This document shows, one piece after another, positions 1 to 64,000 of a stretch of DNA of 64,000 nt. The stretch's first letter is position 1, and every line of letters starts with the position of its first letter. A program made the translations under genes and the position numbers. The notes under the pieces were generated by a model. That model did not search any database. It had not been told where the DNA came from and was given only the letters and a program-made list of their open reading frames with translations. This DNA comes from a virus. Lineage: Duplodnaviria; Caudoviricetes. The stretch lies in the IMG/VR virus record IMGVR_UViG_3300002055_000003, positions 1-64,000 of that record. One strand, given 5' to 3'.

Positions 1-83
1 ATACAGTTTATAAAATTCTGCAAAAAATATGATCTAAGGAAGGTTTCAGATGGATCAGATCAATACATCAAGATGTTAAGTCT

Positions 84-584
84 TTAATCCCAAAACTCTT
101 CATCATCCATCGGTGGGCGTGAACTTTCATCAAAAGAATTATCAGTTGATCTATATTTGTCATTACTGAATTGATTGTGCCTATAATCACTCATTGGCTG
201 TCGAGAATTTCTATTAGGAGGCAATCTTGTTTCTTCTACATTTGATCTATCCCATCGAGTAAATCCACCCGTTGACCACGAACGACCTGTGTTTGTATAT
301 AGGCCAAATACAGCAGCTGACGCTCCTACCATGACAGTAACCAACGATGCATGTTGAGTTGTTGGTGCTTGTGAAATACACAAATCACCCAATGCTTTGA
401 TATCACAACCTTCTATTAATGTCGGTTCCAATCCCATATACCAAGATACAATAACCCAACATAGATAACCATAAGCTGCAACAAGTACTCGTGGTATCGT
501 TCTCCAAGCATCAAATAGCTCAGCAGAAGTCAATACTCTAAGTCGAATACGATCAATTTGGGTTTTTGTGTCCTTTGCTTTCAT
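84..584 (-). CDS. Small membrane protein, holin-like candidate; likely start at 584 (MKAKDTK) rather than 611
   Basis: Hydrophobic segments (RVLVAAYGYLCWVIVSWYMG; HASLVTVMVGASAAVFGLY) followed by a charged tail. TAAATA at 595..590 lies 5 nt before the ATG at 584. Confidence 0.45.
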   Translation of the reverse strand: MKAKDTKTQIDRIRLRVLTSAELFDAWRTIPRVLVAAYGYLCWVIVSWYMGLEPTLIEGCDIKALGDLCISQAPTTQHASLVTVMVGASAAVFGLYTNTGRSWSTGGFTRWDRSNVEETRLPPNRNSRQPMSDYRHNQFSNDKYRSTDNSFDESSRPPMDDEEFWD

Positions 585-621
585 CATAGTATTTAGCAAA
601 ATCGCCCTCATTTTTAATCAC

Positions 622-631
622 TAAATATTTA
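622..631. promoter_or_regulatory. Palindromic TAAATATTTA: late-promoter box on both strands between divergent genes
   Basis: Perfect 10-bp palindrome containing TAAATA on each strand. Confidence 0.55.
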
Positions 632-665
632 CATAGAACAAAATAACTTATTGGAGATAACGTTC

Positions 666-1121
666 ATGTCATTAGTAAAAATTCAAACTCAAATTCCTCA
701 CGTTTATCGGATCGACTTACATAATGAAGGAGTTGCGCATGAATGTGCGGTTGTATGTGAAGATAAATTTGACAATCTTTATTATATTAAAATTGCTGAA
801 TTGGATAAAATTGATCGTGCTCGATTGGCGAAAATTTTACAACACCGATATATCAAATCTCTACCATTATGGGATGTTATGAGTCAGTCAACACTTAAGA
901 ATGGTATGAATGCTCTTGAATATTTTCAACAACTTGTTAAAGCGATTACTCCTGCTGGAAAGCCTTTTACTCCTTCATCTGGTGCTAGTGGCTACTCTGT
1001 TAATCAGCAGATGGAAATCAAAGCAAGACAAACTGCTCAACAAGAAGAACATGCAAATACAGTTAAGGCTGAGCAAGAACTTCAGGCAGCACGAGAGTTG
1101 TTAGAGAAAAACGGTGGTTAA
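666..1121 (+). CDS. Hypothetical phage protein
   Basis: GGAG Shine-Dalgarno at ~653 before ATG 666; late promoter at 622; ends at a bidirectional terminator. Confidence 0.75.
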   Translation: MSLVKIQTQIPHVYRIDLHNEGVAHECAVVCEDKFDNLYYIKIAELDKIDRARLAKILQHRYIKSLPLWDVMSQSTLKNGMNALEYFQQLVKAITPAGKPFTPSSGASGYSVNQQMEIKARQTAQQEEHANTVKAEQELQAARELLEKNGG

Positions 1122-1141
1122 TATTTAGTTGCTATAAAAGT

Positions 1142-1168
1142 AAAAAAGGGAGCCTTGGCTCCCTTTTT
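1142..1168. terminator. Bidirectional intrinsic terminator
   Basis: AAAAAA-GGGAGC-cttg-GCTCCC-TTTTT between convergent genes. Confidence 0.9.
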
Positions 1169-1182
1169 ATTTGGAAGATGAA

Positions 1183-2334
1183 TTAAGTTGTTCTACCAAC
1201 TGAAACAGTCAATGTGTATGTGATTGTTATCTGTCGTTCTGATGACTTATATATTGGTTGAAATATTAGGTGTGTTAACAATCGCTCACCTTCTCTAGTA
1301 GAATCACTAGAATTGTTCTCAACACCCGCATCTTGACCCGGTACTGGGGTTAAAATAGTCCCACCCAACGCATTAATTAAGTCAGTTCCATTAGTTCCAC
1401 CGGGAAAAATAGCTACACTAGACCCATCACCAGATGATGCACTTATTAACTGCAAGAAGCCAAATTTTTCTTCTGCGGTAGTGGATGGAAATTGTGTAGT
1501 ATCATCTGAAATTTTCAATGCAGCGCCAGCAAGTTGAATGCCTGATCCCCATGTAGAATCTCCTGTATTAAGAGCTTCTACCAAATCACCAAATAAAATT
1601 TCACCACTAGTACCGGTTCCAGCACCAACAGGTGGTGTAAATACAACAGAAATTGGTTGACCGCCATCTACAGAAAATAAAAATTCATAAGTAACACCCT
1701 CACTTAAATTTGTAGCGTCTACAGAAGTTTTATTACCAACATCTATGTTTACATATCCTGTTGTATCTGTCGCAGATGCACCACTTGTATACAAACCAAG
1801 TTCATCAAATACAAAAGAACCTGTTTCTGGTTGATTAACGCCAATACCAACCTGATTAGTAGGCTCGTTTGCATTAATTATAGAAGTAATTACTACTTCA
1901 GAAATGTTTCCAAGATCATTACTGACGACTCCTGTACCGCTTTCACCGGTCGGATCAGCACCACCTCCTGTGCGAGTACCGGATTGATCAGCAGAGCCTA
2001 TGTCCTGCCCGAGCAAGGATGATGTATCATCAACCACCTCAGAATATGTTTCATTGTAGAGACGTGATCTCCAATCAACAACGTCTGGTGGCACACCATC
2101 ATTTGGCGTATTGAAGGTGACATTCAATGAAGCGTCGGTGAGAGTACCCCCATTCCCAAGTGCTATTCGATACACTGAAGAATTTGGTTCGTTCGCCAAT
2201 GCTCTTGCAATTACACGAGCCATATTTCGTGGATGAATTGCATTTTTCTTGTTTAATAATTCAGTACCCTGATCGTCGGTAATTACAACATTACCAACAA
2301 CGGATATATTTAAATTATTTGAGGTATTTTTCAT
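1183..2334 (-). CDS. Virion structural protein (baseplate/tail-associated)
   Basis: Last gene of the baseplate operon; G/T/S/N-rich beta-structure composition; long clean ORF with an AGAG SD-like site. Confidence 0.6.
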   Translation of the reverse strand: MKNTSNNLNISVVGNVVITDDQGTELLNKKNAIHPRNMARVIARALANEPNSSVYRIALGNGGTLTDASLNVTFNTPNDGVPPDVVDWRSRLYNETYSEVVDDTSSLLGQDIGSADQSGTRTGGGADPTGESGTGVVSNDLGNISEVVITSIINANEPTNQVGIGVNQPETGSFVFDELGLYTSGASATDTTGYVNIDVGNKTSVDATNLSEGVTYEFLFSVDGGQPISVVFTPPVGAGTGTSGEILFGDLVEALNTGDSTWGSGIQLAGAALKISDDTTQFPSTTAEEKFGFLQLISASSGDGSSVAIFPGGTNGTDLINALGGTILTPVPGQDAGVENNSSDSTREGERLLTHLIFQPIYKSSERQITITYTLTVSVGRTT

Positions 2335-2346
2335 TATTCGTCTCTT

Positions 2347-3549
2347 TTAAGTTGTTTCTAAGAATCCAGTATCTGATGAAATATTTAGTGAATTAGACAC
2401 TGTTATTTCGACACTACTTCCAGTTTCTGTGATATTTGTGATTGTGTGTTGACCATTATTTCCAGCATCTTGTTCAACTATATTAATAACGTCGCCAACA
2501 CTTAAAAAATCTGCTACTGTTCGTCCATCCAATGCTAAAACAATAATATTTCCCGCTATCGTCTCTTTAATTAAAAATTGTTTGAAATCTATAACTTCGT
2601 CGGTCCCATCATTCCAACTAAACGTAATCCCCTCATCTATGTTTGTTTGAGTTAATCCCTCTGGAGTTGATTCCAATGCTGAAGATGGTATTACGTAATC
2701 TTCTGAGTATCCGAAAAATCCCTCAACAACTTTGGCACCTGTATAATCTGCCAATGGGTCTAAATCTTCAAGAAGATTAATAATAGTATTTGTTTGATCA
2801 AAGTATGAATTAGCTACTGTATATTGAAATTGATCACCATTCGCCAATAGTAAAAATAGTGATGCACCAAATGGATATGATGCAGTTACATCGCCGACTA
2901 TTTCAATATAATTATCCAATGTTGCTATATTGCCATCACCAAAAGTTGATGGGGATGGTGGTGTATATGGAGTTGACGCCAATGTGCCGGGACCAAGCAA
3001 TGGTGTTGTGCTATATCGAATTCTGGACGTATTTGTATCTGCACTGTTGCTAAGAACGACAGAATTTACATCCTCGGGTGTTAATCTAACATTTGCTGCC
3101 CATGATTCATCAGCCCCCAGCGCTAGTGTTGATTCATCTATTAACCCAGATAAAATCAATACAGTTCTTGGATTATCTGTTACTCCATTGGTTTGACCGG
3201 TTGTGACATAAGTTGATGAAGCTTCATAACCTTTTTTGTTAATATCCGTAGAATCAAATGCTCCACCTACTAAACTAGTATTCACTGCAATAATAGGAGT
3301 ATATCGTGCAGAATCATAATAACCAGACCCAAACCCGCCACCAAATTGAGATTCACTAAACTCAGAATCCAAATCTACGCGATCTATAAAAATACCAACA
3401 TCCAAAACAGATGATTCAGATAATGTTACATTAATATCTTCTTCATAAACATATTCAGTCAATACTTCAATAATCTTTGAATGATAGGGTTTAATTTCAT
3501 TAACATATTGAATCAACCCATCGATAGGATCAGTTATATCACTCATCAA
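2347..3549 (-). CDS. Virion structural protein (baseplate-associated)
   Basis: N-terminal YVNEIKPYHSKI motif typical of jumbo-phage baseplate proteins (recalled, not searched); overlaps the upstream gene end. Confidence 0.6.
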   Translation of the reverse strand: MMSDITDPIDGLIQYVNEIKPYHSKIIEVLTEYVYEEDINVTLSESSVLDVGIFIDRVDLDSEFSESQFGGGFGSGYYDSARYTPIIAVNTSLVGGAFDSTDINKKGYEASSTYVTTGQTNGVTDNPRTVLILSGLIDESTLALGADESWAANVRLTPEDVNSVVLSNSADTNTSRIRYSTTPLLGPGTLASTPYTPPSPSTFGDGNIATLDNYIEIVGDVTASYPFGASLFLLLANGDQFQYTVANSYFDQTNTIINLLEDLDPLADYTGAKVVEGFFGYSEDYVIPSSALESTPEGLTQTNIDEGITFSWNDGTDEVIDFKQFLIKETIAGNIIVLALDGRTVADFLSVGDVINIVEQDAGNNGQHTITNITETGSSVEITVSNSLNISSDTGFLETT

Positions 3550-5812
3550 ACGCTTCCTTAGTATCTAAAACTTTAACACCATATACTGATATCATTGATG
3601 TTTTTAGAAGTTTAGCATATTCTGTTTTATTAGACAATGCATCATTTAAAAACAAAAAGAACATTCTATTAACATCTTCAACTGGGAATGTTGAATATAT
3701 TAAATCCATACTTGTAATTATATCGTCTGGGGTATCGAAACTATTTAAAGTTAAGAATGATGCAACATCAACACCTCTAAATTCATTTTCAACATCATTA
3801 ATATCTGCTAATAATGTAGTCAATGCCTGTGTACCATTGGTAAATGCCTGACCGTTTCCTAAACCATATCGTGTTGTGTCATTGTTTTGTGTATCGTATA
3901 ACTGTCTAGCTATAGATGGAATTATTGATGATGGATTCTCTAATTCATGTCCAACCATACTCTCTGTTACTTTGTCCCACAAATACCGATCAATTTTACT
4001 TTGCTGATTTTCTCTAAACATAGACCATTGTTTATGTAATTTTTTATTATCTAAATCTGATTTAGAATCATCAGTAAAGTCTTTTCTAAATCTTATGGTG
4101 TATCGATTATCTTCTTGTATGAATTTACCTACATTTCGAATTACTGCGCGAGTATATCGAACCGGCAACTCATCAATTCTAGATGGTTTATTTGATTCAT
4201 AACTGACTGCTACTGTATCATTTAAATTAACGCTTCTAGTCACCAATATTGAACGTTTATCTAAGATAATATACTCACCAGACTTTGTTATTTCCGATCT
4301 TTCAGAAATAACATCTCCATTAATCGTTAATAATAACGTATCACTAGAATCAATAGTTGTACCAGTAACATCATCAAATGATTCCATATCGGACCCAAGC
4401 CTTAATATAAATCCTCCAAAATTAGAAATTGATGGACTTAATTCAAAGCCAGTTCCTGATGTTTGAGATGAACTAAGTTGAATTAATGTGTCGCCAATAT
4501 TAGGCTGAATATCACCATTGTATACAATTTCAAAGTCAGTGATCTCACCACTAGAGTTCCCATCACTGCTTATCACGCGCACCAAAACACCACCAGTCAA
4601 TTCAATTATATCATCTGGCTGATAACCTATTCCGGGCGCATAAGTGCCGTTATTAGGCGTTATGCCGCTTGCGTTGGAATATGAATCTTGTTGTTGTCCA
4701 ATCTGTAGATATTGTACATCGTCAACAAAATGCTCATTCTTGATTGAAAAACTAAAATCAACATCAACATTCTCTTTAATTGTAGATTCGTTTCGTGTTG
4801 CTGGTGTTGGGTTCTGAAGAACCAAATAAGGTCGATTTATAAACGTCCAACTATTCTCAATTTCCTTAGCAGAAAGATCATTGTCTTGTGCTCTGGTCAA
4901 TTTATCTTCAACCCAAAAATAATATTTTGTTATAGGCTCTCCCAATGATGTAAATGATTCTACTTCTGTATATTCATATGATCGTCGGATAATTTCTTCT
5001 TCAGCGGCTGCTTCAAGTGTATCTTCATCTACGTTATAATCATGTACTATTTGAACAGTATCCGATTCTCTTAAGTTAGTAACTGTGATAATATCATCAA
5101 CATCCGTTTGTGTTATAAGTTCGTTCTGGCGAAAGATACCATTTACATAAACATTGTAGTTTCCAATTCCAAAATGATCAGCTTGTAAGAAATCTACTGG
5201 GACTGTGAATTGATATTCACCAAAAGTTTGTTCAGTTCCATCAATAACAACTGAATAGTCAATAACATAATTAACCAATTCTTGGTATTCAATTGTAAAA
5301 TCGGGAGCTGGGCCTAGTATAATCAAAAAGATGGTTTCTTTCGGTGTACCAGATTTTTGTAGATGTTCAGGTATTTCTGTGTTTCCCTGTTCATCTTCGA
5401 CTAATTCAGCATAATCCTCTGGATGTACATCTGATTCAACCCATTCATAAACCTTAAACGAAGAATATTCAGCTTGCTTACCCCATTGCTCAAGTCTTTC
5501 ATCAGTTGTTCTGAAAATACTTTCGTCATAATATGGAATATATGCAAGATTTTTTGTATCTAACCAAATCTTCCCAACCTCACCAGCACTCCAAGCCTCT
5601 TTTGTAACAAAACCCTCTGGACGTTCTGGTTCTATTTTTGTACGCTCAGTTCTGTTGAAAAATGCTGGCGGAATATCAGTTATAATATCCACATCATTAA
5701 ATGCCTGTTGATTGTAAATTCCGCGTGCTGGATCAAACAGATTGATATTACTAACAACAACATCACTATCTATCCGTTGCCAATAAAGGCTCTGAAAAGA
5801 ATATCTCATCAA
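3539..5812 (-). CDS. Large baseplate/virion protein, possibly the C-terminal part of the upstream giant ORF
   Basis: 757-aa ORF overlapping the upstream 2684-aa ORF by 47 nt; weak start context. Confidence 0.7.
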   Translation of the reverse strand: MMRYSFQSLYWQRIDSDVVVSNINLFDPARGIYNQQAFNDVDIITDIPPAFFNRTERTKIEPERPEGFVTKEAWSAGEVGKIWLDTKNLAYIPYYDESIFRTTDERLEQWGKQAEYSSFKVYEWVESDVHPEDYAELVEDEQGNTEIPEHLQKSGTPKETIFLIILGPAPDFTIEYQELVNYVIDYSVVIDGTEQTFGEYQFTVPVDFLQADHFGIGNYNVYVNGIFRQNELITQTDVDDIITVTNLRESDTVQIVHDYNVDEDTLEAAAEEEIIRRSYEYTEVESFTSLGEPITKYYFWVEDKLTRAQDNDLSAKEIENSWTFINRPYLVLQNPTPATRNESTIKENVDVDFSFSIKNEHFVDDVQYLQIGQQQDSYSNASGITPNNGTYAPGIGYQPDDIIELTGGVLVRVISSDGNSSGEITDFEIVYNGDIQPNIGDTLIQLSSSQTSGTGFELSPSISNFGGFILRLGSDMESFDDVTGTTIDSSDTLLLTINGDVISERSEITKSGEYIILDKRSILVTRSVNLNDTVAVSYESNKPSRIDELPVRYTRAVIRNVGKFIQEDNRYTIRFRKDFTDDSKSDLDNKKLHKQWSMFRENQQSKIDRYLWDKVTESMVGHELENPSSIIPSIARQLYDTQNNDTTRYGLGNGQAFTNGTQALTTLLADINDVENEFRGVDVASFLTLNSFDTPDDIITSMDLIYSTFPVEDVNRMFFLFLNDALSNKTEYAKLLKTSMISVYGVKVLDTKEAFDE

Positions 5813-8800
5813 CAGTTTCCAAAATCGAACTACTTTGGTTTACGTCAGAATAGTCTGATGGTGTTTGCATAACAATACCATTCTTAAAGACTTTCGTTTG
5901 TCCAACAAAAGGAATGTATCTGTTTCGTAATTTTAGCGTCGTATCGCCAGCAGCGAACCCATCACCAACTGTGTAAGAATCAATACCAACCTCTGGAAAT
6001 TCTACGACAATAACAACATTATCACTCATAAAGTTATGTGTAATGGTTGGCGTCGGCTGTCCAATATAGTCGGAAAGAGTAACTTCCATACTCCCGACTG
6101 GAGCAGACTCAAAATATATAACAAGTCCGTTATCTTCTAAAATATTAGCCTGATCTGGTTGTTTGTACCAACGAGAACTATCATTGAGTGATATTGCAAT
6201 AAATTCACCCGTATCAATTTGATCTGCGCTGGTTATAATGTCATAACCACCAATACCATATGTAGAAATTTCATAACCGGGCTTAGCTACTTCAGTACCT
6301 TCAATAAATTCGAACTTTACATTGTTGTCAACAACATCTCCAGTATTGATGAAAACTTGTGGAAATTCTTGCTCCTCAACTGATCCGAAGTCGGCAATTT
6401 CATATGCCCAAAACTCATCAATTTGTGCATCTATAAACTTTTTCGAGTTGATAAATGAATCAATAGAGCGAGTTGAACCCTTTACTTGAATCAAGCCTTG
6501 CCAAAAAAGAAATTGTGATTTTTCATTAATATCTATGCTATTAAGATAAGATTCAGTTGAATTTTCATTATAACCAAGTGTCTCTCTTGCATATGGTGCA
6601 TAACGATTACTTTCGTTTTCTGCGACAGAACCATATGCATATCTAAGATCATCAACCATTCTTTCTATATTATCAATTGTTGATAGATTTCGACCCTCGC
6701 TTATTATGGTACTACCTCCAATATTTGGACGGAGAGTTTTCTCATCTGGGCGATTAAAGTCTATATTGAATCTTTGTATATTCAACCCAACAAAACCATC
6801 ATACAGCAAGTCATCGTCATTAGTATAATCTTCAAATTCAACAATGTGTTCGTATGTATCTACATAGAAAGTTGCTGCACTAATATAGTGATATCCCTCA
6901 CTCCCAAGATCATCAATTTCATCGACCACTGTGGTATCGTCAATCCTTCGAATGGTTGTTAGTTGGATATCAGTTTTCTTATCATGTCTATTAATAATAA
7001 AATCACTAATTAACAATGGATCGCCATATTGATCCCTAAGAGAATTTGCAACATTGATATCAGAAAATGGTCCTTTAATAACATCGGATACAACACCAAA
7101 TGGAGGCATAAAAGATAAACGATCTTTGAATGTGTTGACTTCTATTTTAGGATATCTGGTTACGTTATCAACCGCTGCATACAATTCAATCTCATTTGCA
7201 GAACCATTGTCTAATAGTGTTATTGGAATACCAGCAGATGCTTTGTTTACACTATTTGCCAAACTAAATGTGCCGTCCAAATTGATTATAATATAATATG
7301 GAATCTTTGGCAGGAATGGTGCGGGAAGACCAGTGCCTGTTTTAGATACTACATTTACTGCATAACCATTTGGTATTGGGGAATCAACAAACCCATCAAC
7401 CCAAGACCATGTATTTGTTTGTACATCAGGTTTAACCTGAAATCTATTTCCAATTGTTCGATTCCGTAGCTTCTGTCTTACAGAAAAACTATAATCAATG
7501 AATCGCTCAATTTGATTTTGCCAACCAAAAGTATCATCGGAAAATGTAAACCCTTCTTCGCGCAATTTTTCAACATATCCATCAACAACATTAATATATT
7601 CTTGAACGCCATTTATAACTCCGGGCATATTAATAGTTTTTTCAATTCTAGTATCTAGTTGATAGTGTCTCCAATAATTATCAGTGTTGACAGAATTTCC
7701 GACAATAAATGTATTAACAATCTCACCAACGTAATGTACTGATGTTCCAGAATTTACTAGTGTTATTGGTAGATTTGCAATTGCGGTTCTTTCTGTTTCT
7801 GCAACACGAAATTCCGTATCAGATAATTTTATAATGAAATATTGAATTGGTCCAATTGGTGGTGTATCTCCAAATAAAGGTGCAGGTAATTTTCTCTCAG
7901 TAGTAAACCAAACACTATCTCCAGTTTCCCAAGGAAGTGTAGTAACGTCTGCACTAACCAATTCACCAACTGTGATTGAAGATAGATCGTCATTGAAATA
8001 TAGTACTGTTTTATTATCTGATTCGTTATATGAAACAGCGAATATTTCAAGTTCGCTTCCAGAAGAAAATGTTGCAAGTTCTTTTGCCTTAAAAACATCT
8101 GTTAGATCATTATCCAGTTCAATTGTTTTTCTAATTAGCTCGATATCACGTATTTTATACGTGTAAATTTTCATCGTATTTGTTTCAACATCTGCATAGA
8201 AAGGATAATTTTTCACGCCATAATATGAGATCGAATTGTTTCTTGTTGAATTGTTTGATACCTGAATTTTCCATAAGTGAGAATTGTCATAGTTAATCAC
8301 CTTTGGTGGGATGCCCAATAAAGTAGTAGATAGGCCATTAATAGAAAAACTCTTAACCCCGTTCGTCTTTTTGATATGAACAGAATAATCAATATTTGAT
8401 TCAACGCTAATCTGTTGATTTGAAATATCTAATGTACGAACGTCTATAAATGAATTGAACCGATAAGATAATGGCGCATTCCATGTAGTCCAGAGTTGAT
8501 AAAAGTTAGACGCATTCGTATCAACATTTGTGTATCTATTGTAGTTTATATACCACTGATTAATCCCGTTAAATTTTACTATTTGATCATCGTCGTCGAG
8601 TGATCCATGAAATGTAGTCCTCTTATACGAGGGTACATTTTTAGTTTTAGTATCAATTAAGAGTCCGTCAATTGTTATAGTTTCAAATCCAAATGTATTT
8701 GTTACGAAATAAATTGGTGATTCAATGTAAGACTGAACTGCATAATCATATAAAAATTGAGATGAATTTCTCCATTCATATTCAGTTGATGAATTTTCAC

Positions 8801-11800
8801 CAAAAACATAATTATCTGAAGGGTTTAAGATTTCAAAACTGAAATTATTAAATAAACTTTTGTTGTCAGTAATAGATGGAATTCCAGCAGAAATATAATC
8901 AAAATATGGAGGATATAGATCATCAGGTTCATAAAAATTTACTGAATCAGATGATACTGCAACATCACCCACATTAACACTAAAATAATCATACTGAGTT
9001 ACTTCACCAGATACACCTGTTGAAACATTTCCGTTTGGTAGTAGACGCGATGTTGGAACAATTCCTTTACCTATATTTGACCACATTCCGACGCCATTGA
9101 TGTGCTTCCAGCGGCGTGATCCATAAACAGTAGGATCAGTATTCTTGTATTCATCGTCCCACCATGTCGGCTTCCCATCATAACCTTGGAGTTTCCAAGG
9201 CTCTAAATTTGGATATGGCGTATTATAAAATTGTTGATACAGTGCCTTCCAATATACGGCGCTTTCAGCGCCCGTATTTGTACTTGGACTTGGTAAGCTT
9301 CCTTTGTACAATAAACCAGTGTCAACAGAAGTTATTGGCTCATTGACCACGATCTTAGTTGTTTGTTCACTCAAATCTTCATCAATTAGACTGACATTAA
9401 CAGTCCATAGCCCATCATTGTTACCAGAATTTTTTATATAAAAGAATGGACTTGTTGAAAATATAGTGGCGACGGTGCCAGAGACAATAAAAGCGTTTTC
9501 GGTAAGATCAATAGCTTGAATTGAATAACTATTACCAAACACAGAACTTTTATAATTCCAACTAAATGGGTCAGTAGCATCATAATCAGTATTTAAAAAG
9601 GGTAGTTCATCCCCAATATTTTTCGTGTAGCCAAGAAAGTATTCTTCTAAATTAGAAGTTACCGCAAAATCTCCATTCTTGATTTCTTTAGATTTGTCAT
9701 ACAATCTGTTTTCAATATCTAAAATTGAATTTAATACTAATTCATTTAAATCAATTTCTCTCCAAATGCTAACACTTGATAATTCTATAGAAGTTCCGTT
9801 GATTAAATCACCTGCACTTGCAACAGGAACTACGTTCCACGCAACTCCATCCGAATACTTAAGTTCTCCAGTAGCTACTACTGATGTATCAGTGTCAAAC
9901 CAAAAAGTATTCTCTATCGTGTCGGGTATTGCTACACTGCCCGATTGAATAAAATCTACATATGCAAAATATAATTTCTTGGTAGATGTGTCAATCCAAT
10001 AATATCCTCCCACAAAATCTTCAAGTGTTGTCACATTAACTAAGTCTGTAACATTAGTTGCAGGGGTTGTTGTTTGAACAGTACCTTGCGATGGGTTATT
10101 GGTATAAAAATTAAGAATTGTATCAAACAATTCATCTTTTTTTGATGTACTTAATGCATAATTAACACGATGACCGTCATGATGTACCAATTCATATAAA
10201 TCTAAAACTGGATCAACATTTGTAGATGGTTGTATTGCTGGAAGAATGCCAATATTTGGCAAGGTTGCAATCCAATTACGGACGCCTTCTCCAGTAGAAA
10301 TATCAAAAACTGTTGAATCGCCATATATAAACTCTAAATTAGAATTTAAAGAACGGTCTGCAACGTTTTTTGAAATCAATATATTCTCAATATCTTCACT
10401 TTCTGGTATTTCGGTCAATGTCTGTGTAATATTTGCAATAGAAATATCTCTAGCATCGTCCAATAAAATCTGATATTGATTTTGAGCAAATTCAAATAGA
10501 TTTGGGATTATTATATTATCAACAAAGACAGAAGAAATAAATGTTGAAAAATTGTTGTTGTATTGATGAATCTTTCCACCGATACCCAAGTCAATGTCTT
10601 CCTGCTGCAATGTATGATATTGCGATCTAAGATCACCGACATAACCGGCAACTCGATTTTGTGAATTTATGATAGATTCAAAATGTCCAACTAACTCACG
10701 AGTCGTAATCTCTTTGCGATTTTCATTTTGTACATTGAAGTAAAAATAATCAGGCAATGTCCAATCGCCAATCCACTCTCCTGTTTCAGACAAATTATTC
10801 TGCTGGCTTGTAAGCCACATAGTCTGTGCAAGCTCATCAACTTGTTCATCAGTAAATGTTGGATTGTTAAATTTTAATAATTCAGTCTGTCCTGTAGTAT
10901 AAGCGACTCGTTCAATATTATATTCTTCTTGCGTTCTTCCATTCCAATCCTTTTTAACTGGAACGTAATCATTATTCGCCTTTTTCCATATAGTACTAAT
11001 GGCTGGATTTGAAATAGAAATTTCAACAGAAGTTATTTCGACAAAATTACCAGCTTCATATATAAACAATTTTTCTTGATTGGGGCTGAACCATACAAGA
11101 CCATCAAATAATACATCTGGTGTTTCATTTGAAACTATTGCTCTTTTGAATGTATCTCCTTGAACAAATTTATCATTCCACACACCATTATTGTTTTTAT
11201 ATACTACTGAATCACCAACCCAATACTCATTGGTTGGTGTTGTTGCGTATGCATACAATTGATTTGAATCACTAATTAATGATTGTTCAAATGTATAATT
11301 TTCTGTCAATGAATCAACTTCAACTCGCAAACCCAATTCAGTCGCAATGGTTTGTTCTTGATTTGTTTTAAATGCAAACAACGGTGCTGCAATATTTGCA
11401 TTAGTCCCATCAACATTATATAGACTAAATTGCGGATATTGATTTGTTTCCGTCTTTATCTGTTCTGTTTTTTTGTACCTAACCGCACTAATCAGTGTTT
11501 TCCTATCATTAAAAGGCGTTTGGGTGTATTCACTATCATTTTCTATAGTTCTCACCCTAATGTTAGTCAATCCATGATCTTCCAATGCAGATGTGCCAAT
11601 TTCAATCAAAATTTCATCAAGAGTTGATAGCACTACATCAGAATCTACTTCAATACCAATCACAAATTCATTTGTAGCTGTATCTTCTATCTCAGAATAT
11701 CCGCCATATAAACGCACTCCATTTAAATACACACGAAGATCGTTTTGGTCTAGAATAATTTTATCTCTAAGATTACTATTTGCAAACTCAAATGTTCTAT

Positions 11801-13820
11801 TCGACGCATCTGCAACAATAAATTTTTGAGCATATTTACCTTCAACGTATGAATAAAGTAGTGGTCCGGTAGGTAAACCAGTTATTGGATGGTTTGGTGG
11901 GAATGGAAATTCTGTCGCATCATCATCGATATCATTCAAAAAGTTTCTAGGAATTGATATACTTGGAACCTCATTGAGAATACCGCCATAGACCCATTGA
12001 GTGTCATACCCAATCCACTCATCACCATGTACAGTAAACTTCGGCTGAAATGCTGTTACAGAAGCATCCACTGGTGTTGTGGTGGTAACTATAGTATTCC
12101 ATTCTTTGTCATTGGTGTTGTATTTAAATTCCGAACTTTCAACAATTAATTCATTTGCACTACTATCTGAAAAAATGTATCCAGTAACAAACGTATCAGT
12201 AACATCTCCAAATTTATGATCAAGTATGATTTCCGTATTTCCGTTTGATAATACAAACAAATCAAAATCAATTAATTCAAACAATGTTGGACTAACTTCA
12301 GAAAAATTAAAAACTCCAGATGCACCACTACGATACCGCCAATTGTGGTTTACTTCCAAATATTCATTCAATTCAAGGCCGCGAAAAAATTCTATAATTG
12401 GATAGTTTGCTTGTCGTGCTGACGCAAAATTTTCTACATCCGCTCTATGCACCCAACTATTTGACATCGACCATTGTGATTCTGCTTGTGGAACTTCTGT
12501 ACTACAATCCTCGGAAAAATCAAGAAGTTCTGAATTTGTAACAGAGTCTAATACCAACGAAAAGTTATTATATATTACTTTCCATGTTGATGAATCATAT
12601 TTAAATAAAGTATCCGAATCTGTCGCATACCACAATTCACCATCTGTGCCGGGAGCACTAGGATCATCAGTATTAGAGATATTAGCAATCAGGGTATTAT
12701 AACTACCATTCCAAATATCGGTTGTAGATGAATTATCGTCCCAAAGACCCGTATCATATGTTGAAGTTTCACCAGATTCACAGGCTACAACACCTGCTGC
12801 TATACTAATTTGCTCAACCAATGAAATTATACCGCCTGTTCGAACATCAGTAAATGTTCTATCAATTTCTATCACTGTGCTATCTGAAATTAATTCAGAA
12901 TTAGAAACAGATATAAAAGAACCATTTAAATCTTCATTATCAGTGTCTTTGACGAATGCAACAAAGCCATTTTCAAACAATAGAGTAAAATCGTCTGCTA
13001 TTTCAAATCCATTAAACTGGAAATACAAAACTTGACCAATCACTTCATTACCGACAATGCTATTAGCTTCTACTGATAATGTGGTTACATTGCTTCCAGA
13101 TACATAAACTGGACTGGTGATTAGTTTAACTTGACCGTTATTACTTACTGTATTTCTTATTGTAATATAGTCACCGTCAGATATGATATTTGATGCATCC
13201 CCAGCCACAGTCACCGTGTTATTTGTTGCATCAATAGATGCAATTGTAAATGTTTGGGTGGGTTCTGCTTCACGAAGACCGATTATTGGAAAAGTTTCGC
13301 CATATCGTTCAGCAATATTCCTAAGAGTACTTAATCTAACCCGCGCTTCATTCAGCACACTCTTAATTGTTATATATTCTGGTGTGCTGTTGGCATCAGG
13401 ATTAACCCAAAAGTAATCTCTAAAGTGTATTAATTTGTCAATATCGATTGGTGGAACCCAATTATATTTTTCAGTCTTCCCCCACTCTGAAAATTGTTCC
13501 ATATCAACGCCCTGTTCCTCCAGTTCATTGATTACATCAACCCATGACATATATCTTTTTTCAGTGCCCAATATTGCCGATATAATTGGCTGTAGTTGAT
13601 TAGCCTGTGAAATAATCGAATCTTCGATTATTTGACGAGAATTTATTGCACTAGTATTTCGCTTTCCAATATAACCATCAACAAAAGCAGTTTCTTTCTT
13701 GGAAAGAAATCGATTGAACGTATTCTCCATAATAGATTCGTTCGTCTCAGACTGGTATGGCGCTGGGAGAAGTTTATCTATCCGAGTTCTTAATTTTTTA
13801 TAGTCTGAATTATTAGCCAC
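5766..13820 (-). CDS. Giant virion structural protein (baseplate wedge-like, 2684 aa)
   Basis: GTG start downstream of TATAAATA late promoter; lies in baseplate operon after gp6; acidic, aromatic-rich, with G-x-x-W-Y-type repeats. Confidence 0.75.
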   Translation of the reverse strand: MANNSDYKKLRTRIDKLLPAPYQSETNESIMENTFNRFLSKKETAFVDGYIGKRNTSAINSRQIIEDSIISQANQLQPIISAILGTEKRYMSWVDVINELEEQGVDMEQFSEWGKTEKYNWVPPIDIDKLIHFRDYFWVNPDANSTPEYITIKSVLNEARVRLSTLRNIAERYGETFPIIGLREAEPTQTFTIASIDATNNTVTVAGDASNIISDGDYITIRNTVSNNGQVKLITSPVYVSGSNVTTLSVEANSIVGNEVIGQVLYFQFNGFEIADDFTLLFENGFVAFVKDTDNEDLNGSFISVSNSELISDSTVIEIDRTFTDVRTGGIISLVEQISIAAGVVACESGETSTYDTGLWDDNSSTTDIWNGSYNTLIANISNTDDPSAPGTDGELWYATDSDTLFKYDSSTWKVIYNNFSLVLDSVTNSELLDFSEDCSTEVPQAESQWSMSNSWVHRADVENFASARQANYPIIEFFRGLELNEYLEVNHNWRYRSGASGVFNFSEVSPTLFELIDFDLFVLSNGNTEIILDHKFGDVTDTFVTGYIFSDSSANELIVESSEFKYNTNDKEWNTIVTTTTPVDASVTAFQPKFTVHGDEWIGYDTQWVYGGILNEVPSISIPRNFLNDIDDDATEFPFPPNHPITGLPTGPLLYSYVEGKYAQKFIVADASNRTFEFANSNLRDKIILDQNDLRVYLNGVRLYGGYSEIEDTATNEFVIGIEVDSDVVLSTLDEILIEIGTSALEDHGLTNIRVRTIENDSEYTQTPFNDRKTLISAVRYKKTEQIKTETNQYPQFSLYNVDGTNANIAAPLFAFKTNQEQTIATELGLRVEVDSLTENYTFEQSLISDSNQLYAYATTPTNEYWVGDSVVYKNNNGVWNDKFVQGDTFKRAIVSNETPDVLFDGLVWFSPNQEKLFIYEAGNFVEITSVEISISNPAISTIWKKANNDYVPVKKDWNGRTQEEYNIERVAYTTGQTELLKFNNPTFTDEQVDELAQTMWLTSQQNNLSETGEWIGDWTLPDYFYFNVQNENRKEITTRELVGHFESIINSQNRVAGYVGDLRSQYHTLQQEDIDLGIGGKIHQYNNNFSTFISSVFVDNIIIPNLFEFAQNQYQILLDDARDISIANITQTLTEIPESEDIENILISKNVADRSLNSNLEFIYGDSTVFDISTGEGVRNWIATLPNIGILPAIQPSTNVDPVLDLYELVHHDGHRVNYALSTSKKDELFDTILNFYTNNPSQGTVQTTTPATNVTDLVNVTTLEDFVGGYYWIDTSTKKLYFAYVDFIQSGSVAIPDTIENTFWFDTDTSVVATGELKYSDGVAWNVVPVASAGDLINGTSIELSSVSIWREIDLNELVLNSILDIENRLYDKSKEIKNGDFAVTSNLEEYFLGYTKNIGDELPFLNTDYDATDPFSWNYKSSVFGNSYSIQAIDLTENAFIVSGTVATIFSTSPFFYIKNSGNNDGLWTVNVSLIDEDLSEQTTKIVVNEPITSVDTGLLYKGSLPSPSTNTGAESAVYWKALYQQFYNTPYPNLEPWKLQGYDGKPTWWDDEYKNTDPTVYGSRRWKHINGVGMWSNIGKGIVPTSRLLPNGNVSTGVSGEVTQYDYFSVNVGDVAVSSDSVNFYEPDDLYPPYFDYISAGIPSITDNKSLFNNFSFEILNPSDNYVFGENSSTEYEWRNSSQFLYDYAVQSYIESPIYFVTNTFGFETITIDGLLIDTKTKNVPSYKRTTFHGSLDDDDQIVKFNGINQWYINYNRYTNVDTNASNFYQLWTTWNAPLSYRFNSFIDVRTLDISNQQISVESNIDYSVHIKKTNGVKSFSINGLSTTLLGIPPKVINYDNSHLWKIQVSNNSTRNNSISYYGVKNYPFYADVETNTMKIYTYKIRDIELIRKTIELDNDLTDVFKAKELATFSSGSELEIFAVSYNESDNKTVLYFNDDLSSITVGELVSADVTTLPWETGDSVWFTTERKLPAPLFGDTPPIGPIQYFIIKLSDTEFRVAETERTAIANLPITLVNSGTSVHYVGEIVNTFIVGNSVNTDNYWRHYQLDTRIEKTINMPGVINGVQEYINVVDGYVEKLREEGFTFSDDTFGWQNQIERFIDYSFSVRQKLRNRTIGNRFQVKPDVQTNTWSWVDGFVDSPIPNGYAVNVVSKTGTGLPAPFLPKIPYYIIINLDGTFSLANSVNKASAGIPITLLDNGSANEIELYAAVDNVTRYPKIEVNTFKDRLSFMPPFGVVSDVIKGPFSDINVANSLRDQYGDPLLISDFIINRHDKKTDIQLTTIRRIDDTTVVDEIDDLGSEGYHYISAATFYVDTYEHIVEFEDYTNDDDLLYDGFVGLNIQRFNIDFNRPDEKTLRPNIGGSTIISEGRNLSTIDNIERMVDDLRYAYGSVAENESNRYAPYARETLGYNENSTESYLNSIDINEKSQFLFWQGLIQVKGSTRSIDSFINSKKFIDAQIDEFWAYEIADFGSVEEQEFPQVFINTGDVVDNNVKFEFIEGTEVAKPGYEISTYGIGGYDIITSADQIDTGEFIAISLNDSSRWYKQPDQANILEDNGLVIYFESAPVGSMEVTLSDYIGQPTPTITHNFMSDNVVIVVEFPEVGIDSYTVGDGFAAGDTTLKLRNRYIPFVGQTKVFKNGIVMQTPSDYSDVNQSSSILETVDEIFFSEPLLATDR

Positions 13821-13846
13821 GAAAATCCTATTAAACAGTTTTGATA

Positions 13847-13862
13847 GATGTATTTATACATC
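13847..13862 (-). promoter_or_regulatory. T4-type late promoter TATAAATA inside inverted repeat GATGTAT-AA-ATACATC
   Basis: Exact T4 gp55 consensus on the minus strand at 13858..13851, upstream of the giant ORF. Confidence 0.75.
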
Positions 13863-13883
13863 CTGTTTTTTTCAAAATTTGTG

Positions 13884-14261
13884 CTATTTTAACAAATCAG
13901 AAACCGAAGTTTTACCCCAAAATCGACAGCTCCAATAACGAGCAGATGTTTTATCCTTTGCAGTTGAGCAGTTATGTCGATCTCTAAATGCTTGGCGGCG
14001 CTTTGGATCATCACGTTTTATTTCAAGACCACCCTTTGATGGCTTACTATCTCCAAAACGAACAACCACAACATTACCTTTATCATTTTTGACATATACC
14101 TTAAATTTTTTCTTACCACCAGTATCTCGCATTGGTTTATTGAGTTGTACCGTCTTTCCTTGATATTCTGCTTCCGTCAATTCAGTAGGAGCCATAGCTT
14201 CTAATATAGAATCTTCATATAACTCTTCTTCTTCTATTAAATAATCTTTAAACGATCTCAT
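13884..14261 (-). CDS. Small basic protein with acidic N-terminal propeptide; probable internal head protein
   Basis: MRSFKDYLIEE N-terminus with several [ILV]-x-E sites, then a basic domain ending RHNC...YWSCRFW. Confidence 0.6.
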   Translation of the reverse strand: MRSFKDYLIEEEELYEDSILEAMAPTELTEAEYQGKTVQLNKPMRDTGGKKKFKVYVKNDKGNVVVVRFGDSKPSKGGLEIKRDDPKRRQAFRDRHNCSTAKDKTSARYWSCRFWGKTSVSDLLK

Positions 14262-17200
14262 TGATTCAGAGTCTCCGCATTAAGGCTTGTTACAATATCA
14301 ATATTTGATGATGTAATATCTGGAATAAAAATTTCATCATCACGAGCTTGAATTTGATACAAATCACCAAACTGTGTGTTATTATCTTCTGGTACAAGTA
14401 CTATTGTTTGGATATTTGCATTTAATTCTGCATGTATGGCTGCTGCCAATTCACTAAAATAAAACGTCTCACCGAAATTCCAATTAGAAGAATCAAAAAA
14501 ACTAATAACAACACTTCTAATTCTATTTTTTATATCATTTTCAGATGCCGTATTTTGGGGTGATAGAATCACTTTAAATCGGGCGCGGTCTGCGGATGCT
14601 GCTTTATTGCCAAATAATACCCGTAGGCTACCTGAATGCATGACAACTGTATCTGAAATCATTTTACTTTTAAGTAGCGTTCTGAATGTCCTAGACAAAG
14701 TATAACTACTTGGTTTCTCTGGAGCACTAGTAATTACATTGTTTATGTACGCATTGAAATCTCTGTAATAACCGTCTGTGATAACAAAAATATCAATTAT
14801 ATTACTGGGCGCAGGATCAATTAGTGATAAACGTGGTGTTGAATGAAACCATGAAAAATTCATAGGGAATCTTCCTTCATATCTAATATACCTACGCTCA
14901 CTTTCTGCTGATGTTTGTTCTTGAAAATATAGAAGTCTTGTTGCATCACTATCTTCTGCAATAGTCCACGGATCATTTACTGTTTCACGAACAAGATACA
15001 CATATCTGCGTACTTTAATTCTAAACAAATCATCTAACTGTGCTTCTGATGCTAAAATTTGAATCCAATTTCGAACAACCACTTCTGGCGAAGCATCACT
15101 GGGAGTGCCCAGATTTGGTGTTGTCCAACCTGAATTAAATAATAATCGTGTTGTTACTCCAGCACGAGTTCGATAAATTTCAACATCTTCATCTTCAAAT
15201 CCCTGCAAATAAGCTACGGACGACTCTAGTGTAAGTGGTTGACCGTCATTTGTACCAAGAACCGTTGCATCTGGGTATCTGGCGACACCGGGTGAAATTT
15301 CAGTTGGTATTTCAGATACATATTCAATAAAACTTCCAAATATCTCTGCTTGGTTTATATTATCTGGAATATCATCGTTGTTTTTATCGACGGGTAAAAT
15401 ACTTAAACTATTGATAGTATCAAAATCATCATTTAATGATTCTTGCCTAACAATATTGTATCGTATATCCTCTGAAAGTAATGCAGTGCCATCAACATTT
15501 TTATTAGCAGATAGTACTGTAATAACATCATTCTCACTTAAAAGAGAGTTCATGTTTATTACTGCATCAGTTCCATTTTCATTCCAGAATCTAGTAGTAT
15601 CACTGTATGCGATTAACGAATCAGTAGCTTGATAAATTGTCCACCCACTATGGGTATTTCCAGCTTCAAATTCAGGAATTATCTGAAAGACTAATATATC
15701 ATCTACATTTGGTGATGGATTGGTTGTATTTGATGCATCAACTGGAAATACCCATAAATCGCGGGATGGTGAATAATAAAGATTTAATGTTGATCCAATC
15801 GTTCCTGACGCATTAGTGTTATTCACGATTCTATCTAATTCTTCAGAAATTCGAGTAACTTCTGGCTTATCTGCTGTTTCTAAGAATAGCGTTCTATATG
15901 TTGTATTGCTTTGTTCAATTATCTCAAGTCTTGAAGCCGCCATCAAGAAAAAATCTATTGTCTCAAGACGAGGTTGTACATAATTATTCAGTAACTCGAT
16001 ACCAGTTATTGCTTCATTTACCACTTCCGTTTGACCGTTAATGGGTGCTTCCCTTTTTCGAAAAATAGCAAGATCATCACCAAATAATTTAACATCTTCA
16101 TAATATTCTTTTGGATCATGCCATGCAATATATTTTGAGTCACCTGCAAATGTACGATTAATTGCTTGAAGTTTGACAATACGAGGGTCTTGTAACATAT
16201 AACTATTATAATCTCGTGCATTGACCATACGATCCTGCGTATAATAAACTGATGGTGCTACACTTCTTATATGTTCTAAAGTTTCACTAGCACTACTATT
16301 TTGTAATGAATTCACTAATGAAAATGTGAATGTGAATGTTTGAGTTATATTATTTGCATCTAGATATACAAATGAAACCGTTTCGTCTGTTATTGATGAC
16401 TTTGGAATAGTTGTAGTATCATTTGCTGACGTTCTAAACCAAATGTCAAAAGCTCCATTAGGGATATCAGAAAATTCACCATCACCGAAGATAATTTTTA
16501 TTTGATCATTGTCAAGTGTTTCAACGTCAACCTTTCGGCGACTCTCGGTTGTGTTAAATGCGATATTTTCAATACTATCATCTCCAATAATATCCCATTC
16601 ACCATAGCGAGTATCTGTATTTGAAAAAAATGTTTCAAATGGATCATTGATGATAATTGATCTATCATCTTGATTTACGTTATTAACGAAAACATCAGTT
16701 TGGTTTATATTGTTAACAGGTATGGTATATGTTTGATTCGGAGTAATTCCATCAAAAAATGCTTGGCGGCGTTGTAGAGTTCCTTGTTTTGTTAACATCA
16801 AAAACCCAGTAGTATCAGAAGCATCACCCAGACCATCAGATGCGTACATAAATGTAAAATTTGATCTAACTTCCGGTCGGCGCTCAACTGGCCCATCTTC
16901 TTCTAACGCGACTGGAACTAATTCCATATCAAAATTGATATCTGATACTGTTACTGAATATGGAAATGTTACACTCGTTTCTTGATTTCTCGATGCGTTT
17001 TTAAATGTATACAACTCAAATAAAACATTATCAACTTGAGTTCGACTATCAGCGCCCACCGAACCAAAATTTTGCGACATTACTTGATTCATAATCAATA
17101 AAAATTGATCTTTCCATTTTTGATTATTAGTATCGTTCCAATTAATTCTTCGATTTGCTAGATTAATTCCATCAACATCCCGAATCGCTTCGGTAGTTTT

Positions 17201-17554
17201 AATAGATGTAATCTTGGTCAAGCCTCGATGTGGAATATTTCTGTATGGTTTATATGAAATTAGCTTTGCAAGACGCAATATAGATTCTTTTCGCTGTGCA
17301 GTTGAAAGAAAATTCTCCTGAGCATTCATATCTAAACGATAAGAGATGAGTTCCCCCACATACGCAAAGGTTTCAATAATAGCAATTAATTCCGAAGATT
17401 CAATAAAATCATCAAAATCTTCGACATAATAAACTTTTAAGTAATCAACAAGAGATCGTTTGATTGTATTATAATCAAAAGCGTTAAAATTTATCTGCGA
17501 GAATGCTTGATGAACTGTTTCATATGTTTCTGCGGAAGCTATCTGTCTACTCAT
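14258..17554 (-). CDS. gp6: Baseplate wedge protein, T4 gp6-like
   Basis: N-terminal NFNAFDYNTIK...FAYVGELISYRLDMNAQENFLSTAQRKESILRLAKLISY and internal QDRMVNARDY motifs of the gp6/baseplate J family; follows gp25. Confidence 0.85.
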   Translation of the reverse strand: MSRQIASAETYETVHQAFSQINFNAFDYNTIKRSLVDYLKVYYVEDFDDFIESSELIAIIETFAYVGELISYRLDMNAQENFLSTAQRKESILRLAKLISYKPYRNIPHRGLTKITSIKTTEAIRDVDGINLANRRINWNDTNNQKWKDQFLLIMNQVMSQNFGSVGADSRTQVDNVLFELYTFKNASRNQETSVTFPYSVTVSDINFDMELVPVALEEDGPVERRPEVRSNFTFMYASDGLGDASDTTGFLMLTKQGTLQRRQAFFDGITPNQTYTIPVNNINQTDVFVNNVNQDDRSIIINDPFETFFSNTDTRYGEWDIIGDDSIENIAFNTTESRRKVDVETLDNDQIKIIFGDGEFSDIPNGAFDIWFRTSANDTTTIPKSSITDETVSFVYLDANNITQTFTFTFSLVNSLQNSSASETLEHIRSVAPSVYYTQDRMVNARDYNSYMLQDPRIVKLQAINRTFAGDSKYIAWHDPKEYYEDVKLFGDDLAIFRKREAPINGQTEVVNEAITGIELLNNYVQPRLETIDFFLMAASRLEIIEQSNTTYRTLFLETADKPEVTRISEELDRIVNNTNASGTIGSTLNLYYSPSRDLWVFPVDASNTTNPSPNVDDILVFQIIPEFEAGNTHSGWTIYQATDSLIAYSDTTRFWNENGTDAVINMNSLLSENDVITVLSANKNVDGTALLSEDIRYNIVRQESLNDDFDTINSLSILPVDKNNDDIPDNINQAEIFGSFIEYVSEIPTEISPGVARYPDATVLGTNDGQPLTLESSVAYLQGFEDEDVEIYRTRAGVTTRLLFNSGWTTPNLGTPSDASPEVVVRNWIQILASEAQLDDLFRIKVRRYVYLVRETVNDPWTIAEDSDATRLLYFQEQTSAESERRYIRYEGRFPMNFSWFHSTPRLSLIDPAPSNIIDIFVITDGYYRDFNAYINNVITSAPEKPSSYTLSRTFRTLLKSKMISDTVVMHSGSLRVLFGNKAASADRARFKVILSPQNTASENDIKNRIRSVVISFFDSSNWNFGETFYFSELAAAIHAELNANIQTIVLVPEDNNTQFGDLYQIQARDDEIFIPDITSSNIDIVTSLNAETLNQ

Positions 17555-18344
17555 TTAACCATCTCTTAGTATCATTATCACTATTTAGCCTACTTGTACA
17601 TGAATTGATCAGTGGATAAATTACATCCTTAAAATATTTTCGCGTAACTGATTTCTTCATACTTGCTTTGAATTTGGTATATGGAACTCTATACACATGT
17701 ATACCAACCTGTGATGACATTTTATCTTTCCATTTGTCTGCTTTTTGTATTTCCAAAAGATAAGACTTACCACCCCATTCGCGTATTGGCTCAAAATGCT
17801 GCCTACCATCAATCTCTATATTCATTTTAATTGATGGTATTAAGAAATCGTATCTTCGAGTACCATTAGTCGTTTTCAAATGGGGCTGTGGGCAATCGCG
17901 CAAGTATGGTAATGATGGAAAAAACTCCTGTAAATACTCCTCAAATAAATCTTCAGTCAAGTTATTATGACCGCATTGTGGACATCCTTTTCCACGTAAA
18001 TGATTATTTGGTGTTTGTTTAAAATCACCATGTTTTGGACATGTTATAGTTACATGCTGATAACTTCTTTCATATATTGTACTATCGTATGAATATTTAA
18101 ATGTGTGTATTTTATTTGCATTGTCAATAAATTCGGCAGTTGATAGTGGTACAGAACCAGCACACTTATGACATCCTTTTCCACGTAAATGATTATTTGG
18201 TGTTTGTTCAAAATCACCATGAATGTTACAGTGTATTGTTAACTTATTTTTAGTAAGTGTATATATCGATTTATCATACCCATATAAATCACCATGAACA
18301 TTAACAGCCTTTTTAACAAATTCTTCAGTAGTAAGTTTTTGCAT
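17547..18344 (-). mobile_element. Free-standing putative homing endonuclease: CxxHG Zn-finger repeats plus Vsr/DUF559-like PD-(D/E)xK nuclease
   Basis: Two near-identical C-x2-HGDF-x-QTPNNHLRGKGC-x2-C repeats; C-terminal YDFLIP...IEIDGRQH; wedged between gp25 and gp6. Confidence 0.75.
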
Positions 18345-18346
18345 AT

Positions 18347-18718
18347 TTAAGCTTCGAACTGAAGATTCAGATCAAGGGTATCAGTTCTATCTAATTCAAC
18401 ATAAAACAATATGGCAGATGCTTGTACTGCACTTTCGTCGGCATTGACTTGCATATCAAAATCCACTAGTTGCACTCGGGGATCGAAATCAAAAACAGTA
18501 CGCAACTCATCTTCGATAAGTTCAGTAGTAATGTCATCTAGTGGTTCAAAAAGTATTTCAGGTATTAATGTTCCAAAATTTGGCATCATTACTCGGGAGC
18601 CACGAGATGTAAATATATGAGCGATTAAATCAGTTTTAACTAATTCTAAATCAGTTTGAACGAATTGTTTGTTTTCTTGAAATTGATAACTCGAAAACCC
18701 TTTATATACTGATGCCAT
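18347..18718 (-). CDS. gp25: Baseplate wedge subunit, T4 gp25-like
   Basis: VKTDLIAHIFTSRGSRVMMPNFGT...LFEPLD...FDPRV signature; GGAG SD. Confidence 0.92.
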   Translation of the reverse strand: MASVYKGFSSYQFQENKQFVQTDLELVKTDLIAHIFTSRGSRVMMPNFGTLIPEILFEPLDDITTELIEDELRTVFDFDPRVQLVDFDMQVNADESAVQASAILFYVELDRTDTLDLNLQFEA

Positions 18719-18765
18719 TGTAGATTACTCTCCATAAGCATATTTATTGTATTGAACTTATAAAG

Positions 18766-20589
18766 TTAACGTCGCCATCTCACATTCCTGTTAAAATCTT
18801 TATTACGTTCTACGCTACCAGTACCAGCATTTGGATCAGTCGAGATATATTCAGAAATCGAGTCAACATCATCATCTAATATAGCAAACAGATCAAGGGT
18901 TGATTCTCCTGTGGATTCTTTATCAGTCTCTTCTAATTTTAAATATGTTCGTGTAAATGGCTCATGTTGCGGAACCCTAGAAACGAAATTTGCAGGCAAT
19001 TCTTCAGCGGTGGAGCCAGATGATTCTATAGTAGTCGCTATTGGAGCTACTATGGGTGCGGGTTCTGGTGTTGGTGTTGGTGGTGTCACTGGCAGGGCGG
19101 CAGCACTTGGAACAGGTGGAGGAGATGGTATTGTTCCTGCTGCGTGTGCTGGCAATGGAACCATATGCAAATGTGAACGAAGACTTACATTACCGGCGAC
19201 AACATCTGCTGATGATGATAATAACCCAGTAGTTGAAATGGAACCCGTTGAAGACATTCCGCCAGATGCTGAGATGCCGCCAGATGCCGATAATGAACCC
19301 GTAGACACAGAACCGGTGAACACTGCGCTTGGAGCAGTTACGACTCCATCGGCGCTTACGTTTGCTGCTGCGTGTACATTTCCCTCAGAAAATATATCTC
19401 CGGTTGCCTTTATATTAGTGCCATCAAAATCATACCCATCACTTTTCATTTTATATGAAGGTGTTGTTAGATCATATGAAGATATTGCAGAGATTACAAT
19501 AGAATCCGACGTTTGATCGAATTTTCCTGCTACTGTTGCAATAAAGTCCGTGTCTGCTTCCAATTTAATGTTATTAGAATGAATTTTTAAATCAGCGTCT
19601 GTTTTGATATGAGTATCAGTCTTTGAATGCATTCGAATATCATCACCAGATGTCATATGAATACCATTTTTTGCACCCATTCGTATTTTGTTTTGGGCAT
19701 ATAGGTTTATATCGGCATCTGACTTTATTGATATGTCTTCTTCACCGTAGATATCAATACCACCCTTTTCATCAATCTCAATCCATGTTTTACCTTTTGA
19801 TGTACTAATATAGATTCTTTCATTGGTATCATCTAAAATTACCTGACTTCCTGCGGTAGTACGGAAACGCATTCGACAACTATTTGGATCATCATCCATT
19901 GAGATTGAATGAAATCCGGGTGTTGTAATCGAATGTATCTTTGATCTTCCGTCTACATATCCCTGCGTTCGATCTACTGTAGTACCATCTGGATTTTCGA
20001 TTGTCTGTTCTTGTTGATCTGCTTCGGCAGAAGCTACAATTCGATCTCCGAATTGATTTTCTGGATAGGCGGATACTTGTCGATCCATCGCTCGTGTTGC
20101 ATATTCAGCACTTTCCCTATCACCATTAAACGCTTCCCCAAGGTTTGATGACAATGGCTCAATATCACCTTCTTCAGAAGTCTTTGGTTTTCTATCATCC
20201 AAATAACGACCGTGTGGAAGAGTATGAGAAAAGAATAATTCTGGTACACTACCAAGCCATACTCGTTGATTTGGATCATTATCAACTAATGTAACTAATA
20301 CTTGACTACCTACTTCTGGTATCGTCCATTGACCATATGATACATGACCGTCTGAAGTTACCTGATCAACTCCACGAGGTAGATTGTTGGTCACTCCGAA
20401 AAAAGGAGAACACATTCTTGTAGGAGGAAGATTTTCTAATGGTGTATTTCCATCTAACCATGCCTGACATCTAACGTAAATTCGACCCAATTGCATAGCA
20501 TCAGTAACACTCTCAACAATACCAATAGTCACCATTGGATATGTATGAGTATTTTCCATATCCGATGCTGATTTATAACGTCCTTTCAT
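18766..20589 (-). CDS. gp5: Baseplate hub/central spike, T4 gp5-like (OB fold plus beta-helix, no lysozyme)
   Basis: GIVES...QLGRIYVRC, WTIPEVGSQVLV OB-fold motifs; TPGFHSISMDD/RTTAGSQVILDD repeats; HLH tip motif. Confidence 0.85.
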   Translation of the reverse strand: MKGRYKSASDMENTHTYPMVTIGIVESVTDAMQLGRIYVRCQAWLDGNTPLENLPPTRMCSPFFGVTNNLPRGVDQVTSDGHVSYGQWTIPEVGSQVLVTLVDNDPNQRVWLGSVPELFFSHTLPHGRYLDDRKPKTSEEGDIEPLSSNLGEAFNGDRESAEYATRAMDRQVSAYPENQFGDRIVASAEADQQEQTIENPDGTTVDRTQGYVDGRSKIHSITTPGFHSISMDDDPNSCRMRFRTTAGSQVILDDTNERIYISTSKGKTWIEIDEKGGIDIYGEEDISIKSDADINLYAQNKIRMGAKNGIHMTSGDDIRMHSKTDTHIKTDADLKIHSNNIKLEADTDFIATVAGKFDQTSDSIVISAISSYDLTTPSYKMKSDGYDFDGTNIKATGDIFSEGNVHAAANVSADGVVTAPSAVFTGSVSTGSLSASGGISASGGMSSTGSISTTGLLSSSADVVAGNVSLRSHLHMVPLPAHAAGTIPSPPPVPSAAALPVTPPTPTPEPAPIVAPIATTIESSGSTAEELPANFVSRVPQHEPFTRTYLKLEETDKESTGESTLDLFAILDDDVDSISEYISTDPNAGTGSVERNKDFNRNVRWRR

Positions 20590-23000
20590 TATCCATTACC
20601 CTCTTCATATGCTGGGTCAAATCGAGGAGTAAAAAACTTTGGATCATATTCAACATGAATATGATTATTACTAAATCTCCCCGGATAATTTTCATATATA
20701 ACATCATAATCTCTACCGATTCTACGAGATAATGCTCTTGCTATAATACGTCCTTCATCAACTGCAACATTTATATCTGAATTTAGATTATTTGCACGTA
20801 AATCAATTGCGAAGTTTTTAAAGTGTAGTGATCCTTGACTATGTTTACTATCATTTGCCGACGTTACCACTGGCTTCAATGTTGTATGTTCTTTCCATAC
20901 TGATACAATATCATCAAGAATATTTTCAATCTCTGGTTCTATGTCATCTAATGATTTAGAACCACCAAAACGAACACCACTCTTAAGCCACAAATCAACA
21001 GTTGGGTCAATATTTTCTTGTTCTGCGGGTGATCCAAAAACCCCAACAGGCAAATATGCAATTTTTATACTTCCACCATCTTGATTTGCATCACTTTCAA
21101 ATTGTGATCGATTTACTTCATGTCTAAATTGTGCTTCCTGCTCGTAATCCCTCGCGTTTGTTTGTAATTCTTTTTGTGCAACATCGGCTGGTAATGCAGA
21201 TGATGCAGGTAGACTGAATAAATCCAATGTTTGCGTGAATACTCCATCCGAAAAATCATTTATTATTGAAAAAATATTAAAATAACCATCATACCAAAAA
21301 TCTTTAACTCCTGTTAATTCTTTTGTCGAAGGATATTTTATGTTTATTTTTACAAGACCGGGCTTTGCAGCGATGTCAGCAAGACCTGTACTCTCATCTG
21401 TTATGTTTATATTTTCAGCGGAGTAATCATCAGCAAGAGATTCATTCAATAAATTTGGATTGCCAACAATTTTAACTCTAGCTTGAATATTTTCTAGCGC
21501 GACATGTCTTGCTAAATTTTGCTCAAACGATGCATTTGTTAGTTGGTTAATATCATCATTATACATACTCGGTGGTATTGTCATCCCTAAAAACAATGGT
21601 GCTCGGCGCTTTGCTGGAATTTTCTCAGTTCCTGCTGCCTCACTTGCTCTGTAATCAGTTCCACTTCTTGCTGTAATACCATCAGGTGCATTTACACCTT
21701 GAATAGCATCTGCCTGAGTAGATTGCGTTCCTTTGGGAGTTAAATTTGTTTGAAAGAAAGATAAGCCCATATCCATTTTTATATCATAATCAAGAATATC
21801 AGTATTCTTTCCAGTATAAATGTAATCCAGTACTATAAATTCACCCGGTTCAGGTACATAATTACTTCCATAAGGTTGGTAAATAGTTTCATAGCGGCGA
21901 ATATTATATAATATTTGATAGGATACACCATCATCTGGTGGGTCTAGTGTAGTAGCAATTTTTGGTGAATATGAACGACGTGTGTCTTTATTTTCAACAC
22001 CCTCTTCTGTAAGAAATTTACATGTCTCCATGACTTTTCTAATACATGTTTCAACTGATGAATTTTCTGAAAATTTTAAAATAAATTCATCACCATCAGC
22101 AATTTGATTATGTGATTTATTTGTACCTACGATATAATTTCTACCTTGATATACAGGGTCGAGATTAAATTTGTATACAACGTCAGAAAATTTATCAGCA
22201 ATTAAGCTATTTGCGCGAGCATCGGAAGCATCTAAATTTGAACTGTTGGCTCGTCTGATATCAGCAGCCAGTTCTGGTATTAACTTTGTTTTAAACTCAT
22301 TATATTTTCTAGAAATTTCTGATTCTAATTTTTGTATCGCACTTGATAAAGGTTCTCCCTTTTGAAGTCTAATAGACAATCCATTACCAATAGATGATAT
22401 TTGCGGTAGTTTTGAAACACCATTTGATGTTCCAAACAACAATATTTTGTACAAAGACCCACCAGCTTTCATTTCAGCGGTCAAATCTATCATGATGAAT
22501 GTAAATGGTCTTATGTCATCAATTACAACTTGTTCACCATTATCGTTGATACCGACGAAAAATGTTTTTAGTATGAAAACAATTCCAGATGGATCAACGC
22601 CTAGTCTATCAGCTCCTTTTACAAGAACTTCTAAAAATTCAATACCAAATGGTTCTTCAATCACCATTTCACCATCAGTTTCAATTACATCATATTTTGA
22701 ATCCCCCAACGGTCCAATTGGAGATAATATTGTTTCCCAACTAACTGATTTAATAAAATAATTTGCGTCTCTTCGACCATCAAACAACACAATATAAAGA
22801 CCCTGTTCAGTCCCGCCTTCATCACCGGGGAGTTCTACAGCTTCTACATTGAATAGTAATTCAGGATCATTTGGTTCTGTACTAAACATTTGACTATTAT
22901 TGGTCAAACTGTTTGCTGTTTTCATTCCATCACACATAACAAGGGAATGATGAGCCGTATATGATCTAAATTGAGCTAATCTATTTTGTGGATTTGACAT
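20589..23000 (-). CDS. Baseplate hub protein (gp27-like) with C-terminal M15-type Zn peptidase
   Basis: ARVKIVGNP hub motif and position before gp5; C-terminal VTSANDSKHSQGSLHFKNFAIDLR...NHIHVEYDP. Confidence 0.7.
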   Translation of the reverse strand: MSNPQNRLAQFRSYTAHHSLVMCDGMKTANSLTNNSQMFSTEPNDPELLFNVEAVELPGDEGGTEQGLYIVLFDGRRDANYFIKSVSWETILSPIGPLGDSKYDVIETDGEMVIEEPFGIEFLEVLVKGADRLGVDPSGIVFILKTFFVGINDNGEQVVIDDIRPFTFIMIDLTAEMKAGGSLYKILLFGTSNGVSKLPQISSIGNGLSIRLQKGEPLSSAIQKLESEISRKYNEFKTKLIPELAADIRRANSSNLDASDARANSLIADKFSDVVYKFNLDPVYQGRNYIVGTNKSHNQIADGDEFILKFSENSSVETCIRKVMETCKFLTEEGVENKDTRRSYSPKIATTLDPPDDGVSYQILYNIRRYETIYQPYGSNYVPEPGEFIVLDYIYTGKNTDILDYDIKMDMGLSFFQTNLTPKGTQSTQADAIQGVNAPDGITARSGTDYRASEAAGTEKIPAKRRAPLFLGMTIPPSMYNDDINQLTNASFEQNLARHVALENIQARVKIVGNPNLLNESLADDYSAENINITDESTGLADIAAKPGLVKINIKYPSTKELTGVKDFWYDGYFNIFSIINDFSDGVFTQTLDLFSLPASSALPADVAQKELQTNARDYEQEAQFRHEVNRSQFESDANQDGGSIKIAYLPVGVFGSPAEQENIDPTVDLWLKSGVRFGGSKSLDDIEPEIENILDDIVSVWKEHTTLKPVVTSANDSKHSQGSLHFKNFAIDLRANNLNSDINVAVDEGRIIARALSRRIGRDYDVIYENYPGRFSNNHIHVEYDPKFFTPRFDPAYEEGNG

Positions 23001-23003
23001 CTA

Positions 23004-23381
23004 TTAACTCTCTATTGATATACCACCAGTTGAATTAGATAGTAATACAGTATTTAATCGCGAAGGAGTTGGTAGTTTTATAACCGCGCCTGCAATCAAT
23101 TCCTCATTTATATCAACAATGTTATTAAATTGCAATACTAACCATGCATATTTTGGATCATCATAAATTTTATAAGATATTAAATCTGCTCGACCTTCTG
23201 TTTCAACCGTAACATCAAAAAATAAATCAGTAGGGTCTGGAACCATTATTGTACGCTCCCACCAAGCAACTCGGGTATTATAAACATCTGAAACACCACC
23301 ACGAGTATATCGAGTGTTTGACAAAACAACATTATAACCTCGTTGGTTACTCTTATCCATTGTTATACCCAAGATTACCAA
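23004..23381 (-). CDS. Baseplate wedge protein, gp53/LysM-like
   Basis: EGRADLISYKIYDDPKYAWLVLQFNNIVD motif. Confidence 0.75.
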   Translation of the reverse strand: MVILGITMDKSNQRGYNVVLSNTRYTRGGVSDVYNTRVAWWERTIMVPDPTDLFFDVTVETEGRADLISYKIYDDPKYAWLVLQFNNIVDINEELIAGAVIKLPTPSRLNTVLLSNSTGGISIES

Positions 23382-24069
23382 GTCGATAATCAGATAAACT
23401 AAAATTACTCAATGCGACTGGAGACTGGGTTTCTACAAGAGCTATATCAACAGTCATAATAGTTGGCATTGGTGTTGGCTCTGCTTCATCTGTTGGAATG
23501 TAATCAACATCAGTTGGATATAAAATGCCAAGAGATTCGATAACAACAGGCACTCTATATAAATGCCCGATTGAATTAATTCCTGTTTTTGCACCACGTC
23601 TTGAATAAGCGGATAATTCTAATACTTGTGGCGGTGCTCCTAAAAATTCTTGATTAGCGCCCTGAGCTATTCCATTGATAATGTCTTTTATATAGTCAGT
23701 GTCCCTTCGTTCATTAGATGTTGATGCTACCGCTGATCGTCCTGTGCGTGCGCCTGTTTCACCAGATCGCTTACCAAAATATGGCATGGTCCAGCCGCGC
23801 AAAGTCCAAAGATATGCAAGATTTGTAGATGCTTCTTCTGGGGTTCTTGATGCTAATTTAACGGAGGTCAATTGAAATCGTCGTGACATTGATCTTTTAT
23901 AAACAGCAATTTGACCGGGTGCATGTACCGGGTCAAGGAATTCATATTGCACTTGGCGATTTTCATTTAATTCAGGGGCAACCTCAAACACAACGCCACG
24001 ACGCCGTTCCTCAACAGTATTTGCTCCCGAAGATGTCAATCTCACTTTAAATAAATTTTCTGTAGCCAA
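23353..24069 (-). CDS. Baseplate tail-tube initiator/cap (gp48-like)
   Basis: First gene of the baseplate operon, behind TAAATA at 24103..24098; VPVVIESLGILYPTDVDY...MPTIMTVDIALVE tube-fold motif. Confidence 0.6.
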   Translation of the reverse strand: MATENLFKVRLTSSGANTVEERRRGVVFEVAPELNENRQVQYEFLDPVHAPGQIAVYKRSMSRRFQLTSVKLASRTPEEASTNLAYLWTLRGWTMPYFGKRSGETGARTGRSAVASTSNERRDTDYIKDIINGIAQGANQEFLGAPPQVLELSAYSRRGAKTGINSIGHLYRVPVVIESLGILYPTDVDYIPTDEAEPTPMPTIMTVDIALVETQSPVALSNFSLSDYRLGNLGYNNG

Positions 24070-24137
24070 AATAGTCTCTTATTTTTGTGTATGAACATAT
24101 TTAGTTTTCTTGTTAATTTTTGTTTTTTAGTAATTAA

Positions 24138-24166
24138 TTGACTTAGTTAACAGATTAATATACAAT
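24138..24166 (+). promoter_or_regulatory. Sigma70-type promoter for gp55
   Basis: TTGACT-17 bp-TACAAT, then GGAG SD at 24179. Confidence 0.85.
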
Positions 24167-24192
24167 ATTGTGTTATATGGAGAAATTAATTA

Positions 24193-24783
24193 ATGTCTAA
24201 ACAAACTAGAATACAATGGCTTGATAAATCAGTAGATCGTTATCACAAATATGATGCGGAGACTGGTGAATTACTTAGCACCAAAATGACGGAGGGGCCG
24301 TACAGTGATATTGAGATCGTCAAACAGCAGCCGCTGACAGCAGAAAAGGAACAAGAAATGGCTGGTAAGAGACGCAAACGAGTTAATTATCTATCCAATA
24401 AAGAACTATTAATTGAATTTAAGAAGAGTAAGGAACAGGGCCAGATGACAGATAAATTTGCTCATATGCTCCAATTACTCGTCTATCGAATTTCAAAGAA
24501 GGGTAATTTTGTTAATTACACATACTTGGATGATATGCGAAGTTATGCGATAGTCATGCTTATGAATACATGGGATCGATTTGACCCTGAAAAAAGTGAC
24601 AAACCCAATCCTTTTGCTTACTATACTACCTGTATACAAAATAGTTATATTCAAATTTTAAATCAAGAAAAGCGACAACGAACAATTCGCGATGAATTGA
24701 TGGTAAAACAAGGACTTACGCCATCTTTCTCATATCAGGATGAACACAAATCTACACAAAATACAGAAAGTTCTGAGGAATAG
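24193..24783 (+). CDS. gp55: Late-transcription sigma factor, T4 gp55-like
   Basis: NYLSNKELL, NFVNYTYLDDM, FDPEKSDKPNPFAYYTTCIQNSYIQILNQEKRQ motifs; precedes gp47/gp46 as in T4. Confidence 0.92.
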   Translation: MSKQTRIQWLDKSVDRYHKYDAETGELLSTKMTEGPYSDIEIVKQQPLTAEKEQEMAGKRRKRVNYLSNKELLIEFKKSKEQGQMTDKFAHMLQLLVYRISKKGNFVNYTYLDDMRSYAIVMLMNTWDRFDPEKSDKPNPFAYYTTCIQNSYIQILNQEKRQRTIRDELMVKQGLTPSFSYQDEHKSTQNTESSEE

Positions 24784-24802
24784 TTCTTATAGTCATAAAT
24801 TG

Positions 24803-24811
24803 TGATATAAT
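24803..24811 (+). promoter_or_regulatory. Extended -10 promoter, 8 nt before the gp47 ATG
   Basis: TG-A-TATAAT; no SD before ATG 24820. Confidence 0.6.
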
Positions 24812-24819
24812 ACTCACAT

Positions 24820-25908
24820 ATGAAAACAATTAATGTAGATTTTAAAAAGATGTTTATGTTTACAGACATTCATTATGGGGCTGCTGACGCTGATAAAGAG
24901 CGTGGTCTACGCCATAATATGGACAATGATGCATTTATTGACTTCTGTATCGAAGAAATTAAAGCAGACCCAGTAATTGATGCTATTGGGTTTCTTGGTG
25001 ATTGGAATCAACATAGAACTGCTATTAATTTACATACATTGAAATATGCCTATGAAGGTATGAAAAAACTGAATGATCTTGGGCTACCGATTTATATCGT
25101 ATTAGGCAATCATGACTTATATAAGAAGAATGATCGTTCAATTCACTCACTACACTTCTTCGAACAGTTTGAAAATGTTCATCTAATTGAAGACCCAACG
25201 GTTCTCAAGCAGAAAAATAGGAAATACCAAGACATATTGTTTTGTCCATTTTTAATGCACGGAGAAGAGGTTGACCTAGTTCAATACCTATCAGTACCAT
25301 TATGGTTTGGACACTTTGAATTCAATGGCTATGAAGTTACTGGTCATGGTATGGTTATGACAGGTGGTGTCGATCCTGATGATTTTTCACAACCCGACTT
25401 AATTGTTTCCGGTCATTTTCATAAACGCCAAGCGAAGAAAGGCAAAAACGTTGTTTATATGGGCAATCCCTTCCCAACTAGCTATAGTGATGCTGGTGAT
25501 GAAAACCGTGGCTATGCTACATATGATTTTGAATCAAAAGAAATTGAATTTACAAACTGGGAAGATGGTCCACTTTATATCAAAACAACATTGTCCGACA
25601 TACTTGACGGAAAAGTGACTATAGATAATCGCTGTTATGTAAAATGTATTGTGGATCAAAAACTCACGTATGAAGAAAGTGCTGCATTACAAAAAGAATT
25701 AATGCAAGAATTTTTACCTAGATCATTTTCTTTAGAGGAATCCATTGAAATGAGTGATGTTATTACTGAAACCGAGGCCAGTAACAAATGGCTCAATGAT
25801 GATATGGCGTCCGTTGATGAAATGGTAGTTGATATGTTGGCTGATGTTGAGAGTGAACAACTCGATAATGACGTATTGGTTGCTATATACAACGGTTTAG
25901 TAAAATAA
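24820..25908 (+). CDS. gp47: Recombination nuclease, gp47/Mre11/SbcD-like
   Basis: Metallophosphoesterase motifs TDIHYG, LGDW, LGNHD, GHFE, SGHFH. Confidence 0.93.
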   Translation: MKTINVDFKKMFMFTDIHYGAADADKERGLRHNMDNDAFIDFCIEEIKADPVIDAIGFLGDWNQHRTAINLHTLKYAYEGMKKLNDLGLPIYIVLGNHDLYKKNDRSIHSLHFFEQFENVHLIEDPTVLKQKNRKYQDILFCPFLMHGEEVDLVQYLSVPLWFGHFEFNGYEVTGHGMVMTGGVDPDDFSQPDLIVSGHFHKRQAKKGKNVVYMGNPFPTSYSDAGDENRGYATYDFESKEIEFTNWEDGPLYIKTTLSDILDGKVTIDNRCYVKCIVDQKLTYEESAALQKELMQEFLPRSFSLEESIEMSDVITETEASNKWLNDDMASVDEMVVDMLADVESEQLDNDVLVAIYNGLVK

Positions 25909-25943
25909 TTTACCCTAATTAAACTAAGAGAAATAGTGTAAAA

Positions 25944-28727
25944 ATGATAATCTTCGATAAAGCAACATTTCAAAACTTTCTTGGGTTTGGTGAAATTCCT
26001 GTTGAATTTGAACTTAACACCGAAATGACAACGTTGATATGCGGGCATAATGGTGCAGGAAAAGCAAATTCCGTAGATTCTATGATTAAAACTCCAACCG
26101 GGTGGATTCGAATGGGGGATATTGAAATTGGCACAGATTTACAAATGCCAGATGGAAGTATTGCTCCAGTAAGTGGTGTTTATCCACAAGGTGAGATGGA
26201 TTTATATCGAGTGACCTTTCAAGACGGAAGAAGTACGGAAGTAACACTTGATCATTTATGGTCTGCTAAGTGTCATCAACGAGGCAATAAATACGAAACA
26301 CTTACAACTCAACAAATAATTGATCAACTTGAACTTAAGAATAATACTAATAATGGTGGGAAAAACTGTCTCACACTATCTGTTCCTTTAATAAAAAAGG
26401 AATGTTTTGATCATGCGTCCAATAATTTACCACTTGACCCGTATTATCTCGGACTGTTATTGGGTGATGGAGGATTTACTGACGATACTGTTAAGTTTTC
26501 ATCTGCTGACGAATATTTAATTTCAAAAATTACTGAATCAGCAAAAAACATCAATGATTATGTTAAATACAGTGATCAATACGACTATAGAATAAATGGA
26601 ACAAATACAAAGCGAGCGCTTGTTGATCTTGGTCTATATGGGCTATATTCACATGAAAAGTTTGTACCTCATTTATACTTATCTACATCATATGAAGATA
26701 GACTTGCCATGATACAAGGACTGATGGATTCAGACGGAACTGTTGGAAAAAATCAGGGTATGACTTTTACATCTACCAGTAAACAACTATCAGAAGATTT
26801 TCAATATCTAATAAGATCAATAGGCGGTACTGCAAAAATAGATCAGCGGTATACATACTATAAACATAATGGTATTAAAAAACGAGGAAAATTGTCATAT
26901 AGAGTAACAATAAACTTTCACTCAAGACGAGATTTAGTACAGTTACCTAGAAAAATGGATAGGTTAACCGAAACTACACAATATTCAAACAATCAATTAT
27001 CTATAATTAGTGTAGAGTTTTCTAGACGAGGGGATGCTCAATGTATTATGGTGAATCATCCCGATCATTTATATATAACAGACGATTTTATCGTAACCCA
27101 CAACACAACAATATTAAATGGAATTGTTTACACTCTTTATGGAAAAGCATTGAGTAACGGTGCTGGAAGAGTAGATGATCTAATCAACAATATCAATAAA
27201 AAGCGCATGTTAACCACACTTGAATTTCGTAAAGATGGTGAGCAATATAAGATATTACGTGGTAGAAAAATGGTCACAGGGGCTGCTGGGAATTATGTAA
27301 CAATATATCGCGGAGAAGAAGATATCACCCCTGATAGTGCGAACAATGCAAACAAACTAATCGAGAGTATTATGGGAATGCCCTATGATCTATTCATCAG
27401 GATTGTAACCATCTCTGCTACATATGAGCCTTTTTTGTCGCTACCAGTAAGTCATTCAACAAAGGCATGTCAAACCGCTATTATAGAAGAATTGTTTGAC
27501 TTAACATCACTTAGTGAAAAGGCCGAAATTCTAAAAGGTCAAATCAAGGATACGAAGAAGTCGCTTGAAATCCACCATGCAAGAAGAGAAGCATTACAGG
27601 AAGAACGAGAGCGCCATGAAAAACAGTTAACAAGTGCCGAGCGTCGTATGAAAGAATGGAATGAGGATACTAAAAACGAACTCTCTGAACTCTCTGAACT
27701 ACTGAAACATGCAAAGTCTATTGATGTTGAAAATGAACGATCTGTATTTGATGAAATAAAAAATCTTGAGGCTGAGTTGAGTGAATTGAGTCCAACTCGA
27801 AAGGATATTCGTAATCTACTTAAATCACATAAGGAGCTAAAGGAAAATACAGAAGCAGAAATGTCTCATTTAAAGGATGGCAACTGCCCTTATTGCAAGC
27901 AAAGCATGGAAGTTGCTAAAGAAAAATTAAGTTCTGCAAAGAAAACATTGAAGACGTGTGATCGTTCAATTACTGATTTAGAAGAACAGATAGCGACATT
28001 AACATCAACAATAGATAATGTTAATGAAAAAATAGAATCACTGGAGAGTAAAACATCAGTTAACACTGTTGAAGAACTTTTTAAAGTAGAATCAAAAATA
28101 GAAAAATATGCTTCGAAAATTGAAGAGTTGAATAAACAAGAAAATCCACATATGGAAACATTGGAAGAGTTATTAGATGTGAATGCCAGTGATTTTGATA
28201 TGGAATCTATAAATGATCTCGAAGATTTATTAAAACATCAGAACATGGTATTAAAACTTCTTACAAAGAAAGATTCTTTTGTTCGTAAAAATTTAATCAA
28301 CAAGAATATTCCATTTCTAAATAAGAGATTGAATCATTATTTGTACGAACTTAATTTACCCCAAACAATTGAATTCAAGCATGATATGACTGCTACTGTT
28401 AGTAAATTTGGTAGGTCGTTAGACTTTGGCAACCTTTCTAATGGTCAGAAGGCTCGTGTTAACTTGGCGATGTCATTTGCCTTCAGAGATGTTTTACAAA
28501 ATCTTCATGGTCAAATAAACATTTGTATGTTAGATGAAGTATTAGACATCGGATTAGATGCAGAGGGTGTTGATATTTCTTCAAATATGCTAATTAACAA
28601 AGGATTGACTGAAGGGTTATCAGTTTTTGTAATCTCTCATAAAGAAGAACTATACTCAACTTTCGATAGAATAATAAAAGTTGAGTTAGTTGATGATTTC
28701 ACAACGATAACATATCCAGAAAATTAA
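25944..28727 (+). CDS. gp46: Recombination ATPase gp46/Rad50/SbcC, intein-containing
   Basis: Walker A GHNGAGK|T split by an intein; CPYC zinc hook in coiled coil; LSNGQ signature; MLDEVLD Walker B. Confidence 0.93.
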   Translation: MIIFDKATFQNFLGFGEIPVEFELNTEMTTLICGHNGAGKANSVDSMIKTPTGWIRMGDIEIGTDLQMPDGSIAPVSGVYPQGEMDLYRVTFQDGRSTEVTLDHLWSAKCHQRGNKYETLTTQQIIDQLELKNNTNNGGKNCLTLSVPLIKKECFDHASNNLPLDPYYLGLLLGDGGFTDDTVKFSSADEYLISKITESAKNINDYVKYSDQYDYRINGTNTKRALVDLGLYGLYSHEKFVPHLYLSTSYEDRLAMIQGLMDSDGTVGKNQGMTFTSTSKQLSEDFQYLIRSIGGTAKIDQRYTYYKHNGIKKRGKLSYRVTINFHSRRDLVQLPRKMDRLTETTQYSNNQLSIISVEFSRRGDAQCIMVNHPDHLYITDDFIVTHNTTILNGIVYTLYGKALSNGAGRVDDLINNINKKRMLTTLEFRKDGEQYKILRGRKMVTGAAGNYVTIYRGEEDITPDSANNANKLIESIMGMPYDLFIRIVTISATYEPFLSLPVSHSTKACQTAIIEELFDLTSLSEKAEILKGQIKDTKKSLEIHHARREALQEERERHEKQLTSAERRMKEWNEDTKNELSELSELLKHAKSIDVENERSVFDEIKNLEAELSELSPTRKDIRNLLKSHKELKENTEAEMSHLKDGNCPYCKQSMEVAKEKLSSAKKTLKTCDRSITDLEEQIATLTSTIDNVNEKIESLESKTSVNTVEELFKVESKIEKYASKIEELNKQENPHMETLEELLDVNASDFDMESINDLEDLLKHQNMVLKLLTKKDSFVRKNLINKNIPFLNKRLNHYLYELNLPQTIEFKHDMTATVSKFGRSLDFGNLSNGQKARVNLAMSFAFRDVLQNLHGQINICMLDEVLDIGLDAEGVDISSNMLINKGLTEGLSVFVISHKEELYSTFDRIIKVELVDDFTTITYPEN
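26064..27104 (+). mobile_element. Class 3 (Ala-start) intein with LAGLIDADG endonuclease, 347 aa
   Basis: Starts ANSVDSMIKTPTGW, ends IVTHN|T; block B DHLW, block F AQCIMV, block G VTHN; YLGLLLGDG and IQGLMDSDG motifs. Confidence 0.9.
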
Positions 28728-28738
28728 CGGTTAATTTT

Positions 28739-28756
28739 TGCATCTAAATAGATGCA
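28739..28756 (+). promoter_or_regulatory. Late promoter TAAATA within hairpin TGCATCTA-AA-TAGATGCA abutting the ruvC ATG
   Basis: TAAATA at 28745-28750; ATG at 28756 is the last base of the 3' arm. Confidence 0.6.
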
Positions 28757-29307
28757 TGAAAAGAACAATGAGTGTTGACCAATCAATAACATGTACAGGT
28801 GTTTGTATTTTTGAAGATGAAAAATTAATTCATTTCGAATGCATTAAAACAACCAATGATGAATCAAATGTTGCAAGAATATCTTATATAGCATCTCGTT
28901 TGCTTGATTTGTTTAATGAATATAAATGTGATGACTTTGTTACTGAAAGTCTTGCATATGGTTCTATAGGGGACGCGACTAGAAATTTAGCGGGTTTGTT
29001 ATTTGCAATCGAAGTTAAGCTCTATGAACAATTAGGAATTGACACTGTTCCAAAAGTAACTCCCACGTCAGTCAAAAAATTTGCGACTGGTTATGGTGGT
29101 AGTGCGAAGAAAAAAGTTACTAAAAAAGATATGATGGCTGCATTACCAGAAGATGTATACAATGATTTTTACAATGCTGGATATTTAAGATCAAAAGGAC
29201 TTGCTGATTTAGCAGATGCATATTTTATCGGTTTGTATTACATCGATAAATTCAAAACAGATGTAATTGAAGTTGTTCAAATAGACGAACTTACTGAACT
29301 AAAATAA
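28756..29307 (+). CDS. ruvC: RuvC-like Holliday junction resolvase
   Basis: SVDQSITCTG, FVTESL, PTSVKKFATGYG, KKDM, DLADAYFIG catalytic motifs; start re-assigned to MKRTMSVDQ. Confidence 0.85.
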   Translation: MKRTMSVDQSITCTGVCIFEDEKLIHFECIKTTNDESNVARISYIASRLLDLFNEYKCDDFVTESLAYGSIGDATRNLAGLLFAIEVKLYEQLGIDTVPKVTPTSVKKFATGYGGSAKKKVTKKDMMAALPEDVYNDFYNAGYLRSKGLADLADAYFIGLYYIDKFKTDVIEVVQIDELTELK

Positions 29308-29316
29308 TGCTATAAT
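29308..29316 (+). promoter_or_regulatory. Extended -10 promoter, 5 nt before the purN ATG
   Basis: TG-C-TATAAT. Confidence 0.6.
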
Positions 29317-29321
29317 AGGTT

Positions 29322-29996
29322 ATGAACAATATAACGATTTTAATTTCTGGCAAAGGATCAAACATGAAGGCTATTGTAGCCGCGTGTGAAAGTGGTCGGT
29401 TAGATGGCAAGGTTACTACGGTAATAAGCAGCCAAACAGACACACAATTTCAATTAACAAAAGGATGGTGCAACATTCGAGGTATTGAATGTTATCATAA
29501 TAGACGTGATTTTTATGATTTTGAATGGATGCAACATGCTATTTTAGATGCTTTAATAGGTTTATCAAAGCCTGATTTAATTTGCCTTGCTGGATATATG
29601 AGTATATTACCAGCGCATATCGTAGAAAAATACAAGAGAAAAATGATTAATATCCATCCTTCTCTATTGCCCAAATATAAGGGCTTACGCACGCACGAGA
29701 GGGCGCTTGCGAATAAAGATATCAATGATGTCTATCATGGTGCCACAACGCATTTTGTAACTGCTGAGCTTGATTCTGGGCCTATTATCAAACAGAAACT
29801 CGTTAGTAAAGACGTAAATGATACTGTTGAAACATTAAAAGCGAGAGTTAGTAGTATTGAACACGAATTATATATTTCATCAATTGAAGAAATTTTTGAA
29901 AAAGGTATTGACAAATGCTATGAAGAATGTTTAAATCGGACATTGCCTGAATTATTCAAGCAAAATTTACAAGAATTAGAAAACTTAGACAAATAA
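29322..29996 (+). CDS. purN: Phosphoribosylglycinamide formyltransferase (auxiliary metabolic gene)
   Basis: LISGKGSN, DLICLAGYM, INIHPSLLPKYKG, GATTHFVTAELDSGPII with catalytic N/H/D intact. Confidence 0.95.
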   Translation: MNNITILISGKGSNMKAIVAACESGRLDGKVTTVISSQTDTQFQLTKGWCNIRGIECYHNRRDFYDFEWMQHAILDALIGLSKPDLICLAGYMSILPAHIVEKYKRKMINIHPSLLPKYKGLRTHERALANKDINDVYHGATTHFVTAELDSGPIIKQKLVSKDVNDTVETLKARVSSIEHELYISSIEEIFEKGIDKCYEECLNRTLPELFKQNLQELENLDK

Positions 29997-30140
29997 TAGA
30001 CATTTACTTAGACAAATAATAGACATTATAAGATTAGGCCGAGACATGAGTGCTGAAGAAGAGTAAGCGGGACACTAGCGGGAATATCTTTTTAGACAAA
30101 TAATAGACACCTTAGACAATTATTTAGACAATTACTAGAC
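29985..30140 (+). repeat. Helically phased direct-repeat array (TAGAC x9; TTAGACAAATAATAGACA x3; AGCGGGA x2)
   Basis: TAGAC at 29986, 29997, 30009, 30020, 30093, 30104, 30113, 30125, 30136; AGCGGGA at 30066 and 30077. Confidence 0.9.
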
Positions 30141-30720
30141 GATATATCACTCACCACGAGTGGTCAGATGAGGGCGATCATTTATTAATCGGTCATTATC
30201 AGTGGAAACTACATAACACTGATCAGGTGCAGTCGAGTTGCAAGGCCCGTTATCGTAACCCATAAAGGATTGGGAGCGTTAATGGATATCCGAAGTAAAT
30301 TACTGATACTGGATACGAACTAAAATTCGTTATCAAATGAGAGTTGTTTTGCTAAGTGGAAGTGTGGGTGAAACAAACACAAATGGCCTATAAATGCGTC
30401 CACCACTACGTTAAAGTTGAGCCAGATTAATGCACATATCGAATCAACTGGGGAGAAAAAAGTTTTGTCTTAATTATTTAAAGACTAAGACAAATCTAGG
30501 ATTTAGAGTTTATTGAAATGTGAGGTACGAACATTGAATAAAAACTCTAAAGTCCTGCATATTGTCAGCGAAGCGGTTAAACAATATGCCATAACTATAA
30601 ATGTTAGGCTATTTTAGATTTAAGGGGAATTGCGTCTGGGTTATTTGTAATAGCCACTTCGTGGAGTTGTGATGCATTTTTCTCAGGGAAACCCTTCGAA
30701 CAAATACACCAAACTGGAGT
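30141..30720. other. Non-coding, hairpin-dense region: large structured ncRNA or origin-associated DNA structure
   Basis: No ORF >=60 aa; at least ten inverted repeats, including a ~23-bp interrupted stem at ~30498-30556. Confidence 0.6.
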
Positions 30721-30738
30721 TTTTTGATTTAGGGGTTG

Positions 30739-30747
30739 TGGTAGAAT
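30739..30747 (+). promoter_or_regulatory. Extended -10 promoter, 6 nt before the pth2 ATG
   Basis: TG-G-TAGAAT; no SD after it. Confidence 0.5.
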
Positions 30748-30753
30748 ACATTT

Positions 30754-31164
30754 ATGGATAAATTAAAAATAAAACAAGCTATCGTAGTTCGTAATGACTT
30801 AAGATCAAAACTTCGTCATGGAAAACTTGCATCACAAGTTTCACATGCATCAATGGCAGCATTTTTAGATGGGATGAAAATTGAACCGAAACATTCTTCG
30901 TGTTTTCATTTACTCACATTAGAAATGGAACATGCTAGAACTGAATGGATTTCTAACTCATTTACTAAAATAATATTAAGGTGTGATGATGAAGATTCAA
31001 TCTTGAGATTGAATGATGAATGTATTAAAGGTCGATATCCACATGCATTAATCACAGATGCAGGAAGAACAGTATTTCAAGAACCAACAATTACATGTCT
31101 GGGTATTGGTCCACTTCCAGAAGAAATTTTATATCCATTAACAGGCCATTTAAAGTTATATTAA
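30754..31164 (+). CDS. pth2: Peptidyl-tRNA hydrolase, Pth2 family
   Basis: KQAIVVRNDL...GKLASQVSHA, TKIILR, ITDAGRT, TCLGIGP motifs. Confidence 0.92.
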   Translation: MDKLKIKQAIVVRNDLRSKLRHGKLASQVSHASMAAFLDGMKIEPKHSSCFHLLTLEMEHARTEWISNSFTKIILRCDDEDSILRLNDECIKGRYPHALITDAGRTVFQEPTITCLGIGPLPEEILYPLTGHLKLY

Positions 31165-31185
31165 GTTTCGTTTCGTTTCGTTTTG

Positions 31186-31194
31186 TGATATAAT
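31186..31194 (+). promoter_or_regulatory. Extended -10 promoter, 6 nt before the helicase ATG
   Basis: TG-A-TATAAT preceded by (TTTCG)x3; no SD. Confidence 0.65.
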
Positions 31195-31200
31195 TCCTCA

Positions 31201-33849
31201 ATGGAACTTAATCAAGAAATAGCAAAATACTGGGTAGGTGGTGATGATAAACCGCCTAGAAAGGCTCAAATAGAAGCACTGAATTGGCTTGTCGAAAATA
31301 AACACAAGAAATATTTGTTCTTAGAAGCTCCTGTGGGATGCCATCAAAAGAATACAGATATACTAATGTACGATGGGACTTTTAAAAAAGTTCAGAACAT
31401 TGTTATTGGTGATCAATTAATGGGTCCAGACAGTGAACCGAGGAATGTATTGAGACTAGTATCAGGTGATGATGTTATGTATCGAGTCACACCCACTAAA
31501 GGTGATTCTTTTGTTGTCAATCAACATCATGTATTGTCTTTAAAAACAACACCAACTGGTAAAGGCGGGTTTCAACATAATAATGATGTGGTGAATATTT
31601 CAGTTAAAGACTTTCTTCAAAAATCAGATTATTTTAAAAATAATATTAAGTTATATAGAACTAATGCTCTCTCATTCCGAGAAACATGCCAATCATCTAC
31701 AATCGATCCTTATTTTCTTGGTATATTACTTGGGGATGGCACTTTACATAATGGTGTTGGTGTTACAACTATAGATGAAGAAATTAAAGAAGTTGTATAT
31801 GATGAAGCTCTCAAATATAATCTTCAAGTGAGGATTAATGAAAAAACTGATACAGACGCAGTTACATTATACCTTACATCGGGTTATCTTGGAGGAAGAT
31901 CGGATAAAAATCAACTGATTAACGAACTTCAAGAATTAGATTTATATGGAACAAAATGTCATGATAAGTTTATACCTCATGTATACAAGACTGCTTCAAT
32001 AAAATCTCGAAGAAGTCTATTGGGTGGTTTAATAGATTCAGATGGTCATCTCAGTACCGGTTGCATTGAAATAGTAAGTAAATCTGAGCGCCTTCTAGAT
32101 GATATAATCTTCATTTGTCGAAGTCTAGGGTTAGCAGCATATAAATCTATTAAAATAGTTAATGATGTCAATTATTTTCGAGTTTCTATTTCTGGTGATA
32201 TGGAAAATATTCCATCAGTTTTAATCAGAAAAACACAGACTAAAAGAAGTCAGAAAAAACGAGTAACTGTCACTGGATTTTCATTAACTGAATTGACAAT
32301 AGATCGCTATTATGGATTTACCGTAGATTCTGACAATCTTTATGTGATGGGAGATTTTACAGTAACCCATAATTGTGGTAAATCAATGGTTGGTATGACA
32401 TTTTCTCGTTATATGAAAAATCATGCTTATGCACTAACTCCACAAGTTATCTTACAACATCAATATGAAAATGATTTCGAATCAGATAAGACGCTGAACA
32501 TGGCATCTTTATATGGCAAAGCTAATTATACTTGTACAGAAAAGCATGGGTTAAGTTGTGCAGTTGGTTCTGTTGTTAAACCACGTTGTGCCAATTGTCC
32601 TTATGTAAATGCTCGTGATGCTGCTGTTTCTGCCAACAATACTGTTATGAATTATAAAATGGCATTATCCGCATGGAAATACACTAAAATTTTCAAAAAG
32701 GATGATGAACCAGTTGTTCGCAAATTATCTATTTGCGATGAAGGACATACATTAGAAAATCACTTAGTTGGTTTCGATTCAATACAAATCACTGATAAGT
32801 GGTGTACGGATCATCTATTACAAATGCCAAATAAAAATACACGAGATATTAAGGTAATGGTAGATTTTCTTCGGTCTGATTATTATTCTTCATTAGTTGA
32901 AGCATATGATCACTTACTTACTGAAGTTGAATTAATGAAAGGTACAGAAGATGTTCGAATGGTTGCAAAGAAAACAAAAGAATTGAAATTCATAGAGAGT
33001 CAAATCAATACATGCACTTCAATCTTAAAGGCTTCTATGGATGATATTGACCGGGATTATGTTATGGTTGAAACGCAATTTGGTGTTGAATTGAAGCGAC
33101 TGTATGGACATTATTCTTTTAAGAACATCATGGAACCCACTGCAAGACAATTTTTGTTTATGTCATCTACATTTCTTGGCAAAAAAGAATGTTGTGATGA
33201 ATTAGGACTGAATCCTGATGATGTTGCGTATATTTCAATTGATTCTGAGTTCGACCCTGATAATCGCCCAGTTGTGTTTATGCCTCGAATGAAAATGAAT
33301 TATAAGTGGAAAGATGATTTTAATAAAAAGAATCGAAAAAAGATGATAGATACTATTGTCGAAATTGCAAAAATGCATGAAGGAGAAAATGGCATTATCC
33401 ACACTGGAAACTTTGCAATTGCTGAATGGTTGGTTGAAAACCTATCTACTAAAACACATGAGTTGGTACATCACAATCCGGGCACTGAAATGAATCGCAA
33501 TGAAGCTATTACATACTTCCTAGACGAATCAACAACACCTGCAATTTTGATTTCGCCTTCCAGTACCGAAGGGCTTGATCTAAAATATGATTTAGGTGGG
33601 TTTGCGATTTTTGCCAAAATTCCATTTGGAAATATGGGTGATGCATGGATTAAGAAGCGAATGACTATATCAAATGAATGGTATCAGCGACGTGCCATCA
33701 TTGATATTATTCAAGGTTGTGGTCGAATTGTTCGTACTCCTGATGATGAAGGAACAACCTACATACTGGATGAATCGTTTGGTTACTTATACAATCAGAA
33801 TAAGAAAATCATTCCGCAATGGTGGAAAGATGCATATCACGAAGTGTAA
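31201..33849 (+). CDS. DinG/YoaA/XPD-family SF2 helicase with probable FeS cysteines, intein-containing
   Basis: Q motif PRKAQ; Walker A EAPVG|CGKS; LYGKANYTC...SC...C..CPY cluster; DEGH; EGLDL; IIQGCGRIVR. Confidence 0.88.
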   Translation: MELNQEIAKYWVGGDDKPPRKAQIEALNWLVENKHKKYLFLEAPVGCHQKNTDILMYDGTFKKVQNIVIGDQLMGPDSEPRNVLRLVSGDDVMYRVTPTKGDSFVVNQHHVLSLKTTPTGKGGFQHNNDVVNISVKDFLQKSDYFKNNIKLYRTNALSFRETCQSSTIDPYFLGILLGDGTLHNGVGVTTIDEEIKEVVYDEALKYNLQVRINEKTDTDAVTLYLTSGYLGGRSDKNQLINELQELDLYGTKCHDKFIPHVYKTASIKSRRSLLGGLIDSDGHLSTGCIEIVSKSERLLDDIIFICRSLGLAAYKSIKIVNDVNYFRVSISGDMENIPSVLIRKTQTKRSQKKRVTVTGFSLTELTIDRYYGFTVDSDNLYVMGDFTVTHNCGKSMVGMTFSRYMKNHAYALTPQVILQHQYENDFESDKTLNMASLYGKANYTCTEKHGLSCAVGSVVKPRCANCPYVNARDAAVSANNTVMNYKMALSAWKYTKIFKKDDEPVVRKLSICDEGHTLENHLVGFDSIQITDKWCTDHLLQMPNKNTRDIKVMVDFLRSDYYSSLVEAYDHLLTEVELMKGTEDVRMVAKKTKELKFIESQINTCTSILKASMDDIDRDYVMVETQFGVELKRLYGHYSFKNIMEPTARQFLFMSSTFLGKKECCDELGLNPDDVAYISIDSEFDPDNRPVVFMPRMKMNYKWKDDFNKKNRKKMIDTIVEIAKMHEGENGIIHTGNFAIAEWLVENLSTKTHELVHHNPGTEMNRNEAITYFLDESTTPAILISPSSTEGLDLKYDLGGFAIFAKIPFGNMGDAWIKKRMTISNEWYQRRAIIDIIQGCGRIVRTPDDEGTTYILDESFGYLYNQNKKIIPQWWKDAYHEV
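31339..32373 (+). mobile_element. Class 1 intein with LAGLIDADG endonuclease, 345 aa
   Basis: CHQKNTDILMYDG start, VTHN|C end; YFLGILLGDG and LGGLIDSDG. Confidence 0.93.
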
Positions 33850-33886
33850 TTTGATAAATAATATTTTGATGACGGAGTGATTAAAA

Positions 33887-34147
33887 ATGTTATTGACTGA
33901 GATTTTAGGAACAAAATTTAAAGAAGAACGAAAGAAGCGCGTTGTTCCTGCACCAAAAGTTAATCCAGCTAAAATAGCATCTGAATACCGTAAAGTGAAG
34001 GCTACTGGTGAAAATCAAGACCATTCTGATCGATTGTGGCGCGATTTAGTAGGTGCTGTTGGTGAAGACAAAGCAAAAGCATTAGTATCCCAACAAAACT
34101 CAATCAAGAAAGATTCTCAAAAAGACGTATGGGGTACTGGCGTTTAA
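33887..34147 (+). CDS. Small basic late protein, probable internal head protein
   Basis: TAAATA at 33855, GGAG SD, MLLTE N-terminus. Confidence 0.55.
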   Translation: MLLTEILGTKFKEERKKRVVPAPKVNPAKIASEYRKVKATGENQDHSDRLWRDLVGAVGEDKAKALVSQQNSIKKDSQKDVWGTGV

Positions 34148-34220
34148 AGTTTGTGAGTTGAAACACATTAAAAATTAATTTTCGTTTGTATAATTATCGC
34201 ATACACAACGGAGATATAAA

Positions 34221-34601
34221 ATGTCAATTCTAAATCAAATCGTTTCTTTTGTTAAATTTGCACTTGTTTCGTTCATAATTCTCATGTTTGCCTTTTTCTT
34301 CATGGGGTATATCGAGGCAAATAATCTAGTTGATAAAAATATTCACCACACACTGAATATTGTAAATGATAGATACACTCCAGAATTCATATATTCAGAT
34401 GAATATTGGACTAAGCGTGATAAGTTTTATACGCTTAAATGCCCGATTGCAGATTCTGTAAACAGAAATATTTGTGCTGAATCTCGTGAGTTATCACATG
34501 AAGAATATATTAATGATCGATACGATTCACTGTATGAAAGAATTGAAAGAATTGAAAATGGAAGTCCATTCGATATTCGACGATGGTTTTCTATGGTTTA
34601 A
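34221..34601 (+). CDS. Hypothetical membrane-anchored protein
   Basis: N-terminal TM segment FALVSFIILMFAFFFMGYI; GGAG SD; TATAAT upstream. Confidence 0.7.
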   Translation: MSILNQIVSFVKFALVSFIILMFAFFFMGYIEANNLVDKNIHHTLNIVNDRYTPEFIYSDEYWTKRDKFYTLKCPIADSVNRNICAESRELSHEEYINDRYDSLYERIERIENGSPFDIRRWFSMV

Positions 34602-34843
34602 TAAACTGGATACATTGAATCCTTTTGAGCGTCCAATCGCTTCTTGATAAATCTTGACATTGCATCACGCTCACCCGGTGTTCTACGCATCATTTCTTCA
34701 TATGTCACCGCACCGCGCATGAAATAACAAATGCTGATGACGCTTTCAATAACGTTTTCAGCATTTTTTTCCAGCGATCTTATATATTTCCTAATTCGAT
34801 CTGGGTCTTTGGTGCGTAATATTAGGAAAAGAGTGCTAAAGGG
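34598..34843 (-). CDS. gp51-like baseplate/tail assembly chaperone extension in the -1 frame of the gp26-like gene (absent from the ORF track)
   Basis: 81-codon frame PFSTLFLILRTKDPDR...YFMRGAVTYEEMMRRTPGERDAM...YPVY opens exactly at heptamer CCCTTTA; first ATG only at codon 42. Confidence 0.75.
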   Translation of the reverse strand, partial: PFSTLFLILRTKDPDRIRKYIRSLEKNAENVIESVISICYFMRGAVTYEEMMRRTPGERDAMSRFIKKRLDAQKDSMYPVY

Positions 34844-35694
34844 TTAGTTGGTAACTCAACTGGAAATTCTTCAGAACAATCTCGACATTTAACTGTGAAT
34901 TTTGTATCTACTCCCCATGAACCCATTTCACTGATTGAATTATTAATCTCTCTTACAGTCACCGGAGATACAATCTCTAGCCACTCTCTAACCATTTTTT
35001 GATCAGCAACTTCATCAACCGATAAAATCATATCAGATAGTTGATCTAAAAGTAATATATTCTGTTCCTCAGCATTAATGGGGGCGTCTCCATCCTTCGC
35101 AATAAGTTGCATTAACTTTGCATATGATTTAAATCTCATTGGTTGCATTTTGACAATTTGTGAGTTTTCCAATTCAATTCTATATGTTGATGATAGTGTT
35201 GATGGGTCAATTTCTTTTGTTTTTGCTAACATCTTACCAAGATTGGTTTGAAATGACTGTTTTCTAATGGGCACTCCTTCTTCACGCTCAGCCTTACAAT
35301 CTTCGTGAATTTGTTCAAAATCAAATGTAGCACCGTAAGACACCTTACGAAGACATAATAATAGGAAATCAACATCCTGAGCTAATAATTCATAAGGAGC
35401 CTTGACTGCTGGTACACAGCGACTAATGACTTCAGCGACTCCCTCTCCAGAAAACAATTTGGCGGGAGATGTTATTGTGATTTCATCCATTGAAGTCATT
35501 GGATGGACGTGAACCTCACCATCTTCAACATCGTCAGATAATTCACCATTGGTATAGAAAATACCACACGAAGGAAGACGCACTGTTTCACCGGGCAATC
35601 TAGCTCGTTCTAAAAGTGGATTTATCGGTTTATCTGAGCTGACTTCTTTTAATACTCGCGGAATTTCAATTTCTGGATCAACACTATCGTTCAT
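34822..35694 (-). CDS. Baseplate hub assembly chaperone, T4 gp26-like
   Basis: VRLPSCGIFY, HPMTSMDEI, DVDFLLLCLRKVSYG, C-x2-C; adjacent to tape measure. Confidence 0.8.
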   Translation of the reverse strand: MNDSVDPEIEIPRVLKEVSSDKPINPLLERARLPGETVRLPSCGIFYTNGELSDDVEDGEVHVHPMTSMDEITITSPAKLFSGEGVAEVISRCVPAVKAPYELLAQDVDFLLLCLRKVSYGATFDFEQIHEDCKAEREEGVPIRKQSFQTNLGKMLAKTKEIDPSTLSSTYRIELENSQIVKMQPMRFKSYAKLMQLIAKDGDAPINAEEQNILLLDQLSDMILSVDEVADQKMVREWLEIVSPVTVREINNSISEMGSWGVDTKFTVKCRDCSEEFPVELPTNPLALFS

Positions 35695-35717
35695 ATTTTA
35701 TCATCTCTCATTTTTTC

Positions 35718-35745
35718 TAAATACGGTAATAATCATGAATATTTA
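35718..35745. promoter_or_regulatory. Face-to-face late promoters for tape measure (+, 35718-23) and gp26-like (-, 35745-40)
   Basis: cTAAATA on both strands in the divergent intergenic region. Confidence 0.6.
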
Positions 35746-35769
35746 GTTGTTATGTAAAAGGATGGTTTT

Positions 35770-38136
35770 ATGGCAAATGCCGATCAAGTATTGAATACAG
35801 AATTGCGAAAAGTAGCCAATGAATTAACAACATTGGTTGGAATTATGCGTGCTCAAAATGGTGGTGATTCAAATGGCGGTTTTGGTGGAGAGACACAAGC
35901 TCGTAGTGGGTTTGTAGACGGTCGTTCCCAAGATACTGCCAACAAAAAGGCAATGAAGGAAGATAAAGCTGCTCACGATAAAATACGCGATGAGTTGGCA
36001 AAAGATACGTCTGAATTAGGACAGGCATTTTCTGTTGCTGCTGGTTCAATTGAATCAATTAACAATCTTATGAGTGCGAGTGCTGAAACTCAAGCAGAAA
36101 AATATGCAGAGATTTTAAACACTGCTACATCCGATGCTGATTTCAACCATCGAATGATACAACAATTTGGATTTACTATTAAACGTGGGTCTATGACTGT
36201 TGAAGAGTTCCAAGCAAAGATGGAAGAACTTGGTGAGGTTGTGGAAGAAAACGTTGAACAATTAAATAAATCAAATCAATCATTTGCTGAACATACACGC
36301 GAACTTTTTAATAATAATAAAGCTCTTGCAGGATTTGTTACCGCTTTAAAATTGGCAGGTGCTGAGGCTTACGATGTTGCCGTAGCTGCTGCATCAACTG
36401 GTGGTGAAGTAACATTATATCAAATGAAGCAAGCTAGGCTACTTGGTATGTCACATGCTGATTTGATTAAAGTTACAGCGCAATATAAACAAACAATGGG
36501 TGCTGCTGGTATGGGCACAGATGCATTTACCGAGTTAATGGCAGAAAATTCAAGAAAGATGGTTGGGTTTACTGGTAGTTTACAATCAGCTGGTGAATTA
36601 GCACTTAAATCATCTGAGTTATATAGATTATCTGGTGGGCAAACTGAAGAAGGATTGCGTGAATTCATAAGTGATGCCAATGAAAGATTTATCGATTTTC
36701 AAAAAACAACAGGCGGAACGGTTGATCAATTTAATGAATTAAATTTAGCATTGAGAAATAGTTCTTCAACACAAACCGCTATGTATAAAATGTCGCTAAG
36801 CCAACGTAAGTTAGCAATGGAAGAGATGCAAAATCGAAGACAGTTATTAATAAACGATGGTTTACGCGCAGATCAAGCACAGGCGGTTGTTGATGCAATG
36901 ACAGCAGCACAGGGTGGAACTGCCAAAGATCGACTTAAGAACGCTGCAAAACTTCAAGCATCACTCGGTGCTATGGGCATGGGAGCACAGGGAGCCGAAG
37001 CTGCTGATATAATGCGAAAAGGTAATCGTGCATCAGAAGGTGAAAAGAAACGCTTACAAGAGATCATGTCTCAAGCTAATATGGAAGCTGGCCGACGAGG
37101 TGGTGGATCACTTCAGGCAGAAATGGTGCAAGATCATATTAACGGATTGAATCCACTACTTGGTCCAGATAGTCCTTTTGTTGCTGTTGTAACTCAACTG
37201 ACAAACAAGTTAAACGAAAATACCCCACCACCTGACGAGCCAGCTTGGTTAGATAAATGGATAGATCGAGTTGTTGGACTTGGTGATATAATAAACAACG
37301 GCAAAAATGATAACTTAGTTAAACTGTTTCTTGGAGCATTTAGTGCAGCACTTACTTTAATGTTTCCTCGAATAATTGCTAAGTTATTCAAAGGTGTGGC
37401 TGGAATTTTAGGGAAGGTAGGCACTGCATTTAGAGTTCTTACTTTGGTCGCTGGTAAAATTTTAGCACCAATAGCAGCTTTGGGAGCTTCTTTTTACGTT
37501 GGTTGGCAAATGGGCACAAAAATTAATGATTATATCAATGAAAAATTTCCAGAAATTGGTCACAAGATTGGAGAAATAGTATTTAATATAGTCGAGGGAG
37601 TGAAAGGCATTTGGAATTATGCTTCTGATTTTGTAAAAGGTATCCCAAATATGTTTGCAACTGGACTTACTAATACTGTCGGCGTTATTGGTGATTTTTT
37701 TAGATCAATTGGTGATATTTTTGGTGCTGGGTTTAAATACCTCAAGGATAAAGCATTTGCAATATTTGATGATACCATAGAAGCTACTACCGACGCATTT
37801 GATGCAGTAGTAGGAGGCGTAAAGAATACATTTAATGAAACGGTTGATTTTTGGACGCCAGATAGATTTAAATCATCAAGTGATGAAATACAGACTCAAG
37901 CCACCGAACTAGCTAAAGTTCCTGAACAAATTAAACATTCAGCAGAAGCTGAGGAAGCAGTAAATCAGTTAATTGCAGATGGGATTAATAAATTGATTAG
38001 CTTAAATGAAGCTGGAAATAGATATATCGCAGAAACTAATGCAAAAATGGAAGAAGCCCAGAAATTAGAAGAAGAAAATGCAAAAATGACAGTAGAAGCT
38101 ATCGAAGCTACCACATCAGTTATACCAGTTCGATAA
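35770..38136 (+). CDS. Tape-measure-like protein
   Basis: Ala/Gly/Gln-rich helical ORF with amphipathic repeats and TM-like segments; next to the chaperone gene. Confidence 0.7.
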   Translation: MANADQVLNTELRKVANELTTLVGIMRAQNGGDSNGGFGGETQARSGFVDGRSQDTANKKAMKEDKAAHDKIRDELAKDTSELGQAFSVAAGSIESINNLMSASAETQAEKYAEILNTATSDADFNHRMIQQFGFTIKRGSMTVEEFQAKMEELGEVVEENVEQLNKSNQSFAEHTRELFNNNKALAGFVTALKLAGAEAYDVAVAAASTGGEVTLYQMKQARLLGMSHADLIKVTAQYKQTMGAAGMGTDAFTELMAENSRKMVGFTGSLQSAGELALKSSELYRLSGGQTEEGLREFISDANERFIDFQKTTGGTVDQFNELNLALRNSSSTQTAMYKMSLSQRKLAMEEMQNRRQLLINDGLRADQAQAVVDAMTAAQGGTAKDRLKNAAKLQASLGAMGMGAQGAEAADIMRKGNRASEGEKKRLQEIMSQANMEAGRRGGGSLQAEMVQDHINGLNPLLGPDSPFVAVVTQLTNKLNENTPPPDEPAWLDKWIDRVVGLGDIINNGKNDNLVKLFLGAFSAALTLMFPRIIAKLFKGVAGILGKVGTAFRVLTLVAGKILAPIAALGASFYVGWQMGTKINDYINEKFPEIGHKIGEIVFNIVEGVKGIWNYASDFVKGIPNMFATGLTNTVGVIGDFFRSIGDIFGAGFKYLKDKAFAIFDDTIEATTDAFDAVVGGVKNTFNETVDFWTPDRFKSSSDEIQTQATELAKVPEQIKHSAEAEEAVNQLIADGINKLISLNEAGNRYIAETNAKMEEAQKLEEENAKMTVEAIEATTSVIPVR

Positions 38137-38186
38137 TGCTTTTTATTTTTTGCTAAATATACTGATAGATTAAGAGAAATCAGTTA

Positions 38187-39821
38187 ATGGCAAATTTTGA
38201 AACATTTTTTAAGATCGTACAGCCGGAACCCGGTCAAGTAGAAATTGATTCAAATCAAGATTTTACTGCCGCCACTACATATGCAAATAGTTCGTGGTAT
38301 CAAAACCTTGTAAAAGGTTCACCCTCTAGGCAGATACAATATCAACAATACTCCGTTATGGATCAGGATGTCGAGGTGACTCGCGCATTGAATACTATTG
38401 CAGAGGAAATGACAGGTAATGACCCAAAAACAAATGAGCCGATTAACATTGAGTTATTAACAACCGATAAGTCAAAGTATGATAGTACAGAAGTAATCAC
38501 TATTAAAGCAGCGTTGGCTCGATGGGGTGATATTCATAATTGGGAAGAGAAACTATTTAATGTTTGTCGAAATACCATTAAGTATGGTGATGTGTTTTTT
38601 CGCAAAGACCCAACTCGGTTTGATAAGAAATGGGAATATATAAATCCAAAAAACGTTGTTTCTGCTGTAGTAAATCCAAAAGATGCAACACACATCATTG
38701 GATGGCAAATTCGAACTGCAATTAAAGATGTACGAGCGTTAAATTCTGTACAAAAACCTGTTCATCAGAATGGATCAGAAAACGGAACTGTGTTAGTGCC
38801 TGCAAGTGAAATTGTTCAATTTACATTAAATGATGAAATGTCAGACTCTGCTCCTTTTGGAGAATCTGTTTTGGCATCTGTTTATAAAGCACATAAACAA
38901 AAAGAATTACTAGAGGATGCGATTATTATCTATCGAGTTCAGCGTGCCCCAGAACGTCGAGTATTCTATATTGATACTGGAAAAATGCCACCGCAAAGAG
39001 CAAAGGCACATCTAGAGCAATATAAAAATGAAATTCGTCAGAAAAAAATTCCTTCCTTCGGTGGTGGTAAGCAAGTTGTTGATAGTGTTTATAACCCACA
39101 AAGTATGAATGAAGATTTTTTCCTAGCTGTTCGTCCAGAAGGACGTGGTTCTAGAATTGAATCATTACCCGGTGGAGCATCGACTGGTGAAACAAACGAC
39201 TTGGAATATTTTCGTGATAAAGTTTGGGAGGGACTGAACGTTCCTGTTTCTTATATGATGGGTGCTGATAAAGGTGGACAGGCGTTTGGAGATGGTAAAA
39301 CTGGCCTTGCGTATATCCAAGAACTTCGCTTCGCACAATTCGTAGGTCGTTTGCAAAGAAATATCGAAAACGTACTTGATTATGAATTTAAGAAGTTTTT
39401 GAAGATAGCTAAAATCAATATTGATCCTTTGATGTATCGATTGCGATTACCATCACCATCAAACTTTGGTATATATCGACAACAAGAGCTTGATGGTAGT
39501 TTATTGAGTCAATATGGTGGCGCTGATGGTATTGAATATCTTTCCAAGCGTTTTGCTATGAAGCGTTATTTGAAATTGACCGACGAAGAGATTATAATGA
39601 ACGAGCGAATGAAGCGTGAGGAATTGGGAATTGCACTTGATGACAATAGCCCTGCTGCGATTGGCAAGTTATATGGTGAAGCTACTGAAGAACCAGAAGC
39701 TGGTTTTGGTGGTGAAACTGTTGATACTACGTCTGGAACTGAAGATTTGCCTGATGAGGGTGGAGGTGAAGGTGAGGGTGCTACAGCTGACGGCGCTACA
39801 GAAGAACCAGCTGAGACATAA
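38187..39821 (+). CDS. gp20: Portal protein, T4 gp20-like
   Basis: LLEDAIIIYRVQRAPERRVFYIDTGKMP, SMNEDFF, RGSRIESLPGG. Confidence 0.97.
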   Translation: MANFETFFKIVQPEPGQVEIDSNQDFTAATTYANSSWYQNLVKGSPSRQIQYQQYSVMDQDVEVTRALNTIAEEMTGNDPKTNEPINIELLTTDKSKYDSTEVITIKAALARWGDIHNWEEKLFNVCRNTIKYGDVFFRKDPTRFDKKWEYINPKNVVSAVVNPKDATHIIGWQIRTAIKDVRALNSVQKPVHQNGSENGTVLVPASEIVQFTLNDEMSDSAPFGESVLASVYKAHKQKELLEDAIIIYRVQRAPERRVFYIDTGKMPPQRAKAHLEQYKNEIRQKKIPSFGGGKQVVDSVYNPQSMNEDFFLAVRPEGRGSRIESLPGGASTGETNDLEYFRDKVWEGLNVPVSYMMGADKGGQAFGDGKTGLAYIQELRFAQFVGRLQRNIENVLDYEFKKFLKIAKINIDPLMYRLRLPSPSNFGIYRQQELDGSLLSQYGGADGIEYLSKRFAMKRYLKLTDEEIIMNERMKREELGIALDDNSPAAIGKLYGEATEEPEAGFGGETVDTTSGTEDLPDEGGGEGEGATADGATEEPAET

Positions 39822-39886
39822 AAAACGCACATTTTTATAAGCTATAAATAATATTATAAGTAATATATTATTTGGAGAAAGTACAC

Positions 39887-40090
39887 ATGTCAGAAGAACG
39901 TAAAGAGCGAATTAGGTCAATGATTGATTCAATTGTTGATGATAACCAAGAACAGGCCGAAGTTGATTTTCATGGTGCATCTACTGATATTGTAAAAGGC
40001 ATTCTTGGTATCCCTACTGAACCTGAATATAGTGAAGTAGAAGAAGTAGAACCTGAAGAAGTAGAAGAAGTAGAACCTGAAGAAGACTAA
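39887..40090 (+). CDS. Small acidic prohead core protein (gp67/68-like position)
   Basis: TATAAATA at 39843, GGAG SD; lies between portal and protease; Glu-rich tail. Confidence 0.6.
   Translation: MSEERKERIRSMIDSIVDDNQEQAEVDFHGASTDIVKGILGIPTEPEYSEVEEVEPEEVEEVEPEED
40034..40081 (+). repeat. Perfect in-frame 24-nt tandem duplication (EVEEVEPE x2)
   Basis: gaagtagaagaagtagaacctgaa twice. Confidence 0.95.
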
Positions 40091-40118
40091 GTAAAATACC
40101 TCGTGGTTGTGGTGTAAG

Positions 40119-40146
40119 AAAAGGGGGGAGTCTAAGCTCCCCTTTT
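40119..40146 (+). terminator. Intrinsic terminator
   Basis: GGGGAG-tctaag-CTCCCC-TTTT. Confidence 0.8.
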
Positions 40147-40219
40147 CAGTTTCTGTATTATAATTTTAATTGCTGGTAGATAATATCTATAAATAAGTAT
40201 TATCGACAGGAGTTTTATA

Positions 40220-40843
40220 ATGAAAACTGAATTTTTAATTGAAGAATTGGCACCATCTACTGCAAATATGCTTTCTGAAACATCTAACGATGGTAAAGAC
40301 CTTTGGTTAAACGGTGTTTTTATGCAAGCTGAGGTTGAAAATCGTAATAAGCGTGTATACCCCCGCAAAGAAATTGAGAATGCAGTAAACACATTACAAC
40401 GCTCCATTCTTGAAAACAACGGAGTTATGGGTGAACTAGACCATCCACCAACTATTTCATTGAATCTAGATCGCGTATCTCACATTATTACAGAAGTAAA
40501 GATGGAAGGAAATAATGCAATTGGTAAAGCTAAAATTTTAAACACTCCTATGGGCAATATTGCTCGTGAGATTATCAAATCAGGTTTTCGCGTAGGTGTA
40601 TCCACACGCGGGACTGGTAATGTTAATGAAGGAATTGTAGAAGGATATAACTGCGTAACTGTTGATATTGTTGCGACTCCATCTGCACAAGGCGCAACAC
40701 CATCTTCTATATATGAATCACTTGATAATGTTTCTGGCCGCAAAGTTCAAACTTTAGCTGAAGCAGTTCGCCATGATCCAGCAGCGCAAAAATATTTCGT
40801 TGAAGAATTTCGTAAGTGGATGGATAAGACACTAGCAAAATAA
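40220..40843 (+). CDS. gp21: Prohead core protease, T4 gp21-like
   Basis: GVFMQAEVENRNKRVYP, GELDHP, GVSTRGTG, DIVATPSA; TATAAATA at 40188. Confidence 0.96.
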   Translation: MKTEFLIEELAPSTANMLSETSNDGKDLWLNGVFMQAEVENRNKRVYPRKEIENAVNTLQRSILENNGVMGELDHPPTISLNLDRVSHIITEVKMEGNNAIGKAKILNTPMGNIAREIIKSGFRVGVSTRGTGNVNEGIVEGYNCVTVDIVATPSAQGATPSSIYESLDNVSGRKVQTLAEAVRHDPAAQKYFVEEFRKWMDKTLAK

Positions 40844-40844
40844 A

Positions 40845-41198
40845 ATGAATGAATTTGATGATTCATTTCCTGAATCAGCATTAGACATACTTGCAACACA
40901 AATATTTGAAGAAGACTTAAATGTTCTTTGGGGTTTTAATAACAAACATCCAGAATACCATATGGAGTTGATATTCCGAACAAAGTTTCTCAATCACTAT
41001 GCACCACTAAAAGAACGTTTTTGGCATTTATACCATAAAACATCAATAAAACCTCAATGTGCATTAGAAGGTTGTATGTCGCAAGTTGAGTGGCACCCAA
41101 TATATTCAAAGCATAACACTTATTGTTCAAAAAAGTGTTCAAAAACAGACTATTGGAAGAAAAAGAAAGAAAAAGATGCAGAAAGTTCAAATTCTTGA
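40845..41198 (+). CDS. Small Zn-finger-like protein (paralogue A)
   Basis: P-x-C-x4-C...YCSKKC; aligns with 50469..50816. Confidence 0.65.
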   Translation: MNEFDDSFPESALDILATQIFEEDLNVLWGFNNKHPEYHMELIFRTKFLNHYAPLKERFWHLYHKTSIKPQCALEGCMSQVEWHPIYSKHNTYCSKKCSKTDYWKKKKEKDAESSNS

Positions 41199-41221
41199 TA
41201 ACTCATAAGTTATTGATTTTA

Positions 41222-41242
41222 TAGGGTTTCCACTACTAAATT
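41222..41242 (+). promoter_or_regulatory. Conserved 21-bp motif, copy 1 (TAGGGTTTCCACTACTAAATT)
   Basis: 18/21 identical to the copy at 50821; upstream of the scaffold/capsid late promoter at 41274. Confidence 0.55.
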
Positions 41243-41346
41243 TAATTTTAATCCTATTTTTATACTATTAAAATAAATAATTATCGTAAAAAGACTTTTG
41301 TCTTTAAAAAACTAATATTAAAACTAATCTTTTGGAGATAAAAAAC

Positions 41347-42273
41347 ATGGATAAATTGCTACAACGATTGCTAGAAGCAGAAATTCTTACCCCTGAAACT
41401 ACAGCGGAGTTTCAAGCTGCTTATGATCAACAACTTGCTGAAGCAACTGAAGAAAGTCGTAAAGAAGTTGAGGCTGATGTACGTGCTGAACTAACTGAAG
41501 CATTTGTTGCTGAAAAAGAGCGTCTAGTCGAAGCAGTTGATACCAAACTTACTGAAATGTTCACACGCGAAGTTGATGAACTAAAAGAAGATTTTGAACA
41601 GTTTCGTGATCTTGAAGCTGAATATGCTGAGAAGATTGTAGAAGCTAAAGCAGCAATGGCTGATGAACTTCAAGTTGATATGAGTCAGTTAGTTGACAAG
41701 ATTGATACCTTTATGGAAATCAAACTTAATGAAGAAATTGAAGAACTACGTGAAGATATTGATCAAGCACGCAAGCAAGAATTCGGACGCCGAATCTTCG
41801 AAGCAGTTGCTGATGAGTACATGTCACAATTTCATAAAGACGACGACAGCGAAGCTACATATGCAGATATGGAAGCTCGTCTTGAGCAAACTCAAATTGC
41901 TCTCGAAGAGTCTGAAACTCGTCATGCAGAACTAGAGCGTATTATCAAGCTCGACGCAATTCTTGCCCCACTCGAAGGTAATCAACGGGCGGTAATGGAA
42001 CAGGTACTACAAAATGTAGCTACCAGTAAGCTGGAAGAAGGTTTTGAAACTTTTCTACCACGCATCATTCGTGAAACTAAAGAAACATCGGAGAAGGAAG
42101 ATGAAACGGTACTTTCCGAAAGCGCAGAAGTTAACGAAAGCACAGTCACTGAAGAAGTGGCAATTGTAACCGGTGACGGTAGTGATACTGCCATCGAGAA
42201 CGACGTTGTTAATGAAGGATTGGAAGATCAAGAAGAACAACTGAAGCGTATGCTTCGTTTGGCTGGACTATAA
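41347..42273 (+). CDS. gp22: Prohead scaffold protein, T4 gp22-like
   Basis: Glu-rich coiled coil directly before the MCP; GGAG SD. Confidence 0.88.
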   Translation: MDKLLQRLLEAEILTPETTAEFQAAYDQQLAEATEESRKEVEADVRAELTEAFVAEKERLVEAVDTKLTEMFTREVDELKEDFEQFRDLEAEYAEKIVEAKAAMADELQVDMSQLVDKIDTFMEIKLNEEIEELREDIDQARKQEFGRRIFEAVADEYMSQFHKDDDSEATYADMEARLEQTQIALEESETRHAELERIIKLDAILAPLEGNQRAVMEQVLQNVATSKLEEGFETFLPRIIRETKETSEKEDETVLSESAEVNESTVTEEVAIVTGDGSDTAIENDVVNEGLEDQEEQLKRMLRLAGL

Positions 42274-42335
42274 GAAACTGAATTAACGACATATTTAAAC
42301 TTTTACTTAACTTAAACTAAACTGGAGAAATTCTA

Positions 42336-43772
42336 ATGAGTAATGAACTATTTGAAAACTGGGATTCAACCAAAGGTGCGCTTTTGGATGGACTCTCTGG
42401 CGGTAAGCGAGATACCGTATCACAACTTCTAGAGAACCAAAAGAGTCACTTCCTAAAGGAAAGCGCTTCTGCTGGCTCAACTGAAGCTCACAACATTGCA
42501 AACCTACGTAAGACACTTATCCCAATGATTCGTCGTGTTATTCCGGGTACAATTGCAACTGAACTTGTTGGTGTACAGGCTATGTCTGGACCTGCTGCTC
42601 AAGTTTTTACCCTACGTCACCAATATGAAGATGTTGCTGGACCGGGTGATGGTACTGAGTTTGGAGCTGCTTCTGCTGCTTTAACAGGCCCAGATCAAGA
42701 ACTTTTTGGTAACGATTCACCACTTCGCCGATTTTATTCTGGTGCTGATGTTGATGCTCAAGCCGGTGAGTTTGGACTTGGAACAGCAGGCCAAGCTGGT
42801 ACAGATGGGTCTACTGGTGCTTCAACAAGTGGTACTGGTGCTGGATCATCTCTAGCTGCTGGTGCTGGAACTGAAGAAGTATATGCTGAATCACTTCTAG
42901 CTGGACATCTTGGACACGCTGGTAACTATCGTGGTGGTTCTGGTTCTTTCCTAGAAGGAACTGGTGGTCGTAAGGCTAGCCTACGTATTCTTTCACAGGT
43001 TGTAGAAGCTGAGACACGTAAGCTACAAGCTGGTTGGACACTGGAAGCTATGCAGGATATGAATAGCCAACACGGTCTAGATATCGAAGATGAAATGACA
43101 CGCGCTCTAAGTGCTGACATCGTTCAAGAAATTGACCAAGAAATCATCGCTGATCTATTAGCTCTCGCTGGAACCACTGCTACTTTTGATGGTGCTGGTG
43201 CTGGTGTATATGGTGGCGGCGCTGCTGGTAATTACGCTCCTGCATTCGTAGGTGATCGTCTAGCTAACGTTGGACCTCTTATCAACTATGTTGCAAATGA
43301 GATCGCTCGTAAAACTCGACGTGGTGCTGGTAACTTCATCGTTGTTTCACCAATGCTAGTTTCTGTACTACAGTCTGCTGCAAAGTCGGTATTTGCTCCT
43401 GCTGTTGAGGGTTCTTTCAAAGGACCAAACAACACTATGCTAGTAGGTACTCTTGGTGGATCAATCAAGGTTTATAGTTATCTGTGGAATCAAGCAGGTG
43501 CTGGACTTGATCTAGGTGTTCCTAATACACACGATGACACTATTCTTGTTGGTTATAAGGGTGGTGATAAGGAAACTGATGCAGGTTATTTCTACTGCCC
43601 ATACATTCCTCTAATGTCATCTGGTACTGTATATAATGCAGTAACACACCAGCCAGTAATGAGCGTAATGACTCGATATGCTAAGGCAGTATTCACTGCA
43701 ACCGAAACATCTCTTGGTAACTCGCGTGATTACTACGGTAAAATCAATGTTACAAACCTAGACTTCGCGTAA
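42336..43772 (+). CDS. gp23: Major capsid protein, T4 gp23-like
   Basis: LVGVQAMSGP, RKLQAGWTLEAMQDM, RRGAGNFIVVS, GYFYCPYIPL, VMTRY. Confidence 0.98.
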   Translation: MSNELFENWDSTKGALLDGLSGGKRDTVSQLLENQKSHFLKESASAGSTEAHNIANLRKTLIPMIRRVIPGTIATELVGVQAMSGPAAQVFTLRHQYEDVAGPGDGTEFGAASAALTGPDQELFGNDSPLRRFYSGADVDAQAGEFGLGTAGQAGTDGSTGASTSGTGAGSSLAAGAGTEEVYAESLLAGHLGHAGNYRGGSGSFLEGTGGRKASLRILSQVVEAETRKLQAGWTLEAMQDMNSQHGLDIEDEMTRALSADIVQEIDQEIIADLLALAGTTATFDGAGAGVYGGGAAGNYAPAFVGDRLANVGPLINYVANEIARKTRRGAGNFIVVSPMLVSVLQSAAKSVFAPAVEGSFKGPNNTMLVGTLGGSIKVYSYLWNQAGAGLDLGVPNTHDDTILVGYKGGDKETDAGYFYCPYIPLMSSGTVYNAVTHQPVMSVMTRYAKAVFTATETSLGNSRDYYGKINVTNLDFA

Positions 43773-43805
43773 GCAAAAGTTTAGTAGTAACTTGTAAAAA
43801 AGATC

Positions 43806-43828
43806 AAGGCTCCTTCGGGAGCCTTTTT
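43806..43828 (+). terminator. Intrinsic terminator after the MCP with C-UUCG-G loop
   Basis: AAGGCTCC-TTCG-GGAGCCTT-TTT. Confidence 0.95.
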
Positions 43829-43887
43829 CGTTTATACGTTTATATAATCAGGATAAATATTTGGAACGTTACCAAGAGACTCAGTAC

Positions 43888-44211
43888 ATGTCTGGAAAAT
43901 TATCATTCAAGGAATATCTACAATCAAAAGAAACTCTTCGCAAGGCTGTGAAAGAAGTTCCTAAGACCCAGATAGAATATGAAGTTAAAAAGTATTGCAC
44001 TTTCCCCATTGGTGAATCTTCAGATAAGCAAAAAATTAAACTAAAGCCATCTAATAGATTGTTTATTAGCTGGTTATGTGAAGACAAAAATAATCCTAAA
44101 GCAGTGAAGGTTGAATTTGAAGGAACTGATGCCGACGAAACAACTGAAAAGCCTACGTGGAATGATGCAAAGTTATTGAAATGGCTATTAAACAACACTG
44201 AACAAAGTTAA
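43888..44211 (+). CDS. Hypothetical late protein
   Basis: TAAATA at 43854; MSGKLSFKEYL N-terminus. Confidence 0.65.
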   Translation: MSGKLSFKEYLQSKETLRKAVKEVPKTQIEYEVKKYCTFPIGESSDKQKIKLKPSNRLFISWLCEDKNNPKAVKVEFEGTDADETTEKPTWNDAKLLKWLLNNTEQS

Positions 44212-44252
44212 ATATTCTCTAAATACCTGTATTACGTGGAAGAGAAAATAAT

Positions 44253-47200
44253 ATGTCGGCATTCAGCGGAGCATCAGATTTATCTGGTACAATTAAAATT
44301 GAAGGAGCAAAAATTCTATTAGAGTTTTTGCCTACAGTACCACAAGTAAATCAAGGAACAATTAAATGGAATATTCCATCGCCTGCTGACGGTTGCGCTT
44401 CGCAATCTTCATTACTCAGTGCTTATTGTGGTATTATTATTGTTGCGTCTAGAACACCACTTAATGCAACTAATATTCCTACTAACGGTGTTCGATATAC
44501 ATCTGATCCATCACTTGACCCAGACCTACATGCTGGTGATGTAATCGGTGATGCACTAGTTATTGGTGCGTTTTATGAAGGTGATAAAAAGGCCAATGGT
44601 GAAGACATGACAACCGAATTAGTTGTCAATGATCTTGATTCTGAAACCACTTATTACATTGGATCATATGCAGTTAGTTGTACACTAGAATACCATCAAG
44701 ACGGTATCCGAGCATATTCAGATTCCTATGGTGATGTCAAAGCTCCTAATACACCAAGCGTATCCGCTGTGGTAATGAATGATGGCGAGGGCGTTCAATT
44801 AACAGATGGTACTAATTTAGAAGCTGGTAGACAATATGGTTTTGAATTTGATTTAAATACTGATTTCCCCAATGATTCAAATGAAGATAATCGAATAACA
44901 GTATCATTTGATGGTGCCGATGCTCCAACTTATGATGATCTTATTAATGTTGTAAATGCGCAATTAGCTGAAATTGACAATCCACCTCGAAGTGCTGAGC
45001 CACCAAATTCAGGTTCTCAGTTATGGAATCCAACAACCAAAGAACTACAGACGTTTGATGGGACTCAATATAATTCAGTTGATGATGTTATCGTGGATAC
45101 TGATGATCCTTCTATTACACCCACTGGATCATATTGGTTTGATGAAGAGAATCAACAGTTAAAACAACGTAATTCTAATGTATTGCCAGTAACACCATTA
45201 TGGGATGATATAACAACAATTGTATATGATTCCGATCCATCAAATCCAGAATGTAATGTTATTTGGTTTTCTGGAACTACTGCATATGAATGGAGTGGTA
45301 CGGCTTGGTGCGAATTACAAACCTTCGTACAAGATACTGATCCATCATTAACAAAGATTGGCAAGTGTGGTCAATTCTGGTATAAAGAATCTACTAGTAC
45401 ATTAAACAAATATAATGTTGAAACTTCAGAATGGGAAGAAAAGCTTGCTATCTTTTGGTCTGACGCCCCAGATGCCCTCACATCTGGGACGTTTTGGTTT
45501 TCTTCTACCGAACAAGTTCTTCGCAAACGAATACAATTCGGAAATGTTTCTGATTGGAACATCGAACTTAATTTTGTTATTGGTGAAGTTGAGCCAGTAA
45601 AGACACCAGATTTAATTTGGTATCGCGAGTCCACCGATGAATTTTTTCAATTGGTTGGTAATGATTTTGTATCTATTGACGTGTTGGTATGGCATGAAGA
45701 CCCTTCCTCTGTTACATCATGTGAATTGTGGTGGGATGCCGATTCAGATGATTTATTCGAATGGGATGTTGTAAATTTATCATGGAAAGTGGTTGCGGAG
45801 TTAATTGAATCTGAAACCGATCCATTAAACCCGGAAGAAATCGAAGAAAAATCATATTGGCATGATCTATCAACTAATGAAATTAAGGAATGGAATGGTA
45901 GTTTTTATGAGGTTTCAGATAACTACATTGATTTTCCTACCGATCCTACTGCTATTTCAACTGGTGACGATGCCGCTTGGGTTAATTCATCAACAGGTGA
46001 AATACAAATACCATCAACAGTTGCTGGTCAAGTATGGGAGCAAGCAACACCTGTTATTATAAGTGAATTTGATCCAGAAGATATTCCAGTTGGTAAAGCA
46101 TGGTTTGATGAAACGAATAACTCACTCAAACTGTGGAATGGTATTTCTTGGATAACAGTTCCATATACAACACAGCCCGTTAAAAACAAAGTTGATGAAT
46201 TATGGTTTGATACAAATACTAATGAATTGAAGAAATGGGATGGTAAAGCATGGGTGCCTGCAACACCAAAGGTAACAGCATCATTAGATGCGAGAGGGAA
46301 CCTACGATTTACAACCCGAGAAACTGGTAGTTGTGTGAGCCTACTTATGTTGATTCCGGGTTATACATTTCAGGATGAACGACAGCAACCATCTCCAGTT
46401 ACCTATGGTGGTGGTCCTGCCCATAATTCTGGATATAAAAATGTGTATACTGATAATCCGTTTGAAACACCATTGTTCATAGATTCAAATCTTCGAGAAG
46501 ATCAGTTTCTTTTTAACTCACTTCCCGGCGAAGTTCAAGCCGTGGTTAATGGCACAGATACGGTTGAGTCTGTTCCTTCTTATGCTCAACTTGGTGTTGG
46601 AACCGATGGTACACCAGACGAACGTAGAGAATTAGCACATGCTATAAAAATTCAATTGGGATTTCCTACTGTTGATGTTGAACTAACAGATGAGCAATTA
46701 GATCGGTGTATGAATCGAGCATTTGATTCACTGCGCAAGCGCAGTGATATTGCCTATCGCCGTAATTTTTTCTTACTGGATTTACGTCCCGGTGTACAGA
46801 ATTATACATTAACTAACAAGAAAATTGGTTTCAATCGAATCGTCAATATCATGGGCGCTTTTAGACGCTCTGGCGCTTTCTCTGGTGGATACAGTACTAA
46901 CTCAGTGTTTGATCAATTGTTCGCTCAACAACTCTATGGAAGCACTACAGCAGGTGGTTTTGATATGACTTCGTTGCACTTATCTCAACAATACCTTGAA
47001 TTGATTGAATTGATGTTCGCGACTAAACTAAATTTTCACTTCAATGAATCAAATAGAACTTTGTATTTTCATCAAGATTTTCACAAACATGAGCGAGTGT
47101 TACTTGATACTACAACTGAGCGAACAGAACAGGAGATGTTTAAAGATCGTTGGGTTAAATCTTGGATAGAAAGATATTCTCTCGCACACGCAAGATTGAT

Positions 47201-47381
47201 ATTGGCTGAGGTGCGCGGTAAGTACCAATCCCTGCCCGGTGCTGGAGGTGGAACCAGTTTAAACGCTTCAGATTTACTGTCTACATCTGCTGCCGACTTT
47301 CAAGAGTGTTATCAACAACTGGAAGATTATGTTGCATCGAATTCTGAAGATTTTGGTGCTTTTGACTTTGTAATAGGATAA
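44253..47381 (+). CDS. Neck protein gp13-like core with a large N-terminal extension of Trp-rich repeats
   Basis: C-terminal IKIQLGFPTVDVELTDEQLD...AEVRGKYQSLPGAGGGTSLNASDL; about ten G-x-x-W-(F/Y/W)-D...L-x-x-W repeats. Confidence 0.8.
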   Translation: MSAFSGASDLSGTIKIEGAKILLEFLPTVPQVNQGTIKWNIPSPADGCASQSSLLSAYCGIIIVASRTPLNATNIPTNGVRYTSDPSLDPDLHAGDVIGDALVIGAFYEGDKKANGEDMTTELVVNDLDSETTYYIGSYAVSCTLEYHQDGIRAYSDSYGDVKAPNTPSVSAVVMNDGEGVQLTDGTNLEAGRQYGFEFDLNTDFPNDSNEDNRITVSFDGADAPTYDDLINVVNAQLAEIDNPPRSAEPPNSGSQLWNPTTKELQTFDGTQYNSVDDVIVDTDDPSITPTGSYWFDEENQQLKQRNSNVLPVTPLWDDITTIVYDSDPSNPECNVIWFSGTTAYEWSGTAWCELQTFVQDTDPSLTKIGKCGQFWYKESTSTLNKYNVETSEWEEKLAIFWSDAPDALTSGTFWFSSTEQVLRKRIQFGNVSDWNIELNFVIGEVEPVKTPDLIWYRESTDEFFQLVGNDFVSIDVLVWHEDPSSVTSCELWWDADSDDLFEWDVVNLSWKVVAELIESETDPLNPEEIEEKSYWHDLSTNEIKEWNGSFYEVSDNYIDFPTDPTAISTGDDAAWVNSSTGEIQIPSTVAGQVWEQATPVIISEFDPEDIPVGKAWFDETNNSLKLWNGISWITVPYTTQPVKNKVDELWFDTNTNELKKWDGKAWVPATPKVTASLDARGNLRFTTRETGSCVSLLMLIPGYTFQDERQQPSPVTYGGGPAHNSGYKNVYTDNPFETPLFIDSNLREDQFLFNSLPGEVQAVVNGTDTVESVPSYAQLGVGTDGTPDERRELAHAIKIQLGFPTVDVELTDEQLDRCMNRAFDSLRKRSDIAYRRNFFLLDLRPGVQNYTLTNKKIGFNRIVNIMGAFRRSGAFSGGYSTNSVFDQLFAQQLYGSTTAGGFDMTSLHLSQQYLELIELMFATKLNFHFNESNRTLYFHQDFHKHERVLLDTTTERTEQEMFKDRWVKSWIERYSLAHARLILAEVRGKYQSLPGAGGGTSLNASDLLSTSAADFQECYQQLEDYVASNSEDFGAFDFVIG

Positions 47382-47383
47382 TA

Positions 47384-47917
47384 ATGAAACTATACGATAT
47401 ATTACATGAAGGTTTTAGTCCATCTCTCCCAGAGGGTGTTAAGTTGCGGATGAGTGAGACAGAATCTATGATTAATCTTAGTCTGATTACAATACCTGAT
47501 GAATTGCGAGGACAGGGAATTTTTACAAAAGTAATAAACGAATTAATCAGTTATGCAGATAACTCATCAAAAGTTATCGCGCTTACTGCGTCCTCAGACT
47601 TTGGTAGTAGTAAAGCAAGACTTGAGAAATTTTATAAATCAAAAGGGTTTGTAAAAAATTCAGGAAAGAATAAAGATTATGAAATAAGTGAAGGTATGTA
47701 TAGACTACCAAAATCTGTCAATGAAGGAATTGATTATGCTCAAGGAAAGAAAGGGCCAGAAATTAAACTTCCTATATATACTAAAACAAAATTTGACTAT
47801 GGTTCTCGATCCAACAAAGTTACACATGGTGATATTATTGTGAAAGCATCGGATACAGGCAATATATATGGTCGAAGGCGAACTGCCCAACGAACATTAA
47901 AAAAACGGTCTAAATAA
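47384..47917 (+). CDS. GNAT-fold acetyltransferase with internal-head-protein-like N-terminus
   Basis: Acetyl-CoA motif A ELRGQGIF, then IALTA and LEKFYKSKGF; MKLYDILHE|G start. Confidence 0.75.
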   Translation: MKLYDILHEGFSPSLPEGVKLRMSETESMINLSLITIPDELRGQGIFTKVINELISYADNSSKVIALTASSDFGSSKARLEKFYKSKGFVKNSGKNKDYEISEGMYRLPKSVNEGIDYAQGKKGPEIKLPIYTKTKFDYGSRSNKVTHGDIIVKASDTGNIYGRRRTAQRTLKKRSK

Positions 47918-47921
47918 TACC

Positions 47922-49739
47922 ATGACTGATTGTAATAATACATATGGACCTAAGTATAATGAAGAGGTCGATGATGGTTGTGGTGCATCCACAACAGCAC
48001 TGGACCCAAATTGTAAAACTTGGCAATTATCTCTATCTAATGATGCTGCAATTATTGATTCTTATGTTGCGGAGAGTTTAAATATTGCTTCAGCAGATGC
48101 AAATGTTTATAAGTTACTTGGTGTTCATGAACAAGAAAAATTAATTGATGCCACAGGCTTTGGTGATCCTATCTCAAGTGGGAATATAGGCGCATATCCG
48201 GCCTCAAATGCATTTACCATAGTCGATACAGCATGGAAGTCAATACAGCGCGGAGAAAGCGCGGTACTAGCCTCAGCATTCATTGGTTACGATTTTGGGC
48301 TAATAAAAACAAATGAGGGAACACGCCGCCGATATTCTGTTGATGATGCTGCCATTCGCAAGCACATAACAGCAATTTCATTGAAACAATCATCAAATCC
48401 ATTGGAGCGTGCCACTAAAATACGAATAGAACGTTCTCAATGTGGAATGAAATGGAAAGGTGTTCAAGTAATTAATGTTCCTGATGATGAATGTTTAAAC
48501 ACGTTCTTATTAAAAGATTCTGTTACATCACGCTATTGGAGAATAAGACCTTTAGAGTTTAATGGTGGCGATTCCAATAGCTGGTCAGTAAGAGCGTTAC
48601 AGATGGTAGACAATTATCTTGCAACAAATGAAGATAACGTTCAAGATAAAATCTTGCTTGAAAATCGTGATCGTGAATATGACATGAGTACTATAACAGT
48701 TAAAGTTTATTTTGATCTACAAGAAGCTCAAACTGATTTATCTCGATTTGGACTTCAAATGACTAATGAAACATTGTTTGCTGCCGCCAACTTTTCATCT
48801 GCCGTTGTTACGTTAGGTAGACCTTTTATTATCGGTGATATTATCGAAATACCATCTTTGGCACAATATTCAGCCGACATGACAAGAGTTGAAAAGTATT
48901 ATGAAGTTGTTGATACTTTATGGGCTTCAGAGGGATTTACTCCAACGTGGCAACCAACGCTTCAGCGATTGATTTTGCAACCAGCATTTGCATCAAGAGA
49001 AACACAAAATGTGTTTGGTGATTTGAGTAATGAACGTGAGGTTGATGCGCTCGGGTTACTTGGAGGCGATGATGGCAATCATCCACTATATGCCGATTAC
49101 ACCGGGGTAACAGAAGAAATTCATGCTCAATCAAAAATTCAAGTACCAGAAAGAGGAACTGATGTTTCTGGTATTAAAGAATGGAGTACTGAAGAAATTG
49201 TCAAAGCTCGCGCAGCGGGTGTTACTAACATAGAAAAGACAGGTCGAATAGCAAGAAATAGAATACCAAGCACCACAACAATACCACCAGACAATCTCCC
49301 ATATACTGAAGGCGTTTCTCTACCAGAAGAACCAAATGATGGTGATTACCATAGATTGGTAGTGGACGGGCAACCAATTCAATTATATAAGTATATTATT
49401 CAAAATCAAGGTTGGTCATTACTCGCTGAAATACCATCTGATATTGGATCAGGATCGTTTGGATCATTTCAATCATCAGATGGTATGCCACCGAATAGTG
49501 CTCCATATACCGAAGGAGATGATTTTCCAGAGTATCCGAAGGATAAAGACTATCATCGATTGACATACACAAAAATTGACGATGAGTTACCAGCTAGACT
49601 ACATAGATATAGTGATGTTAAAAAACGATGGATATATATTGAATCTGACTATAGAGCATTAAATAATAATAAGCGAAGTGTTTTAAGTGAATTCCTAAAT
49701 AATCCAAATACACCAATTGATAAGATAACAAGACAATGA
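47922..49739 (+). CDS. Neck protein gp14-like with inserted beta-sandwich domain
   Basis: DKILLENRDREYD, DLSRFGL, GRPFIIGDIIEIP; lies between gp13 and gp15; insert SRYWRIRPLEFNGG. Confidence 0.75.
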   Translation: MTDCNNTYGPKYNEEVDDGCGASTTALDPNCKTWQLSLSNDAAIIDSYVAESLNIASADANVYKLLGVHEQEKLIDATGFGDPISSGNIGAYPASNAFTIVDTAWKSIQRGESAVLASAFIGYDFGLIKTNEGTRRRYSVDDAAIRKHITAISLKQSSNPLERATKIRIERSQCGMKWKGVQVINVPDDECLNTFLLKDSVTSRYWRIRPLEFNGGDSNSWSVRALQMVDNYLATNEDNVQDKILLENRDREYDMSTITVKVYFDLQEAQTDLSRFGLQMTNETLFAAANFSSAVVTLGRPFIIGDIIEIPSLAQYSADMTRVEKYYEVVDTLWASEGFTPTWQPTLQRLILQPAFASRETQNVFGDLSNEREVDALGLLGGDDGNHPLYADYTGVTEEIHAQSKIQVPERGTDVSGIKEWSTEEIVKARAAGVTNIEKTGRIARNRIPSTTTIPPDNLPYTEGVSLPEEPNDGDYHRLVVDGQPIQLYKYIIQNQGWSLLAEIPSDIGSGSFGSFQSSDGMPPNSAPYTEGDDFPEYPKDKDYHRLTYTKIDDELPARLHRYSDVKKRWIYIESDYRALNNNKRSVLSEFLNNPNTPIDKITRQ

Positions 49740-50497
49740 AAGATGAAGGTTTAAATTATTATTACGATAAACAAATAAAGAAATTGGTAGTGCAATTTTT
49801 GGCTATATTCACAGGTCTGAAGGTGTCTTCTGGTAAGACAAACGAACTTGGTGAAAGGTTTATCGATGTGCAGGTTAAGAACGGGAGTTCTGATCGAGTA
49901 GTTGCGTCTATCATTAATAAAAACACACAAAATGCACCAGTGCGAGTTCCTGTAATTGCTGGCACTCTAGTAAACATAGATTTAGCACCAGAACGTAGGC
50001 ATGGTACTGGAGTGGAAAGAAAGTTTACACAATTTCCTTCTGGTGGCAACTTCCCAGAAGATTTAAAAACAGTTACACAAAGAATGCCAATACCTTATAA
50101 TGCTCAGTTTGAAATGAATATGTTTGCATCATCAACAGAGCAACATTATGAAATGTTAGAGCAGATATTATTAATGTTTGATCCAACTCTTGAGTTGTAT
50201 ACATCCGATGAATATGCAGATTGGACTCGTTTGAAAATGTTAGAATTGATTAATATTTCATTTGATGAAAGCATCCCCGGTGTTGATCGCCGTATTATCC
50301 AAACTACTATGACATTTAGAGCGCCTATATATCTTTCATTACCTTCTCAAGTACGAAATAATTTTATATCTTCTATACGAATGCGAGTCGGCGCTGTTAA
50401 TGATTTTTATCCAATAGAAGATGCTTTGAGTCAATTAGATCAAGATGGCATTGAATACGAAACAATCGCTAGCCTTCAGAATTTAGTGCTTGATTGA
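49736..50497 (+). CDS. gp15: Tail terminator/sheath stabiliser, T4 gp15-like
   Basis: YYYDKQIKKLVVQFLAIF, RMPIPYN, EQILLMFDP, RRIIQTTMTF. Confidence 0.88.
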   Translation: MKDEGLNYYYDKQIKKLVVQFLAIFTGLKVSSGKTNELGERFIDVQVKNGSSDRVVASIINKNTQNAPVRVPVIAGTLVNIDLAPERRHGTGVERKFTQFPSGGNFPEDLKTVTQRMPIPYNAQFEMNMFASSTEQHYEMLEQILLMFDPTLELYTSDEYADWTRLKMLELINISFDESIPGVDRRIIQTTMTFRAPIYLSLPSQVRNNFISSIRMRVGAVNDFYPIEDALSQLDQDGIEYETIASLQNLVLD

Positions 50498-50816
50498 TAT
50501 TTTGTGAGTCTAAGCCACCACATTCTCTAGAGCAGTATGCAGAAAATTTATTATTGTACTTACTTCCATTGAGCGTCATCTTACATGGCTTTTCACATCT
50601 CTTACACAATGGTTGCTCATTTATATCTTGAATGATGCATTGAAGTCTAGCCTTAATCGGGGCATCGTACTTAAGAAAACAGGTGTCCTCTACAATATGT
50701 TGTAAGTATTCTGGGTTGTTATACATGATGTACTTGAACCTTGGGTTCAACCTTAGCTTACCCGATTTTTTGAGGATTACGTTTAACTCTATTAATTTCT
50801 CTTTCAAATCCTGCAT
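50469..50816 (-). CDS. Small Zn-finger-like protein (paralogue B)
   Basis: PLCKRC...YCSREC; aligns with 40845..41198. Confidence 0.65.
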   Translation of the reverse strand: MQDLKEKLIELNVILKKSGKLRLNPRFKYIMYNNPEYLQHIVEDTCFLKYDAPIKARLQCIIQDINEQPLCKRCEKPCKMTLNGSKYNNKFSAYCSRECGGLDSQNINQALNSEG

Positions 50817-50820
50817 TTCT

Positions 50821-50841
50821 TAGGGTTTCCGTTATTAAATT
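50821..50841 (+). promoter_or_regulatory. Conserved 21-bp motif, copy 2 (TAGGGTTTCCGTTATTAAATT)
   Basis: Upstream of the sheath late promoter at 50865. Confidence 0.55.
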
Positions 50842-50899
50842 ATTTATGTTTTAAAACAAATGACTAAATAACAGTATAAATTTCTTGGAGAATAAGAAC

Positions 50900-53344
50900 A
50901 TGACATTAGTATCACCCGGCGTCGAAACGTCCATCATTGACGACAGTCTTTTTGTACCAAACGCATCTAGTTTAGTACCACTATTTTTCATCGCAACACA
51001 AGACGAAAAAATTCGTTCAAATGGTGAACCTGCTGCTGGAACCTTTGAAGATTCAGTCGTTCGTAGTATAACATCTTTACGTCAATCAATCAATTTTTAT
51101 GGTGAGCCAGTATTCCTAACCGATAGTGCTGGAAATCAGCAACACGGTGATGCTCGAAATGAATATGGTCTTATGGCAATGAATCAATATCTCGGCATCG
51201 GTAACGGCGCATTTGCTGTTCGTGCAAAGGTAAACTTAAATGATAGTCTTGATGATATTCAGGCTCAGTGGGATACTAAATCTGACGATGCTTCTGTTGT
51301 TATTCAAAATCTAGTTCAAAATTATATCAACAACGTAAACCTAGCAAACGGAATTACAACTGATGGTGCTAGCGTACTAGCTAATGTTAGTAATCGAATT
51401 CCTGCAACTCAGAATCAAACTCAAGCAGAATTTGATAGCGTACTTCCTTATGGTAGTGCATCAGTTGGAACCGCAGCCGTTGGTGGACCAGTAAACTTCG
51501 CCATTGGTGATGTAATTACTTTTACAAACGGTATGGTTATTCGAATTGATTCGATTGATAGCCATGTAGGTTCAACTGGAACCGGTGAGCCAACTACTTT
51601 TACTGTAACATCACCCGGCACATCTGCTGGATTTATCGGTGTTGCATTAACCGTACAATCTATCGTAAATGCTGCTGGTGAGGATGCATTACTTGGTTCT
51701 CCTACTCTCCACCCAAATAATGTTGGTATCGAGCGTGATGGTTTTACTGTAACTCCACAACTTGCAAACTTTGAAACTTTTATTCAGACAGATGTTGATT
51801 TCCCCGGTTTTGTTGGTGGAAGTAATTATTCTGCTGGTGATATTATCACTTTAAACAACACTGCTCAGGTTAAAGTGGTAACTGTTGATGGTTCAGGCGC
51901 AGTATTGACATTCGCACTGATTTCACAAGGAAACGCTCTAGCACCGTCAACACTAAATGCTATTTCAGTTTCTCCTGCGAATCCAGTAACACCACAGACA
52001 GGCTTTGCAATTACTGTTGCAACTACTAATCTAGAAACTCAAAAAACTACAGTTAATGGTGAAGAACTAAAAACTCTAGTATCAGATGCTACTAATTTTA
52101 TCTTTGATGAAGACGAGGGTGTTTATGCTTTCCGCAATCTAGCAGATGATTTCTTCACTGCAAAAGATGATGTTGATCCAACCAAGCCAACCTCTCTTGA
52201 TATTTTTACCAACGGTTTTGATTTTGCTGCATCAGGTGACAAGTTCATTGGTTTTGATGGTTCAGTTGATCTTGGTGTTGCTGCTGCTAATGCTGCTGGA
52301 AATGCAGTTATTGATGCATGGACACCAGCCGAAGCGTCTGATCTATTTGGTGAAGTAGCTGCAAACTTTAAGTTTACTGTTTCTTTCTTAAACAAGACAT
52401 CACTTGGTGCAAATGATGCTGCACGTCGAGTTAGCATTGTCGCTGCTCTACAGTCTGCAATCGTAAGCAACACTGATGTTCGATCAGAAAACTTTCAATT
52501 TAATGTTATTGCATGTCCGGGTTATCCTGAAGTTGTTGATGAACTTCTAGCACTTTCTGCGGATCAGAAGGGTGAAGCATTGGTTGTTGCTGAAACACCA
52601 CCAAATCTTTCTCCTGAAGCTGTTACTAACCCAACAAATGGTTGGGCGACTACTACTGCTCGTCAAAACAGCACTGATGTTGCTTATTATTATCCTTGGT
52701 GTCTAGCAGCGAATCTTGATGGGTCTAATGTACTAACTGCCCCATCTGGTGTCGCAATTCGTCAAATGGCCTACAATGATAATATTTCATATTTGTGGTT
52801 TGCACCAGCCGGTGTAAATCGTGGTCTTCTAACTGGCGTTACTGATGTTGGTTATGCGTCCGGTGTTCTTGGAGTCGGTAACACATTCCAACCAGTTGCT
52901 CTAAATCAGGGTCAACGTGATGCTCTTTATCAGGATGTTCCAAGTGGTCGAATCAACCCAATCGTATTCCAGCCGGGTCGTGGTATCGCTCTAATGGGTC
53001 AGAAGACATCTTCACCAACTACCAGCGCATTGGATCGTATTAACGTTGTTCGATTGACTATGCACGTTCGTAGGCAGTTGAGATTATCTACTGTAGGGTT
53101 CTTATTTGAACCAAATGACCAACGAACTCGTGATAATGTGAAGGCTTTGGCAGATAATTTTCTCGGAACAATTTTGACTAATCGCGGTATTGTTGACTTT
53201 TTAACAGTTTGTGATGAATCAAATAACACTGCTGATGTGGTTGATCGGTCAGAATTAATTTTAGACATCCTAATTAAACCTCAAAAGAGCGTCGAATTTA
53301 TTTCCATCCCAATTAGAATTGTATCTCAAGGAGCTGAAATATAA
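50900..53344 (+). CDS. gp18: Contractile tail sheath, T4 gp18-like, with inserted domains
   Basis: LVSPGV start, WFAPAGVNRG, RINPIV, GQKT, ALDRINVVRL, FLFEPND, PQKSVEFI. Confidence 0.96.
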   Translation: MTLVSPGVETSIIDDSLFVPNASSLVPLFFIATQDEKIRSNGEPAAGTFEDSVVRSITSLRQSINFYGEPVFLTDSAGNQQHGDARNEYGLMAMNQYLGIGNGAFAVRAKVNLNDSLDDIQAQWDTKSDDASVVIQNLVQNYINNVNLANGITTDGASVLANVSNRIPATQNQTQAEFDSVLPYGSASVGTAAVGGPVNFAIGDVITFTNGMVIRIDSIDSHVGSTGTGEPTTFTVTSPGTSAGFIGVALTVQSIVNAAGEDALLGSPTLHPNNVGIERDGFTVTPQLANFETFIQTDVDFPGFVGGSNYSAGDIITLNNTAQVKVVTVDGSGAVLTFALISQGNALAPSTLNAISVSPANPVTPQTGFAITVATTNLETQKTTVNGEELKTLVSDATNFIFDEDEGVYAFRNLADDFFTAKDDVDPTKPTSLDIFTNGFDFAASGDKFIGFDGSVDLGVAAANAAGNAVIDAWTPAEASDLFGEVAANFKFTVSFLNKTSLGANDAARRVSIVAALQSAIVSNTDVRSENFQFNVIACPGYPEVVDELLALSADQKGEALVVAETPPNLSPEAVTNPTNGWATTTARQNSTDVAYYYPWCLAANLDGSNVLTAPSGVAIRQMAYNDNISYLWFAPAGVNRGLLTGVTDVGYASGVLGVGNTFQPVALNQGQRDALYQDVPSGRINPIVFQPGRGIALMGQKTSSPTTSALDRINVVRLTMHVRRQLRLSTVGFLFEPNDQRTRDNVKALADNFLGTILTNRGIVDFLTVCDESNNTADVVDRSELILDILIKPQKSVEFISIPIRIVSQGAEI

Positions 53345-53368
53345 TAGACTAGTTCACAAAAAAGCAAT

Positions 53369-53395
53369 AAAAGCCACCTTACGGGTGGCTTTTTT
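53369..53395 (+). terminator. Intrinsic terminator after the sheath gene
   Basis: AAAGCCACC-ttacg-GGTGGCTTT-TTT. Confidence 0.92.
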
Positions 53396-53421
53396 GTTTG
53401 TATTAAAATATAATATGTGCT

Positions 53422-54399
53422 ATGCCAAAAAAACTAACACAAGAAGAATTTAATTCTCGAATGAAGGGTAAGAACATTACTGTTCTAAGTCCATACGTGA
53501 ATTCTAGTACACATGTAAAGTGTGTATGTGATGTATGCGCGTATGAATGGTCAACAAATCCAAACAAATTAATGTCTGGTGGAAGTAATGGAACCGGAAC
53601 TGGGTGTAGAAAATGCAGTGGGTATCTAAAATTAACACACGATGAATTTTTAGAAAAAATGGTTGGTAGAAATATCACAATTCTTTCTAAATATAAAGCA
53701 GTCAATAAGCATGTTAAATGTTCATGTGATATATGTTCTTACGAGTGGTCAACAACACCAAATTCATTAACGAGTACTAAAAACCCAACTGGTTGTCCCA
53801 ACTGCTATGGTAATATAAAATCAACACATGAAGAATTTCTTGAAAAAGTAAAAGGCCGAAACATAGAAATTCTTACTCCATATACCAACAGTAAAACAAA
53901 AGTAAAGGTTCGTTGTGAAATAGATGGTCATGAATGGTGGGCAATACCCAACAATCTAATCCCTCCAAGAAAAAACTCGAAGCGTCGTGCGACTGGTTGC
54001 CCTCGGTGTGGACTATCTAATAAAAGTGAAACTAAAATAGCATCATATCTATCTGAAGCATTGAATATCGAAGTGGTTCAAGGCACTCATCCAATAGAAT
54101 ATACTGAGGGCGACGGTCGTAATTATCCACTTCAGATAGATATATTAATACCAGAATTAAACATTGCGGTAGAATATGATGGGTATCAGCACTATACATA
54201 TCCAAACTTTTATCACAAAACAAAAGATGCATATGATGCATTATTGAAGCGTGATAAGTTTAAAAATTCGTGGTGTGAATCTAATGGTATAAAATTAATT
54301 CGAATCAAAGAATCTGAATTTAATGTTGGTTTAAAATTAGAAGATCAACAAGAATTTCTCGATAATTTAGTTGAAAATATAAAAAGTTGCGTTTTGTAA
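53422..54399 (+). mobile_element. Free-standing putative homing endonuclease: three Zn-ribbon repeats plus Vsr/DUF559-like nuclease
   Basis: C-x2-C-x-YEWSTxP...GC-x2-C repeats; IDILIPELNIAVEYDGYQH. Confidence 0.78.
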
Positions 54400-54426
54400 T
54401 GGATAACACAACTAATAAATACTTTC

Positions 54427-55881
54427 ATGCCAGATTACAGAAACATAGCATGTCCACGTAGCACAGCCAAAGAGTCTCAACTTCAAGCAAAGAAGAAGAC
54501 TCTGTTTGATGCTGCCGGTAGTATCGGTAAGTTGGAATTCTTAAACGACGAAGGTGTTGGTGGTGGCTCAATTCGAAAAGCATTAGAAACGGTTGCTGTT
54601 TCATCAAACGCAATTCGTGTTGGAGATACGTACACTGATACTTCAGGGTTATTAGATGAATCTGGTGGCGGTTTAATGGAATCTATGGAATTGGGCGGTT
54701 CTGTTCAATCCGCAGTTGCAGCCTTTGATCCAAATGCTGTTAATGGTGCGGTCGGTGCATCAAAAGCGATAGTTGCGCGTGCGCGACAGGGTAATTTCAC
54801 AATGGATGATATTCCCACCGCTATTGGAGAATTCAAGAACATTGCACTAATTGCAACTAAAATATTTAAGCCACCATTATCTGGTGAAAATGGCAATGAT
54901 TATCAAAAGTTTCGTTGTAGACCATCACCCTATGCAACAGATTTAGTCCATAGAGCACCAAAACAAAACTTCCAATTCGTTGTTGAGATTGCACTCAATC
55001 CAGCTTATCTTGAGAGTTTTATTTTAGTACAATCTAGAATTGAAGAACAGTTTTTAAATAGTACAGTAAGAAATAGTGTTGCAAACGGTCTTAGTGAATC
55101 AGATCGACAGAAAATCGTAGCTAATAACGTAAAAGAAACAACAGTTCAATTACCTGCTCAACTTTCATTTCTTATAAAATCTACATCACGTCCTTCCGCA
55201 ACATTTGAATATGAAGATTTAAACTATTATAATTTTCGAACCAAAGGAATTCGAAAAGCTACTTTCAATCCAGTCACAATGACGTTCATTGATGATCAAT
55301 TGAACTCTGCCGCTGCATTCTATGCATTTTATCTATCTGCCATGTCACCAATTGCGAATACATTTCATAGTCGAAATGAAAATAGTATGGTTCGCAAAAA
55401 TCACGAGCAAAATGGTATGGATTTTACTAACTACAAAGAACGACAGCAGGAAAGTACAGGAGCTTCTAATACATTTCCTGCATATGCAGCCACTGTTGGA
55501 GCATTAAAGCCACTAAATCAAGCAGAGAGCAATAGAACAAAATCAATTATTGACAGGATTTCAATATATCAATATGGAAAAAGTGGAAATACCTTTAGTG
55601 CATATAATATGTTTTCACCAAGAATTGTAACATTCAATCCATCCGAAGCTAACATGGCAGATTCTGGTGAGGGTCAGACACTAGCAATGGATATTGATTA
55701 TGATTATTTCACAATTCAACCAGAAATTAATATTGGTGGTGATGAAATGACTGCTGATGCCGCTGCGAAACTAACAGGTGAAGATGCTGGAGCATTCTTT
55801 CCGAATCGATATTTCGGCGATAATCAACCAACCACCGATAGAATCGTATCTTCTGGTAGTTCACAAACTATCTCATCATAA
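54427..55881 (+). CDS. Tail-tube-fold baseplate protein (gp54-like)
   Basis: LSFLIKSTSRPSATFEYEDLNYYNFRTK...FNPVTMTFIDD resembles the gp19/gp54 tube fold; late promoter at 54416. Confidence 0.55.
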   Translation: MPDYRNIACPRSTAKESQLQAKKKTLFDAAGSIGKLEFLNDEGVGGGSIRKALETVAVSSNAIRVGDTYTDTSGLLDESGGGLMESMELGGSVQSAVAAFDPNAVNGAVGASKAIVARARQGNFTMDDIPTAIGEFKNIALIATKIFKPPLSGENGNDYQKFRCRPSPYATDLVHRAPKQNFQFVVEIALNPAYLESFILVQSRIEEQFLNSTVRNSVANGLSESDRQKIVANNVKETTVQLPAQLSFLIKSTSRPSATFEYEDLNYYNFRTKGIRKATFNPVTMTFIDDQLNSAAAFYAFYLSAMSPIANTFHSRNENSMVRKNHEQNGMDFTNYKERQQESTGASNTFPAYAATVGALKPLNQAESNRTKSIIDRISIYQYGKSGNTFSAYNMFSPRIVTFNPSEANMADSGEGQTLAMDIDYDYFTIQPEINIGGDEMTADAAAKLTGEDAGAFFPNRYFGDNQPTTDRIVSSGSSQTISS

Positions 55882-55883
55882 TC

Positions 55884-56327
55884 ATGTCAACCACCTCTAA
55901 GGGATTTTATACTCCAGAAAATCCTGAAAAATATATCGGCAATTTGAATGACATACGATTTATGTCTAGTTGGGAATTAGATGTTCATAAATTTCTAGAC
56001 AAGAATGATAATGTACTTCGGTGGGGTTCAGAAATTGTCGCAATTCCCTATTATAAGCGTGCAACAGGTCGAATGCACAAGTATTATACGGATTACTATG
56101 TTAAATACCAAAATAGACATGGTAAAATTATAGAGGAATTATGGGAAGTCAAACCCCATGCACAGACAAAAGAACCAAAGATGACTAAAAGAAAGAAACA
56201 ACAAACTTTTTTGTATGAACAGGCCATGTACCAAACTAATGTAGATAAATGGACAGCAGCACAGGACTTCTGTAATAAAAAAGGAATACAGTTTAGAATA
56301 TTGACAGAAAAGGATATCTTTATTTAA
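55884..56327 (+). CDS. gp4: Head completion nuclease, T4 gp4-like (TnsA fold)
   Basis: FYTPENPEKYIG, SSWE, WGSE...IPY, HKYYTDY, EVKP, FRILTEKDI. Confidence 0.9.
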   Translation: MSTTSKGFYTPENPEKYIGNLNDIRFMSSWELDVHKFLDKNDNVLRWGSEIVAIPYYKRATGRMHKYYTDYYVKYQNRHGKIIEELWEVKPHAQTKEPKMTKRKKQQTFLYEQAMYQTNVDKWTAAQDFCNKKGIQFRILTEKDIFI

Positions 56328-56340
56328 ACTAAATATAGAT

Positions 56341-56883
56341 ATGAATGACGATAAAATTAAAAACCATCCACTGGAAGAACTTTTGGAAATTGAAGCTGGT
56401 TCAACACCAACTGTCAATCCATTCATGTCTGAAGAAATTGAAGAACTTGAATTAGACACCGAAGAAGATGATGTTGATACTTCACTGGAAGAAGTTCTTG
56501 AAGATGCACCAATCATTGAAGAATTTTATGATCCGATTGATAAAAAGAATGAACAAAAATTTCAAAGTATCTATGATGCTGCAATGGATGCCTTTGGGCA
56601 GCAAGCTCAGGAAGCATCAATGGTCGAAGGAAGATTTCGTGCTAGAAATTTAGAAGTAGCAGCACAGTTTTTGCGCATCGGCTTAGATTCTGCAAAAGAT
56701 TCTGCACATCAAAAAGCAAATAAAGATAAGTTAAAAGTTGCACAGAAAAAGGCGAATAATAGTTCAACAGCAACACAGAACAATTTTTTCTTGGGCGATA
56801 GAAATGATCTACTTAAAAAATTAGCAGAAGTTGAGCAAAAAGACCCAAAGGTGATAAACGATTCTTCAGACCCATCTAATTAA
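56341..56883 (+). CDS. Probable small terminase subunit
   Basis: Acidic N-terminus, helical core (ARNLEVAAQFL), NNFFLGDRNDLLKKL tail; within the packaging cluster. Confidence 0.55.
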   Translation: MNDDKIKNHPLEELLEIEAGSTPTVNPFMSEEIEELELDTEEDDVDTSLEEVLEDAPIIEEFYDPIDKKNEQKFQSIYDAAMDAFGQQAQEASMVEGRFRARNLEVAAQFLRIGLDSAKDSAHQKANKDKLKVAQKKANNSSTATQNNFFLGDRNDLLKKLAEVEQKDPKVINDSSDPSN

Positions 56884-56960
56884 GTTAAAAAATCAGATTA
56901 TTAGAATCATCTTTGATAAATATTCTTTGTATTAAGAATGATATCGGAGATTGATATAAC

Positions 56961-57545
56961 ATGGCAACAATAAACGACTTCGGAATTCCCGGCGTAGGTG
57001 AAGGAATTCTACACCCAAAGCATAAGCAACGTTGGAGAGCATTCTTCGTTGGAATGGCTGGTGGTAGCTCTACACTTCCATTAAGTCACCAATTAGTTAC
57101 ATTTAAGCGCCCAACATTGAATTTTGAAAAAGTTCAGTTAGATCGATTTAATTCTCGTGCATTCGTTGCCGGTAAACACACAATTGAGCCACTTGATTTC
57201 GTTCTCGAAGATGATATTGCTGGAACAGCATCTCGTATTATTCAACAACAACTCCAGATTCAACAGTGGTTAACTGGTGCGGAAGGCCCATTTCTTGGCG
57301 CTGCTGCTGAAGGTTCACAATACAAGTTCGTAACACGTCTTGAAATGTTAGATGGCGGTCGTGATGATGAAGTAGTAGAGCGCATTACATGTGAAGGTTG
57401 CTGGTTAGAAAATGTAGATTACGGTGATGTAGATTATGCTTCGTCTGATGCAGTACAAATTACAGTAACAATGTCTCTAGATCATTTCCGTCAAGACCTT
57501 GGTGGTTATGGTGGACCCGGCTCTGCACTTGGTGGTCAGGGCTAA
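56961..57545 (+). CDS. gp19: Tail tube protein, T4 gp19-like
   Basis: LHPKHKQRWRAFF, FKRPTLNFE, GKHTIEPL, GCWLENVDYGDVDYASSDAVQITVTMSLD. Confidence 0.9.
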   Translation: MATINDFGIPGVGEGILHPKHKQRWRAFFVGMAGGSSTLPLSHQLVTFKRPTLNFEKVQLDRFNSRAFVAGKHTIEPLDFVLEDDIAGTASRIIQQQLQIQQWLTGAEGPFLGAAAEGSQYKFVTRLEMLDGGRDDEVVERITCEGCWLENVDYGDVDYASSDAVQITVTMSLDHFRQDLGGYGGPGSALGGQG

Positions 57546-57584
57546 TAACGATTTTTTCGTAGTATCTCCAAAGGTAGTATTAGA

Positions 57585-57608
57585 AAAGGCTCTTGAAAAA
57601 GAGCCTTT
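57585..57608 (+). terminator. Intrinsic terminator after the tube gene, overlapping the next promoter
   Basis: AAAGGCTCTT-GAAA-AAGAGCCTTT. Confidence 0.85.
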
Positions 57609-57621
57609 CTTCTTTTATACT
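57593..57621 (+). promoter_or_regulatory. Sigma70-type promoter for the terminase-ATPase paralogue
   Basis: TTGAAA-17 bp-TATACT; ATG 8 nt later, no SD. Confidence 0.7.
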
Positions 57622-57629
57622 GTATAGAT

Positions 57630-58226
57630 ATGTCAAATTTAAACAATATTTGCAATGTTAATTCATCGGCTATTTGCTTGAATGATACTCAAAAATCATT
57701 GATTAATTTCTTTGATAAACATGATCGTGGAATAATAGAAGTGACGCGCCAAGCGGGAACCAGCACAGCATTGAATGCATATATTGCATGGATTCTATTG
57801 ACACAAAAGAATAAAAATATTTTAGTAGTAGTACCAAATCATGGGTATAGAAGGAATTTTATGCAGACATTTTCTGATCACTTTACTAAAGTGGATACCA
57901 GTAATTTAATTCGATATAATACTGGTCTTGTTGAAAATTCCAGCACAAATTCTATATTACGCATAGAAACCGCCGCTGTAATGTATAATATTAAAGGTAT
58001 TACTTTAGATTATGTATTTTTTGATAATTTTTATAGCCAATCACTGGCGACAATTGATGACATTATGCAATCGATAAACCCAATGGTTAATGGGAAGATG
58101 CATTTAATCAATTCGTTGTATGTGTCGATCAATACTTTTACTAACCTACCATATTTCAAAAATTCAAATTTTGTTCTTTGGGATGATGACTTTGAGCATA
58201 TAATTGACAAGTTAATAAAATTGTGA
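57630..58226 (+). CDS. Degenerate terminase-type ATPase domain protein (no nuclease domain)
   Basis: Q motif TQKSL, Walker A RQAGTST (Lys absent), KNILVVVPN, Walker B YVFFDN (Glu absent). Confidence 0.65.
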   Translation: MSNLNNICNVNSSAICLNDTQKSLINFFDKHDRGIIEVTRQAGTSTALNAYIAWILLTQKNKNILVVVPNHGYRRNFMQTFSDHFTKVDTSNLIRYNTGLVENSSTNSILRIETAAVMYNIKGITLDYVFFDNFYSQSLATIDDIMQSINPMVNGKMHLINSLYVSINTFTNLPYFKNSNFVLWDDDFEHIIDKLIKL

Positions 58227-58252
58227 GTTAAATTCTAGCCTAAATATTAATT

Positions 58253-59815
58253 ATGGCTAGAAACAACAAATTCATAAAACCTGCGAATGCTGAAGTAGAA
58301 ATTAGTGCTGAGCAGATGCTTGAATTAAAGAGATGTATGAACGACCCTGTATATTTTTGCATGAACTATGTGAAAATAATTCATCCGGTTCGTGGTGCGA
58401 TTCCATTTAAGCTTTATAACTTTCAAAAAGAAATGGTCGATCTTTATAAGAATAATGATCGTGTCATTGTTATGTCTGCTAGACAAACCGGAAAATCAGA
58501 AACAGCAGCAGCATTCCTAGCGCATTTTGCTCTTTTCAATTTCGACAAAACGATACTGATCGTTTCAAACCACAACAACAATAGTATGGAAATGATCTCG
58601 CGCATACGCGGAGTATATGAGAACTTACCATTCTGGCTTAAGCCCGGAGTTGATGCTGATTCATTTAATAAACACGAACTTGCGTTTGATAATGGTTGTA
58701 GGATTGTCTCACAAGCAACTACAGAAAATTCAGGTCGTGGTATGGCTATCTCATTACTCTACTGTGATGAGCTTGCATTCGTAAATCCTCGCATTCAAGA
58801 GAAGTTCTGGGCGTCTATAAGTCCTACATTATCAACTGGTGGTTCTGCTATTATCACAAGTACGCCTAATGGGGATCAGGGTCTATTTGCAGAGTTATGG
58901 CGATCCGCTGAAATGGGTATTGGTGATTTCAAGAGTTTATATGTACCGTGGGATGCACCACCGGGGCGAGATGAGACCTTTAAACAAAAAATGATTGCTG
59001 AACAGGGCGAGCAAAAATGGAAACAGGAATTTGAATGTCAGTTCATATCATCAGAAGCATTACTTATTAGTAGTCTATTTTTACAACAAGTTACTTCTGA
59101 TATTAAGAAATATGAAGTTAAAAAAGAAGTTCAGAAAGTAAAATTTTGGGATGATATCAAGGAAAATTCTACATATTTAGTCGGGGTGGACCCTTCTACG
59201 GGCAGCGGAAATGACTTTAGTGTAATTACAATTTTTAGTTTTCCAGAATTAGTACAAGTAGCAGAGTATCGTAGTAACACAATGATTACTACGGAATTAT
59301 ATGCAATGATCAAAAATCTTCTTCTTTTCATGGAGAGTAAGAATTGTGAAATACACTGGTCTGTTGAAAATAATGGTGTTGGTGAAGGCGTACTTGCTTT
59401 GTATGAAAATGATGAAGATCAACCAGAATCAATGCTGATAGATGATCCAAAATCAAAACGACGTGGAATGTCAACAACATCGAAAAACAAAATAGGATCG
59501 TGTATTACATTTAAACAATTGTTTGAAAGTATGGCAATTTCAATTCGATCACCATTACTACTCAAAGAATTAAAATCGTTTACTCGACATCGAGGATCAT
59601 TCGCAGCACAAACGGGAGCTACTGATGATTGTGTTTCAGCATTATTGATTGTAGTGCGCATATTACAAGAACTTGCGGGATATGATGATACTGCTTTTGA
59701 AAAGTTATATGCTGGTGGTTTTGGACGAATTACCGAGTCTGAATGGGAAACTGGAGTTGCTGAAAAGGAATATGACGAAGCGACTGATGAAGACATTGGT
59801 GTAATTGTTATGTAA
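58253..59815 (+). CDS. gp17: Large terminase subunit, T4 gp17-like
   Basis: FKLYNFQ, ARQTGKS, LYCDELAF, ITSTPNG, GVDPSTG, VENNGVG, DDCVSAL. Confidence 0.97.
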   Translation: MARNNKFIKPANAEVEISAEQMLELKRCMNDPVYFCMNYVKIIHPVRGAIPFKLYNFQKEMVDLYKNNDRVIVMSARQTGKSETAAAFLAHFALFNFDKTILIVSNHNNNSMEMISRIRGVYENLPFWLKPGVDADSFNKHELAFDNGCRIVSQATTENSGRGMAISLLYCDELAFVNPRIQEKFWASISPTLSTGGSAIITSTPNGDQGLFAELWRSAEMGIGDFKSLYVPWDAPPGRDETFKQKMIAEQGEQKWKQEFECQFISSEALLISSLFLQQVTSDIKKYEVKKEVQKVKFWDDIKENSTYLVGVDPSTGSGNDFSVITIFSFPELVQVAEYRSNTMITTELYAMIKNLLLFMESKNCEIHWSVENNGVGEGVLALYENDEDQPESMLIDDPKSKRRGMSTTSKNKIGSCITFKQLFESMAISIRSPLLLKELKSFTRHRGSFAAQTGATDDCVSALLIVVRILQELAGYDDTAFEKLYAGGFGRITESEWETGVAEKEYDEATDEDIGVIVM

Positions 59816-59879
59816 GTCACAAAATTTTTAAGATTTATTGTGTTATAATTTTAGGACACCAAACACACTGACACTGGAA

Positions 59880-61091
59880 ATGAAGACTTTTAAATTTAGA
59901 ATTACTGAGAGTCAAATTGCACGATTGAATGTTGATATTGCAAAATTCAACAAGTTAGCTGATAAACTGGGATGTTCTCATGCCACGTTAGCTACAACTG
60001 AAGCTGCGATAGATGTCGATCCACACCACAAAACTAATACCATTTGCGATATCAGTTGGCATGTACCGCATGTCAAGTTCTATGATTGTGAGTTGAGTGG
60101 AGGTGTTGTTATCGCTGGTGATTATTCGTTCATCGGCGCAATTCACTATTCGCGCACAAATGGGGAAATTAGCATGGCTTCTTTGGAAGGAGACACTATA
60201 CCAGACGAATATAAAAATTCTCTTCCAGTTTGTGATCACTGCAATACAAAAAGGCAACGCAAAACAACATATATGATGAAGTCAAATGTTGATGGCTCTA
60301 TTATGCAAGTGGGCAGCACATGCTTGCGTGATTTTTTGGGATATGATGTTAGTGATTTAATAAAAGCACTTAAATTCACCATGCAGTTTGCGAATATCAA
60401 TGCAAATTACCCCCATATTCCGTATCATGCATCAAAGTTTAAAATTTCTCCAGAATATGGAGTTCGTGAAATTTTGGCATTGACTAATGCGGTTATACGA
60501 GCATTTGGTTGGGCAAGTTCAACATCTGAAACACATATCCCTACAGCCGATATTGTGCGTAAGATTTGCGATACACCAGAATCACATGAAGCTGAATTTT
60601 GGCTGAATAAAGTCATAGAACTTCAGAAAGATAAAACTGATCAAAACATGGCATCAGAAGTCATTAAATGGGCCACTACTCAAAAGAAGTACAATGAATA
60701 TACTATTAATTTGAAAAACTGCATTGAGGGTGGAACCGTAACTATTCGACAATTTGGGTTGTTGTGCTCAGCAGTTAACAGTTTTAAAAATGAAATTAAA
60801 AGAAAAATTGAGACACAAGCCACATATAATAATGTATACTTGGGCAGTATTGGTGATAGACTTCAACTTGATGTTAAATGCATAAGTACGAAAGTATTTG
60901 ATGGATATTACGGAGAGACTACGTTGTATAAAATGATTGATAAAGACGATCATTTGCTTGCATGGTTTTCTTCATCGGATTTGGTTATACCAGACAATCG
61001 TTTTATTACAATTAAAGGTACGGTTAAAAAACATGAAACGTTTGACCATGCTAAACAAACAATTCTTACGCGAGTAACGCGAGTAAATTAA
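59880..61091 (+). CDS. Hypothetical early protein with Zn-binding motif and C-terminal OB-fold-like domain
   Basis: TG-T-TATAAT at 59841; CDHC...VGSTC; C-terminal YLGSIGDR...IKGTVKKHETF...TILTRV. Confidence 0.6.
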   Translation: MKTFKFRITESQIARLNVDIAKFNKLADKLGCSHATLATTEAAIDVDPHHKTNTICDISWHVPHVKFYDCELSGGVVIAGDYSFIGAIHYSRTNGEISMASLEGDTIPDEYKNSLPVCDHCNTKRQRKTTYMMKSNVDGSIMQVGSTCLRDFLGYDVSDLIKALKFTMQFANINANYPHIPYHASKFKISPEYGVREILALTNAVIRAFGWASSTSETHIPTADIVRKICDTPESHEAEFWLNKVIELQKDKTDQNMASEVIKWATTQKKYNEYTINLKNCIEGGTVTIRQFGLLCSAVNSFKNEIKRKIETQATYNNVYLGSIGDRLQLDVKCISTKVFDGYYGETTLYKMIDKDDHLLAWFSSSDLVIPDNRFITIKGTVKKHETFDHAKQTILTRVTRVN

Positions 61092-61094
61092 AAT

Positions 61095-62276
61095 ATGAAC
61101 ATACATGCTAAAAATTTCATCTCTTGGTATAACAACGAGTTTAAGAACACTCGACTTTATCAAGATATGAAAAATACAAAAGAAGACTCCCCTTGGCACC
61201 GAGAAGATAGTGTGGCAGCACATACTGATATGGTGGTCATGTCTCTCCTTGCACAACAGGACCATCTCAATGGTTACTTTGACAGCGGTAGGGAATATAT
61301 CAATACATTATTCGCAGCAGCATTTCATGATGTCGGGAAACCTTCAGTTAGAACAGAAAAGCATTCTGAGGAACGAGGTACTTATTATTCGTTTGCAGAA
61401 CATGAATTGCGCTCTGCTCGCCTGTGGCAAGATTTTTACATAACAAATATTGATATGTTTGTGAAAACATTTGATCTGCAACCGCAAGATTTTTATGTAA
61501 TCACAATGATGATCGAAAAACATAGGCCGTGGGGCATCAAAGATAAGAAAAAAATTGATGGTATATATGAATCATTGGGTGTAGAACAGTCACTTGAATT
61601 TCTTAAATTACTAGTTGCTGATAACTCAGGACGTGAGACTGACGATGTGATGGCATTTGAAAACTCACTCGAAAAGGTGGTCGAACTTGGAAAACATTTA
61701 CGAAATTACGAGGTCAATGATTTCTATAACGCGCAGCGACGATTAAATGAACTAAGTCGTTTGAATGAATATGGGAAAACTGGAACTGCTGTTCCTCAAT
61801 TAATAATGCCAATTGCACCAGCAGGAAGTGGAAAGTCTACCTTATTTAATCGTATTCGTAATTTGGATACAGTGGTTAATCCAACCGAAGCATTAGTGCA
61901 TCAACATTCTATGGATTTAATTCGTCGGGAGCGTTATGGGCCAGATGATAATATTGCATTTCGCATGTCTTGTGAAGATAAGGAGTTTAATCGTGCTGTA
62001 CAAGCAGATTTTATTCAACATATAAAGCAAGGAAATTCTGTATACGTTGATAATACAAATCTATCAGCTAAGCGCCGCCGTTTTTATATTACTGAAGCGA
62101 GAAAACATGGATATAACACTCATGCACTTTTAATTCCATTATCGCTTAGAGAGGCAATTGATCGTAATGCTGCACGTAAGGATAAGAAACTTGGTGTTGA
62201 TGTTGTTATTCGACAGTATATGGCGCTGTCGATGCCAATTTTAGGTCAGGAATTTGATTTAATCACATTCGTATAA
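61095..62276 (+). CDS. HD-domain phosphohydrolase fused to P-loop kinase (Pnkp-like end-healing enzyme candidate)
   Basis: SPWHRE...AHT...FHDVGK; APAGSGKST; VDNTNL...RR; RNAAR lid. Confidence 0.8.
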   Translation: MNIHAKNFISWYNNEFKNTRLYQDMKNTKEDSPWHREDSVAAHTDMVVMSLLAQQDHLNGYFDSGREYINTLFAAAFHDVGKPSVRTEKHSEERGTYYSFAEHELRSARLWQDFYITNIDMFVKTFDLQPQDFYVITMMIEKHRPWGIKDKKKIDGIYESLGVEQSLEFLKLLVADNSGRETDDVMAFENSLEKVVELGKHLRNYEVNDFYNAQRRLNELSRLNEYGKTGTAVPQLIMPIAPAGSGKSTLFNRIRNLDTVVNPTEALVHQHSMDLIRRERYGPDDNIAFRMSCEDKEFNRAVQADFIQHIKQGNSVYVDNTNLSAKRRRFYITEARKHGYNTHALLIPLSLREAIDRNAARKDKKLGVDVVIRQYMALSMPILGQEFDLITFV

Positions 62277-62281
62277 TGTGC

Positions 62282-62307
62282 TAAATACCTTAAAGACTAA
62301 GGTATTT
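62282..62307 (+). promoter_or_regulatory. Late promoter in the 5' arm of a 10-bp hairpin whose 3' arm carries the SD
   Basis: TAAATA 62282-87; AAATACCTTA-aagac-TAAGGTATTT; ATG at 62313. Confidence 0.7.
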
Positions 62308-62312
62308 CAATA

Positions 62313-63395
62313 ATGACCGAAAAATTAATGTTGATAAGAGGATCGAGAATTCAAGATCAGCTTAATGAGCAAATTAAAATAGAAGATAATAAAAGATTAT
62401 TGATAGAAACATTCGATCTGTCCGAAGCATTTGTGGAGGACAGAGAGGATATTAACGATCTCATTTTAGAATTCTATGCATTAGACGAAGGAATTTTAGA
62501 CAAGGGTATTACAGGTGCAGGTAAACTAAAATTACTTGCAAATAAAGCAATGCAAAAACTAAAAGACTCTCAACCCGTTCAGAATTTTTCCAATAGAGCA
62601 TCAACAGTTCTCTCGAAATACAAAGAGAAATTCGGCAATAACCACCCCGCAACCAAAGCAGCAGAAGAAATAGCCCAACATGGTGCAAAGCATCCAGAGC
62701 GTAGTGCTTTTGTAACCACAATGTTAAATGGGTTAGTATCAATGTTTGGTAGACCAGATGCAGATGAAGCTGTTGCAAAAGCATTGGGGAATACGCAGGA
62801 TGCCATACAACAGGACACACAGGCTGATAATAAGGCGGATGCTGAACGAGAGGTCGCTAAGACACAGGGAGACCCAGAGACGAACACTGGTGGCGTTTCA
62901 TCGGGCAATACAAAGTATCCTACCTTGCGATCAAATATAGATCAAATGAATACCAAAAAGCGCCAACGGGCCACCGCACCAGTACAAATTCAAAATTATT
63001 CAATTGTTCCATCAGTCCCATCGAAAATGATTGAATTTAAAATATCCGTAAAAAGTGCTGATACGCAATATGAAACAGTTGTTCAATTCTCTGGAATTAA
63101 TTATAGTGATGGGCAATCTGGAGATACAAAATCATTTGTTGGTGCAGATGGAGAAGAATATAATATTAAGCCTATTGTATTAAAGGATAAAAATGTGAAA
63201 GTGAAATGCAATTGCTTAGACTTCTACCATAGATTTGCACCATATAATAATAAAGATGGTAGTTTAAAAGGTGATTATGTTCCTTATGTTCCGACAACTG
63301 ATCGACCATCAGACAACCCTAAAAAATTACCGGGCGTATGCAAACACCTGATAAAATCAATTGAAAGTATTAAAAGAGCTGGTTTAATTTCTTAA
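62313..63395 (+). CDS. Late protein with propeptide-like N-terminus and C-terminal SWIM-type Zn finger
   Basis: LNE/LIE/LSE/LDE sites in the N-terminal 60 aa; VKCNCLDF...GVCKHL. Confidence 0.65.
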   Translation: MTEKLMLIRGSRIQDQLNEQIKIEDNKRLLIETFDLSEAFVEDREDINDLILEFYALDEGILDKGITGAGKLKLLANKAMQKLKDSQPVQNFSNRASTVLSKYKEKFGNNHPATKAAEEIAQHGAKHPERSAFVTTMLNGLVSMFGRPDADEAVAKALGNTQDAIQQDTQADNKADAEREVAKTQGDPETNTGGVSSGNTKYPTLRSNIDQMNTKKRQRATAPVQIQNYSIVPSVPSKMIEFKISVKSADTQYETVVQFSGINYSDGQSGDTKSFVGADGEEYNIKPIVLKDKNVKVKCNCLDFYHRFAPYNNKDGSLKGDYVPYVPTTDRPSDNPKKLPGVCKHLIKSIESIKRAGLIS

Positions 63396-64000
63396 GACTT
63401 TTTGATAAATTTGGTTTTTGTTGGAGTTGATTGTGGGGCTACAGTGAACCCTTTCAAAATTTCTCGTAATTTAGCAGCACGTTCAGCTTGCTCAGTATTA
63501 ACAAACTCAGAAATCTCCTCTTCAATAAGCATATTTTTATCAGCTACTTTAGATTCTGAAAGTTTAGTTGTAGAATTCTTTTTCTTTTTAGATGGATTAT
63601 TAAATTCAAATTTCTTTTCAGAGGTAATTCTTTTTGCAATTTCATTTGGTGATTCAACACGTTTAACATCTGTTTTTACAGTTTTTTCGGTATTAACTGC
63701 TTCTTTTACAACATCTTTACCATCAATCGTTGATTTAACTTTCATGTTTGTAAGATCACTACGCTCAAAACTTAGATTTCCCATTACATTGACAATCATA
63801 TCACTAATAACTTCGAAAAAATAATCATCAGCCACAAGTCTAACTGCACCTTTGTACGCAGTTCTTTCAATAAACGGCATTGGTGGAATTACACATGTAA
63901 AGTGTGATTTATCTTGAGTACATGGAAATGATAGTTCCATACCTTTCACAACAATTACAAACCAAGCTTTAACTTCAACCGCCGAGATACCTTCAATTTG
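63392..64000 (-). CDS. Hypothetical protein, 5' truncated by the window end
   Basis: Frame stays open upstream of 63949 (QIEGISAVEVKAWFVIVVKGME...). Confidence 0.65.
   Translation of the reverse strand, partial: QIEGISAVEVKAWFVIVVKGMELSFPCTQDKSHFTCVIPPMPFIERTAYKGAVRLVADDYFFEVISDMIVNVMGNLSFERSDLTNMKVKSTIDGKDVVKEAVNTEKTVKTDVKRVESPNEIAKRITSEKKFEFNNPSKKKKNSTTKLSESKVADKNMLIEEEISEFVNTEQAERAAKLREILKGFTVAPQSTPTKTKFIKKS

What the first reader, a model, noticed from the sequence alone, without database searches (positions are those of the whole stretch)
30141..30720. ~600-nt ornate structured element: candidate new large phage ncRNA or ssDNA origin structure
This gene-free region has many stems: CACTC/GAGTG; ATCAGTG/CACTGAT; TGCAG/TTGCA; TATCC/GGATA; ACGAA/TTCGT; GTGGA/TCCAC; AGTTGA/TCAACT; TTTGTCTTA/TAAGACAAA; the long AGGATTTAGAGTTTATT..AATGT/ACATT..AATAAAAACTCTAAAGTCCT; GCATATTGT/ACAATATGC; GGCTATT/AATAGCC; CCAC/GTGG; AGGG/CCCT. 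A long-range helix GAGAAAAA (30453-60)/TTTTTCTC (30677-84) closes a multi-branch domain, which favours an RNA comparable in size to large phage-associated ornate RNAs such as GOLLD/ROOL. Conversely, GCGAAGC (~30568) and C-GAA-G on the minus strand are classic ultra-stable DNA triloop hairpins. Its position beside pth2 suggests a possible translation-related role. I could not match tRNA, tmRNA, RNase P or intron consensus. This is my best candidate for an undescribed system in the window.
Basis: partly seen in the sequence, partly recalled or inferred. Interest (0 to 1): 0.75.

Follow-up and report, generated by a model that had tools for sequence, protein, structure and literature searches.

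The report
Conserved structured RNA candidate in jumbo phage
The gene-free stretch before pth2 in this jumbo-phage fragment holds a roughly 320-base non-coding segment that is better conserved than its neighbouring genes and changes in a way that mostly keeps its small hairpins, so it is probably an undescribed phage RNA, but only one related sequence could be found.

Summary
The stems are real and the region is non-coding, with no Rfam, tRNA or tmRNA match. The finding splits into two parts.

**30141-30462.** This part is conserved in the only relative found, metagenome contigs L063/L062.
- Nucleotide identity is 71%, against 61% for purN, 64% for pth2 and 48% for the 3' part.
- It shows no codon periodicity and has 1-2-nt indels.
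- Its GC content is raised.
- Short hairpins show 7 compensatory and 8 G·U-mediated changes in 55 curated pairs.
- This signal appears on the + strand only.

**30463-30720.** This part holds the showy long hairpins, the GCGAAGC triloop and the 3' arm of the proposed closing helix. It is not conserved in sequence. The relative has a different long hairpin at the same place.

**Best reading (about 0.5).** A + strand structured RNA of about 320 nt lies downstream of a conserved TAGACA repeat array and is followed by fast-evolving hairpins. It is probably not a pth2 leader.

**Weak points.**
- There are only two independent sequences.
- The same shuffle test on coding controls reaches z -2.3, against -2.8 here.
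- The relative's copy folds no better than shuffled sequence.
- There are no expression data.

A DNA-level role, such as an origin, remains open. The scan noted this same stretch once before, in an overlapping window of the same genome.

The parts
29985..30140 (.). Array of about nine TAGACA(A) direct repeats at 9-12 bp spacing, immediately upstream of the conserved segment. This is context and the subject of a separate note.
   Evidence: Eight exact TAGACA of 23 in the whole window fall here (repeats D1/D2). The relative L063 has two 22-nt repeats with the same core, (T/C)AGACAAGTAACCAG, at the same place.
30141..30462 (+). Conserved non-coding core, the candidate structured RNA domain. Helix coordinates: H1 30146-52/30158-64; H2 30172-78/30188-94; H3 30198-204/30217-23; H4 30226-32/30238-47; H5 30259-62/30271-74; H6 30312-19/30326-34; H7 30364-69/30386-91; H8 30396-99/30408-11; H9 30416-20/30444-48 with an inner stem 30425-27/30438-40.
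   Evidence: 71% identical to L063 1105-1428, against 61-64% for the flanking genes. No codon periodicity and stops in every frame. GC is 40.7%. Of 55 curated pairs, 36 are invariant, 8 change on one side through G·U, 7 are compensatory and 4 are broken. Compensatory excess appears on the + strand only.
30300..30315 (+). Longest invariant block, TTACTGATACTGGATA. Other invariant blocks are CATAAAGGATTGG (the H5 loop) and TAAGTGGAAG-GTGGG.
   Evidence: Alignments A3 and A8. Exact-word scans of IMG/VR with these blocks gave chance hits only.
30463..30720 (+). Fast-evolving hairpin region: V1 30461-30497, long hairpin V2 30499-30556, V3 30557-30589 (with GCGAAGC in its loop), V4 30607-30655, and AGGGAAACCCT at 30686-30696.
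   Evidence: Folds better than shuffles, z -2.43. Only 48% identical to L063, which is chance level. L063 has a different 67-nt hairpin followed by a short hairpin at the same relative position, and its 3' part has z -1.99.
30739..30747 (+). TGGTAGAAT, an extended -10-like element 7 nt before the pth2 ATG.
   Evidence: Regex scan. The same arrangement precedes three other early genes in the window, and precedes purN and the helicase gene in L063.
29322..29996 (+). purN-like formyltransferase gene, the left flank. The synteny is conserved in L063.
   Evidence: Pfam Formyl_trans_N, E 4.5e-40. 64% amino-acid identity to the L063 ORF at 426-1031.
30754..31164 (+). pth2 (peptidyl-tRNA hydrolase PTH2) gene, the right flank.
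   Evidence: Pfam PTH2, E 1.5e-29. 59-60% amino-acid identity to the L063 ORF at 1625-2038.

Best explanation
The finding is two things joined end to end.

**Conserved core (30141-30462).** This is a structured, non-coding RNA domain of about 320 nt read on the + strand, the same direction as purN and pth2. It is a chain of about nine short hairpins. Their stems change by compensatory or G·U-mediated substitutions, while several loops and linkers stay invariant.

**Variable tail (30463-30720).** This is a run of hairpins kept as hairpins but free to change sequence. It most likely serves as 3'-end or spacer structure for the same transcript.

**Inferred steps, not shown.**
- The RNA is made rightward, either from a sigma-70-like promoter at the end of purN or by read-through of the purN message.
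- It passes through the conserved TAGACA repeat array, which would then be a protein-binding (operator) site controlling it.
- The conserved core acts in trans, for example as a protein-binding scaffold, rather than as a leader for pth2.
- Its cellular target is unknown.
For: **Purifying selection on the core**
- The only homologous locus (L063/L062) keeps purN, gap and pth2 in the same order.
- The core is 71% identical, against 61% (purN DNA), 64% (pth2 DNA) and 48% (3' part).

**Non-coding**
- Mismatches by codon phase are 34/35/28 (p=0.64). The coding controls give p=1.6e-4 and 4e-11.
- Indels are 1-2 nt, and there are stops in all frames of both sequences.

**Composition**
- GC is 40.7% in the core, against 36% for the window and 32-34% for the flanks.

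**Structure**
- Curated helices on alignment A8: of 19 pairs that vary, 15 stay paired in both sequences (7 double changes, 8 single changes). Sliding the partners by 1-3 columns gives 0-1 double changes.
- A fold predicted from the window alone and tested on L063 has 7-9 compensatory pairs, against about 3 expected. P is 0.001-0.02.

**Strand**
- There is no compensatory excess on the - strand.
- The alifold column-shuffle z is -2.83 on + (2 of 500 shuffles) and -1.05 on -.
- All single-sided changes pass through G·U.

**Independence from pth2**
- pth2 has TGGTAGAAT 7 nt before its ATG, like three other early genes.

**Assembly**
- The sequence is reproduced without a difference in two Logan assemblies of the same sample.
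Against: - **Few sequences.** There are only two independent sequences, so no pair can reach statistical covariation in the R-scape sense.
- **Controls come close.** The column-shuffle test gives z down to -2.30 on a purN coding control. One of 16 coding control runs of the compensatory test reached P<0.01.
- **Reverse test is weaker.** The fold predicted from L063 and tested on the window gives P of 0.04-0.47.
- **Relative's copy is not unusually stable.** The L063 copy of the core folds no better than shuffles, z +0.13.
- **Unstable consensus.** The predicted consensus structure changes with the alignment used.
- **No transcript ends.** No convincing promoter or intrinsic terminator was found at the ends.
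- **Alternative reading.** The adjoining direct-repeat array is the kind of feature expected at a DNA-level site.
Confidence: 0.5

Rival explanations
1. DNA-level element. The TAGACA iteron-like array and the conserved 320 bp together form a replication origin or another multi-protein binding site such as a partition, packaging or enhancer site. The hairpins would be incidental.
For: - Nine phased direct repeats lie directly beside the segment and are unique in the window.
- The repeats are conserved as a feature in L063.
- Single-sequence folding z-scores are similar on both strands.
- The L063 core is not unusually stable as RNA.
- No promoter or terminator was found.
Against: - The conserved part is GC-richer than its surroundings rather than an AT-rich unwinding element.
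- The cumulative GC skew turns at about 24 kb, where gene orientation switches, not here.
- Compensatory and G·U-mediated changes are enriched on the + strand only. DNA protein-binding sites do not predict this.
Confidence: 0.2
2. Cis-acting mRNA element. The segment is either a long structured 3' UTR of purN (stability or processing) or a regulatory leader controlling read-through into pth2 and the helicase gene.
For: - It has the same orientation as both flanking genes, with no terminator detected between them.
- The purN-gap-pth2 order is conserved.
- A TAAAT-containing block aligns between the two loci in the 3' part: CTATAAATG at 30595 and CTCTAAATATG in L063.
Against: - The conserved part is separated from the pth2 start by 290 nt (window) or 196 nt (L063) of unconserved sequence.
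- pth2 has its own extended -10-like element abutting the ATG.
- No T-box, riboswitch or leader family matches.
- Cultured relatives with pth2 (Xoo-sp13, RAS14) have no such gap.
Confidence: 0.15
3. No function. The hairpins are chance features of a spacer or the decaying remnant of a gene or mobile element. The similarity to L063 would reflect a more recent exchange of this segment.
For: - There is only one relative.
- The genome carries mobile elements nearby, namely inteins in the Rad50-like and helicase genes.
- Coding controls come near the structure scores.
Against: - The adjoining 3' part has drifted to chance-level identity, while the core keeps 71%, above both flanking genes.
- Indels fall almost entirely in loops and linkers.
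- There is no trace of a reading frame.
Confidence: 0.1
4. One reading: one ornate RNA of about 600 nt of GOLLD/ROOL size, closed by the 30453-60/30677-84 helix.
For: The helix is in the minimum-energy fold of the window sequence. The whole region folds better than shuffles.
Against: - There is no Rfam hit to GOLLD, ROOL or any large RNA.
- The 3' arm and the enclosed hairpin sequences are not conserved in L063.
Confidence: 0.03

Closest known systems
Large phage-associated ornate RNAs (GOLLD, ROOL)
   Same: A long non-coding, hairpin-rich stretch in a phage genome with no known function.
   Different: No covariance-model match. The conserved part is about 320 nt of short hairpins, not a 600-800 nt multi-domain fold. 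It was seen in one small phage lineage only.
Iteron-type origins and RNA-primed origins (T4 oriE region, ColE1 RNA II). Recalled from general knowledge, not tested here.
   Same: Direct repeats lie next to a transcribed or structured region. A structured primer or regulatory RNA at an origin would explain both the repeats and the RNA-like conservation.
   Different: There is no AT-rich unwinding element beside the repeats, no skew switch, no recognisable initiator gene next to it, and no sequence similarity to any of these.
Candidate structured RNAs catalogued from IMG/VR (PMC10690425)
   Same: The same kind of object: a conserved intergenic phage motif with covariation and unknown function.
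   Different: That catalogue holds motifs of 29-151 nt that match at least three IMG/VR regions. This element is longer, and my eight IMG/VR scans found no other copy. I could not check the catalogue's models directly.
tmRNA
   Same: The invariant block CTGATACTGGATACGA resembles, from memory, the 5' end of E. coli tmRNA. It also sits next to a gene of translation quality control.
   Different: ARAGORN and all Rfam tmRNA models are negative. The part that is most conserved in tmRNA (UUCGAC) is a covarying stem here and differs in L063. There is no acceptor-stem partner, no CCA end and no tag frame.

Membership tests
Any Rfam 15 family (including GOLLD, ROOL, HEARO, OLE, group I/II introns, RNase P, 6S, T-box, tmRNA) | Covariance-model score at or above the family's gathering threshold | tested here: not met
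   There were 0 matches in the whole window at gathering score. The best permissive hit in 29900-30850 is a snoRNA model at 23.6 bits against 65 needed, E 1.5.
tRNA / tmRNA | Cloverleaf, or tRNA-like domain with a tag reading frame | tested here: not met
   ARAGORN found 0 genes in 64 kb.
Structured non-coding RNA (generic) | Non-coding sequence conserved above neutral level | tested here: met
   71% identity, against 48% in the adjoining spacer and 61-64% in the flanking genes. No codon periodicity.
Structured non-coding RNA (generic) | Statistically supported covariation of base pairs | tested here: inconclusive
   Seven compensatory and 8 G·U-mediated changes in 55 pairs. Compensatory pairs exceed the null on the + strand only, P 0.001-0.04. 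There are only two sequences, and coding controls reach z -2.3 and one P<0.01.
Structured non-coding RNA (generic) | A discrete transcript | not testable with these tools
   No RNA run holds the stretch. No clear promoter or terminator was found.
Iteron-type replication origin | Cluster of direct repeats | tested here: met
   TAGACA array at 29985-30140. It lies just outside the finding's coordinates.
Iteron-type replication origin | Adjacent AT-rich unwinding region and a strand-skew switch | tested here: not met
   The adjoining 320 nt have the highest GC of the neighbourhood. The cumulative GC skew minimum is at about 24 kb.
ssDNA hairpin origin with GCGAAGC-type triloop | Conserved ultra-stable DNA mini-hairpin | tested here: not met
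   GCGAAGC at 30568-30574 lies in the loop of hairpin V3. V3 is replaced by an unrelated GAGC-TTTA-GCTC hairpin in L063.

The most novel reading that the evidence does not exclude
The 320-nt core is the RNA subunit of a new phage ribonucleoprotein or ribozyme, confined to a marine branch of the XacN1/Rak2-like jumbo phages and switched by a protein bound to the TAGACA array. One version would be an origin-associated primer or regulator RNA. Another would be an RNA acting on the translation apparatus, given the neighbouring pth2.
Probability: 0.12. Interest if true: 0.75.

Novelty: new member of a known kind. Interest (0 to 1): 0.45.

Why it matters
Jumbo phages of this group carry many translation and DNA-metabolism genes, but hardly any of their non-coding RNAs are known. 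A 320-nt RNA conserved more strongly than its neighbouring genes would be a new handle on how such phages control early functions or replication.

At present it is a well-delimited candidate, not a demonstrated RNA. Its value lies in giving exact coordinates, conserved blocks and testable helices. Several further lineages (PTH2 homologues at 60-69% identity in ENA/Logan/JGI assemblies) could settle the covariation question quickly.

Tried and rejected
**Homologue searches that found nothing beyond L063/L062**
- blastn of the gap against 50,697 GenBank phages.
- IMG/VR scans with PTH2, a PTH2 alignment and a PurN alignment.
- Five IMG/VR word or pattern scans with conserved blocks gave chance hits only, checked by nhmmer.
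- One GTDB-genome pattern scan gave chance hits only.
- A covariance model of the 156-nt core (R1) was run over about 1 Mb of PTH2-bearing loci and the window.
- BLAST in three whole IMG/VR relatives.

The contigs of the closest PTH2 homologues (P0002-P0010, P0125, P0127) could therefore not be fetched.
- The listing of cluster members gave no accession numbers.
- L064's 302-kb contig is not held.

**Sequencing runs**
- No RNA holder was listed for the stretch.
- Laying the three DNA runs showed identical contigs only and no variants.

**Readings considered and dropped**
- tmRNA, permuted tmRNA or a tRNA-like end (ACACCA at 30706-11). None of this is conserved in L063, and the programs are negative.
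- A small conserved ORF: none exists.
- A CsrA-type GGA sponge: by eye there are about 10 GGA, near chance expectation. This was not formally tested.
- Antisense target of the invariant 16-mer in the window: only 3-mismatch matches, weakly above chance.
- A minus-strand late transcript driven by the AGGGTTTCC motif at 30687-95. That motif is not in L063.
- Distant PTH2 loci and the cultured relatives Xoo-sp13 and RAS14 have no comparable gap next to pth2.

Full report
**What the window is.** The window is the first 64 kb of a 74.7-kb IMG/VR virus record judged 22% complete. It was recovered from an algae metagenome. Its major capsid protein is 61-63% identical to those of the jumbo myoviruses Stenotrophomonas CM1/RAS14 and Xanthomonas XacN1/Xoo-sp13. 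The finding lies in a rightward block of early-type genes:
- a Rad50-like gene with a LAGLIDADG intein
- a RuvC-like gene
- a purN-like formyltransferase (29322-29996)
- the 757-nt gap
- pth2 (30754-31164)
- an XPD-type helicase with an intein

**Observation.** The gap has stops in all six frames. It has no tRNA or tmRNA. No Rfam family matches at gathering score in the whole window, and the best permissive hit is E 1.5. The 580 nt fold better than dinucleotide shuffles on both strands, z -2.95 and -3.31.

**Relatives.** IMG/VR, GenBank phages and GTDB genomes gave no copy. A scan of JGI metagenome contigs with a PTH2 alignment gave one related lineage:
- L063 (2,424 nt) carries purN, a 593-nt gap and pth2 in the same order.
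- L062 is a near-identical fragment of the same lineage (98.8% over 330 nt).

blastn and nhmmer align window 30094-30513 with L063 1057-1476 at 68% identity over 433 nt, E 1e-44.

Measured piece by piece:

| Segment | Identity |
|---|---|
| purN DNA | 61% (protein 64%) |
| pth2 DNA | 64% (protein 59-60%) |
| Non-coding 30141-30462 | 71% |
| Rest of the gap, 30463-30753 | 48% (chance level for a global alignment) |

A non-coding piece that is better conserved than both flanking genes, next to a spacer that has drifted to saturation, is under purifying selection.

It is not a hidden gene:
- Mismatches fall evenly on the three phases (34/35/28, p=0.64). purN and pth2 show the expected third-position excess (p=4e-11 and 1.6e-4).
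- Indels are 1-2 nt.
- Both sequences have stops in every frame.
- Its GC (40.7%) exceeds the window mean (36%) and the flanks, as structured RNA genes do in AT-rich genomes.

**Is the constraint RNA structure?** Eleven short helices that can be drawn in both sequences (alignment A8) hold 55 pairs:
- 36 never vary.
- 8 change on one side, always through G·U.
- 7 change on both sides and stay paired. These are U-A to C-G twice in H3, G-C to A-U in H4, H8 and H9, C-G to G-C in H5, and A-U to U-A in H9.
- 4 are broken in one sequence.
- Sliding the 3' partners by 1-3 columns leaves 28-38% of cells paired and 0-1 double changes.

Those helices were chosen with both sequences in view, so I also ran less biased tests.
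- **Window fold tested on L063.** The null re-deals L063's substitutions among columns with the same window base. Compensatory pairs number 7-9 against about 3 expected (P 0.001-0.02) on the + strand. On the - strand they are 3-6 against about 3 (P>0.1).
- **Reverse test.** The L063 fold tested on the window is weaker (P 0.04-0.47).
- **RNAalifold against column shuffles.** z is -2.83 on + (2 of 500 shuffles) and -1.05 on -.

The controls temper this:
- The same alifold test on purN and pth2 coding alignments gives z from +0.5 to -2.3.
- One of 16 coding runs of the compensatory test reached P<0.01.
- The L063 copy on its own folds no better than shuffles, z +0.13, while the window copy has z -2.32.
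- The predicted consensus changes with the alignment used.

The structural evidence is therefore suggestive and consistently points to the + strand. It is not conclusive with two sequences.

**The 3' half.** They are the 58-nt hairpin, GCATATTGT/ACAATATGC with the GCGAAGC loop, GGCTATT/AATAGCC, and the 3' arm of the 'closing' helix.

L063 nevertheless has a different 67-nt imperfect hairpin followed by a short hairpin at the same relative position. Both 3' parts fold better than shuffles, z -2.43 and -1.99. That fits hairpins selected as hairpins, such as 3'-end protection, termination or spacing. It does not fit a specific fold. The TTTTTCTC arm of the long-range helix has no counterpart in L063.

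**Ends and transcription (inferred).**
- No canonical sigma-70 promoter or intrinsic terminator was called in the gap.
- By eye, TTGACA-17-TCTAAT in L063 and TTGACA-17-TTAAAT plus TTTACT-18-TATAAG in the window lie at the end of purN, upstream of the repeats.
- The TAGACA array (29985-30140) is conserved as a feature in L063, as two 22-nt repeats. It would lie between such promoters and the core.
- pth2, purN, the helicase gene and the gene at 24820 each have a TGnTAnnAT element 5-8 nt before the ATG. L063 shows the same before purN and the helicase gene. pth2 therefore need not depend on upstream transcription.
- The conserved core lies 200-290 nt from the pth2 start. This argues against a pth2 leader.

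**DNA-level alternative.** The repeat array makes an origin or other protein-binding site a serious rival. Three points count against it:
- The core's GC is higher than its surroundings, so there is no AT-rich unwinding element.
- The cumulative GC skew minimum is at about 24 kb, where gene orientation switches. Skew in phages largely follows transcription, so this is weak.
- The substitution pattern is strand-asymmetric.

**Comparison with known things.** The element is not a member of any Rfam family, tRNA or tmRNA. A resemblance of the invariant 16-mer to the tmRNA 5' end, recalled from memory, fails on every testable feature. A published IMG/VR catalogue of candidate structured RNAs holds motifs of 29-151 nt with at least three IMG/VR copies (PMC10690425). 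This element has no other IMG/VR copy in my scans. The cultured relatives Xoo-sp13 and RAS14 have pth2 near the head genes but no such gap.

**Verdict.**
- Most likely (about 0.5), 30141-30462 encodes a new, lineage-restricted structured RNA on the + strand, with variable hairpins after it and a conserved repeat array before it.
- Its function and its transcript ends are unknown.
These are the upstream regions of at least six further lineages with PTH2 homologues at 60-69% identity.
- No RNA data exist for this stretch.

Noticed in passing
window 24803-24822, 29308-29324, 30739-30756, 31186-31203; L063 389-418 and 2051-2078: Four early-block genes have an extended -10-like TGnTAnnAT element only 5-8 nt before the ATG and no Shine-Dalgarno sequence. 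The relative L063 shows the same before purN and the helicase gene. This suggests leaderless early mRNAs in this phage lineage.
   Followed up: partly
window 29985-30140; L063 1056-1100: The TAGACA(A) direct-repeat array overlaps the purN stop codon. It is conserved as a feature in the relative, as two 22-nt repeats with the core AGACAAGTAACCAG, while the surrounding sequence is not. A related inverted pair, TTTGTCTTA/TAAGACAAA, forms hairpin V1 at 30464-30494.
   Followed up: partly
window 30687-30695 (-), 41223-41231 (+), 50822-50830 (+): AGGGTTTCC occurs three times against 0.19 expected. The copy in the gap is on the minus strand, about 49 nt before a CAAATA. It is not present in L063.
   Followed up: partly
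window 31201-33849 versus L063 2085-2423: The helicase gene of the window carries a Hint/LAGLIDADG intein right after the motif APVG. The L063 homologue runs on without it at that site (PVGGGKS), so the intein is present in one lineage and absent in the other.
   Followed up: no
window 30388-30396 and 30595-30603: The 9-mer CTATAAATG occurs twice in the gap and resembles the phage's late-promoter box (c)TAAATA. The second copy aligns with CTCTAAATATG in L063, about 80-150 nt before pth2.
   Followed up: no
window 29928-29996: The window's purN has a 23-residue C-terminal extension relative to L063. The extension ends inside the first TAGACA repeat.
   Followed up: no
window upstream regions of late genes (for example 13851, 39843, 44220): Most structural genes are preceded by cTAAATA 10-50 nt before the start codon, a T4-late-promoter-like box.
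   Followed up: no
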